Assembly (NCBI GenBank): GCA_048939465.1
Contig: JBHLPL010000003.1
Span: 20,142-52,141, forward strand
Direction of reading: 5' to 3'
Length of the DNA: 32,000 nt
Source of the DNA: Promethearchaeota archaeon
Lineage (GTDB): Archaea > Asgardarchaeota > Odinarchaeia > Odinarchaeales > JBHLKK01
Both the position numbers and the translations under genes were made by a program. Under the pieces are notes generated by a model that had not been told where the DNA came from, ran no database searches, and saw only the letters and a list, made by a program, of their open reading frames with translations. Below, piece by piece: positions 1 through 32,000 of this stretch (positions are counted from its first letter, which is position 1; each line of letters opens with the position of its first letter).

Positions 1-217
1 TCTTTCCCATATAAGCAAGTGCTGCATAGACGATATCACGTTCCTGATCTGAGTATGTGGGAGTGGGTGTTACAACTCTCCTTACTTCGTCCATACGGAG
101 AAGCTGAACATGAATTCCGTTATCTTCAAGCCTATCTTTGAGGATATTGGCAGTTGTGGATTTGCCACTACCAGGAAGGCCGGTTATCCAAATCGCAAAA
201 CCATTCTTCTTATACAT
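1..217 (-). CDS. P-loop kinase, adenylylsulfate-kinase-like/AAA_33 family (3'-truncated by window edge)
   Basis: Not in ORF track. Manual translation from ATG at 217: MYKKNGFAIWITGLPGSGKSTTANILKDRL...LRMDEVRRVVTPTPTYSDQERDIVYAAL. Walker A GLPGSGKS; AGGAGG RBS upstream. Confidence 0.8.
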   Translation of the reverse strand, partial: MYKKNGFAIWITGLPGSGKSTTANILKDRLEDNGIHVQLLRMDEVRRVVTPTPTYSDQERDIVYAALAYMGK

Positions 218-229
218 GATGGACCTCCT

Positions 230-1327
230 TCAGCACTTCAGATAAGAGTTCACATCTTTTGAATCGAATCTCTCTACTTCAATCATATTATGAATGAAAT
301 TGAACAGCTTCCTTCGTACATCAAAATCTAGATTGGGATACCATATTGGAGACGCAATAACTAGACATCGCCAAACATAAAAAGGCGGCATAACGGACAG
401 TATTTCCTCGTCTTCTGTTTTCTCAAGGTAATTATCAATAAAAATCTCGAAAAGAGTGCGAAATTCGCCCTCAAGACGCCTGTGGGCTTGTAAAGAATAG
501 AATAGATAGTTAACCAACATGCAAGTGACGTCGTCAGCCGGTTCTCCCCATTCTCCTCTGCTCCTATCCAGAACTGTGAAGTCTGAGCCTCTACGAAACA
601 TAATGTTCCATGGATGAAAATCACCGTGGACTTGACTGAGCCGATGTACTTTCTTCTTGATTTTCCATCTCCAGTCAATACACTTCTTTTCGATCTCTCG
701 AAGTTCACCTTCATTTGTGAAATCAAGATCAGCCGGATAGCTGTCGAGTAGCCCCATTATGCACTCTCCGTGTCCGACCAGGTCGCGAATCCTCCGAATG
801 TATAATGAAGGACTATTCTTTTTTACGGAGTGTATATTTACAAGATAGTTGGATAGTTCCTTGGTACGTACTTTGTCAAGCTCCACCAAATTCCTATTGG
901 CTTTAATTCTTTCTAAATCATTATAATACTCAAGTCCTTCGATCTTTTCCGTCAAGAGGAAGAACTCCAGGCTGTCTCCAACCGATTTTAATGATTCTTC
1001 TTCGGTAAAAGCCCCAACGTCCACAGAACGGACGTGCTTGGGCAAACTGTTGAAAGTAGAGTGCGCCAAGAGCAATGACTGGGCTCGATCTGAAAAGTGA
1101 TCATGACCGAAACCTCCTGGCTTCATGGTTCCTAGAACAACACTCTTTGTCTCGCTTTTGATTTCAAATTCTATTAAGTAGGGTTTCCCATAACCGAATC
1201 CTTTTAACTCTCCCTTCTCTATAGCCTCTTCAGTCTTTCCCAATTCACTTATGGTCCTGATTTTCACCTTGGCGTCAAATATCTTTGATAGGTAAGTCTG
1301 CAGTCTCTCTATATTTAACGTCGGCAT
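230..1327 (-). CDS. Aminoglycoside phosphotransferase/choline kinase-like (APH) protein
   Basis: HGDFHPWNI catalytic motif followed by VLDRSRGEWGEPADD; AGGAGGAG RBS before ATG. Confidence 0.85.
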   Translation of the reverse strand: MPTLNIERLQTYLSKIFDAKVKIRTISELGKTEEAIEKGELKGFGYGKPYLIEFEIKSETKSVVLGTMKPGGFGHDHFSDRAQSLLLAHSTFNSLPKHVRSVDVGAFTEEESLKSVGDSLEFFLLTEKIEGLEYYNDLERIKANRNLVELDKVRTKELSNYLVNIHSVKKNSPSLYIRRIRDLVGHGECIMGLLDSYPADLDFTNEGELREIEKKCIDWRWKIKKKVHRLSQVHGDFHPWNIMFRRGSDFTVLDRSRGEWGEPADDVTCMLVNYLFYSLQAHRRLEGEFRTLFEIFIDNYLEKTEDEEILSVMPPFYVWRCLVIASPIWYPNLDFDVRRKLFNFIHNMIEVERFDSKDVNSYLKC

Positions 1328-1430
1328 TCTGTCTCCTCCTATCGATCGCTAAACGTTAGTCATCATCCCATTTAAAAGCTTCAAGCGTTTTATCGCATAA
1401 TTTGGGAACTACTCTTAATCTTAAAGAATA

Positions 1431-1438
1431 TTTATAAA
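1431..1438 (+). promoter_or_regulatory. TATA box for the membrane protein/moaE transcript
   Basis: TTTATAAA ~45 nt upstream of ATG 1482. Confidence 0.5.
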
Positions 1439-1481
1439 GATGAAAATCTTTTACCAAGAACCAAGCTTAGAAGGGAGAAGA

Positions 1482-1796
1482 ATGTCAGGAAAAATCAGTA
1501 AGGTAATTTCCCCAAAAAGGATTCAGAAGTTCTTTCGTTACAGTTGGATCTTCATTGTGTTTGCAGCAGCAGGCATAATTGGGGTTTATGTAATTACGGA
1601 TTTTCCATCTAGAAATACGACGTTTACCGTAGCTATATGCCTCCTTGCAGTTTTTGGTCTAACATTGGGCATGAACGGGATTATTTCAACACTTCCTGAA
1701 GAGGAGCTGCCCGAAAAATGCGGAAAGCTGTTTCTGCAATGGCTTCTTACAACGGCAATAATTGGTATATTTTGCATAATAGCCATTGTTCTTTAG
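1482..1796 (+). CDS. Small membrane protein, 3 predicted TM helices
   Basis: Three hydrophobic stretches. Start moved from 1440 (directly after the TATA box) to ATG 1482, which follows AGGGAGA. Confidence 0.65.
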   Translation: MSGKISKVISPKRIQKFFRYSWIFIVFAAAGIIGVYVITDFPSRNTTFTVAICLLAVFGLTLGMNGIISTLPEEELPEKCGKLFLQWLLTTAIIGIFCIIAIVL

Positions 1797-1829
1797 AAAT
1801 CTGGAATTCTATAAGTCTGGTGACGCGAA

Positions 1830-2270
1830 GTGATAAATCGTGGGGGCATTCACAGGAAGGGAGAAGTAGATTTCTGTCAGCTCCTAGAACATTTAAGGAA
1901 CAGTACAAAGCCTTCAGAAGTCGGTGCGATAGCTTGCTTTATTGGCGTTGTAAGAGGATTAGCTAAGAGTGGAAAGAAGGTGGAAAAACTCGAAGTTGAA
2001 GCATGGGACGAGAAGACGGAGGAGATTCTGACGAGTATTTGCGATGAGCTGAGAAGGAGAAAGGGAGTCTCTGAGGTTTATATCCATCACATAGTAGGAG
2101 CTCTCAGCGTCGGGGAAGATATTGTATACGTTATCGTGGCAGGCGCGCACCGTCAAGAAGTATTTTCAACGCTAAGAGAAGCTGTTGAACGATACAAAAA
2201 GGAAGCTCCCCTCTGGAAAAAGGAGTTCCTTGAGACGGGCGAATCCTTTTGGGTTTCTGAAGGAGAGTAA
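1830..2270 (+). CDS. moaE: Molybdopterin synthase catalytic subunit MoaE
   Basis: GAIACFIGVVR, HHIVGALSVGE, VAGAHRQE, KKEAPLWKKE motifs; GGTGA RBS. Confidence 0.93.
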   Translation: MINRGGIHRKGEVDFCQLLEHLRNSTKPSEVGAIACFIGVVRGLAKSGKKVEKLEVEAWDEKTEEILTSICDELRRRKGVSEVYIHHIVGALSVGEDIVYVIVAGAHRQEVFSTLREAVERYKKEAPLWKKEFLETGESFWVSEGE

Positions 2271-2307
2271 GCTGAATAACAATAGGGATTTTATGCATTG
2301 AAAAGAC

Positions 2308-2420
2308 TGGTGCGAGGGGTGGGACTTGAACCCACGAAGGCATACGCAAGAGTGTTGTACCACTTTTTCTACGCCAAAGGATCTTGAGTCCTTCCCCGTT
2401 GACCGCTTGGGTACCCTCGC
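2308..2420 (-). tRNA. tRNA-Leu(CAA), CCA encoded, with ~25-nt intron in the variable arm
   Basis: Acceptor GCGAGGG/CCCTCGC+ACCA; anticodon arm AAGGA-CTCAAGA-TCCTT; T arm GTGGG-TTCAAGT-CCCAC; variable region is 41 nt instead of ~15. Confidence 0.93.
2343..2367 (-). other. Non-canonical tRNA intron (relaxed BHB) in the variable arm
   Basis: Central helix CGTA/TGCG, 5' bulge GAA, intron stem AGTG/CACT, 3' bulge TAT. Removal gives a 16-nt arm TGGCG-TAGA-TGCCTTC and an 88-nt tRNA. Confidence 0.72.
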
Positions 2421-2559
2421 AACATAGTGTTTTGGCGTTTCGAATCTTAACTTTATCGGTGGGATGACTCTAACCGAGAGACTAGACGGGAACAAGAACT
2501 GATAATCGAACCTCGGAAATCGTGAAGGATTACGGTGCTATTACTCTTCTTACGTATCT

Positions 2560-2838
2560 CTAAATGGTTTCCTTCAATTCCTCGAGGAATTTTATTAGAA
2601 TACGCGTTATTTCATTTTTCTCGTTGAGATAGAAAAGACGCATTTGCTGGCCAACTCTCATTTCGGTTACGACACCTTGACGGACCAAGGGTGCAATAAC
2701 ACGACTAACTGTGGAATGCGCCAATCTAGTCTTTCGAGCCAAATCAGAAAGATTATAGGGCTTTCCTCTCTTTTCTAGCAAGAATTGCAGTAATTTTGAC
2801 TGTGCTGATCTTCCAAAGAGCTTGATGAGTTCAGACAT
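2560..2838 (-). CDS. Winged helix-turn-helix transcriptional regulator (MarR/ArsR-like)
   Basis: YNLSDLARKTRLAHSTVSRVIAPLVRQGVV HTH pattern plus wing; GGAGG RBS. Confidence 0.8.
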   Translation of the reverse strand: MSELIKLFGRSAQSKLLQFLLEKRGKPYNLSDLARKTRLAHSTVSRVIAPLVRQGVVTEMRVGQQMRLFYLNEKNEITRILIKFLEELKETI

Positions 2839-2861
2839 GTTAGGCCTCCGAGCTTTAGCAT

Positions 2862-3566
2862 CTATTCATCAAACAATATCTTGGTACCAATTTCTTCGCC
2901 CTTAACTGCTTTTATGACATTTTCAGGATTCCTTCCGTCGATAATCATAGTTGGAATACGAGATCTCTGTACGATTTTTATAGCCAAAGTATCAAACAAA
3001 GCATATTTGCCAGCCTCCTCAGTTTCAGATTTTAGGATATTGGAGAGCTGTTCAGCCGTTACTTCTTTTAGCAGTTTTGCCTCAGGATCTTTCTTTGGTG
3101 GTTTTGAGTAGACTCCCTCAACGTCTGTCGCGTTTATTAGTAAATCGACGTTCAGGAATTCCGCTAGAAGAGCAGCCACAGCATTCGTAGATTGACCTGC
3201 TTGAGTGCCTCCCATTACTATCGCTTTCCCGATACTCGATATTTTGCGTGCATCTTCAAAGCTTTCAGCAGGTTCGGGATAGGCATCATCGTTGAGAGCA
3301 GCGATCAAAACACGAGCGTTTAGGCGAGAGACCATGATTCCGATCTCATCACAAATAGCTTCTGATGCTCCTAGGCTGCGGAGTACAGAAATATATGTTC
3401 TCGCGATTTTTCCACCACCAACAACAACGTGAGCGACATTACCTTCAGACCACAGTTTTCTTAGGACCTCGCCATATCGCTTTATTAGGGAAAGATTTAT
3501 TTCGCCATTCTTGTCTTCAATCAATGAGCCTCCAAGTTTGATTACAACCTTCACACTAATCACCAA
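2862..3566 (-). CDS. pyrH: Uridylate kinase (archaeal)
   Basis: VIKLGGS, VVVGGGKIAR, GQSTNAVAA, NATDVEGVY motifs. Confidence 0.95.
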   Translation of the reverse strand: MVISVKVVIKLGGSLIEDKNGEINLSLIKRYGEVLRKLWSEGNVAHVVVGGGKIARTYISVLRSLGASEAICDEIGIMVSRLNARVLIAALNDDAYPEPAESFEDARKISSIGKAIVMGGTQAGQSTNAVAALLAEFLNVDLLINATDVEGVYSKPPKKDPEAKLLKEVTAEQLSNILKSETEEAGKYALFDTLAIKIVQRSRIPTMIIDGRNPENVIKAVKGEEIGTKILFDE

Positions 3567-3695
3567 GTTTGCGGTTAGAGAAGTTTTTATGTCAAAACTT
3601 ATAAGCCTACCTCGTGAAACTCTAAATCAAACGATTCACACAGACCTCATGTGCTTGCTGGGGATGTAAAAGCCGCTCCTGAGAGGTGTTAACAG

Positions 3696-4946
3696 TTGTC
3701 AGATGCAAAATCCTTCCAGAAGTTTCGACTGAAGAGGATGTTGGAATTGCTGGAAGGTAAAAAAGGATATCATACAGAGCTCGTGTCATTGTATATACCG
3801 CCAGGTAGACAGCTGAGCGATGTGACAAACTACCTAAAGCAGGAATACGGTACCGCTTCTAATATCAAATCCAAATCAACACGAAAGAATGTTATGGACT
3901 CCATTACCAGCGTGATTCAAAGACTCAAGACGATCGAGGAGACTCCACAAACAGGACTCGTTATTTTTTGTGGAGCAATTCCGCAAAATGGTCAAGGAAC
4001 TGAGAGAATAGAGCAGTACGTCATTGTTCCACCAGAGCCTATTAATGTCTTCAAATATCATTGTGATAGCGACTTCTTCTTAGACCCATTAAAGGAGTTG
4101 CTGAAAGAGAGGGGAGCATACGGATTGATGATTATTGATAGAGGTGGGGCCACCTACGCAATACTGAGAGGGAAGCATCTGGAAATTGTCCGCGACATAT
4201 CATCGGGGGTGCCAAGGAAGCAGGACGCAGGAGGCCAGTCCCAAAGGAGATTTGAGAGAATTGTCGAACAGGTAGCCCATGAGTTTTACGTAAGAGCGGG
4301 AGAGTATGCGAATGACATATTCTTACAAACTCCAGACCTCAAGGGTTTAATAATAGGAGGCCCCGGCCCTACCAAAGAGAAATTCGCCGACGGGGGATAT
4401 CTTGATTACAGATTGAAGGATAAGATTATCGCAGTACTTGATGTTGGGTATACCGAAGAGATGGGAGTAAAGGAACTATTAGGAAGAGCTAGCACGATAC
4501 TGAAAAGCGTAAGATATATGGAAGAGAAAGCAGTTGTTCAAGAATTCCTAAGTCATCTTGCCAGAGATACAGGACTGGCTGCCTACGGCGAGAAAGAAGT
4601 CAGAACATACCTTAGACAGGGTATAGTAGGGGTTCTTTTGCTTTCTGAGGGGCTAGATATGACTAGAGCCACTATCGAGTGTCCGCAGTGTGATTATAGG
4701 CTGCAAAAGACCTTGAAAAGGAATGAATTAGAAGAGTTGGAAAAGGAGATAACTGAAAATACCTGTCCCGAGTGTAATAGTTCTAAGCTGAACATAGAAG
4801 CCGTTAATATTATAGAGGAGTTAGGAGAATTAGCAGAGCAAACTGGAACAAGAGTAGAATTAATATCTACCGAAACTGAAGAGGGTGTAGAATTGCTAAA
4901 CTTAGGCGGAATAGCCGCCGTGTTAAGGTTCAAACCCGGGTCTTGA
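3696..4946 (+). CDS. prf1: Peptide chain release factor aRF1
   Basis: NIKS, YHCDSDF and GGQS motifs; C-terminal CPQC...CPEC Zn ribbon. Confidence 0.97.
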   Translation: MSDAKSFQKFRLKRMLELLEGKKGYHTELVSLYIPPGRQLSDVTNYLKQEYGTASNIKSKSTRKNVMDSITSVIQRLKTIEETPQTGLVIFCGAIPQNGQGTERIEQYVIVPPEPINVFKYHCDSDFFLDPLKELLKERGAYGLMIIDRGGATYAILRGKHLEIVRDISSGVPRKQDAGGQSQRRFERIVEQVAHEFYVRAGEYANDIFLQTPDLKGLIIGGPGPTKEKFADGGYLDYRLKDKIIAVLDVGYTEEMGVKELLGRASTILKSVRYMEEKAVVQEFLSHLARDTGLAAYGEKEVRTYLRQGIVGVLLLSEGLDMTRATIECPQCDYRLQKTLKRNELEELEKEITENTCPECNSSKLNIEAVNIIEELGELAEQTGTRVELISTETEEGVELLNLGGIAAVLRFKPGS

Positions 4947-4960
4947 GATGGTGACAAGAT

Positions 4961-5893
4961 TTGAATGATGAAGCTGTCAACAAGTTTGAACAGGAAGTCA
5001 ACATGCGTGTTGATGAGGTTGCGCGTGCCAAAACGATATCTGAGGCAGAAAGCAGTATTGAGAGAGTTCAGAATACGCTAGGACAACTACTGGAGGTATA
5101 CAATGAGAGGAATGACCGAGTAAAGTCAAAACTGGCCCAGGCAAGAATAAAATCATGGGATAGCTATCTCCAATACATCAAAGGAAAGAGAGATTTGATC
5201 AAAATAGGGGTTGCGAATGAAAGAGGACAGTTCTCAGTAGGCTTTCAAAGGAAGAAGCTTGTTATTGGAGGCGCTAAGAAATATAAGATTCAACCAGAAG
5301 ATATGATTTCAAGGATCAAGCTAAGTGGAGTATTTCTTGATATGCTGAGAAATACAAAACTGAGCCAAGAGAAAATGACAGAGGCCATAAAAGCAGCCTA
5401 TAAACTTTGTGTGCAAACCCAAGACCAGGATCTCTCCAAATTCTGCGAACGGCTAATTCAGAACTGGGCAAGGATTTCCATCGAATGGAAGATAGAGCTG
5501 CTTTCAATAGCCACAATAACTGCAATACTCAAAGGAGAAAAGGACGAAGTAAATGCATTAGTAGACAAACATTTGGATCTTGCATCTCAACTAAAGGCTC
5601 TTAACACGGGACAAAAAGAACAACCAATAAGTCTACTCGACGAGAGAGTTTTTAGGGAGATTTTCGGTTTCTTAAATGCGAAATATTTTGGTTTAACAGA
5701 CCAGCGCGGGGGGATTATTAGAAAAGGATGGGGCAGGGAAATGAAGGGGTTCCTGGAGCTAGCCGAGCCTATAAAAGATATTTCGATACCAGAGTTCGTG
5801 CTTAATTTACAATTAAAGGAGTTTTTCCCGAAAGTACTCTTACAGAATAAAAAAAAAGCGGAATACTCCATAAAGATTGAAGGAGAAGACTAA
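4961..5893 (+). CDS. Hypothetical protein, probably largely alpha-helical
   Basis: 310-codon ORF 14 nt after prf1; GGTGA RBS before TTG; no motif recognised. Confidence 0.7.
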   Translation: MNDEAVNKFEQEVNMRVDEVARAKTISEAESSIERVQNTLGQLLEVYNERNDRVKSKLAQARIKSWDSYLQYIKGKRDLIKIGVANERGQFSVGFQRKKLVIGGAKKYKIQPEDMISRIKLSGVFLDMLRNTKLSQEKMTEAIKAAYKLCVQTQDQDLSKFCERLIQNWARISIEWKIELLSIATITAILKGEKDEVNALVDKHLDLASQLKALNTGQKEQPISLLDERVFREIFGFLNAKYFGLTDQRGGIIRKGWGREMKGFLELAEPIKDISIPEFVLNLQLKEFFPKVLLQNKKKAEYSIKIEGED

Positions 5894-5976
5894 TCCTTAA
5901 CAAGGAGTAGATGATACGAATCTCAGGAAGGTTTTTAAGAAAGAACCCAGACTGGGGGCTGAAAGGAGGTATGTCC

Positions 5977-6243
5977 ATGGGTAAAGTACTTGCTGTAATC
6001 TCCGTATTACCGAGTGGCACAGATGTGAACCTTGAGCAGCTTGAGAAAAACATAAGAGATAACACCCCAGAGGGTGTCATGCTCAAGGAATCAAGAAAGG
6101 AACCTTTTGCCTTCGGAATAAGTGCATTAAAACTGAGTTTCCTCCTTAGCGACACAGCTGGGGGAACTGACAATGTAGAAAAGGCCATAAAGAGTCTCGA
6201 CGGTGTTGGGGAAGTCAAAGTAGAATACATATCACTGGTCTAA
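5977..6243 (+). CDS. ef1b: Translation elongation factor aEF-1beta
   Basis: KVLAVISVLP, EPFAFGISALKL, GGTDNVE motifs. Start moved to ATG 5977 (AGGAGGT at 5964-5970; TTTTTAAG at ~5932). Confidence 0.93.
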   Translation: MGKVLAVISVLPSGTDVNLEQLEKNIRDNTPEGVMLKESRKEPFAFGISALKLSFLLSDTAGGTDNVEKAIKSLDGVGEVKVEYISLV

Positions 6244-6289
6244 TCCAGTTCCGATTTTCCCAAACAGGATTCTTGGTAAGACAACCGCA

Positions 6290-6457
6290 TCATCCGCGAC
6301 TCTTCGATTGTTTTTCTTTTACGTGTAGTTTACATATCCCTAGTAATGGGTGAAAACAAGAGGGGCAAACCTTTTTTCCGCAGATTATGCAGATCTGAAG
6401 ATTGCCCGTTTCACGCCTACAGATTTCACAAGTTTTTTTTGTCAAACCAATACACAT
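6290..6457 (-). CDS. Small Cys/His-rich zinc-finger protein (AN1/B-box-like spacing)
   Basis: C-x2-C-x9-C-x2-C-x4-C-x2-C-x7-C-x2-H; start ATG 6457 or TTG 6445; divergent from cdc48. Confidence 0.7.
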   Translation of the reverse strand: MCIGLTKKTCEICRRETGNLQICIICGKKVCPSCFHPLLGICKLHVKEKQSKSRG

Positions 6458-6575
6458 CCTGCTCTTAAATACATGCAAGAAGATATACAAAAACGCAATT
6501 ACATGGTGCAACAAGGTTTTTATGAAATACTAAAGACTGTGTTTAGTGCTATAAATATTCAATTTTTGATTCTTT

Positions 6576-8756
6576 ATGGTGAGAGATTTGGAAATACGAT
6601 TGCTTGTGACGGAAGCCAAGCAACGGGATGTGGGAAGATTTATTGCAAGACTCGATAATGAGTCAATGGAATTATTAGAATTACAGCCTGGAGACATAGT
6701 CGGCATAAAAAGCCGTAAGAAAACCGCAGCCATAGCTTGGCCTGCATATGACGAGGATAAGGGTAAAAACATCATCAGAATTGACGGACGCATTAGAAAG
6801 AATATTGGTGCAAGCATAGGAGAAAAAGTCAGTGTTAGAAAAGGTGAAGATAAATCTGCAGCTTCAGTTGTTTTAGCACCAACATCGATTAGCATTAATG
6901 TTCCCAACTTCGAACGAATCATCAAAAGAAGGCTCCTAAACTATCCGTTGACCGTTGGAGACACAATTTTCATCCCAATCGGAATAACCAGAGAAATACC
7001 CTTCATAGTCGTATCGACTGAGCCAAAAGACATCGTTGTTGTAAGATCTCGTACAGCTATCCAGATCAGCAAAAAACCGATGGCAGAAATTGCACGAATG
7101 CCGTATATAACGTACGAAGATATCGGGGGTCTAAGGGAGGCTATAAGACGCATACGTGAAATGATTGAGTTGCCACTCAAGCACCCGGAACTATTTAGTA
7201 GACTGGGTATTGAGCCGCCCCGAGGAGTTCTCTTTCATGGACCACCAGGATGTGGAAAGACGCTCCTTGCACGCACAGTAGCCAATGAATCAGATGCATA
7301 TTTCATATCCATTAATGGTCCGGAAGTTATGAGCAAGTTCTATGGCGAATCAGAACAACGCATAAGAGAGATTTTTGAGAAAGCCGAGAAGAATACGCCA
7401 AGCATCGTGTTCATTGACGAGATAGATGCAATCGCGCCTAAGAGGGGAGAAGTCACAGGAGAGGTTGAAAGAAGAGTTGTTGCACAACTACTTGCACTGA
7501 TGGACGGATTGCACGATCGTGGAAAGATCATAGTTATAGGCGCCACAAATAGACCTGAGGCGTTGGATTTGGCCTTGCGGCGTCCTGGAAGATTTGATCG
7601 AGAGATTGAGCTGGGTGTGCCAGGTATGGAAGAACGATTAGAGATTCTGCAAATCCATACTCGGAGCATGCCTTTGTCGAAAAGTGTAGATCTAAAAGAG
7701 CTTGCGGAAATCACGCATGGATTTGTTGGTGCAGACTTGGCAGCCCTATGTAGAGAAGCTGCAATGAAAGTACTGCGCAGGTACATGCCTGAAATCAATC
7801 TTGCAGATGAAAGCATACCTTCAGAACTCTTAGACAAACTCGAAGTTCGAACAAGGGATTTCATGAACGCACTAAAGGAGGTTCAGCCTTCCGCAATAAG
7901 GGAAGTGTCCATAGAAACACCAAGTGTCCACTGGGGAGATATCGGAAATCTGCAAGAAGTTAAGCAGAAGCTCATAGAGACGGTTGAGTGGCCCTTGAAG
8001 CAGGCAAAATCACTAAAGCGGATGGGAATAACAGCCCCCAAGGGAGTCTTAATGTATGGACCCCCTGGATGTGGTAAAACTCTCTTGGCGCGTGCAGTGG
8101 CAACAGAAAGCAAAGCAAATTTCATTAGTATCAAAGGGCCCGAAATACTAAGTAAATGGGTTGGTGAATCTGAGAAGGCCGTCCGAGAGATTTTTAGGAA
8201 AGCAAGGATGGTGGCTCCGGCTATCATTTTCTTTGATGAAATTGATGCCTTAGCTCCCAAACGAGGGAGAGATTATGGTGGTTCTTTGGTTACTGAACGA
8301 ATCATAAGCCAACTCCTAACTGAACTGGACGGATTAGCGGACTCAAGGGATGTAATTGTATTGGCCGCGACTAACAGACCCGATATGCTCGACCCTGCAC
8401 TGGTTAGGCCTGGACGGTTCGATAGATCAATCTATATACCGTCACCTGAAGAAGAAGCACGATCGGAGATACTAAAAATATATACACAAAAAATGCCTCT
8501 AGCAGATGATGTCAAAATAGAGCAAATAGCTGGAATGACTGAGAACTACGTTGGCGCGGATATAGAAGCTTTGTGTAGAGAAGCAGCCATGTTAGCTCTG
8601 AGAGAAGATTTAGATGCTAAGAGAGTTCATCGAAAACACTTTGAGATAGCTTTAAAGGAGATTCACCCTACTGTAAATCAGGAAATAATACGATGGTATG
8701 AGCGTCTGAAGGAGAGGTTCAAACAAACTCAGATTGGTCCATCACACGTAACATAG
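6576..8756 (+). CDS. cdc48: CDC48/VCP (p97) family AAA+ ATPase
   Basis: N-domain plus two AAA modules (GPPGCGKT twice, FIDEID/FFDEID, RPGRFDR twice). Confidence 0.97.
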
Positions 8757-8778
8757 CCTGAGTATGGGAGGAAAGGTT

Positions 8779-9042
8779 ATGAAACGACGGTATTGGGATC
8801 TTGTACCCCTGAGGAATGCCATATTAAACGCCATTGCCAAAAGACAAGGCATATTACTTGATAACGAACTCTTTACAATGCTTCAAAAGGATTTCAAGGA
8901 TCTATCCTACACCAAACTGAATAAGGCTCTTATGGCGCTTGAGATAGAGGGGGTAGTTCACGTTTCACAAATCACAAAAACCAAGAGAAGAATTGAAGTC
9001 ATGAAAGAAGGAGAAGGATTTCTGCTGGTCGGCGAAGATTAA
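8779..9042 (+). CDS. Small winged-helix protein downstream of cdc48
   Basis: LSYTKLNKALMALEIEGVVHVS recognition helix and wing; GGAGG RBS favours ATG 8779. Confidence 0.7.
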   Translation: MKRRYWDLVPLRNAILNAIAKRQGILLDNELFTMLQKDFKDLSYTKLNKALMALEIEGVVHVSQITKTKRRIEVMKEGEGFLLVGED

Positions 9043-9079
9043 GAAGAGCTCTAGACAGAATGAGGAACATCGAATTTTG

Positions 9080-9484
9080 CTATGCACCTTTTGCCCGAGT
9101 TATTTTTCTCTGTCCAAGTATGTTCCAGTACTCAACCTGCCCTCCAACTTCAAGTCTTGAGGAGACATCTTCTTCAACATTAGATAGCGGTATTTCCATC
9201 GTTTGATAATTCTCCATGTCCATTATCATGACGCTTTTGTCCGTTTTAGAAATTACCTGCCCAGTTCTTTTGTCAATCATTGGGGTTTCTACTGATGCGT
9301 CAGTTGGATAGACAACGCTCCGTTTGTTGTTATCAAAAAACCCTATAGCAACTATCCTGACTTTTGCGTGACCATGCTTTCCTGCCTTGGATTTTTCAAA
9401 ACTAACTATTTTGCAGGGTTCATCACCGATGATTATGAATCTCCCAACCTTCAAACTGCCGGCTTCTGCCATACGTTTCTCCAT
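9080..9484 (-). CDS. eif5a: Translation factor aIF-5A
   Basis: Hypusination motif SKAGKHGHAK; SH3-like plus OB architecture. Confidence 0.96.
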   Translation of the reverse strand: MEKRMAEAGSLKVGRFIIIGDEPCKIVSFEKSKAGKHGHAKVRIVAIGFFDNNKRSVVYPTDASVETPMIDKRTGQVISKTDKSVMIMDMENYQTMEIPLSNVEEDVSSRLEVGGQVEYWNILGQRKITRAKGA

Positions 9485-9624
9485 TATGATGTCTCCTGTA
9501 TCGGTGAGTATGCTTAAGATTGCTCAAGGTTTTTAATCTTTTCTTTCAATTAGACGAAAGATTCTTTTAGTGATATTCATCTTAACATTCCCAGACACCT
9601 GATTCCAGTTTCCGGCAGGGTTGA

Positions 9625-10461
9625 TTGAGAATGTTCAAAACAGTTGGAGTAAAAGCTAAACCAGATGAGAAAGCCGTTGAAGTTACAGAAGAGGTTGTTA
9701 GATATTTAGGGAAGCAGGGATTGGAGGTCAGAGTAAGCGAAGAAACCGCTAGGAGAATGACCATCGAAGTTGATGCTGTGAATCTTTCAGAGATGGATGT
9801 AGACTTTCTTATAACTGTCGGCGGGGATGGAACGATCCTGCGTATACTACGAATTTTGCCTCCAGCTTACCCCCCAATTCTTGGAATCAACGTGGGCTCT
9901 ATTGGCTTCTTAGCCGAGATTTTCCCGGAAGATATGTTCGATGCATTAGATAAGGTCCTGAAAGGAGAATTCGTGTTAGAAGAAGCATTTCAATTAGAAG
10001 CAGTTCTAGACGGCCAAAAGCTTCCCAAAGCATTGAACGAGGTCGCAGTTATGGGCAAGCAATTAGGCAAGATTCAGCGATTAGAGGTTTATGTAAACGG
10101 CAATTTCATCAATACAACTTTAGGCGATGGTGTTATCGTAGCCACTCCGACTGGCTCGACGGCCTACTGCCTGTCCTCAGGCGGGCCCATTATTGAGCCC
10201 AGTTTAGAAGGATTTGCGATAGTTCCAATTTCTGCGTTTAGAACAAGTATGATTCCTTTGGTTGTACCATCGTCCAGCGAAGTGAGAATCCAAGTGACCA
10301 AATCAAACAAAGATGCAGTTGCGATTGTGGATGGGCAGCATCAAACCATACTCAAGCCAGGAGACGACATTATTGTTCAGAAGGCAGAGACTTTTGTCCC
10401 ATTTATCCGTTTTGAAGGATCATTCTACAGACGCTTGAGAGAAAAATTCCTTATCAGGTGA
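9625..10461 (+). CDS. nadK: NAD kinase
   Basis: GGDGT, LNE, GDGVIVATPTGSTAY motifs. Confidence 0.96.
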   Translation: MRMFKTVGVKAKPDEKAVEVTEEVVRYLGKQGLEVRVSEETARRMTIEVDAVNLSEMDVDFLITVGGDGTILRILRILPPAYPPILGINVGSIGFLAEIFPEDMFDALDKVLKGEFVLEEAFQLEAVLDGQKLPKALNEVAVMGKQLGKIQRLEVYVNGNFINTTLGDGVIVATPTGSTAYCLSSGGPIIEPSLEGFAIVPISAFRTSMIPLVVPSSSEVRIQVTKSNKDAVAIVDGQHQTILKPGDDIIVQKAETFVPFIRFEGSFYRRLREKFLIR

Positions 10462-10467
10462 CTGATT

Positions 10468-10986
10468 CTGACGGAGAGTAAACCAGTAATATTAGTTCTA
10501 GATACAACTGCATTTGTAAGCGGCTTTAATCCGCAGATGAGTGAGTTAGATCAGATGACAACATCTACGGTTATAGATGAACTGGGCGGCTCCAAAGCTA
10601 AGTTGGCAGTACAAGTGTCAATATCTTCAGGTAAGATCAGGATTGAAGATCCCGACCATGTCTCAATAGATGTGGTCAGAAAAGCTGCACGTGAAACAGG
10701 AGACATATCCTCCCTTTCTGAAACCGACATTCATGTCCTGGCACTGGCCCACAATCTTAAATCAAGGGGGACACCAATAATCGTTACAGACGATTATTCC
10801 ATGCAGAATGTAGCGAGAGAACTTGGAATAAGATATCAAAAGGCAATCCAATGGGGGATAAGGAGGAAGCTGAAATGGCAACTCTACTGTCCCTCATGCT
10901 ATGCGAGATATGATCCAGATTACCGCTCTAGAGTGTGCGAAGTATGTGGTGCGCTCCTAAAAAGAAAGCCTGTCGGCAAACAATAA
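10468..10986 (+). CDS. nob1: Nob1-like PIN endonuclease with C-terminal Zn ribbon; probable CTG start
   Basis: Frame extends upstream of ATG 10537 to include the PIN motif VLDTTAF; LSETDIHVLALA, TDDYSMQN, CPSC..CEVC. Gene identity is firm; the start position is inferred. Confidence 0.88.
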   Translation: MTESKPVILVLDTTAFVSGFNPQMSELDQMTTSTVIDELGGSKAKLAVQVSISSGKIRIEDPDHVSIDVVRKAARETGDISSLSETDIHVLALAHNLKSRGTPIIVTDDYSMQNVARELGIRYQKAIQWGIRRKLKWQLYCPSCYARYDPDYRSRVCEVCGALLKRKPVGKQ

Positions 10987-11043
10987 AACGTAATAGGGTG
11001 TTTATCCTTTCTAATGAAGGAGGACGTTTGGGAGGATTCGAAT

Positions 11044-12072
11044 TTGGGTGTTGACCTCAAGGACTTGGTTTTACCCAAAACTACCAATCTTGAGCAGTTG
11101 GCTGGAAAATCCATTGCAATGGATGCTCACAATACACTATATCAATTTCTCGCAACTATTCGACAGCCAGACGGAATGCCACTAATCGATAGCAAAAAGA
11201 GAGTCACATCGCATCTAAGCGGTTTGTTCTATAGAACAATCAACTTAATTGAAAAGGGAATTAAACCAGTATACGTTTTCGACGGGGTTCCTCCCGAATT
11301 GAAGCTAAGAACGATTAGGGAACGAAGAAAAGTTCGTCAGAGGGCAGAGAAAAAGTGGAAAGAGGCTTTGGAACGTAGAGATTTGAAGACCGCAAGGAAA
11401 TACGCTCAAGCAGCAATAAGATTGACAGAAGATATGGTTGATGAAAGCAAGAAACTTCTTGCAGCCTTGGGCATTCCTTATGTTCAAGCACCGTCTGAGG
11501 GTGAGGCTCAAGCGGCCTACATAACGGTAAGGGGTGATACCTGGGGAGCTGGAAGTCAAGATTGGGATGCCCTATTGTTTAATGCTCAAGTCTTGGTCCG
11601 CAATTTGACTATAACGGGTCGTAGAAAATTGCCTGGCAAAAATGTATACATAAAGGTCGACCCTGAACTAATTGTTGGATTAGAAGTCCTGAATAAATTG
11701 GAGATAACCAGAAATCAACTTATCGACATAGGCATACTGATTGGAACGGATTATAATGAGGGCGTAAAGGGAGTCGGAGCTAAGACAGCGCTGAGTCTGA
11801 TCAAGAAATATGGAAACTTGGAGAAGATAATTGATGTAAAGGCTTTCCAAATTGAGCCATCCATACAGCAAATAAGACGTATTTATCTCGAACCTAAAGT
11901 GACTGATAACTATACTATCCGTTGGAAGCCGCCGAATAATGAAAAGATAACCGCTCAACTCTGTGACGATCACGATTTTTCATATGAACGCGTAAAAAAG
12001 GCATTGGACCGACTGGAAAAGTCAATCTCTTCAGGAACTCAAGCAAGCTTGGAAACGTGGTTTGGCAGGTAA
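11044..12072 (+). CDS. fen1: Flap endonuclease-1
   Basis: (M)GVDLKDL start at TTG 11044 after GGAGG; YQFLATIRQPDG, APSEGEAQAA, GTDYN; C-terminal PIP box QASLETWF. Confidence 0.97.
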   Translation: MGVDLKDLVLPKTTNLEQLAGKSIAMDAHNTLYQFLATIRQPDGMPLIDSKKRVTSHLSGLFYRTINLIEKGIKPVYVFDGVPPELKLRTIRERRKVRQRAEKKWKEALERRDLKTARKYAQAAIRLTEDMVDESKKLLAALGIPYVQAPSEGEAQAAYITVRGDTWGAGSQDWDALLFNAQVLVRNLTITGRRKLPGKNVYIKVDPELIVGLEVLNKLEITRNQLIDIGILIGTDYNEGVKGVGAKTALSLIKKYGNLEKIIDVKAFQIEPSIQQIRRIYLEPKVTDNYTIRWKPPNNEKITAQLCDDHDFSYERVKKALDRLEKSISSGTQASLETWFGR

Positions 12073-12130
12073 AATGCCCCAGCTTTCGTAAGGAGTCTTC
12101 TTGCGAGGGATGGAAAGAACTCAGGAAGAC
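12069..12130 (-). repeat. Degenerate copy of an IS200/IS605 right-end-like element
   Basis: GCAAGAAG-ACTCCTTAC-GAAA-GCTGGGGC-ATTTTAC resembles the copies at 17601-17665 and 25485-25550. Confidence 0.4.
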
Positions 12131-12223
12131 GTCTTGATCAATCGAGTCAATCTCAATCAATAACTAAAAACAGCAGATAATACCGAAACTCTGGAGAAAA
12201 GAGGAAAGAAGAATATACCGTGA

Positions 12224-13051
12224 TCACTTCTGCTCAAGGAATTCGTCTCGCATTTTGAACTCTTCAAGGTGCTCCGCACGTTCAACTTCTTCAACTGGGT
12301 TGTACCATATTTTTTTAGTGCCGACGCCAGATCTGACTCTCCACCCAAAAGACTTCCTTTTCTTGTCTATCATTTCCCTGAGCTTGTCGATTCGCTGAGC
12401 TACTAACTGTTTTTGCTTATTTGTGATCACATCGTATTTTTCGAGAAATTTCTTCGCCTTATCTAAATTCGCAGTAAAAGTGTGCCAGAATCCCCAGTCT
12501 TTTGAAAGCAATTTAGCAATACGTTTTCCATTGAAAGTCTCCTTTTCATCTTTATCACTTGCTTCATGTTCCAGAAACAGGATTATGATATCCTTGATAT
12601 CCTTCTCATTAATGAAGACAATTTGTGCTTTTTGCAATAGTAGTTCAGTTAGCGGTATCGTCGGATAGTCTAATTCTAGTTTACCTTTGAAATCAACAGT
12701 GTGATTCATTTCAAGCTTATCAAAGAATACGTCGATGTATGAACGGCCAGCTCCAGTAGCGTCCCGATAAATGCGTCTTGTTATGAACATGAAGGGAGTA
12801 ACATGGCTTTTCTGAGGTTCGTATCCCAGGCTTTTCAAAAACTTGTCGACTTTATCCTCTTGCTTCCAGTATGCCATATAGTCTACATCCGTGAGTTTTC
12901 TGAAGGATTTGTGGATGGCTGCGTTGTTATGGCAATGGATTCTAACCGCGCCCGCACCCATAATCCTTAGAATTATGCCTTGCTCTTTTGCAGCAGCTGC
13001 AATTCTTAACCCCTCATCGAGTATTCGACTGCCTGTGGACAAGTCCGTCAC
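12224..13051 (-). CDS. Uncharacterised nucleotidyltransferase-fold protein
   Basis: IMGAGAV...TDVDY (G-[GAS]...DxD) Pol-beta-like signature; GAGGTGA RBS before TTG. Confidence 0.65.
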   Translation of the reverse strand: MTDLSTGSRILDEGLRIAAAAKEQGIILRIMGAGAVRIHCHNNAAIHKSFRKLTDVDYMAYWKQEDKVDKFLKSLGYEPQKSHVTPFMFITRRIYRDATGAGRSYIDVFFDKLEMNHTVDFKGKLELDYPTIPLTELLLQKAQIVFINEKDIKDIIILFLEHEASDKDEKETFNGKRIAKLLSKDWGFWHTFTANLDKAKKFLEKYDVITNKQKQLVAQRIDKLREMIDKKRKSFGWRVRSGVGTKKIWYNPVEEVERAEHLEEFKMRDEFLEQK

Positions 13052-13098
13052 CTCTTACGATTGCATATACCTAGTTGACTTCGAGTTATTAATCTTTT

Positions 13099-14055
13099 CT
13101 AGCCCGATGTGAACATGTAGTTCTTAATTTTGTTCTCTGTGAGATTTACCATTACGCCCCGCAGTATTCCTTCTCCATATTCACTTCCTGGATTCATGCA
13201 CATCGTTCTGCCAACTTTTATGGCCCCTTTCCCTTCATGAATATGACCAAAAAGTCCTAGTAAAGGTTGATGTTGGTCAACTGCCTTTCGGACAGCTTTG
13301 CTGCCTACAGGAATCATCTTTATTCCATCGGAGCCCATAATAGGTTTGAAGTTCTTATCGAGAAGTGGCGCGTAATCTAAAGGAGTCACATCATAGGGAG
13401 GTACGTGGAAGTTGAATATGGCATTTGGCATATCCTTGATTTTAGCTATCATAGGTTCAAGAATCTTCTCTAGGTCCTCTTCTTCTATGTCTCTAGGGCA
13501 GTGCCAAGGTGTTATGTTTGCATAGCCGCTGCTTACCATCTCGTGATTATCATCGACATAAACGACTTCCCCTTCAGGATCGATGACAAAGTCTGAACTT
13601 CTCAATACCGTGGAAACCTCCATAGTATCATCATTACCTCCAGTCACGTAAACCTTTATGCCTGAGTCCTTCAAACGTTCTTTTGCAAGATCCAGCCAGT
13701 CTCTTAGGACTTTCAGAGCTAGGTCCTCGTAGAGTTTGTCAAGTGCTTTCGGTTTGTCACGTATCTTCTCTACCTCTTCAGGGGTAGTAGTATATGGGTA
13801 GAAACCAGCAGCACGAACATGCTTTATTAGATTGTTTAATTCCTCATCACCCTTTGCATTATATTCAGTTCCGTAGTATTTCGCTCTGTATGATCCATCA
13901 GACTGCTCCACGAGCGGAACCACCATCTTTCCTGTAACGTCCCCGCCCACGATAGCAACATCAGCTTTGTAGATCTTACAAGCGTTCAAGAACTTCCTCC
14001 AACACACTTCTGATCCGTGCAAGTCTGTTACGTAATAGATCCGAGTCATTGCCAT
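13099..14055 (-). CDS. Calcineurin-like metallophosphoesterase
   Basis: TDLHG, GGDVTG, GGNDD, FHVPP, FGHIHE motifs. Confidence 0.9.
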   Translation of the reverse strand: MAMTRIYYVTDLHGSEVCWRKFLNACKIYKADVAIVGGDVTGKMVVPLVEQSDGSYRAKYYGTEYNAKGDEELNNLIKHVRAAGFYPYTTTPEEVEKIRDKPKALDKLYEDLALKVLRDWLDLAKERLKDSGIKVYVTGGNDDTMEVSTVLRSSDFVIDPEGEVVYVDDNHEMVSSGYANITPWHCPRDIEEEDLEKILEPMIAKIKDMPNAIFNFHVPPYDVTPLDYAPLLDKNFKPIMGSDGIKMIPVGSKAVRKAVDQHQPLLGLFGHIHEGKGAIKVGRTMCMNPGSEYGEGILRGVMVNLTENKIKNYMFTSG

Positions 14056-14297
14056 ACCTTACCACCTCTTTGCAAATGTGCCTATAAGGGTCCTAACGCG
14101 TCAGATTTTAACCTATTGGAATTTTGCGCCTATTTAAGTATTTCTGGCTGCTGCAGTCCCTGTGAGGTCTAGACACAAGAGATAAAAATCAAGTTATCGC
14201 AAAAGCAAGGATAGAACTCAGTATCGAGTTTAGGTTCCCTAAGAGGTAGATTCCCAAAAAAAATGGGGAGAAATGTGTTTTAGGCTTACTTTTGGCT

Positions 14298-16205
14298 TTA
14301 GTCTGGTGGAATCTCTTTGAATCGGAGGTCCATAGGAACGCCTTGGCTCTTTCGGTAGTAATAGAATATTGCGTACACAATAAACGGCGAGATACATAGC
14401 CAAAGGACTGTGCCTAGCAGGCTTACCGAGTCTATCGGACCACCAACGAATGTTGGGGCAGTTGTGGCGAATACTGTGAAGGTGCTTAATACTGCCGTTG
14501 CGAAGCCGAGTAGAGATAAGGCAGCCATGCCTTTCATCTTACCGTATGCGTGGAACAGCATGAGCAGGAAGATGATGAACAGTGCAAACAAGACTCCCAG
14601 CGCAAGATAGTCCACCATTGTCGGCGTAGCGCCTGCGAACGCTATAGCAGACATAGCACCGATCCAGACAAGTACGATGCCTACGACGGTCATAACAGCT
14701 GCCATGACCATCAAGCCTAGCCCGGTGCTACCTGTCCACGTCTTCTTGGACAGTTCTGGAGATTTGTCAAAGATATCCCTGCGTCTCCACGGGAAGACGA
14801 TGCCTCCGGCTCCAAATATGACCCAGCCAATGAACCAGAGCGTGATTGTATATAGGATATAGCTTAGGATTGTTGTCAACGTGTAGAATACGTTGAACAG
14901 TACGGAGATAACCAGAGCGAGTAGTACGCAAACGTATGGAGAGCCCCTTCTATCGACTTTTGCAACCCAGTGAGGAAGCAAACCGTCGAAAGACCATGCG
15001 AAGAAGTTGCGCACTGGTCCGAAGGACATTCCCATCACGCTGCCGTATGTAGCGCCTATGAAGCCAAAGCTCACCAAGTGGATCAAAAGCGCGTTATCGC
15101 TCATGTAGAGTGCCGATGTCATTGCGTTAATCATTGCACCATATGCTGAGTAGTCATAACCCGCAGCATCAGCATAGGCATTCATGATCCAAAAGTCGGT
15201 ACCAGCCCCGAAGTATGCGGATCCATAGAATAGCTCCCAGTATACCATGAAAAGCACAATTGATCCTATTAGGGCCAATCCCTGTGAGAATGTAACGCCT
15301 TTGATTTCACCAGCAGCACTTGTGGTGTATGTGGAGCCCAGAGTATTTAGGTTAACGTATGTCGTACCGGCCATAACAGTGCCCCAGTTCGATATGGTGC
15401 CAGGACCAGGCCATGGACCCCAACCTTCGGTCGGACCCAGAGTTGATATAGCAGTCTGATAGGCCGAGTAACTGTCATACGGGAATCGATAGGCCGGATC
15501 CATCCACGCCTTGTTGGCCGGAGACCAAAGAGTGTCTATTCGAGCTTGGACAGCAGCTGGGGTTGTGGTAAAAGCGATCGCCATATAGGCAACCAAACCA
15601 ACCGTTGCAAGAGCCACTGTAATCCAGCTTAGAATCATGCAAACCCTCGCGCCCCGCCACATTATGATGAATGTTGTTATCAATCCGATACAGCCGAGGA
15701 AGAAGATAATCAGTGTGCTTTGCGTTACACTGTATATTTCAAAATCGCTTAGTAGTCTGCCCCAGGCGAGCATGCCGTTGTTTTGGGAGAGTATACCTTG
15801 ATTCCAGAAGATGTTTGCAATACCATAGTTGATGTACCAAATGGTGCATGAGCCACTCCAGGATATCCCTACTAGAGTTAGACACCAAGAGGAGAATAAC
15901 CCTAGGGAAGGATGGAGTGCTCGGCTAATGTACAGATATGTTCCACCGCTTCGAGGCATGCTTACCGAGAAAAGCCAGTATTCAGCCTGAATTGGGAACA
16001 GCATGAAGACTGTCAAAACTGCAAAGGGCATGTCTGCCCCCGGACCTACGGTAATAGGCCCCCAGATGATGTAAAGCATAGCATAAAGAATTCCTGGATT
16101 CATGAATGCATACATCAGTGCATCCCAGGCACTGATGACTCTCGTAAGCCCTGAAGCTTTTCTGATGAAGACTTCCTTCTCTTCACCCATTTGAACTACT
16201 TCCAT
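14298..16205 (-). CDS. APC-superfamily amino acid/amine permease
   Basis: FIRKASGL N-terminus, MPRSGGTY motif, >12 hydrophobic segments; start may be ATG 16190. Confidence 0.9.
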   Translation of the reverse strand: MEVVQMGEEKEVFIRKASGLTRVISAWDALMYAFMNPGILYAMLYIIWGPITVGPGADMPFAVLTVFMLFPIQAEYWLFSVSMPRSGGTYLYISRALHPSLGLFSSWCLTLVGISWSGSCTIWYINYGIANIFWNQGILSQNNGMLAWGRLLSDFEIYSVTQSTLIIFFLGCIGLITTFIIMWRGARVCMILSWITVALATVGLVAYMAIAFTTTPAAVQARIDTLWSPANKAWMDPAYRFPYDSYSAYQTAISTLGPTEGWGPWPGPGTISNWGTVMAGTTYVNLNTLGSTYTTSAAGEIKGVTFSQGLALIGSIVLFMVYWELFYGSAYFGAGTDFWIMNAYADAAGYDYSAYGAMINAMTSALYMSDNALLIHLVSFGFIGATYGSVMGMSFGPVRNFFAWSFDGLLPHWVAKVDRRGSPYVCVLLALVISVLFNVFYTLTTILSYILYTITLWFIGWVIFGAGGIVFPWRRRDIFDKSPELSKKTWTGSTGLGLMVMAAVMTVVGIVLVWIGAMSAIAFAGATPTMVDYLALGVLFALFIIFLLMLFHAYGKMKGMAALSLLGFATAVLSTFTVFATTAPTFVGGPIDSVSLLGTVLWLCISPFIVYAIFYYYRKSQGVPMDLRFKEIPPD

Positions 16206-16369
16206 TCCCTAATTTTGCCTAAAGGGTAGCCATTATGTTGTATATAATAGTTTTGATTCTCTGGAGGGGGAGCAGAGAGAGGCTTTTGGACGTTCTTTGA
16301 TTTCAGCAAAGAGGACGTTAGATTTTTAAGAGTCCTTTAGGCATTAGTAGAAACAAAAAAGGTGAAGAG

Positions 16370-17497
16370 GTGGCTTTTGTGTCTGAATTAATACCGGAGG
16401 TCTTAGTAGCTCCGAGCAGGTATGTGCAGGGTCGCAATTCTATCAAGGAAATTGGTCATCACGTAAAACTGCTAGGTAAGAATGCTCTGTTGATAGGTGG
16501 TACAACAGCCCTATCACTCACCAAAGAGACGATATCTGAAAGCTTGGAAAAAAACGGGGTAAGCATCGTACACATAGAAAGTGGAGTGAAAGAATGTACT
16601 CATGCTACTATTGATAAGTTGACAGAAATAGGATCGAAGAACAGGGCAGAAGTTATAATCGGCGTAGGAGGCGGCAAAGTAGCGGATACATCCAAAGCTG
16701 TCGCTTCCAAGATGAGGGCGTCCGCTGTGACTGTCCCTACGCAGGTGGCAACAAACGCTGACGCAAGCGGGCTTTCGGTAGTTTACACAGAGAAACATGA
16801 ATTTGTGGAATACTTATTCCATCCCAGAAATCCGGATCTTGTGCTTGTGGATACAGCGATCATTGGAAAGGCACCTTCCAAATTCATTAGATGGGGGATG
16901 GGGGATGCTTTGGCGTGTATGTTTGAGGGTGAAGCTTGCGCAGCCGAGCGCACCGCCAAAAACATACCTGGTGGACGAACAACAGAAGCTGCAGTCCAAC
17001 TAACACGATTGTGCTTTGACAACCTCATGACGTACGGATTGCAGGCTGCAAAAGACGCTGACAAAAAAACAATCACGCCAGCCGTAGAAAAGATAATCGG
17101 CTCGGTCAAGCTTCTGAGTGCAATTGGTTTTGAGAGCTCAGGACTGGCAGCAGCCCACGCAACTCACAATGGAATGACCATTCTCCCGGGATTGAAGGCA
17201 GAACATGGACAACTTGTGGCTTTCTGTGTTATTAGTCAGTTGATTCTGGAAGGTAGACCCTCTCACGAGATAGACGAAATAGGTAGCTGGGTACATTCAA
17301 TAGGACTACCAATAACACTTGAGGACCTCGGACTGGCAGCTGTTAAGGAAAACGATCTTTTGAAGGCAGCTGAAAAGGCCTGTGATCCTCATGATACGAT
17401 GGGGAATATGCCTTTGACCATAACTCCTGGGATGGTTCGTGACGCTATAATAGCTGCAGACTCGTGGGGAGCAGATTTCAAGACAAGGTGTGAATAG
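16370..17497 (+). CDS. gldA: Glycerol dehydrogenase-like (GldA family) Zn/NAD dehydrogenase
   Basis: APSRYVQG, GVGGGKVAD, GMGDALA, AHATHNG, HGQLVAF motifs; start may be GTG 16379. Confidence 0.88.
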   Translation: MAFVSELIPEVLVAPSRYVQGRNSIKEIGHHVKLLGKNALLIGGTTALSLTKETISESLEKNGVSIVHIESGVKECTHATIDKLTEIGSKNRAEVIIGVGGGKVADTSKAVASKMRASAVTVPTQVATNADASGLSVVYTEKHEFVEYLFHPRNPDLVLVDTAIIGKAPSKFIRWGMGDALACMFEGEACAAERTAKNIPGGRTTEAAVQLTRLCFDNLMTYGLQAAKDADKKTITPAVEKIIGSVKLLSAIGFESSGLAAAHATHNGMTILPGLKAEHGQLVAFCVISQLILEGRPSHEIDEIGSWVHSIGLPITLEDLGLAAVKENDLLKAAEKACDPHDTMGNMPLTITPGMVRDAIIAADSWGADFKTRCE

Positions 17498-17519
17498 TCG
17501 AAACGCTTTCCTCGCTTCG

Positions 17520-17530
17520 TTCTTTTTTTT
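17520..17530 (+). terminator. Oligo-T terminator after gldA
   Basis: TTCTTTTTTTT ~25 nt after the stop codon. Confidence 0.5.
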
Positions 17531-17600
17531 GGAATTCTATATTTTGGACAAATACTAAGAAAATTCTCCAGACTGTAGCCTTTGGATTATCCTGTAGGGT

Positions 17601-17665
17601 GTGAACTGCTCCACACTTTCGGATGAAGCCTTCTTGCGAAGAGGAAGATAAAATCTAGTTAAGAA
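17601..17665 (-). repeat. IS200/IS605 right-end-like element (solo copy)
   Basis: GCAAGAAG-GCTTCATCC-GAAA-GTGTGGAGC-AGTTCAC; upstream 28 nt align with 25485-25513. Confidence 0.6.
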
Positions 17666-17703
17666 GGAAGACAAAATAAATAGAAAGGGAAGTTTTGATC
17701 TGC

Positions 17704-19026
17704 TTAGAGCTTCCTTTCTACATCGGTCAGTACTTCTTCAAATATGTCCAAGGCTTTGTCTGTATCCTCGTCGCCTACTGCCAGTGGTGGCTTCATCTTG
17801 ATTACGTTCCCAACACCACCTACTGCGGATATGCCAAACAGGACGCCTTTTTCGAGACATCCGACAAAAACGTCTAGTGTTTCATCGGGAGCCGGTTCCT
17901 TGGTGCCCTTGTCCTTGACTAATTCCACTCCTACGAATAAACCAGGACCCCTTACTTCACCCATCATCTTGTGTTTCGGTTGCATTTCTTTGAGACGCTT
18001 TGTCATTCTCTGGCCTTGTCGTGCAGCCTTTTCAGCTAGCTTCTCTTCAAGCAGTACATTGAGTGCGGCTACTGCAGAAGCAGCCAGCACTGGACCACCA
18101 CCCATTGTGAAGATGTGCCATTGACCTGTGTGAAAGACCTCATCTTTCACTAGATCGGATCTAACAGCCGCTGCGGATACTGGCAAACCTCCACCCAGAG
18201 CTTTAGCAGTTGTCATAATATCTGGAGAGAAGTTGAAGTACTCGGCGGCCCAGTTCTTCCCAGTTCGCCCCATACCTGTTTGCACTTCGTCATCTATCAG
18301 CAGGACATTGTAGTCATCACATGTCTCGCGGATTATCTTGAAATAAGTAGGTTCTGGTGGTGTCATGTGACCGCCGTTGCCCTGAATGGGCTCAATTATG
18401 AACGCGGCAACACCATCTTTGGATGATCCCCATTTCAGATGATGCTCCAATATTCTTGCACATTCGAAGTCACAACCTGGATATTTTTGTCCAAAGTAAC
18501 AGCGATAGCAGTAGGAATTTGGAATTTGTGATTGGCCAGGATATCGAACAAAACCCTCCCGATGAGGAGCTTGTCCTAGAAGACCCATAAGGCCGAGAGT
18601 GCCTCCATGGTAGGAGTGATATACTGAAATTACTTCACGTTTTCCTGTAACCTTCATGGCTACCTTCAATGCGGTTTCGTTGGCTTCAGAACCACCACAT
18701 GAGAAGTAGGACATTACGTTGTCTCTTAGTTTTCCAGGACAGATTTTTGCAAGCTTCTCACCCAGTATAGCTCTCGGTTCGTTTGTGAACATCGTCAGAG
18801 TATGTTGTACCTTTTCTAACTCATTTTCGACGGCTGCTATCACCTTTGGATGGCTGTGTCCTATGCCCAGAACACCTGCTGTTTGTGATAGGAAGTCTAA
18901 ATATTCTTTTCCCGTAGAATCCCAGAATTTATCTCCTTTTGCTCTTTCTATTACAATGTCTGAGAATCCCCAGCCATGCATAACGTATTTTTTGCTCTTT
19001 TCTACCCATCCCATCTTTTTCCTCAC
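17704..19026 (-). CDS. Class III PLP-dependent aminotransferase (GabT/AGXT2-like)
   Basis: GGSEANETA, SYHGGT, IEPIQGNGG, DEVQTGMGRTG, TAKALGGG (PLP Lys). Confidence 0.93.
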   Translation of the reverse strand: MRKKMGWVEKSKKYVMHGWGFSDIVIERAKGDKFWDSTGKEYLDFLSQTAGVLGIGHSHPKVIAAVENELEKVQHTLTMFTNEPRAILGEKLAKICPGKLRDNVMSYFSCGGSEANETALKVAMKVTGKREVISVYHSYHGGTLGLMGLLGQAPHREGFVRYPGQSQIPNSYCYRCYFGQKYPGCDFECARILEHHLKWGSSKDGVAAFIIEPIQGNGGHMTPPEPTYFKIIRETCDDYNVLLIDDEVQTGMGRTGKNWAAEYFNFSPDIMTTAKALGGGLPVSAAAVRSDLVKDEVFHTGQWHIFTMGGGPVLAASAVAALNVLLEEKLAEKAARQGQRMTKRLKEMQPKHKMMGEVRGPGLFVGVELVKDKGTKEPAPDETLDVFVGCLEKGVLFGISAVGGVGNVIKMKPPLAVGDEDTDKALDIFEEVLTDVERKL

Positions 19027-19114
19027 CTATTTTCTCTTGTTTTTTTGTAAAAATGCAATTATTTGTGGTAGTATATAAGATTTTGGAGCAGAAAGAAACG
19101 CCGCTTTTGAGATA

Positions 19115-19131
19115 ATATTGACTTGCAATAT
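19115..19131. promoter_or_regulatory. Palindrome between the divergent aminotransferase and AOR promoters
   Basis: ATATTG-N5-CAATAT; TATA-like boxes at ~19071-19079 (minus) and ~19182-19188 (plus). Confidence 0.4.
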
Positions 19132-19265
19132 GACATTTTGCGTGCTTTCGCCAGTTCTTGACTCTGATTTATCAAAAAAACATATATACCATATTCATGA
19201 AAATAGTACGAACCCGACCAAAACATAAGTGGATTACTCAAAAGTGGGAAAAAGGAGGAAATCTT

Positions 19266-21152
19266 ATGTACGGAGGATACTGGGGTAAAATACTTAGAAT
19301 AGACTTAACCAATGAAAAGATAACCCATCAAACATTGAAAGACGAAATGGCCAGGAACTATATAGGCGGCGTAGGCCTCGCGACTAGAATACTGTATGAT
19401 GAGATCCCTAAAGATACAAATCCGCTTGGTCCCGATAATGTCTTCGTTTTCGCAGTAGGGCCTTACCAGGGCGGCAGTGCAATTCTTGGTAGTGGACGAT
19501 TTGCTGCTTGCGCAAAATCCCCGCTAACTCATATATGGGGGGAGTCCCTAGGCGGTGGGTATAACGCGGAAGAGTTCAAGAAGTGTGGTTTTGATGCCTT
19601 GGTAGTAACAGGTAAAGCCTTGAGACCAGTTTATCTATGGATTCATGATGGAGAGACAGAGATTAGGGATGCTTCTCATCTCTGGGGAAAAACAGATGGA
19701 TTTGAGACAGAAGACGCTCTGAAGAAGGAATTGGGAGATAAGAAGATACAAGTAGCCCCAATAGGGCCTGCTGCAGAAAACCTAGTGCGATACGCAGGTC
19801 TTATCTGCAACTACGGACACGGATGTGCTGGTAGAATGGGTATGGGCGCTGTCATGGGGTCTAAGAAACTTAAAGCTATCGCCCTCCGAGGATCTAAGAA
19901 AATACAGATAGCAAAACCAGATGAGCTAAAAGCCATAAAGAAGGAGCTTCTGCCAAAAATCAAAGACGCTGGTTTCACGAAGGATAACCGTGATCTTGGA
20001 CAGGCTATGGCTCAAATACCACGTGAAGATAATGGGCTCCTACCAATGAAGAATTTTAAGCAAGGACATTGGAGAGAGGGTGCCCTTAAAACGGGAGTTA
20101 CACGCGAGGAAGGGGAGTTCAACGAAGTATTAAAACCGAAGCCTGATGCTTGCTCCAACTGTGTCATGGGTTGCCACAGACGCGTTACGATGCAGGGACC
20201 TGCAAAATATGCCATGGACAGCTACGGACCCGAGTATGAAACGGTCGCAATGATAGGAGCGGACTGTCTTATTGACAATTTGCTGGCGATAAACAAAGCA
20301 AATGAACTGTGCAATCGCTATAGTATGGATACTATAGAGTTCGGTGCGATGGTTGCTTTTGCAATGGAAGCCTACGAAACGGGAAAAATAACCAAGGATG
20401 AATTAGGTGGCATTGAACTAAACTGGGGAGACGGTGATGCAATGCTAGCACTGTTAGAGAAAATTGCCAGAAGAGAGGGGAGAGTTGCAAGACTATTAGG
20501 TGAGGGGCTAAAGCCTGCAGGAGAAGAACTGGGATGTCCCGAGATGGCCATACACGTCAACGGTGCATGCGTACCAGCTCACGACCCTCGAGCATTCCTC
20601 TCAATGGCTGTTGAAACTGCAACATCAACCAGAGGAGCATGTCACCTTCATGGATTCCCTGAGGCAATAGAGTTGGGAGTTACCTTCCCTGAGGCAGGTC
20701 CTGAGCTAGCCGAAGAACTGGATCGATTTGATACGAAATACAAGGGATTGGCTGCGGCAAAATTCCAAGATCGTCAGGCAGTTAACAACTCAACCGTATG
20801 GTGCTTCTTCTATGAATTTTCTGGAGTAGACTGGCCATACACAACAAAACTGCTGAACGCCGTGACAGGGTGGAGTTTGACGCCACAAGAACTCTTGAAG
20901 ATAGGTGAGAGAATCATAAACCTACAACGAATGTTCAACATAAAACACGGCCTCACGAAAGCCAACGATACCCTGCCTAAGAGATTACTCAAGGAGCCTC
21001 ATAAGGGAGGTGGCTTACAGGAGCAGCTAGCACCCAAGTTCAAAGTAATGATGGATGAATACTACAAAGCCAAAGATTGGCCAAACGGTATCCCAAGTGA
21101 GGCAAAGCTAAGAGAACTGGGACTGGACTTCGCCATAAAAGACCTTCCATAG
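19266..21152 (+). CDS. aor: Aldehyde:ferredoxin oxidoreductase (AOR family, W/Mo-pterin)
   Basis: YWGKILRIDL, KSPLT, GAVMGSKKLKAI, CSNCVMGC, GPEYET, GACHL. True start ATG 19266 after AGGAGG. Confidence 0.95.
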   Translation: MYGGYWGKILRIDLTNEKITHQTLKDEMARNYIGGVGLATRILYDEIPKDTNPLGPDNVFVFAVGPYQGGSAILGSGRFAACAKSPLTHIWGESLGGGYNAEEFKKCGFDALVVTGKALRPVYLWIHDGETEIRDASHLWGKTDGFETEDALKKELGDKKIQVAPIGPAAENLVRYAGLICNYGHGCAGRMGMGAVMGSKKLKAIALRGSKKIQIAKPDELKAIKKELLPKIKDAGFTKDNRDLGQAMAQIPREDNGLLPMKNFKQGHWREGALKTGVTREEGEFNEVLKPKPDACSNCVMGCHRRVTMQGPAKYAMDSYGPEYETVAMIGADCLIDNLLAINKANELCNRYSMDTIEFGAMVAFAMEAYETGKITKDELGGIELNWGDGDAMLALLEKIARREGRVARLLGEGLKPAGEELGCPEMAIHVNGACVPAHDPRAFLSMAVETATSTRGACHLHGFPEAIELGVTFPEAGPELAEELDRFDTKYKGLAAAKFQDRQAVNNSTVWCFFYEFSGVDWPYTTKLLNAVTGWSLTPQELLKIGERIINLQRMFNIKHGLTKANDTLPKRLLKEPHKGGGLQEQLAPKFKVMMDEYYKAKDWPNGIPSEAKLRELGLDFAIKDLP

Positions 21153-21155
21153 AAA

Positions 21156-21177
21156 TTCTTTTCTTCTTTTTTTCTCA
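21156..21177 (+). terminator. Oligo-T terminator after aor
   Basis: Pyrimidine/T-rich tract (TTCTTTTCTTCTTTTTTT) directly after the stop codon. Confidence 0.55.
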
Positions 21178-21247
21178 ATGTTCATAGACTTTAAAAAAAT
21201 TTACAGGCATTTCAAAAACAGATCAGTCTCTTTTGAAGAATTAACCG

Positions 21248-21577
21248 CTATCCAGCACCTATTAAAGGAAAGAATGACACATTATCTCCCTCGTTCACCA
21301 CAGTATCAAAACGTTCCAGAAAATCGATTTGTTTGCCATTTAGAACAATCCGAATACTCCTTCTCGGACGATCTTTTGTACCCATTATCTTTTCTTTGAA
21401 ATGCTTTCCCTCTAATTCATCTATCTTATCTATGACATCGCGTATAGTCTGTACTCCAGAACTGTCTAGAACTATCTCCAGTTCCTTTTTACCCAATAAT
21501 TCTCTCATATTTGCGTAGAATTTCGCTTTAACTCTTATTGCCATTACTTTGGGCCTCTTCTTGGTCGCGGAAATCAT
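21248..21577 (-). CDS. moaD: MoaD/SAMP-type ubiquitin-like protein ending in GAG
   Basis: VKAKFYANMRELLGKKE, IVLNGKQI, VNEGDNVSFFPLIGAG; start ATG 21577 (leaderless) or 21544. Confidence 0.88.
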   Translation of the reverse strand: MISATKKRPKVMAIRVKAKFYANMRELLGKKELEIVLDSSGVQTIRDVIDKIDELEGKHFKEKIMGTKDRPRRSIRIVLNGKQIDFLERFDTVVNEGDNVSFFPLIGAG

Positions 21578-21639
21578 TAGTCTCTTAAGAATAATAGGGA
21601 AAGGAATATATAAATATAACGCCGTTATACAAGTTATTG

Positions 21640-21735
21640 ATGATGGATCACCATCCTTAGTTGGGGATTCACCCAGACGAGACCGTACGAAGTAATTTTA
21701 GCTGTGTGGATCAAATTACGTAAGCTGGCCATCAT
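21640..21735 (+). ncRNA. Candidate structured RNA, family unknown
   Basis: Nested stems ATGATGG/CCATCAT, ATCCT/GGGAT, CCAG/CTGG, TAC/GTA, GTAATTT/AAATTAC; TATATAAA ~25 nt upstream. Strand uncertain. Confidence 0.3.
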
Positions 21736-21794
21736 AATGGAAATAACATCCATAACACATTCCATCAGCTATCTAGCCGATCTTTATTATCATC

Positions 21795-23321
21795 CTAGGG
21801 GGGTATTCGCTTCTTCATATCATTGAGCTTTGTCCGTATAATCTGGTTTGTAAGTTGTGGATCTACCCTGCCTTTAGTTTTTTTCATAACCTGTCCGATC
21901 AAGTAGTTTACCGCACTTTCCTCGGACAATGCATCTTCTACGGCTTCGGGAAACTCGGTGAAAACCTCATCGATTACTGTATTGATTTCTTCCTCATCGC
22001 TGATTATTGTCAATCCCCTGTCCCTAACGATTTCTGCCGGATGCTTTCCAGTTCGTACCATCTCCGGCAAGATGCTTTTGGCAATCTTCCCACTGATGAC
22101 GCCCTCATCTATCAGACGCAGAAGATCAATGAGACCTTGCGTCGTTATTTTGGATTCGTTTATCTCTAAACCAGTTTCGTTTAGGTTTCTAAGCAAATCA
22201 CCCATGATCCAGTTGCTAATCCGCTTTGAATTCGGATAGAGTTTTACACTTTCCTCAAAGAAATCCGCAAGTTGTTTACTGCCTGTGAGTACAACTGCAT
22301 CATGTTTAGGCAATTTATATTCCTTCATAAGTCGAGTGCGTCTCGCGTCTGGCAGTTCGGGCATTAGTTCTTCGGCTTCCTCGATCATTTCTTTTGTAAT
22401 GTCTATAGGTACCAGATCTGGTTCAGGGAAATAGCGATAGTCCTGCTCCGTCTCCTTGGTTCTCAGCGAAATCGTAATCCTGCGAGCCTCGTCCCAGTGT
22501 CGTGTTTCTTGCTTTACACTCACACCTCTTCTTAGTAATTGCTTCTGCCGAAGTATCTCATACTGAATCGCACGCCTTACCTCTTTGAAAGAAGAAACGT
22601 TTTTGATTTCTACTCTTTTTCCTCCAGCCAGAGATATATTGGTATCACATCTCATTGCTCCAGGTAGACTGCCATCAGATATTCCCAGATGTTCAATAAT
22701 GGAGCGTAATTTGCGAAGGAATGTTTGCGCTTCTTCAGGAGAACGCATATCTGGTTCAGTAACCACCTCTAGGAGAGCCATACCGGCACGATTATAATCT
22801 ATTAGGGCATAAGGAGACGTCTCAATAGAACCGAAATATGTAATGCGGGCCGGATCTTCTTCTAAGTGCATACGACTTATTCTGATTTTTTTGGATCTTC
22901 CATCTATATGTATTGTTACATAGCCGTTTTCGGCGAGGGCAACTCCGCCAACTCTATCATACTGACTTATTTGGAAGTTCTTTGGCATGTCAGGATAGTA
23001 GTAATTCTTCCTGAAAAAGAGCAATGTATTCGAAATCTTGGCATTCAAAGCCAAAGCTGCCATAATAGCATATTTTATGACTTCTTTGTTTACAACAGGA
23101 AGAGAACCAGGAAGTCCTATACAAGTGGGGCATACCAGTGTATTTGGCTCTTTTCCGTGATAATCGGCAGAGCAACTACAGAACAGCTTGGTTTTGAGGG
23201 TTGTAAGTTGAATATGGCATTCAAGACCTATTATTACAGTCTTTTCAACCTTTTTAGGGTCGGTTTCTTCCATTTTGATCCACATTCTCTTTCTTTTTTC
23301 ACCCTTCCTCGTGATTTTCAT
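21795..23321 (-). CDS. gatB: Asp/Glu-tRNA amidotransferase subunit B
   Basis: [60 protein letters not shown] overlap with the gatA stop; alternative start 23273. Confidence 0.97.
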
Positions 23322-24839
23322 AGAGTAGGCTTGATTTTTCTTCTTAGACCTTTTCTTTCAAAAGCATAGGCAACTCTCAGTATAATATTTTCCTTTAGGA
23401 AGTTTCCCATGATTTGTATGCCAATCGGAAGACTGCCATGGTAGCCGCAAGGCATAGAAAGTGCAGGAATACCTGCAAGATTTATTGCTGCCGTATCCAT
23501 ATCTGCCATATACATTTGAAGAGGATTTACTGTCCGCTCGCCTATCTTAAATGCCATTACAGGCGAGGTTGGACCAATCAGTACGTCAAACTTGCTGAAC
23601 GCTTGCTCAAAATCTTGCTTTATCAATGTACGGATTTTAAGGGCCTTCAGATAGTACAGGTCAAAATAACCTGCGGTTAAGGCATATGTTCCCAACATAA
23701 TTCGCCGTGTAACCTCCTGTCCAAAGCCTTCACGCCTACTCTCTGAGAATACTTTATTCCAGTCTCCAATTGCTTTCGCCCTAAGTCCGTATCTTATGCC
23801 ATCATATCTTGCCAAATTGGAGCTTGCTTCAGACATTGCAATAATGAAATAGGTGGGAATTGAATACCTTATGTGAGCCAATGAGACTTCTTCATACGAT
23901 GCTCCCAAGTTTTCCAGAGCATGTATTGCATTCCATACGCTTTTGGCAACTATTTCATCAGTGCCCTCGCCAAAGAATTCTTTCAGAACACCTATTTTGA
24001 TGCCTTTTACATCATCTTTAAGGAACTTCAGATAGTCCCCAGATTTGACTTTGAGGGTCGTACTATCTTTAGGATCGTAACGAGCGACTTCACCTAGAAG
24101 AAGAGCACAGTCGTTTACATCCTTGGTCACTGGACCGATCTGTTCCAGACTACATGCAAACGCAATTAAGCCATAGCGGCTAACCAATCCATATGTTGTT
24201 TTTAGTCCGACAACGCCGCACAAGCTTGCTGGCTGCCTAATGCCTTTGGCTGTACGCTTATCTACGTACAGTTTCCACCAGTATCGCTCCCTAGAGCGAG
24301 AATTGTCTCATCGGCAGCCACTGCAGCAGCACTCCCGCCAGATGATCCACCAGGAACTCTTGAGAGATCGTAAGGATTATACGTCGGCCCAAAATAGCTA
24401 TACTCAGTGGACGAGCCCCTTGCTAATCCTCACCGCGTAAGTGAGGATTTATCGCAAACTCGTCCATATTTGTCTTTCCTATGATTATACCGTCCTGCTG
24501 TTTAATGCGTTCAACCACGGTCGCATCATACGGAGGAATATAATTCTCTAACATATGAGATGCACAGGTTGTTCGGACTCCCAGAGTACATATGTTATCT
24601 TTAAACGCTATTGGAATGCCAGCTAGAGTACCTACGGGTTCATTTCCTCCAATCCTCTTATCGATCTCCTTAGCTTTTTTGGCTGCGGCTTCTCTCGTTA
24701 GGGTTACATACGCATTAATCCTGTCCTCGACTCTGTCTATCCTATCGAAAACGGCCGAAGTGAGTTCTTCTGCGGATATTTCCTGACTGAGTATTTTCTC
24801 CTTGAGTTCATGGGCGGTTAATTCATTCAGTTTTGCCAA
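23318..24839 (-). CDS. gatA: Glu/Asp-tRNA amidotransferase subunit A, three exons: 24839-24451, 24418-24273, 24243-23318 (486 aa)
   Basis: Spliced length 389+146+926=1461 nt=487 codons. Restores [29 protein letters not shown] and [17 protein letters not shown]; GAGGTGA RBS before TTG. Confidence 0.93.
24244..24272 (-). other. gatA intron 2 (29 nt, BHB type)
   Basis: A-CTGTACG-TAGATAAG-CGTACAG-CCAA-AG; helix GTGG/CCAA, bulges AAA and AGG; removal yields GGA A|GC ATT (G-S-I). Confidence 0.88.
24419..24450 (-). other. gatA intron 1 (32 nt, BHB type)
   Basis: A-AATCCTCAC-TTACGCG-GTGAGGATT-AGCA-AG; helix TGCG/AGCA, bulges ATA and AGG, 10-bp exon stem; removal yields GCG AT|G GGC (A-M-G). Confidence 0.9.
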
Positions 24840-24852
24840 TCGGATTCACCTC

Positions 24853-25143
24853 TTAGATCATTTTGGGACCCTTAATGAAGTTTTTTTCCTTTTCTGGAGC
24901 ATTCATCAGAGCGGCTTCTACGGGTAAGCATTCTTTTGGAGTATCGTCTCGATAGACATTCTTCGAGCCAGTGACATGGTATGTAGGCTCGACGTCTGAA
25001 GTGTCAACCTCATCGATTTCCCTGAAGTACTCCAAAATGTCATTGAACTGTGCGGTGAAAAGGTGTTTTTGTTCCTCAGTTAATTTGATTCTCGCCAACC
25101 ATGCGATGTGCTCCACTTGTTCTTTTGTTATATGGGATTTCAT
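24853..25143 (-). CDS. gatC: Asp/Glu-tRNA amidotransferase subunit C
   Basis: ITKEQVEHIAWLARIKL, YRDD, NAPE..FIKGPK; start ATG 25143 after GGTGGTG. Confidence 0.95.
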   Translation of the reverse strand: MKSHITKEQVEHIAWLARIKLTEEQKHLFTAQFNDILEYFREIDEVDTSDVEPTYHVTGSKNVYRDDTPKECLPVEAALMNAPEKEKNFIKGPKMI

Positions 25144-25194
25144 AATACACCACCAAGAATTGCCCGTTAGGCAATGATAGGAATGTTCAAACAT

Positions 25195-25488
25195 GTGAAT
25201 TGCTCGCCGCTATTGCGGGGAACTTCTTGCTTCATGAACCGAACTCGCCCTTACGGGTAGAGGTTCAGTCTCTGCAGGCGTGAATTCGGACAGTTCCTGT
25301 CCTAGTGCTCTTTTCAGGATGTTTATCGTGAAATTATGGTCTCCATCGATTCCAAGACCATAATCGTAGACGTGCTTCCTTTCCCACAACTGCTTTTTAA
25401 TCTTTTTTCCATGGCCGAAATACGTTTGTATAATTCCTCTGGGATCAAGCTTCAGAAATGCACAGCCAGCTCTTTCAGCCTTCTTTCT
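25195..25488 (-). mobile_element. tnpB: 3' remnant of IS200/IS605-family tnpB plus right end
   Basis: Manual translation 25488-25210: RKKAERAGCAFLKLDPRGIIQTYFGHG...HVYDYGLGIDGDHNFTINILKRALGQELSEFTPAETEPLP. Followed by a hairpin ending TTCAC at 25195; Zn-ribbon Cys residues eroded. Confidence 0.8.
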
Positions 25489-25550
25489 TCAATGAATTCT
25501 TATCTTCTTCCCTGTAAGAAGACTCCGTCCGAAAGGATGGAGTAGTTCAA
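25485..25550 (+). repeat. IS200/IS605 right-end-like element (best-preserved copy)
   Basis: GTAAGAAG-ACTCCGTCC-GAAA-GGATGGAGT-AGTTCAA, 9-bp hairpin with GAAA loop. Confidence 0.65.
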
Positions 25551-25587
25551 AGGTTCTGATTTGTCTATCTCCTGAAAGGTGCTGTAT

Positions 25588-25913
25588 TTGACTCAATTGG
25601 CACCAATTAGGGTAGATTGTGCTTGTGGTAACAGTTTCGGTATAATCTATAACGCAGGCATAAAAACTTGACTTTACAGCGATCTGGTTGAAGAATTGCT
25701 TACCGGAAATCTAGATGCTTTCAATCGTAAAGCTTGCGGCAAACCATTCGCCTGTCAACCAGAGTCCTTATCAACGCCCCAAGAAGAATGTTTTGGATTT
25801 CGATCGCCGGAACTCCAGAAGAGCATAAGGAGATCATAATTGAACGTGAGATTACAGACAAAAGCAGCAGAGTTGTGGACTCACTCCCAAGAACGATTGA
25901 TAAAGCATCCTGA
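25588..25913 (+). pseudogene. CpXC-like zinc-ribbon protein pseudogene
   Basis: MTQLAPIRVDCACGNSF...IKT*LYSDLVEELLTGNLDAFNRKACG, then frameshift to VLINAPRRMFWIS; in-frame TGA at 25669; AAGGTG RBS. Confidence 0.55.
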
Positions 25914-26116
25914 TTTGCCAGAAGAACACACAGCCAGAATCTCTGAAGATCCTGAAAAAGAATCTTAACACAGCAAAAAGAAAGAGAAGAATGAGCCTCC
26001 CAAGAAGGTAGAAGCCACCGCCCAAAAGAAAGGATCGAGGGTCAGCACATATCGCGACAAAAATACAGCCCCAGGGGGTATTCTTTGGCTGAAAGAAGAC
26101 TGTATACTAAAAAGGG

Positions 26117-26125
26117 TTTTTATAT
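26117..26125 (+). promoter_or_regulatory. TATA box of the srp54 operon
   Basis: TTTTTATAT preceded by purine-rich AAAAAGG (BRE-like), ~35 nt before TTG 26159. Confidence 0.55.
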
Positions 26126-26158
26126 CTAAAATTAAGTAAAAACTAAGGGTGAAACAAC

Positions 26159-27490
26159 TTGGTTCTAGAAGGTTTAGGAGGCGCACTGCGCAAGGCACTG
26201 AGAAAATTAATAAGAGCACCACTAGTTGACGAAAAGGCAGTAAAGGATTTCGTACTGGATTTGCAGAGAGCGCTATTGCAGTCGGATGTAAATGTTGAGC
26301 TTGTTCTGGAACTTTCAAAACGAGTAGAAAAGAAGGCATTACAGGTAGAACTCCCGCCAGGGATTAGCCGGCGTGAATATGTTGTTAAGATGATTCATGA
26401 TGAGCTGGCAGGAATACTCGGCAGAAAACCTGTTCCGATCAAACTTCAACCGAATGCTGTTAACAAACTGATGGTCGTTGGCATCCAAGGTTCCGGTAAA
26501 ACAACGACCATAGCGAAGTTGGCTAATTACTTTCGTAAACGAGGAACCAAGGTGGGCATTGTATGTGGAGATACGTTTCGTTTAGGCGCTTATGATCAAT
26601 TAAAACAACTCGCAAGAAAAGTCGATATTCCGGTGTATGGAACGCCCGAGGGCAAAGACGCAGTTAAGATTGTTAAGGAAGGCGTCAAGCATTTCTCCGA
26701 GAACAACTATGGGTTAATAATAATCGATACAGCAGGTAGGCATAAGGAAGAGAAAGGCCTTATTGATGAAATGAAGATATTGGCAAAGGCGATAAGCCCC
26801 AATGAGATAATTATGGTAGTTGACGGTACGCTTGGACAACAGGCAACCATTCAGGCCAAAGCCTTTGCTGAAGCTACCAACATCGGTTCAATCATAGTCA
26901 CAAAACTTGATGGTTCTGCACGAGGCGGAGGAGCGCTTTCAGCAGTTGCCGCAACAGGTGCTCCAATAAAATTCATCGGAACGGGCGAAAAAACCGACGA
27001 GATCGAGAGTTTCAATCCATCAAGTTTCATAGGCAGATTACTCGGTATGGGTGACATAAGAGGATTACTAGAGAAGATCAAAGAGGCCGAAGCCATCCCG
27101 GAAAAGGAAGTTGCCAAGGCATTCATGAGAGGAAAATTCACACTGAGGGACGTTATGGAGCAAATGGAACGAACCAGAAAAATGGGGCCCTTCAAAAAGA
27201 TTCTCAGCATGCTAGGATTCGGACATCGTTTGCCTGAGGGGATGGAGGATATAGCAGAGGAGAAGCTAGATCGTTGGAAAGTAATAATGCAATCCATGAC
27301 CCCCAAGGAGCTCGAGGATCCTAAGTTGTTGAATAGGCCGCGTATAAGCAGAATCGCAAGAGGATCAGGGACTCACTCCAAAGATGTCAGGGAGTTGATC
27401 AATCAGTATTTCATGATGAAGAAGCTGGTCAAGAGTGTAAGTAAACGAAGAGATTTGACAAAGATGGCAAAACAATTCCAAAATATATAG
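26159..27490 (+). CDS. srp54: Signal recognition particle 54 kDa protein
   Basis: GIQGSGKTTT, DTAGRH, TKLDG GTPase motifs; Met-rich M domain with SRIARGSG. Confidence 0.97.
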   Translation: MVLEGLGGALRKALRKLIRAPLVDEKAVKDFVLDLQRALLQSDVNVELVLELSKRVEKKALQVELPPGISRREYVVKMIHDELAGILGRKPVPIKLQPNAVNKLMVVGIQGSGKTTTIAKLANYFRKRGTKVGIVCGDTFRLGAYDQLKQLARKVDIPVYGTPEGKDAVKIVKEGVKHFSENNYGLIIIDTAGRHKEEKGLIDEMKILAKAISPNEIIMVVDGTLGQQATIQAKAFAEATNIGSIIVTKLDGSARGGGALSAVAATGAPIKFIGTGEKTDEIESFNPSSFIGRLLGMGDIRGLLEKIKEAEAIPEKEVAKAFMRGKFTLRDVMEQMERTRKMGPFKKILSMLGFGHRLPEGMEDIAEEKLDRWKVIMQSMTPKELEDPKLLNRPRISRIARGSGTHSKDVRELINQYFMMKKLVKSVSKRRDLTKMAKQFQNI

Positions 27491-27502
27491 GTGTAAAACA
27501 CC

Positions 27503-28105
27503 ATGCGAAGGATACTCTTATTCTCATCGCAGGATCTTAGCGCTACAAAGGACGAAATCGATAGAGGCAGCGTTTCCAACTTAATATCTGATGTTTGCAG
27601 GTGCATACAAGCAACGTTCTTCCTTTCTCATGCTATCAGGAAAGACGCTCAGTTGTTAATACTTGATGGTGGGGATAAAGGCATCTTGATGGACGGAAAA
27701 CGACTTAGATACCTAGGACCCGATGAGAGAAGTACTGCGATTCTAATCATGAAAGCTTTAGAAAAGCGAAAGGAATGCAACAGATTGTTTTATGAGTCAA
27801 CTCCAGGGATGTTCGTGGGGCGTGGTCTTGAGGACATCATGTTGAAGAAGGCAGCAGAAGAAGAAGCAGAGGTTTTTTTTCCTGAGGATTCTGGAAAGAA
27901 TCTGAGAAACGTTGACATGAGAGAGAGCGTTCTGGCCATCCTTCCTCTTAAGAGAGAGTTCGGAGCAGAAGGTGACGAGTTTTTGAACAGGTGTAGCGCC
28001 AAGGGTGTTAAATTCTCCAAAGGTGACTTCGTTGTGGACTCAGCCATACTTCTTTTAAACAATGAGATTGACCGGAGGATTATCTATGCAGAAAGGGGTG
28101 CTTGA
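27503..28105 (+). CDS. trmY: TrmY/DUF358-like SPOUT protein, divergent
   Basis: CRCIQATFFLSHAIRKD, LGPDERSTA, STPG, NNEID match TrmY; next to pus10; SAM-knot motifs degenerate. Confidence 0.75.
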   Translation: MRRILLFSSQDLSATKDEIDRGSVSNLISDVCRCIQATFFLSHAIRKDAQLLILDGGDKGILMDGKRLRYLGPDERSTAILIMKALEKRKECNRLFYESTPGMFVGRGLEDIMLKKAAEEEAEVFFPEDSGKNLRNVDMRESVLAILPLKREFGAEGDEFLNRCSAKGVKFSKGDFVVDSAILLLNNEIDRRIIYAERGA

Positions 28106-29459
28106 TACTGCATTAGGCCTTTTAACTGAACGTACTTTGTGCGATAGCTGTTTGGGCAGACAGTTTGCATTATTGGGGAGTGAGCTGGAAAACAAGGAAA
28201 GGGGAAGGGCCATAAAGACTGCTTTGGTCCTCCAGGGCAATCTGCTCATGGATGGTCCCAAAAAAAATGAGGGTAGACAGATTCTTGAAATCTTGGCAAT
28301 CAATGGTATGTTTAGACCCGCTATGGCGTCTCTTGCAAAATCAGGAATTGAAGTTGACGAGAAGCAGAATGAGTGTTTCATCTGTGAAACTACAATGAGC
28401 CAAATCAAGGAGATCGCGGAGAAAACGGTTCAGAAACTGGGAGAATACGAATTCAATACGTTTCTTATAGGCTCGAAATTTCCAGCAAGATTCATTGAAA
28501 GAGAAGACCAGCTTAGATCCAGATTCAACATTATATGGGGAGAATCTATAAAGAGCGAAATGAATCGTGAGATTGGAAAAACGGTATTGAAGACTCTGAA
28601 AAAGATGAAAAAAGAGGTTAATTTCACCAATCCAGAAATAGTTGTCGAGCTGATTATATCGGATGCCCAAAACGTAGACGTATCTGTCAGAGTGAATCCT
28701 GTTTTTCTCTATGGCAGATATAGAAAGCTTCTGAGGGGGATTCCACAAACGACATGGCTATGCAGAGAGTGCAGGGGGAGGGGATGTGACAATTGTGGCG
28801 GGACCGGCAGGATGTACGAGACATCAGTTGAGGAGTTAATTGCCAAGCCATTACTTGAGATAACAGGAGGAGAGAGTACGAAGTTTCACGGTGCTGGACG
28901 GGAGGATATAGATGCCGTCATGCTAGGATCTGGAAGACCATTCGTAATTGAAATAAAGGAAGTCAAGAAACGGTTCTTTCCTCTGGAATACCTCGAGAAA
29001 AAGATAAATGAATTTAGCAGAGGCAAGGTTGATGTCCATGGTGTAAGGTGGGGTAGCAAGGAAGACGCAAGAAAGATCAAGGCATTTTCCCGAATCTCGA
29101 GGAAGACTTACAAAGCAGTAGTAGAACTTGAAGAAGATGTAACAGAAGAGTACACAAAGAGAATTGAAAAAGAACTGACCGATGCAACCATTTCCCAAAG
29201 AACCCCTAATAGAGTTGCGCACAGAAGAGCAGATAAAATTCGATTGAAGAAGATTTTCAATATTGAAGTACACAGATTAGAGAAAAGAATGATTGAATTG
29301 GTTATTCAATGCCAAGGAGGATTATACGTTAAAGAACTAATTGATGGTGATGGTGGAAGAACCACACCTAACATCTCTGACATCCTGGGAGTAAGAGCTG
29401 AGTGCAAATCACTAGATGTTATTGATGTAGAGTCTATTAGCGAGTATGAGAGCGGGTAA
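28086..29459 (+). CDS. pus10: tRNA pseudouridine(54/55) synthase Pus10
   Basis: LCDSCLGRQFA, GRYRKLLRGIPQT, FHGAGREDIDAVMLG, CQGGLYVKELIDGD..RT; start ATG 28086 after GGAGG. Confidence 0.96.
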   Translation: MQKGVLDTALGLLTERTLCDSCLGRQFALLGSELENKERGRAIKTALVLQGNLLMDGPKKNEGRQILEILAINGMFRPAMASLAKSGIEVDEKQNECFICETTMSQIKEIAEKTVQKLGEYEFNTFLIGSKFPARFIEREDQLRSRFNIIWGESIKSEMNREIGKTVLKTLKKMKKEVNFTNPEIVVELIISDAQNVDVSVRVNPVFLYGRYRKLLRGIPQTTWLCRECRGRGCDNCGGTGRMYETSVEELIAKPLLEITGGESTKFHGAGREDIDAVMLGSGRPFVIEIKEVKKRFFPLEYLEKKINEFSRGKVDVHGVRWGSKEDARKIKAFSRISRKTYKAVVELEEDVTEEYTKRIEKELTDATISQRTPNRVAHRRADKIRLKKIFNIEVHRLEKRMIELVIQCQGGLYVKELIDGDGGRTTPNISDILGVRAECKSLDVIDVESISEYESG

Positions 29460-29521
29460 ACGTTTATTAAGTCTACAGTCTTAACAGGCACATCTTAGGA
29501 ATTTTGCAGGAAGGATAATAA

Positions 29522-29818
29522 ATGAGGAAGTCCAAGGGATACAGAAGAGGGACAAGATATTTACTACGCAAGCATCCAAGGAAGAGAGGACTTGCACCGT
29601 TAGGTAGATTCCTAAGAGAATACAATAAAGGACAAAAAGTTGCAGTAATAATCGATCCAAGTATGCATAAAGGTCAGCCTCATAGACGGTTCCATGGAAA
29701 GATTGGATCCATTGAAGATAAGAGAGGTAGGGCATACATAGTCTCGGTAGCTGACGGAAACAAGAAGAAAACACTTATAATCCGACCTGAGCACATTCAT
29801 CCACACGTGGGGGGATAG
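29522..29818 (+). CDS. rpl21e: 50S ribosomal protein L21e
   Basis: SKGYRRGTR, IIDPSMHKGQPHRRFHGKIG, IRPEHI. Confidence 0.97.
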   Translation: MRKSKGYRRGTRYLLRKHPRKRGLAPLGRFLREYNKGQKVAVIIDPSMHKGQPHRRFHGKIGSIEDKRGRAYIVSVADGNKKKTLIIRPEHIHPHVGG

Positions 29819-29821
29819 GGT

Positions 29822-30154
29822 CTGGTTCAAGAAAAAGTCGAAGAGAGGCCTTTGACGTTAGCAGAGGTCAAAAGACTTCTCCTCAAAAGAGGAGGAGAAG
29901 ATGAGCTTAACTACGTGCAGAGAATAACCCTAGACTATGTTAATAAAGTGACTAAACTCACTTCAAGAGATTCCAAGAAGCTACTAAAGATATTGACATC
30001 GCTTGGAATTAGCACAAATACAAGCATCCAGATAATAAACTCGATGCCAACTACAAGGGGTGAACTGCGGGTTTTTTTGTCACAAGAAGCCAACACGCCT
30101 TCAGAAGAGGAAATGAAAAAGATTTTGAATAAGATAAAGGAATTTAAGGACTAA
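29822..30154 (+). CDS. rpoF: RNA polymerase subunit Rpo4 (RpoF); probable CTG start
   Basis: PLTLAEVKRLL, LNYVQRITLDYV, IINSMPTT..ELR. Frame open upstream of TTG 29852 as (L)VQEKVEERPLT. Confidence 0.88.
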   Translation: MVQEKVEERPLTLAEVKRLLLKRGGEDELNYVQRITLDYVNKVTKLTSRDSKKLLKILTSLGISTNTSIQIINSMPTTRGELRVFLSQEANTPSEEEMKKILNKIKEFKD

Positions 30155-30191
30155 AAGGCGTTTTTTGCCACACTTGGGGGAACCAAAGATA

Positions 30192-30785
30192 ATGAATCAT
30201 AGTAGTAGTAAGAGAAGTGAGAGCATTAAGGAGAAGAGGTATGAAGAATACGCCTATGTTCTGGACTATTTGGGAGAAGGTCACCTAGATGTTCAAAAGC
30301 AGAGCTATTCAAAAGAGCCGGTAGTTCAAGCACTGGGAACGGAGTTGTTCACCCTTTTAGAATTAGTCCCAAAAAAGGGGGCAAGAATAGTAATACACGA
30401 GCGCCTTTATATTGGAGTGAAAGAACGGGAGAAAATAGATCATGTCAAAAGAAGAGTGGACTATGAAAGGTTATCCGCCACGGCGAAGGCTGAGCTACCT
30501 TATGCTATTGAGAAAGTGATAGAAGATAATAGTAGACGATTTCTCAGATTCTTCAACAGGGCGCATCCTTTGACTACAAGAATGCATCAACTTGAATTAC
30601 TTCCGGGCATTGGAAAGAAGATCATGTGGGAGACCCTAGAAGAGAGAAAGAAGGGGCCCTTCAAAAGCTTTCAAGACCTTGGTGAAAGAACGCGTATTCC
30701 GGATCCAAAGAAGACGATAATCAAACGCGTTATGGCTGAACTCAAAGGTGAAGACAAGTACAGAATTTTTACCAGAAAACCGTAG
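30192..30785 (+). CDS. DUF655 putative nucleic-acid-binding protein
   Basis: EEYAYVLDYL, FTLLE, RMHQLELLPGIGKK, PFKSFQDL; usual position between rpoF and ksgA. Confidence 0.92.
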   Translation: MNHSSSKRSESIKEKRYEEYAYVLDYLGEGHLDVQKQSYSKEPVVQALGTELFTLLELVPKKGARIVIHERLYIGVKEREKIDHVKRRVDYERLSATAKAELPYAIEKVIEDNSRRFLRFFNRAHPLTTRMHQLELLPGIGKKIMWETLEERKKGPFKSFQDLGERTRIPDPKKTIIKRVMAELKGEDKYRIFTRKP

Positions 30786-30811
30786 AATCTTTATGAAAAG
30801 ACCCCCAAGAA

Positions 30812-30836
30812 CCCGCGACTGAACTCATGGGCTTCT
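30812..30836 (-). repeat. IS200/IS605-type palindromic hairpin remnant
   Basis: AGAAG-CCCATGA-GTTCAG-TCGCGGG resembles GAAGCCCACGAC..AGTCGTGGG-type ends. Confidence 0.35.
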
Positions 30837-30849
30837 ATGCGGAAGGGTT

Positions 30850-31728
30850 ATGATTATGACAACCCGAGACAAATCCATGAAGAAATCGTTACTGAAAACA
30901 ACTATTCTGCTTTTGAGAAAACACGGTATTCATCCAAACAAAAGGAAGGGTCAAACATTTATTATCGATGAGAATATCATTGACCGCCAAATCTCCTATG
31001 CAGATTTAGATTCAAAAGACGTGGTTCTCGAAATTGGCTCCGGATTGGGGTCATTAACATGCGCCCTTGCAGAGAAAGCAAGAGAGGTGATTACAATTGA
31101 GGCCGACAGACAGTTTACCGGCGTCCTAGATGAAGTGTTGTCGAATTACGATAACGTAAGGGTCATATTTGGAGATGCATTGAAACTTGATTTACCAAAA
31201 GTAGATAAAATCATTTCAAACATTCCCTATAACATCTCCTCTCATCTTACCTTCAAGATATTAGACATGAAGTTTGAAAAAGCTATTCTAATGTACCAAT
31301 TAGAGTTCGCTAAGAGGATGACTGCAGCAGTCGGGAGTAAGGACTATGGTAGATTGACAGTTGGTGTTTACTATAGAGCTCAAGCCAATATTCTTGAGGA
31401 AGTTCCTAAAACGTCATTCTATCCCATGCCTGACGTCGATTCGGCCATGGTAGAGCTTCTGCCCAAGGAACCGCCTTTCAATGTACAGGATGAGGAGAAT
31501 TTTTTCCGAGTTGTACGCGGCATATTCATACATGCAAAGAAGAAGCTGAATGCTGCGCTTAACCATTATCTTAGGCAGATCGGAATCAAAAAAGAGGAGG
31601 CCAGAAAGATTGTTGCGGGAATTCCGTACAGAGACATGAGGATTCGTAACTTGGAAGCTGAAAAAGTTGGCATCGTATCAGATCTATTATACAAAAAGCT
31701 GGGAGGGCTGAAAGAGAACCAAGGCTAA
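30850..31728 (+). CDS. ksgA: 16S rRNA m6,2A dimethyltransferase KsgA/Dim1
   Basis: GQTFIID, VLEIGSGLGSLT, SNIPYNISS, MYQLEFAKRM, YGRLTV, FYPMPDVDSA. Confidence 0.96.
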   Translation: MIMTTRDKSMKKSLLKTTILLLRKHGIHPNKRKGQTFIIDENIIDRQISYADLDSKDVVLEIGSGLGSLTCALAEKAREVITIEADRQFTGVLDEVLSNYDNVRVIFGDALKLDLPKVDKIISNIPYNISSHLTFKILDMKFEKAILMYQLEFAKRMTAAVGSKDYGRLTVGVYYRAQANILEEVPKTSFYPMPDVDSAMVELLPKEPPFNVQDEENFFRVVRGIFIHAKKKLNAALNHYLRQIGIKKEEARKIVAGIPYRDMRIRNLEAEKVGIVSDLLYKKLGGLKENQG

Positions 31729-31807
31729 ATATAAACTAGCCCCAGATACCGCAATGAGCTTTCCATCAGACGCCTAGTTTAGGCCACTGCACCACTCAGA
31801 ACCACAT

Positions 31808-31859
31808 GTTCCTTGTTCCTTCATGGTGGAACAAGGGGACCCCTTGTTCCTTTATGGTG
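31808..31859. repeat. Direct repeat with central inverted copy
   Basis: CCTTGTTCCTT(C/T)ATGGTG at 31811-31828 and 31842-31859; GGAACAAGG at 31828-31836. Confidence 0.6.
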
Positions 31860-32000
31860 ACTGGGTCATTTTCCGGAAATTCAGCTAAATAATCTGTCGC
31901 TCTTCTAGGGTAAATTCTCCCAAAAAATACTAGTAGGAAAAATATCGAAAATTGTTAGAAGTCAAAACTGATTCCTAATTAAAAAAAAATATCAAGGCTA

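Follow-up and report, generated by a model that had tools for sequence, protein, structure and literature searches.

The window analysed here is a 32,000-nucleotide stretch of an Odinarchaeales metagenome-assembled genome. On its minus strand we found the gene order gatC-gatA-gatB, which is the context expected for GatCAB. The genes gatC and gatB are intact, and the gatA gene between them is interrupted by two short inserts. The features of the locus, listed in the direction of transcription, are as follows.

24853..25194, minus strand: gatC, the upstream operon gene (113-aa ORF; the counterpart in a near relative is called with PF02686, GatC)
24839-23318, minus strand: gatA, whole gene, interrupted, between gatC and gatB
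24451..24839, minus strand: gatA exon 1 (TIGR00132 positions 2-115, Pfam Amidase 1-104)
24409..24465, minus strand: whole predicted bulge-helix-bulge (BHB) motif of intron 1, from reading of the sequence
24419..24450, minus strand: putative intron 1, 32 nt, phase 2 (AU before it, G after it), with an in-frame UAG, from reading of the sequence
24273..24418, minus strand: gatA exon 2, 146 nt (TIGR00132 117-164, Pfam Amidase 106-153)
24238..24283, minus strand: whole predicted BHB motif of intron 2, from reading of the sequence
24244..24272, minus strand: putative intron 2, 29 nt, phase 1 (A before it, GC after it), with an in-frame UAG, from reading of the sequence
23318..24243, minus strand: gatA exon 3 (TIGR00132 166-463, Pfam Amidase 155-445)
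21795..23321, minus strand: gatB, the downstream gene (508-aa ORF; the gene of a relative is called with GatB_N and GatB_Yqey)

Exon 1 begins with a TTG start at 24839, preceded by the Shine-Dalgarno sequence GAGGUGA, and its last bases are the AU of a split Met codon. Exon 2 contributes the G of this codon, 48 further codons and the A of a Ser codon, and exon 3 supplies the GC of the Ser codon, 307 codons and a TGA stop. This stop overlaps the ATG start of gatB as AUGA, and gatB is translationally coupled to gatA.

The ORF listing of gatA holds only two pieces, of 138 aa (24839-24423) and 301 aa (24223-23318). The 48-codon middle stretch lies in the third frame and is absent from the listing, just as the sequence-only reading of this DNA had noted. 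When read on from the upstream exon, each insert shifts the frame and brings in an in-frame TAG. Deletion of exactly both inserts gives 1461 nt, encoding a 486-aa GatA and one stop, which bears out the earlier description of two hairpin inserts of 32 and 29 nt whose removal restores the protein.

The three exons together tile both TIGR00132 and Pfam Amidase, and the sole gaps are the residues of the two split codons. The TIGR00132 scores of the exons, scored separately, were 133.4, 70.9 and 386.4 bits, a rough sum of about 591 against a cut-off of 481. Exon 2, although missing from the ORF listing, encodes the Gly/Ser-rich amidase signature. Joining the exons rebuilds AUG (Met) at junction 1, where UUUGCGAU meets GGGCUCG, and AGC (Ser) at junction 2, where GGUGGAA meets GCAUUAGG. 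In the Staphylococcus aureus GatA chain 2df4_A, residues 130-177 align with exon 2 and residues 179-474 with exon 3, so that the residue at junction 2 corresponds to Ser178. In the S. aureus enzyme, Ser178 serves as the nucleophile of the amidase.

The assembly, from which about 9% of the genome is missing, contains one gatA. No AsnRS was found above the family cut-off in the genome and GatE is present, and GatCAB is therefore probably needed for Asn-tRNA. The single gatA copy is probably essential.

The hBHBh' layout is recognisable in both inserts: cleavage is predicted between the second and third bases of every 3-nt bulge, the central helix spans four positions and the inner hairpin is strong. 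In intron 1, the outer helix is formed by GGACGAGUU (24465-24457) with GGCUCGUCC (24417-24409), giving 9 bp including two U.G pairs. The central helix pairs UGCG (24456-24453) with AGCA (24424-24421) through three Watson-Crick pairs and a G.A mismatch, and the bulges are AUA (24452-24450, cut after AU) and AGG (24420-24418, cut after AG). The inner hairpin, AAUCCUCAC with GUGAGGAUU, has a 9-bp helix and a 7-nt loop. With its 9-bp outer and 9-bp inner helices, intron 1 is a strict hBHBh' motif. The chance of a motif as good as this at the given position and length is about 1e-8, and the reversed-genome control yielded none. A 30-nt register, reached by a one-base slide, fits the loose motif equally well; thus, the cut sites cannot be set from structure by itself, and it is only the 32-nt register that restores GatA.

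In intron 2, the central helix pairs GUGG (24278-24275) with CCAA (24249-24246), again with three Watson-Crick pairs and a G.A mismatch. Its bulges are AAA (24274-24272, cut after AA) and AGG (24245-24243, cut after AG), and its inner hairpin, CUGUACGU with GCGUACAG, consists of an 8-bp helix and a 6-nt loop. The outer helix (UACUG with CAUUA) is weak, being 40% paired across six genomes, and intron 2 is for this reason a relaxed motif, not a strict hBHBh'. A motif as good as intron 2 is expected by chance at the given position and length with a probability of about 1.7e-6.

Alignment of gatA across relatives had been proposed in the sequence-only reading. In each of the six Odinarchaeales genomes that have gatA, intron 2 interrupts the identical codon, with lengths of 29, 29, 29, 28, 29 and 30 nt. 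The stop inside the intron and the rebuilt Ser codon (AGC or AGU) are kept in all six. The inner helix is 100% paired in these genomes and five of its eight pairs show compensatory changes, and the central helix is 92% paired, with the Odinarchaeum version forming four pairs (GCGG/CCGU). An exon synonymous site (GGU/GGC) within the central helix co-varies with the intron base. Six pairs of intron 2 are changed on both sides, and the observed co-variation score was reached in none of 500 shuffles.

Intron 1 was found in three lineages of one genus, at 32, 29 and 32 nt, and is kept in a 92%-identical strain from another metagenome. Among the three close relatives its changes fall in the loop, in G.U pairs or in a single mismatch, and no double compensatory change was seen. 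It was not found in Odinarchaeum or in the other sampled archaea, and gatA is uninterrupted in 77 of 80 loci of other archaea and bacteria. We found no other copies of the gatA introns in the genome, indicating that they are not a repeated mobile element. No Rfam family matched the intron region. Intron 2 is older than the split of the two Odinarchaeales families, and intron 1 was gained later, within one genus.

We also compared gatA in the spliced frame with that of a same-genus relative (dS 0.92), and found a dN/dS of 0.095. The values per exon were 0.13 for exon 1, 0.015 for exon 2 and 0.09 for exon 3. Read in the spliced frame, every one of the exons shows strong purifying selection.

The genome encodes two PF01974 (EndA) genes and two RtcB genes. 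EndA-1 is similar to 3p1z_B, the catalytic subunit of the heterotetramer from Aeropyrum pernix (E 1.5e-44), and aligns with it without gaps through the loop region. EndA-2, the non-catalytic subunit, carries Val at the catalytic His position. Heteromeric EndA is the type reported to accept relaxed motifs (PMC5829648). Introns were present in 12 of the 15 tRNA genes found by ARAGORN in this genome, a sign that the splicing pathway is heavily used.

These observations suggest the following path. The gatCAB transcript would fold into BHB motifs at two places, and heteromeric EndA, with a catalytic alpha and a non-catalytic beta subunit, would cleave each 3-nt bulge just behind its second base, releasing introns of 32 nt and 29 nt. 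RtcB would then join the exons, rebuilding AUG (Met) and AGC (Ser). Only the spliced mRNA would encode the 486-aa GatA, and the unspliced mRNA would stop after 138 codons. We infer cleavage and ligation from the inserts, their geometry, conservation and co-variation, the selection on the exons and the enzyme genes described above. The view that gatA carries two BHB introns removed by the tRNA machinery thus gains support from their codon-identical positions, length variation, internal stops and co-varying stems, together with the purifying selection seen in the exons and the genes for EndA and RtcB. Taken together, gatA is very probably a three-exon gene whose mRNA introns are spliced by EndA and RtcB.

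Other explanations of the interrupted gene were weighed against this reading. The inserts could be removed from the RNA by another nuclease and ligase or by self-cleavage, the likeness to BHB motifs being partly coincidental. Some room for this idea is left by the sequence data, which do not themselves name the acting enzyme, by the weakly paired outer helix of intron 2 and by the mismatch in both central helices. However, the bulge sizes, the spacing of four positions and the cut position are those of an EndA substrate in both gatA introns and in the inserts of kae1 and pyrG described below, the genome has a heteromeric EndA of the relaxed-motif type (PMC5829648), and Rfam offers no match, so that we consider removal by other means very unlikely. 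Alternatively, ribosomes could hop both hairpins or shift frame, and RNA splicing would be unneeded. Ribosome hopping has precedents in phage T4 gene 60 and the byp elements of yeast mitochondria. Each gatA insert is indeed a stable hairpin with a stop codon, and two Ala codons suited to a hop can be found at insert 1, GCG for take-off and GCA for landing. But the two junctions split codons (AU before G, A before GC), and a split codon cannot be rebuilt by hopping. Hopping from GCG to GCA would put Arg or Lys in place of the conserved Met, the residue aligned to Ser178 would be lost in every hop past insert 2, and the candidate landing codons vary among relatives. Matched take-off and landing codons giving a functional GatA, as in the bypass of T4 gene 60 or byp, were not found. 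Recoding would also leave unexplained the conserved 3-nt bulges and the co-variation between the central helix and a synonymous site of the exon, and we regard it as highly improbable.

That gene callers yield only the 138-aa and 301-aa fragments would also fit a decaying pseudogene, or pieces that act as separate polypeptides. Decay is hard to reconcile with a dN/dS of 0.095 over all exons, and of 0.015 in the exon missed by every ORF caller, or with an interruption that persists over two families with dS near saturation. It is further opposed by the lack of a second gatA and of an AsnRS above cut-off, by the intact gatC and gatB and by the coupling of gatB to gatA. Separate polypeptides would be without the Ser178-aligned residue, and the middle piece lacks a start codon. 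We find this explanation scarcely credible. The genome is a 152-contig metagenome assembly, in which inserts might arise as assembly or sequencing artefacts, but the complete gatA, with 4 differences and no gaps, is also present on a 9451-nt contig obtained in a separate study, diverged gatA copies in other metagenomes keep intron 1 intact, and inserts recur in six independently assembled genomes (one closed) and in a Logan assembly. An artefact is therefore next to impossible. The sequence-only reading had named an assembly artefact as grounds for abandoning it, and a second, intact gatA together with decay of this copy as a sign of pseudogenisation; instead, independent metagenomes carry both inserts and a single gatA is present in the assembly. 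On these points, we rejected pseudogene, artefact, bypass and separate polypeptides for gatA, and splicing by EndA and RtcB is the reading that we retain.

Similar inserts were found in kae1, pyrG and ahcY of the same genome, with about 3 in ahcY. Those of kae1 and pyrG have the bulge sizes, spacing and cut position of EndA substrates. The cbf5 gene of this genome is intact, without an interruption. We also conducted a motif-only BHB scan of the genome combined with an ORF-joining test, using the reversed genome as a control. The counts in the real and reversed genomes were alike (17,700 vs 17,724; 37,247 vs 37,738), and introns could not be separated from background. Most of what passed the ORF-joining filter came from gene boundaries and from frames open by chance, and we quote no intron census from the scan. 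In a homology census, the ORFs of the closed Odinarchaeum genome were compared with this genome; it is blind to introns common to both and gives a lower bound. It showed only a handful of interruptions specific to this genome, namely gatA intron 1, those in pyrG and ahcY, and two others.

The kae1 intron also occurs in another Asgard family, and gatA intron 2 occurs across the order, so that some of the introns in these genes are old. It seems rather probable that tRNA-type micro-introns have spread lineage-wide into Asgard mRNAs, and that gatA is one visible part of this spread. If so, EndA/RtcB splicing would have to precede translation for several essential genes, in some of them at more than one site. 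A special case, a checkpoint in which the capacity for splicing would control translation-related enzymes, is unlikely. In the same vein, a feedback loop with tRNA maturation had been proposed for gatA; it is not rejected outright but finds no support here, and the inserts in the unrelated pyrG, ahcY and kae1 suggest a tendency of the whole lineage more than a circuit particular to gatA.

Archaeal protein genes are treated in textbooks as uninterrupted. The cbf5 gene of some Crenarchaeota is the one published case of a BHB intron inside a coding sequence, and its pre-mRNA is cut by the tRNA-splicing endonuclease and joined by a ligase (Watanabe 2002; Yokobori 2009, PMC2738675). As in gatA, the cbf5 introns lie within the coding sequence and are restricted to lineages, with gain and loss (PMC2738675). 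However, gatA differs in gene and phylum (Asgard, Odinarchaeales), has two introns of 29-32 nt each, and has one of them splitting the codon aligned to S. aureus GatA Ser178. Splicing of cbf5 was shown by experiment, whereas that of gatA is predicted. Our literature searches found no publication on BHB introns in Asgard protein genes and returned only cbf5 and a 5'UTR case in Haloferax, in agreement with the earlier impression that introns of this kind had not been described. In the Haloferax case, HVO_1309 of Haloferax volcanii, an mRNA is likewise a substrate of the archaeal splicing endonuclease, but the intron lies in the 5'UTR and the coding sequence is uninterrupted (PMC7714728), unlike in gatA.

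The tRNA genes of Asgard archaea are heavily interrupted by introns (PMC11291895; bioRxiv 10.64898/2026.10.13.758758). The BHB introns of archaeal pre-tRNA and pre-rRNA have the same 3-nt bulges, 4-bp helix, cut site and predicted enzymes as those of gatA. In gatA, by contrast, the host RNA is a polycistronic mRNA and the reading frame would hang on exact ligation. The exon halves of its helices are also made of codons, and are thus constrained by the protein sequence. The unconventional splicing of HAC1/XBP1 mRNA and, in animals, the 'SOS splicing' that acts on transposon hairpins (PMC12779559) likewise remove a short, structure-defined mRNA insert independently of the spliceosome, with RtcB-type ligation. 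Those systems rely on another endonuclease and other recognition rules, and are eukaryotic and regulated or defensive.

Gene callers recover such genes only in fragments, so that completeness estimates and metabolic reconstructions for these genomes would wrongly score essential genes as broken. What is new here is a probably essential translation enzyme in Asgard archaea that would need two exact splicing events, one of them rebuilding the codon aligned to Ser178. The gatA introns also provide a data point for the debate on the origin of split genes. If confirmed, they would indicate that the tRNA-splicing enzymes act routinely on mRNA in the Odinarchaeales lineage, and would raise the question of the order of splicing relative to coupled transcription and translation. 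If the lineage-wide spread is true, the closest prokaryotic relatives of eukaryotes would have true 'genes in pieces', whose mRNAs must be spliced.

The gatA gene is located between gatC and gatB in an operon, and its reading frame is interrupted by two short inserts:

25194-24853, minus strand: gatC, in an operon with gatA and gatB
24839-23318, minus strand: gatA, between gatC and gatB
24450-24419, minus strand: gatA insert 1 (intron 1), 32 nt, frame change
24272-24244, minus strand: gatA insert 2 (intron 2), 29 nt, frame change
23321-21795, minus strand: gatB, in an operon with gatC and gatA

The gene starts with TTG, preceded by a GAGGUGA Shine-Dalgarno sequence, and ends in a TGA that shares bases with the gatB ATG (AUGA). 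We found only a 138-aa N-terminal and a 301-aa C-terminal piece of gatA in the ORF listing, the 48 codons between them being in the third frame, and public gene calls of the window's genus hold fragments only. Reading on from the upstream exon reaches an in-frame TAG in each insert, and exact deletion of both inserts yields a 1461-nt CDS for a 486-aa protein. The sequence-only reading had described these stops, frame shifts and missed codons correctly, and cutting where it proposed, two nucleotides into each 3-nt bulge, does restore the 486-aa GatA.

The three exons matched consecutive parts of one protein family.

Matches of the gatA exons to TIGR00132 (gatA) and Pfam Amidase
Exon 1: TIGR00132 2-115; Amidase 1-104
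Exon 2: TIGR00132 117-164; Amidase 106-153
Exon 3: TIGR00132 166-463; Amidase 155-445

In both models one position is absent per junction, corresponding to the residue of the split codon. Junction 1 (AU/G) gives the Met of DEFAMGSS, and junction 2 (A/GC) gives the Ser of DTGGSIRQPA. When aligned to the S. aureus GatA chain 2df4_A, exon 2 corresponds to residues 130-177 and exon 3 to residues 179-474; therefore, junction 2 restores the codon aligned to residue 178. In this enzyme, Ser178 is presumably the nucleophile of the Ser-cisSer-Lys triad described in the GatCAB structure papers.

Both inserts fit the geometry of bulge-helix-bulge (BHB) motifs. Intron 1 has a 9-bp outer helix with two U.G pairs (GGACGAGUU with GGCUCGUCC), a central helix of three Watson-Crick pairs and G.A (UGCG with AGCA), bulges AU/A and AG/G, and an inner hairpin (AAUCCUCAC with GUGAGGAUU) closed by a 7-nt loop. 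Intron 2 has a central helix GUGG with CCAA, bulges AA/A and AG/G, an inner hairpin (CUGUACGU with GCGUACAG) with a 6-nt loop, and a weak outer helix. At each intron, restoring GatA requires cleavage between the second and third nucleotides of the 3-nt bulges, the canonical site of the archaeal splicing endonuclease (EndA). A scan of the 1.96-Mb genome put motifs matching the quality of intron 1 at ~1e-8, and of intron 2 at ~1.7e-6, per given position and length; the reversed-sequence control of this genome held no motif as good as that of intron 1. The loose motif also accepts intron 1 in a 30-nt register offset by one base, and the 32-nt register was chosen because of coding sense, not structure.

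The exon halves of the intron 1 outer helix (window 24409-24465) are Asp-Glu and Ser-Ser codons (GAC GAG and UCG UCC). These codons do not differ among the three lineages of the genus, despite an overall dS of ~0.9, a hint that RNA structure constrains their synonymous sites.

The window's genome, from mangrove and sediment metagenomes, belongs to a second family of the Asgard order Odinarchaeales. The order comprises seven species genomes, six of them with gatA, whose sequences were aligned as the sequence-only reading had proposed. Intron 2 was found at the same codon in all six (29, 29, 29, 28, 29 and 30 nt). Every copy, the in-frame 30-nt one included, contains a stop and rebuilds AGC or AGU. 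In the six-genome alignment pairing of its inner helix is complete (100%), five of the eight pairs having changed on both sides, and its central helix is 92% paired, an intron base (A/G) co-varying with a synonymous Gly site (GGU/GGC). None of 500 shuffles reached this co-variation score, and slid registers lowered pairing to 28-42%; in the outer helix, pairing reaches only 40%. Intron 1 is limited to the window's genus: it measures 29 nt in the same-genus relative G002 (shorter loop, one C.U mismatch); in a third lineage (Logan assembly), where a C-to-U change gives U.G, it has 32 nt. Among 80 loci from other archaea and some bacteria, gatA was uninterrupted in 77, and the remaining three are Odinarchaeia.

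Could the inserts be artefacts? A 9451-nt contig of a different study contains the entire gatA with four differences and no gaps, and in a ~92%-identical strain from another study intron 1 is unchanged in length and differs in the loop only, apart from one A-to-G giving G.U. Four sequencing runs compared held no intron-less form of gatA DNA. Independent assemblies thus rule out this explanation, and we assign it a negligible likelihood. It is highly improbable that gatA is a pseudogene or acts as separate fragments, which would lack the Ser178-equivalent residue. Selection data are also at odds with this: in the spliced frame, dN/dS between the window's genome and G002 is 0.095 (dS 0.92), or 0.13, 0.015 and 0.09 for exons 1 to 3. 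The second copy beside which gatA might decay, as the sequence-only reading had considered, was not found in the 91% complete genome of the window, which has one gatA. Translational bypass over the inserts is very unlikely, since split codons cannot be rebuilt, the Met or the Ser178-aligned residue would be lost, and candidate landing codons are not conserved. Taken together, the exons tile TIGR00132, and geometry and co-variation fit a two-intron BHB gene (32 and 29 nt), as first proposed; we infer splicing, and the inserts are very probably mRNA introns removed by the endonuclease.

Two tRNA_int_endo genes were found in the window's genome. EndA-1 (204 aa) matches 3p1z_B, the catalytic subunit of the Aeropyrum pernix heterotetramer (E 1.5e-44), ungapped across the segment holding the Crenarchaea-specific loop, and keeps the GPGIDH context of the catalytic His. 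EndA-2 (191 aa) has Val at the position of the M. jannaschii EndA catalytic His. By sequence, the pair fits the (alpha-beta)2 type, reported from Asgard archaea and tied to relaxed substrate specificity (PMC5829648). There are also two genes for the RNA ligase RtcB, one with an intein-sized insertion; removal of the gatA inserts by a nuclease or ligase other than EndA/RtcB is quite unlikely. The insertion-bearing RtcB gene (G000:C31:2961-5708, loci L033 and L035) is a 973-aa open frame whose Pfam match falls in two parts (positions 1-57 and 45-426) ~1.4 kb apart, and the insertion looks like an intein.

ARAGORN found only 15 tRNA genes in the window's genome, 12 of them with introns, which suggests that many are too interrupted for calling. 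Rfam located a tRNA gene at window 2311-2420 (minus strand), missed by ARAGORN in default mode, with 110 nt for 71 model positions (intron of ~39 nt). This tRNA and the ARAGORN count agree with the heavy interruption of Asgard tRNA genes (PMC11291895).

BHB-like insertion is not confined to gatA in the window's genome. An insert of 25-31 nt separates model positions 62 and 64 (FSQGPGL and GPCLR) of the kae1/tsaD gene (PF00814) in all five genomes tested, namely the window's genome, its genus-mate, two Odinarchaeum and G040 of another Asgard family (loci L123-L127; G000:C69:30130-30154, outside the window). This insert is a canonical hBHBh' (8-bp outer helix, 4-bp central helix, 3-nt bulges), and may be an old mRNA intron common to lineages beyond Odinarchaeales. 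Compared with the uninterrupted Odinarchaeum protein, pyrG is broken by 31 nt within the SGIGKG nucleotide-binding motif (G000:C116:17805-17835, outside the window), with central helix GGGC with GCCU, bulges AU/A and AA/A, and an irregular inner stem. In the window's genus, ahcY (G000:C118:13-951; locus L118 in G002) shows ~60-90 extra in-frame bases with TGA and TAG stops and a ~22-29 nt frame change, features absent from Odinarchaeum. Since kae1, pyrG and ahcY carry similar inserts, the phenomenon is not gatA-specific, and the tRNA-maturation feedback loop suggested earlier is weakened. The cbf5 gene is uninterrupted in Odinarchaeales genomes; in G040 a ~29 nt gap divides it at model position 70 (G040:C1:1483416-1483444, locus L214), which may be an Asgard equivalent of the classical cbf5 intron. 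Relative to Odinarchaeum, inserts of 29 and 31 nt also break the frame at G000:C69:18514-18544 and G000:C68:10910-10945, in genes homologous to Odinarchaeum ORFs of 669 and 747 aa.

We found one gatA and GatE, and no AsnRS above the family cut-off in this 91% complete genome, where the sub-threshold AsnRS-family match is probably AspRS. Thus, at this completeness, GatCAB is probably the sole route to Asn-tRNA.

Our literature search, with subscription journals outside it, found only two archaeal mRNA BHB introns, those of Crenarchaeota cbf5 (PMC2738675) and the Haloferax HVO_1309 5'UTR (PMC7714728), in line with the sequence-only view that a gene of this kind had not been described. A 2020 paper names cbf5 as the only additional example in archaeal mRNA, and within the same search scope the Asgard/Odinarchaeia BHB literature (mRNA, kae1, RtcB) comprised tRNA and rRNA work only. 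The gatA introns are very probably of the same kind as the cbf5 intron, but occur in a new phylum and as a pair within one gene, and the codon aligned to S. aureus GatA Ser178 is interrupted by one of them. With the splicing that we infer, they would extend cbf5-type mRNA introns to a new phylum.

Follow-up and report, generated by a model that had tools for sequence, protein, structure and literature searches.

Does the organism whose DNA is represented in the window (the whole stretch analyzed, 32,000 nucleotides) make a complete GatA from a gene that appears broken in its genome? At the gatA locus, gene callers predict two Amidase-domain open reading frames (ORFs) in every assembly, one of 138 aa and one of 262-301 aa, and the Met codon of the MDEFA-M-GSST motif is split by a 32-nt insert. 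In minus-strand reading the region runs AUGGACGAGUUUGCGAU / AAAUCCUCACUUACGCGGUGAGGAUUAGCAAG / GGGCUCGUCCACU (exon / insert / exon). The features of the locus on which the answer depends are the following.

23318..24839, minus strand: gatA gene, three exons, 486 aa after splicing, located between gatC and gatB.
24457..24466, minus strand: 5' arm of the exon-exon (outer) helix, UGGACGAGUU, in the M-D-E-F codons; invariant across five lineages.
24453..24456, minus strand: exon strand of the central helix, UGCG, which pairs with the intron AGCA (24425-24422).
24450..24452, minus strand: 5' bulge, AUA; predicted cut AU^A, between 24451 and 24450.
24419..24450, minus strand: gatA intron 1, 32 nt (AAAUCC...GCAAG); predicted to be excised by splicing endonuclease, its removal restoring the AUG codon and the frame.
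24426..24449, minus strand: inner intron hairpin, a 9-10-bp stem with a 5-7-nt loop, assigned from folding and covariation.
24423..24425, minus strand: in-frame TAG that ends the 138-aa unspliced product (ORF 24839..24423).
24418..24420, minus strand: 3' bulge, AGG; predicted cut AG^G, between 24419 and 24418.
24408..24417, minus strand: 3' arm of the exon-exon helix, GGCUCGUCCA, in the G-S-S-T codons, assigned from folding and covariation.
24244..24272, minus strand: gatA intron 2, 29 nt, which interrupts the catalytic Ser codon, AGC (GSDTGG-S-IRQ).

When both introns are removed, the gene encodes an uninterrupted 486-aa GatA (the amidase subunit of the tRNA amidotransferase GatCAB) with GGSSGGS and GSDTGGSIRQPA. 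The three exons match the TIGR00132 model at positions 2-115, 117-164, and 166-463, respectively. One model residue is absent at each break, which points to a split codon at each: that of Met at intron 1 and that of the catalytic Ser at intron 2. No piece alone reaches the model cut-off of 481 bits, whereas the three together sum to ~589 bits, and the spliced protein gives a full-length match to this equivalog model with the amidase signature, as expected of GatA. The predicted splice junction of intron 2 is GGUGGAA/GCAUUAGG; its bulge-helix-bulge (BHB) is relaxed, with an outer helix of just 2 bp.

The output of the gene callers might also be taken at face value, the 138-aa and 301-aa ORFs being translated separately and their products assembling into GatA. 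Split genes are known in Nanoarchaeum, and the two predicted ORFs recur at the locus in every assembly, but the 48-codon middle exon, the source of GGSSGGS and of most of GSDTGG, lacks a start codon and would drop out of the product. In addition, intron 2 interrupts the very codon of the catalytic Ser, and the 301-aa ORF begins at an internal TTG, after SIRQPAS. A GatA assembled from two separately translated halves can hardly be credited on these grounds.

Intron 1 and its flanks can be folded into a strict hBHBh' motif, in which two 3-nt bulges on opposite strands are separated by a 4-bp helix and, in the window, this core is flanked by helices on both sides (10 bp outside, 9-10 bp inside). 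The outer helix, UGGACGAGUU/GGCUCGUCCA, is composed of exon bases only, and the final two of its 10 pairs are U.G. The central helix, UGCG/AGCA, comprises U-A, G-C, C-G, and a G.A mismatch, and the inner stem, AAUCCUCAC/GUGAGGAUU, has 9 perfect base pairs and a possible 10th, U.G. The RNAfold centroid is the BHB; the minimum free energy (MFE) is -30.4 kcal/mol, with z = -5.76, and none of 200 shuffled sequences folded as well. In the window sequence, the canonical register costs 0.6 kcal/mol relative to the MFE; in lineages with ...GCAAAGGG, it is slightly exceeded in stability by another register, in which the bulges stand 5-6 bp apart. A whole-genome scan that combined BHB geometry with a coding test ranked gatA intron 1, with its 23 paired positions, as the best match.

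Much of this structure had been read from the bare letters in the earlier note, which described an exon stem with two G-U pairs, the helix TGCG/AGCA with 3 bp plus G.A, the bulges AT^A and AG^G, and a perfect 9-bp intron stem, and proposed RNAfold or a BHB motif search as a check. All of these elements were found as described, and both the centroid structure and the genome scan returned the motif. The split Met codon, which the note placed in EFAMGSS, is likewise borne out, since AU/G remains after removal and the exon matches to TIGR00132 fall short of exactly that residue. The stop codon of the 138-aa ORF, said to lie inside the stem, is indeed the TAG at that site, but its placement was only nearly exact: the T is the final base of the inner stem and the A and G begin the AGCA strand, so that the codon straddles the end of the stem.

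A passage in PMC12397907 (citing Thompson and Daniels 1990; Xue et al. 2006) states that in each 3-nt bulge the splicing endonuclease cuts behind the second base. Cuts at these positions would give an AU/G junction, the codons GCG AUG GGC, and EFAMGSS in frame, whereas a cut shifted by one base would yield Ile or Arg, not the Met that is kept in 95 of 96 orthologues. No cut other than AU/G would yield the conserved Met.

The reading frame could in principle also be recovered without splicing, by a ribosome that takes off from the Ala codon GCG and lands on GCA in the AGCA strand, to give EFA-R/K-GSS. In all five lineages that carry the insert, GCA is followed by AGG (or AAG) and then by GGC UCG UCC in the correct downstream frame, and a stable hairpin sits in the gap, as such bypassing would have it. 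In phage T4 gene 60, where ribosomes bypass part of the message, a stop codon directly follows the take-off codon; unlike in gene 60, there is none at that position in gatA. Moreover, the GCA is accounted for by its pairing with UGCG, and bypassing would replace the near-invariant Met. It would also leave unexplained the two 3-nt bulges exactly 4 bp apart, the 10-bp exon helix and the conservation of its silent sites, and the fact that intron 2 and other genes show this geometry too. We give bypassing next to no weight and prefer excision of the insert from the RNA.

The comparison of related loci argues for an intron that has been retained. Intron 1 is present at the same gatA codon in five distinct lineages, recovered in independent assemblies (Logan, ENA, NCBI, and JGI). 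Its length is 32 nt in the window lineage (WIN) and in L034-38, 29 nt in L002 (genome G002, of the same genus) and in L039-43, and 20 nt in L031-33. Over the 138-aa exon-1 ORF, L034-38 and L039-43 are 89% and 86% identical to the window, respectively; L031-33, from JGI metagenomes, are the most distant carriers, at 65% protein identity. Truncated "amidase" ORFs ending in EFAINxHL... or EFAIGV are present in the protein collection, and it is their contigs that revealed intron 1 in the four lineages other than the window. Identical DNA, including the insert, is assembled in contigs of other mangrove metagenomes, with no gap or joint. A pattern scan of the metagenomes (ATGGAYGARTTYGCNAT, a 14-44-nt gap, GGNTCNTCNAC) detected no further carriers of intron 1; its two matches were both false positives, one an intron-less gatA with a chance downstream match and the other an unrelated gene, and the JGI carriers L031-33 evidently lie outside the collection scanned. 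A further contig, L044 (P0027, contig SMTZ1_10020353), was considered as a sixth carrier and rejected; ~42 nt of its gatA are replaced by ~10 nt, a deletion or damage and not an intron.

Among the five lineages, the body of the intron varies and the motif persists. The inner hairpin of L031 is an unrelated GGCGU/ACGCC, and the bulges, central helix, and exon helix are retained; the inner helix spans 5-10 bp across the lineages, and the 3' bulge is AAG in L002, L039, and L031. At the fourth central position, three of the five lineages have G.A, L039 has U-A, and L031 has G-C, and the alignment indicates that the mismatch was repaired twice independently, through an exon change (GCG to GCU) in L039 and an intron change (A to C) in L031. 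Compensatory changes, with both sides altered, occur at six pairs, and 95.6% of the pair cells in the alignment are paired, versus 35-45% after a shift of the partners by 1-3 columns. The canonical register is possible in all five lineages; it lies 0.4-0.8 kcal/mol from the MFE in four of them and 3.9 kcal/mol in L002, a value that includes an inner-stem mismatch not bridged by the script.

These observations bear on whether gatA is instead a decaying pseudogene with an accidental 32-nt hairpin, whether a small palindromic element or an assembly artefact. The insert does shift the frame and introduce TAG, frameshift artefacts do occur in metagenome-assembled genomes (MAGs), and L044 is a related metagenome contig with a damaged gatA at the same place. 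However, the insert is found in independent assemblies and samples, its position is conserved to 65% protein identity with the remainder of the gene intact, its structure is preserved by compensatory changes, and gatA is a single-copy gene in a 91% complete MAG in which no AsnRS was detected above the family cut-off. The insert is also unique in the genome and not a repeat: a blastn-short search of the same genome found no second copy, only chance matches of 10-13 nt. An origin as a mobile element was rejected on this account. Decay of the gene is very unlikely, and the suggestion of the earlier note that the intron is maintained rather than accidental has gained support from its conservation in five lineages, the covariation, and the intactness of the rest of gatA. 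Every sequence-level feature of a strict hBHBh' intron for which we looked was present, and we infer with high confidence that 24450..24419 is a real, maintained BHB intron in the gatA coding sequence, whose excision would be followed by ligation of the exons.

Because the outer helix lies entirely in coding sequence, the earlier note further proposed that the exon codons (MDEF/GSST) are selected for pairing, and suggested that this be judged against intron-less orthologues. A large part of the pairing would follow from the protein alone: GAY-GAR is complementary to UCN-UCN, so that the MDEF/GSST motif would itself fix 7 of the 10 exon pairs if Ser is encoded by UCN. The comparison with 96 intron-less orthologues gave a mixed answer. 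The median among them is 8 of 10 pairs, with at least 9 pairs in 33 and all 10 in 6 (but in none of the 35 archaeal ones); pairing is thus not absent without the intron, and the site appears pre-adapted. In the intron-bearing lineages, by comparison, all 10 pairs are formed in five of five, and the lineages are nucleotide identical over ATGGACGAGTTTGC.AT / GGGCTCGTCCACT.

Constraint on the codons themselves can be gauged against the rest of the gene. The informative motif codons are identical at 8 of 8 positions between WIN and L031 and at 7 of 8 across all five lineages; gene-wide, codon identity at the same amino acid is 37% for WIN versus L031, the deepest pair, and 24% of the amino-acid-invariant codons are also codon invariant in the five lineages. 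For WIN versus L031, the naive P value is about 3e-4, a modest statistic, since only about three of the deep branches among the five lineages are independent. The sole variable motif codon is the one in which GCG to GCU converts the G.A to a U-A pair. In the sister genus g2, which lacks intron 1, 5 of the 8 motif codons vary within one genus. We accept the proposal in a narrowed form, in which RNA structure would hold fixed three wobble positions and the Ser codon family, the protein motif already fixing 7 of the 10 pairs.

Intron 1 was absent from the 96 further gatA loci (35 archaeal, about 20 of them from Bathyarchaeia), and intron 2 was found among these only in the sister genus g2. In the GatA tree, the carriers of both introns form one group (support 92/68), to which the carriers of intron 2 only (100/100) are sister, with a joint support of 88/96. 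The closest named homologues come from Candidatus Bathyarchaeota/Bathyarchaeia MAGs, and the window DNA occurs in sediment and mangrove metagenomes. The simplest history would place intron 2 first, at the base of the order, and intron 1 later, on the branch to a family-level clade, unless it was lost in g2. On this view, a single gain in the clade's ancestor, later than that of intron 2, would account for intron 1, and the silent positions of the flanking codons would since have been fixed to preserve the exon half of the motif.

The host genome (a 1.96-Mb MAG, 91% complete) encodes the enzymes that such an intron would need. Two EndA paralogues (PF01974, both above the cut-off) are present, at C90:8954-9568 and on C139 (ORF 1474-2049 of L046); one, of 204 aa, has the Tyr/His/Lys residues and the other, of 191 aa, is without the His. 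RtcB (PF01139) is found at two loci, one with an intein-sized insert. This EndA pair matches the composition of the crenarchaeal two-subunit (alpha-beta)2 enzymes, and the organism probably has an enzyme of this type; the crenarchaeal enzymes are of broad specificity (PMC5829648, PMC12397907). In this 91% complete genome, one gatA copy and no AsnRS above the family cut-off were found, and a second gatA or an AsnRS may lie in the missing part. GatCAB would accordingly be the probable sole route to Asn-tRNA. As to tRNA genes in the window itself, ARAGORN found none and Rfam finds one there, a 110-nt tRNA gene.

We propose the following sequence of events. About 62 nt of the gatCAB pre-mRNA would fold locally into the strict hBHBh' motif, its outer helix made entirely of exon (MDEF against GSST), its central helix of exon UGCG and intron AGCA, and its inner hairpin of intron. 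Splicing endonuclease, probably an (alpha-beta)2 enzyme given the two EndA paralogues, would cut after the second base of each 3-nt bulge. RtcB would ligate the exons, recreating the AUG of EFA-M-GSS and releasing the 32-nt intron. The 486-aa GatA would be made only from mRNA from which intron 2 had also been removed, and the unspliced message would lead to the 138-aa dead end. That gatA pre-mRNA is cleaved and ligated in this way we infer from sequence.

If the intron is real, its retention might serve as a regulatory switch, the rate of splicing setting the level of GatCAB and hence the supply of Asn-tRNA by growth state or temperature. Both introns lie in catalytically essential codons, and a stable clamp would speed folding and could be tuned; in Haloferax, removal of the 5' UTR intron of HVO_1309 appears important for efficient expression (PMC7714728). 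On the other hand, the sequence indicates no sensor, the intron body is not conserved, and similar introns in many unrelated genes of the genome fit better with neutral persistence. Regulation of this kind seems unlikely, and we favor an intron that is simply removed by the tRNA-splicing enzymes.

Besides gatA, the genome contains other interrupted genes. The scan for BHB geometry and coding recovered a 25-nt intron in kae1 (GPG/LGPCLR, C69:30130-30154) and a 24-nt intron in a DRG GTPase gene (H/KGT, C113:448-471). In HMM searches, aEF-2 and ahcY were found in pieces, and the match to pyrG begins only at model position 17; inserts could be read directly in aEF-2 (RG/ITI) and at one ahcY junction, and pyrG is probably interrupted too. 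An ab initio census of the genome by BHB geometry, open frame, and codon score showed no excess over wrong-length controls (e.g., 1949 versus about 1950), because the signal is drowned by BHB-like motifs that arise by chance and span junctions between genes on the same strand. What can be used from the census is that gatA intron 1 ranks at the top and that the introns in kae1 and DRG were recovered; it yields no intron count.

The nearest precedent is the intron of the cbf5 pre-mRNA in Crenarchaeota, where it occurs in Aeropyrum, Sulfolobales, and Desulfurococcales (PMC2738675 = Yokobori 2009; Watanabe 2002; Yoshinari 2006) and which, before HVO_1309, was the only reported example (PMC7714728). 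Like cbf5, gatA has a short BHB intron in an archaeal coding sequence whose frame is broken unless the intron is removed, in lineages with a two-subunit EndA and with gain and loss limited to a clade. The two cases differ in the gene, in the class (here, Bathyarchaeia), and in the number of introns, with two in a single gene in gatA. The outer helix of gatA intron 1 is also unusually long (10 bp), consists entirely of exon bases, and carries a measurable silent-site constraint. Finally, cbf5 splicing was demonstrated experimentally, whereas gatA splicing is predicted.

The BHB intron in the 5' UTR of HVO_1309 in Haloferax volcanii likewise extends the substrates beyond tRNA and rRNA to an mRNA (PMC7714728). 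That intron lies in an untranslated leader and breaks no codon, whereas in gatA a codon is split and the protein needs exact ligation. In the literature searched, the archaeal mRNAs described as substrates of the splicing endonuclease were limited to cbf5, with its coding intron, and HVO_1309, with its 5' UTR intron (PMC2738675; PMC7714728). BHB introns of gatA, or of protein genes in Bathyarchaeia, were not reported there, subscription journals lying outside the scope of the search.

In its geometry, intron 1 is identical to archaeal tRNA introns of the strict hBHBh' type, with a pair of 3-nt bulges around a 4-bp helix and a cut site behind the second base of either bulge, and the same enzymes, EndA and RtcB, presumably act on both. 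Marck and Grosjean reportedly described archaeal tRNA introns with strict hBHBh' motifs in 2003. The difference lies in the exon half of the motif, which in gatA is coding, so that wobble positions and the Ser codon family must make pairing compatible with the protein. In eukaryotes, IRE1 and RtcB splice the HAC1/XBP1 mRNA; unlike in gatA, the endonuclease there is IRE1 and the recognition motif consists of two stem-loops, and that system is stress regulated. What the two would have in common is an endonuclease combined with RtcB and a spliceosome-independent splicing of mRNA that changes the frame (PMC13149111).

Intron 1 of gatA is very probably a real mRNA intron, of a kind published, in the literature searched, for only one other archaeal coding sequence. 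Judged from the codon comparisons, its distinctive and quantifiable feature is the all-exon clamp of 10 bp, whose silent sites are constrained. A doubly interrupted, single-copy, and probably essential gatA would extend the known mRNA substrates of the tRNA-splicing endonuclease, and together with the other interrupted core genes it suggests that some Bathyarchaeia regularly rely on EndA/RtcB splicing of mRNA to express their genes. We lean slightly toward a more general view, in which this lineage would use its tRNA-splicing machinery routinely on mRNAs and many of its essential genes would be interrupted, frequently at the codons that are best conserved. A second, RNA-structural constraint, the need to present the BHB, would then act on coding exons, and introns would settle where a protein motif already makes the flanks complementary.

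Since gene callers split or truncate interrupted genes, metabolic reconstructions and completeness estimates of these abundant sediment archaea are biased. The frozen silent sites at intron 1 offer a direct, testable case of a splicing signal that constrains a prokaryotic coding sequence, and the complementarity that MDEF and GSST had beforehand suggests a reason for the persistence of the intron at that spot. If mRNAs are indeed routine substrates in this lineage, the structural constraint on their coding exons would parallel, in a prokaryote, the splicing constraints known for exons elsewhere; its example in the clamp of intron 1 would be the clearest one to measure, and the complementary flanks made by a motif such as MDEF/GSST would be a kind of proto-splice site.

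The second predicted intron of gatA, the gene for the amidase subunit of GatCAB, occupies the following position in the window:

24244-24272, minus strand: gatA intron 2, 29 nt, splitting the catalytic Ser codon AGC.

Its bulge-helix-bulge (BHB) fold is relaxed, with an outer helix of only 2 bp and a central helix, GUGG/CCAA, that includes one G.A pair. Because intron 2 is present both in the sister genus (28 to 30 nt in contigs L008, L011, L012, and L013) and in L031, the most distant lineage carrying intron 1, where it is 27 nt long, in frame, and contains TAA, we infer that it is older than intron 1.

At the intron 1 site, gatA contigs from other organisms that lack the intron align to the conserved KTNMDEFA and part from the window sequence at 24451-24454, which either coincides with the predicted 5' splice site or lies no more than 3 nt away from it; past this point, their next codons follow the pattern G-GGx-(ACx/UCx). 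A related gatA on contig L044 (positions 3350-3420; JGI 3300002052, SMTZ1_10020353) has ~42 nt, which would encode 14 residues, exchanged for ~10 nt. Its frame reads EFA-ANIESFRL and then meets a stop codon, with NPLDYSKVPGG picked up in a different frame. The change looks like a deletion at the intron 1 site that took with it the entire first part of exon 2; a pseudogene, an error in assembly, and mis-excision at the DNA level are all possible explanations.

In the predicted mature gatA mRNA, both exon arms (window 24408-24466, minus strand) would still pair, as a hairpin within the coding sequence. This hairpin would have 10 to 11 bp, a loop of 5 to 7 nt, and a stability of about -15 kcal/mol, and would have to be unwound by translating ribosomes.

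Elsewhere in the window and in the host genome, a tRNA and one of two RtcB genes also appear to be interrupted:

Window 2311-2420, minus strand: tRNA, Rfam match spanning 110 nt to a model of 71 positions.
Contig C31, 2961-5708, minus strand: RtcB gene inside a 973-aa open frame.

ARAGORN finds nothing at the tRNA locus, which, together with the 110-nt span, is consistent with a tRNA having an intron at a noncanonical position. The RtcB match is split into model positions 1-57 and 45-426, and the ~460 aa between them match an intein in size.

A scan of the host genome for BHB motifs recovered the first two of the following protein genes:

C69, 30130-30154, minus strand: 25-nt BHB insert in kae1/tsaD, between FSQGPG and LGPCLR.
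C113, 448-471, plus strand: 24-nt BHB insert in a DRG-type GTPase, between IPRH and KGTEKL.
C68, 10728-12897, plus strand: aEF-2, HMM match broken in two, with ~31 nt inserted between RG and ITI.
C118, 13-948, and C24, 7062-7572, both minus strand: ahcY in at least five pieces over the two contigs.
C116, 16229-17803, minus strand: pyrG, match beginning at model position 17.

The aEF-2, ahcY, and pyrG matches are consistent with the presence of additional mRNA introns in this organism.

Follow-up and report, generated by a model that had tools for sequence, protein, structure and literature searches.

A 2023 review counted two archaeal mRNAs as substrates of the splicing endonuclease and expected that more would follow (PMC10485636). 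The closest described system to the one considered here is the intron of the pseudouridine synthase gene cbf5 in the Desulfurococcales and Sulfolobales of the Crenarchaeota, an insert of 16-44 nt that lies within the coding sequence and contains no ORF (PMC2738675). This intron forms a relaxed version of the BHB motif, in which bulges flank a central helix; it is cut between the second and third bulge residues, has been linked to a hetero-oligomeric EndA endonuclease, occupies one site across orders and splits the codon of the catalytic Asp after its first letter (PMC2738675). In the papers searched, endonuclease splicing inside an archaeal coding sequence has been documented for cbf5 only. 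The same intron is reportedly also treated in Watanabe 2002 and Yoshinari 2006.

The locus analyzed here, gatA of an Asgard archaeon assigned to the Odinarchaeales, compares closely with cbf5. Its second insert, of 29 nt, belongs to the same size class, follows the same cut rule, interrupts the codon of a catalytic residue in the same phase and shares the link to a hetero-oligomeric endonuclease. This insert is very probably an ancient BHB intron in the gatA mRNA for which endonuclease splicing is obligatory. The two cases differ in that gatA encodes a tRNA-dependent amidotransferase and the host is an Asgard archaeon, not a member of the Thermoproteota, and in that gatA has two introns in a host with at least eight other interrupted protein genes. 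Moreover, splicing of cbf5 was demonstrated by cDNA and in vitro cleavage, whereas that of gatA is predicted from DNA sequence.

More distant systems share single elements with this locus. In HAC1/XBP1 splicing (IRE1 with RtcB or Trl1), a short mRNA intron is cut at stem-loops, a tRNA ligase joins the ends and the reading frame changes. The pairing of a protein endonuclease with a tRNA ligase is what is proposed for gatA, but the IRE1 nuclease recognizes a different motif and operates as a regulated stress switch. The HVO_1309 intron of Haloferax volcanii reportedly lies in the 5' UTR, in a host whose alpha2 enzyme is said to need a strict motif, whereas gatA presents a relaxed motif within coding sequence. 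Cutting of a BHB in the HVO_1309 mRNA by the archaeal splicing endonuclease has been described (PMC7714728; PMC10485636). Introns of the BHB type in pre-tRNAs are unusually dense and non-canonical in some Asgard classes (PMC11291895; bioRxiv 10.64898/2026.10.13.758758). They have the same geometry and predicted enzymes as the gatA insert, a similar size and A-rich bulges, but in gatA the exon half of the motif also encodes Gly-Gly-Ser and a base-exact cut is needed to keep the frame. The papers on Asgard intron richness concern tRNA introns only (PMC11291895; bioRxiv 10.64898/2026.10.13.758758), and no report of BHB introns in Asgard protein genes was found in the literature searched.

If spliced as predicted, gatA would add to a very small class an essential translation gene with two such introns, one of which has persisted at a catalytic Ser codon from the common ancestor of an Asgard order onwards. 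It would also place mRNA splicing by protein enzymes, with base-exact restoration of the frame, in the closest prokaryotic relatives of eukaryotes, and it would offer a concrete substrate for probing how much BHB relaxation the Asgard endonuclease accepts. Gene callers split or truncate genes of this kind, so that metabolic reconstructions from Asgard MAGs will wrongly score them as missing or broken.

Organization of the gatA Locus

The window, meaning the whole stretch of 32,000 nt that was analyzed (GCA_048939465.1, contig JBHLPL010000003.1, positions 20,142 to 52,141), belongs to a 1.96-Mb MAG of 152 contigs that is 91% complete. The gene occupies positions 23318-24839 of the window on the minus strand and contains two short inserts, of 32 nt (24419-24450) and 29 nt (24244-24272). 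A plain ORF list cuts it into three separate ORFs; removal of both inserts yields one open frame of 486 aa, a GatA protein with all amidase-signature motifs. Exon 1 (24451..24839) runs from a TTG start codon at 24839 to the AU of the Met130 codon, within an ORF at 24423-24839, and carries Lys80 in the motif AFKDN. Intron 1 (24419..24450) splits Met130 as AU^G. Exon 2 (24273..24418; 146 nt) extends from the G of Met130 to the first A of the Ser179 codon and contains the GGSSGGS motif with cis-Ser155, and intron 2 (24244..24272) separates it from exon 3 (23318..24243), which begins with the GC of Ser179 and ends with the stop codon at 23318-23320.

The gene is present in a single copy and has an operon context on the minus strand, flanked by gatC-like and gatB ORFs. 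Downstream, at 21795..23321, a 508-aa ORF with weak gatE-family matches overlaps the gatA stop by 4 nt; we take it to be gatB, following the label of the original prediction and our own reading of the sequence. Directly upstream lies a small ORF (24853..25143, within the ORF at 24853-25194) whose start is the Met of MKSHITKEQ and which, from its resemblance to GatC, is presumably gatC-like.

Anatomy and Predicted Cut Site of Intron 2

In the RNA of the minus strand, the surroundings of intron 2 read GGU GGA A^ACUGUACGUAGAUAAGCGUACAGCCAAAG^GC AUU AGG, with carets at the two cut sites. On the exon side, the central helix is formed by GUGG (24275..24278), which is drawn from the Gly codons GGU GGA and pairs with CCAA (24249-24246) in the intron, giving three standard pairs and a G.A mismatch in this genome. 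The 5' bulge is AA^A (24274-24272) and the 3' bulge AG^G (24245-24243), such that the intron consists of the third base of the 5' bulge, an inner hairpin, the CCAA and the first two bases of the 3' bulge. The inner stem, CUGUACG/CGUACAG (24271-24265 and 24256-24250), comprises 7 bp, or 8 when a U.G pair is counted, and its loop (24264-24257) includes a UAG that is in frame with exon 2 (GGA AAC UGU ACG UAG). All elements that had been predicted at the outset, namely the helix GTGG/CCAA, the two bulges, the 7-bp stem and the TAG in the loop, were thus recovered.

The position of the cut is set by the protein. The canonical cut, after the second base of each bulge, is the only one that yields AGC (Ser), and it also gives Ser and the correct frame in all seven related sequences. 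Moving the pair of cuts by -1 produces GGC (Gly) and by +1 AAC (Asn); the initial claim that AGC arises from the BHB cut only therefore stands. The frequency of motifs as good as that of intron 2 is 1.6e-3 per strand position across this genome, which makes it unlikely that a chance motif would fall in the single register that restores the protein.

Intron 2 is a relaxed, HBh'-like BHB and not a strict one, because of the G.A mismatch in its central helix and its weak outer exon-exon helix, which consists of 2 bp, a mismatch and 2 bp and is not conserved in register. Unconstrained minimum free energy folding recovers the inner hairpin together with three pairs of the central helix, with a z-score of only -1.9.

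The Split Codon Specifies the Predicted Nucleophile

In the spliced protein the catalytic triad is intact, with K80 in AFKDN, S155 in GGSSGGS and S179 in GGSIR. The first two match Lys79 and cis-Ser154 of Staphylococcus aureus GatA at an offset of +1. Exon 3 matches residues 179-474 of the S. aureus protein (2df4_A, E 7.6e-98), its first full codon aligning with residue 179. The codon that intron 2 divides between its first and second letters, Ser179, therefore corresponds to S. aureus Ser178, again with an offset of +1. That residue is the nucleophile, which forms a covalent intermediate with glutamine (PMC2330236). The alignment and the published assignment agree with the original prediction that intron 2 splits the codon of the nucleophilic Ser.

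The dN/dS of exon 3, downstream of the intron, is 0.09 between this genome and G002, which represent two species of one genus. This value indicates strong purifying selection on exon 3, whose frame is reachable only after excision of the intron.

Conservation of Intron 2 Among Relatives

Seven genomes of the order, from two families, were searched, and gatA was found in six. All six carry an insert at exactly the same place, between the A and the G of an AGY Ser codon, as does one metagenome contig (L182) that was added by a survey of 28 metagenomic gatA loci. The insert is absent and GSDTGGSIR unbroken in 12 other Asgard genomes and in the remaining 27 metagenome loci. Among relatives the length of intron 2 is 28, 29 or 30 nt, which covers all three frame classes, and every version introduces an in-frame stop or a frameshift; together these properties argue that the intron is not translated.

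The hairpin sequence differs almost wholly between the two families, while its pairing is retained. All alignment cells (100%) of the eight inner-stem pairs form standard pairs, and in five of these pairs both partners have changed. For the central helix the paired fraction of cells is 93%, and for the outer exon-exon helix 46%. When the partners were slid by 1-3 columns, pairing fell to 25-42%, and none of 500 shuffles matched the observed score. One of the substitutions involves both exon and intron: the pair between an exon U and an intron A in this genome is replaced by exon C and intron G in the other family, the exon change being synonymous at a Gly codon (GGU to GGC). In most members of that family the central helix has four pairs (G.U, C-G, G-C, G-C). 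About three independent lineages underlie the seven sequences, and the covariation rests on few events; its support for the predicted structure appears good, short of overwhelming.

Sequence at the splice sites is less constant than the structure. An initial A, a terminal AAG and the 3' bulge AGG had been proposed as common to the two introns. This holds in this genome but not in the relatives, among which G002, G003 and G004 have the bulge AA^G and the intron of G006 starts with U. Other introns of the present genome end in AA or AU, and the A...AAG pattern is no signature of these introns.

Intron 1

Intron 1 has a more regular motif. Its central helix, UGCG/AGCA, contains three pairs and a G.A mismatch, its bulges are AU^A and AG^G, and its inner stem has 10 bp; with a 10-bp exon-exon helix it is a textbook hBHBh' structure. 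The fold has a minimum free energy of -30.4 kcal/mol and a z-score of -5.5, and none of 200 shuffled sequences folded as well. Stem variants in metagenome strains keep the pairing, A-U being replaced by G.U and C-G by U.G.

This intron was found only in the genus to which the host belongs, with a length of 32 nt in the present genome and of 29 nt in G002. G003 lacks it, and the protein segment EFAMGSSTEY is unbroken there. Intron 1 is a later gain than intron 2, acquired within this genus. The two introns of gatA have only the letters of their bulges in common.

Splicing Enzymes and the Probable Need for GatCAB

The genome encodes enzymes that could carry out both steps of the reaction. Two EndA paralogues match PF01974 above the cut-off, at 103 and 77 bits, in ORFs of 204 and 191 aa, and the 204-aa protein looks catalytic when its sequence is inspected by eye. 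The presence of two paralogues fits the (alpha-beta)2 enzyme type that tolerates relaxed motifs, as has been reported for most Asgard genomes (bioRxiv 10.64898/2026.10.13.758758), and the pair found here probably represents it. Acceptance of relaxed HBh'-like motifs by (alpha-beta)2 and epsilon2 endonucleases is described in one report (PMC5829648). Two RtcB genes are present as matches to PF01139. One of them, at 2961-5708 on the minus strand of contig C31 (L102/L104), has a Pfam match in two parts, covering positions 1-57 and 45-426 with about 1.4 kb between them, inside a single open frame of 973 aa; this arrangement resembles that of a ligase interrupted by an intein.

This organism probably depends on GatCAB alone for Asn-tRNA(Asn), because no AsnRS match above the family cut-off was found in the 91%-complete genome. 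The only asnS-family match, most likely AspRS, falls below that cut-off. The genome does encode GatE.

The proposed pathway draws on the anatomy of the insert, on the protein that its removal restores exactly, on its conservation and covariation among relatives, on the purifying selection and on the presence of the enzymes. In the pre-mRNA, the GUGG at the end of exon 2 would pair with the CCAA close to the intron's 3' end, and the 7-8-bp intron hairpin would stack on this central helix, placing each splice site in a 3-nt bulge. EndA, probably as an (alpha-beta)2 enzyme, would cut after the second base of each bulge, and RtcB would join the exons to create the AGC codon for Ser179, which serves as nucleophile in the triad with Lys80 and cis-Ser155. 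Without splicing, translation would run to the UAG of the loop and give a dead fragment. Because the Ser is restored by the BHB cut only, splicing is predicted to be obligatory for an active enzyme, and removal of both introns would be obligatory for GatCAB activity. Intron 2 was probably acquired a single time, by the common ancestor of the order (probably the Odinarchaeales), and inherited vertically since then.

A broader version of this model would hold that EndA and RtcB constitute a true mRNA-splicing system in the Odinarchaeia branch, that ancient introns are kept preferentially in catalytic codons, and that gatA splicing is rate-limiting and couples the supply of Asn-tRNA and translational fidelity to the state of RNA processing. 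Taken as a whole, this extension is unlikely to be correct.

Alternative Explanations

The original prediction went further than obligatory splicing and viewed intron 2 as an on/off switch, by which control of splicing would turn GatCAB, and hence the supply of Asn-tRNA, on or off. Such a role would agree with the predicted dependence of activity on splicing, with the termination of unspliced RNA at the UAG, with the retention of intron 2 throughout the order and with the location of both introns at strongly conserved sites (see below). An obligatory step is not in itself a switch, however. Nothing is conserved beyond the BHB geometry, the length and the loop sequence drift freely, and there is no sign of a site for a regulator. 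Long retention is equally expected of a neutral intron whose loss requires a precise deletion, and similar introns occur in unrelated housekeeping genes. A regulatory function of intron 2 accordingly found no support and is considered quite improbable.

A mobile element that spreads to conserved sites, comparable to the ORF-bearing introns of archaeal rRNA, has been suggested as the origin of the intron. The gatA introns do sit at highly conserved codons, as does that of cbf5: when windows of seven residues are ranked by conservation over 80 GatA sequences, both introns fall in the top 8%, so the observation that conserved sites are targeted holds for gatA as a matter of placement, albeit in a small sample and with a detection procedure that favors conserved motifs. 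That intron 1 was gained later, in one genus, is also in keeping with mobility. Two ordinary causes of the placement can be thought of, however: introns are easier to detect at conserved positions, and codons that do not change, as at Gly-Gly, keep the exon half of the motif constant during evolution. In addition, a 29-nt insert has no ORF and is too small to encode an endonuclease, and the resemblance of the two gatA introns ends at their bulge letters. A search for similar sequences disclosed no other copy of either intron in the genome, blastn-short with intron 2 returning chance words of at most 14 nt. The distribution is not patchy but follows phylogeny, with intron 2 in every gatA located within the order and in none of the 12 Asgard genomes from outside it. 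Homing is therefore regarded as very improbable and is not adopted from the original prediction.

The interruption of gatA might also be spurious, the gene being a pseudogene or the insert an assembly error, as could be supposed for a gene in which callers see three ORFs within a MAG of 152 contigs. Contigs of four sequencing runs from three other studies nevertheless span both inserts without a gap over positions 23900-24700, and no intron-less gatA joint was seen in the DNA of these contigs. One of them, a 9.4-kb contig from mangrove, differs at one base in 801 nt, and two more diverged strains (6-10% different) retain intron 1. The independent contigs indicate that the insert is no assembly artefact and that no spliced form exists in DNA, and the insert is further present in seven sequences from two families. 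A decayed gene would be hard to reconcile with the low dN/dS downstream of the insert, with the triad and the 486-aa frame that are intact after excision, or with a single-copy gene in an operon with gatB. An explanation of this kind is scarcely credible.

Translational recoding without RNA cutting, either by ribosome bypass of the T4 gene 60 type or by frameshifting, has next to no probability: a hairpin with a stop after a GGA codon superficially resembles the gene 60 take-off site, but there is no in-frame matching GGA landing codon, the AGC codon does not exist until the RNA ends are joined, leaving the nucleophile without a source, and the take-off contexts of relatives differ (GGU A...) while the BHB is kept. 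Three other candidates were rejected outright, namely an enzyme made from separate pieces, neither of which would contain the nucleophile, an intein, since the 29 nt do not make up whole codons, and a group I or group II intron, for which the insert is far too short.

Similar Inserts Elsewhere in the Genome

The reading of intron 2 as an endonuclease-spliced intron gains support from a control that makes no use of the motif. ORF fragments of this genome (G000) were compared with G003, and pairs were kept that match one unbroken G003 frame with extra DNA between them. After one non-intron case had been set aside, seven inserts remained in six protein genes: gatA (intron 1), ahcY (two inserts) and the genes for EF-2, an aIF5B-like GTPase, a DRG GTPase and an mtaD-like amidohydrolase. 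In all seven, cutting after the second base of two 3-nt bulges that flank a 4-bp helix gives an exact alignment with G003. A joint search of the two genomes found introns shared with G003 at the same site in kae1 and in a radical-SAM gene, besides gatA intron 2. The comparison supports at least 11 such introns in nine protein genes, so that eight or more protein genes besides gatA carry inserts of this type. The interrupted genes lie on contigs C24 (ahcY), C68 (EF-2), C69 (aIF5B-like GTPase and kae1), C113 (DRG GTPase), C118 (mtaD-like) and C127 (radical SAM), with inserts of 22-31 nt.

A genome-wide census was less informative. Its BHB model required at least three of four central pairs and a contiguous inner stem, and was combined with the joining of ORFs. 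At loose settings the background was as large as the signal; at strict settings the canonical cut was modestly above shifted cuts (for example, 27 sites versus 16, and 72 versus about 52). The canonical-cut rule thus gives no strong genome-wide signal under this simple model, which misses imperfect inner stems (EF-2, aIF5B-like, DRG) and short exons (gatA intron 1, ahcY). A codon-usage score proved too weak as a filter, as it rejected both gatA introns, and validation by spanning HSPs against G003 was not specific. Under the joint two-genome criterion there was no overall enrichment, but the top hits, kae1, the radical-SAM gene and gatA, were convincing. As an estimate and not a result, the total for the genome is likelier to be a few tens than hundreds.

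Comparison with G003 also gave some 15 isolated in-frame stops, which were rejected, being mostly antisense or off-frame matches. A separate case was noted on the plus strand of contig C49 at about 11634, where an in-frame TAA interrupts a strongly conserved ORF with flanks that match at E 5e-73 and 5e-37, and G003 has TTA (Leu); a pseudogene, an error in the sequence and recoding are all conceivable here. In the window, a tRNA-Leu(CAA) on the minus strand at 2311-2420 (Rfam, 50 bits; no ARAGORN call) has 39 nt in its variable region, more than the variable arm of a tRNA-Leu requires and in keeping with a non-canonical intron at that place. Conversely, G003 carries at least one short insert of its own, 34 extra nt at about 882607-882636 (minus-strand coordinates) in a gene that is unbroken in the present genome (PPIHTEYILSGGA), which indicates that gains and losses differ between the two families.
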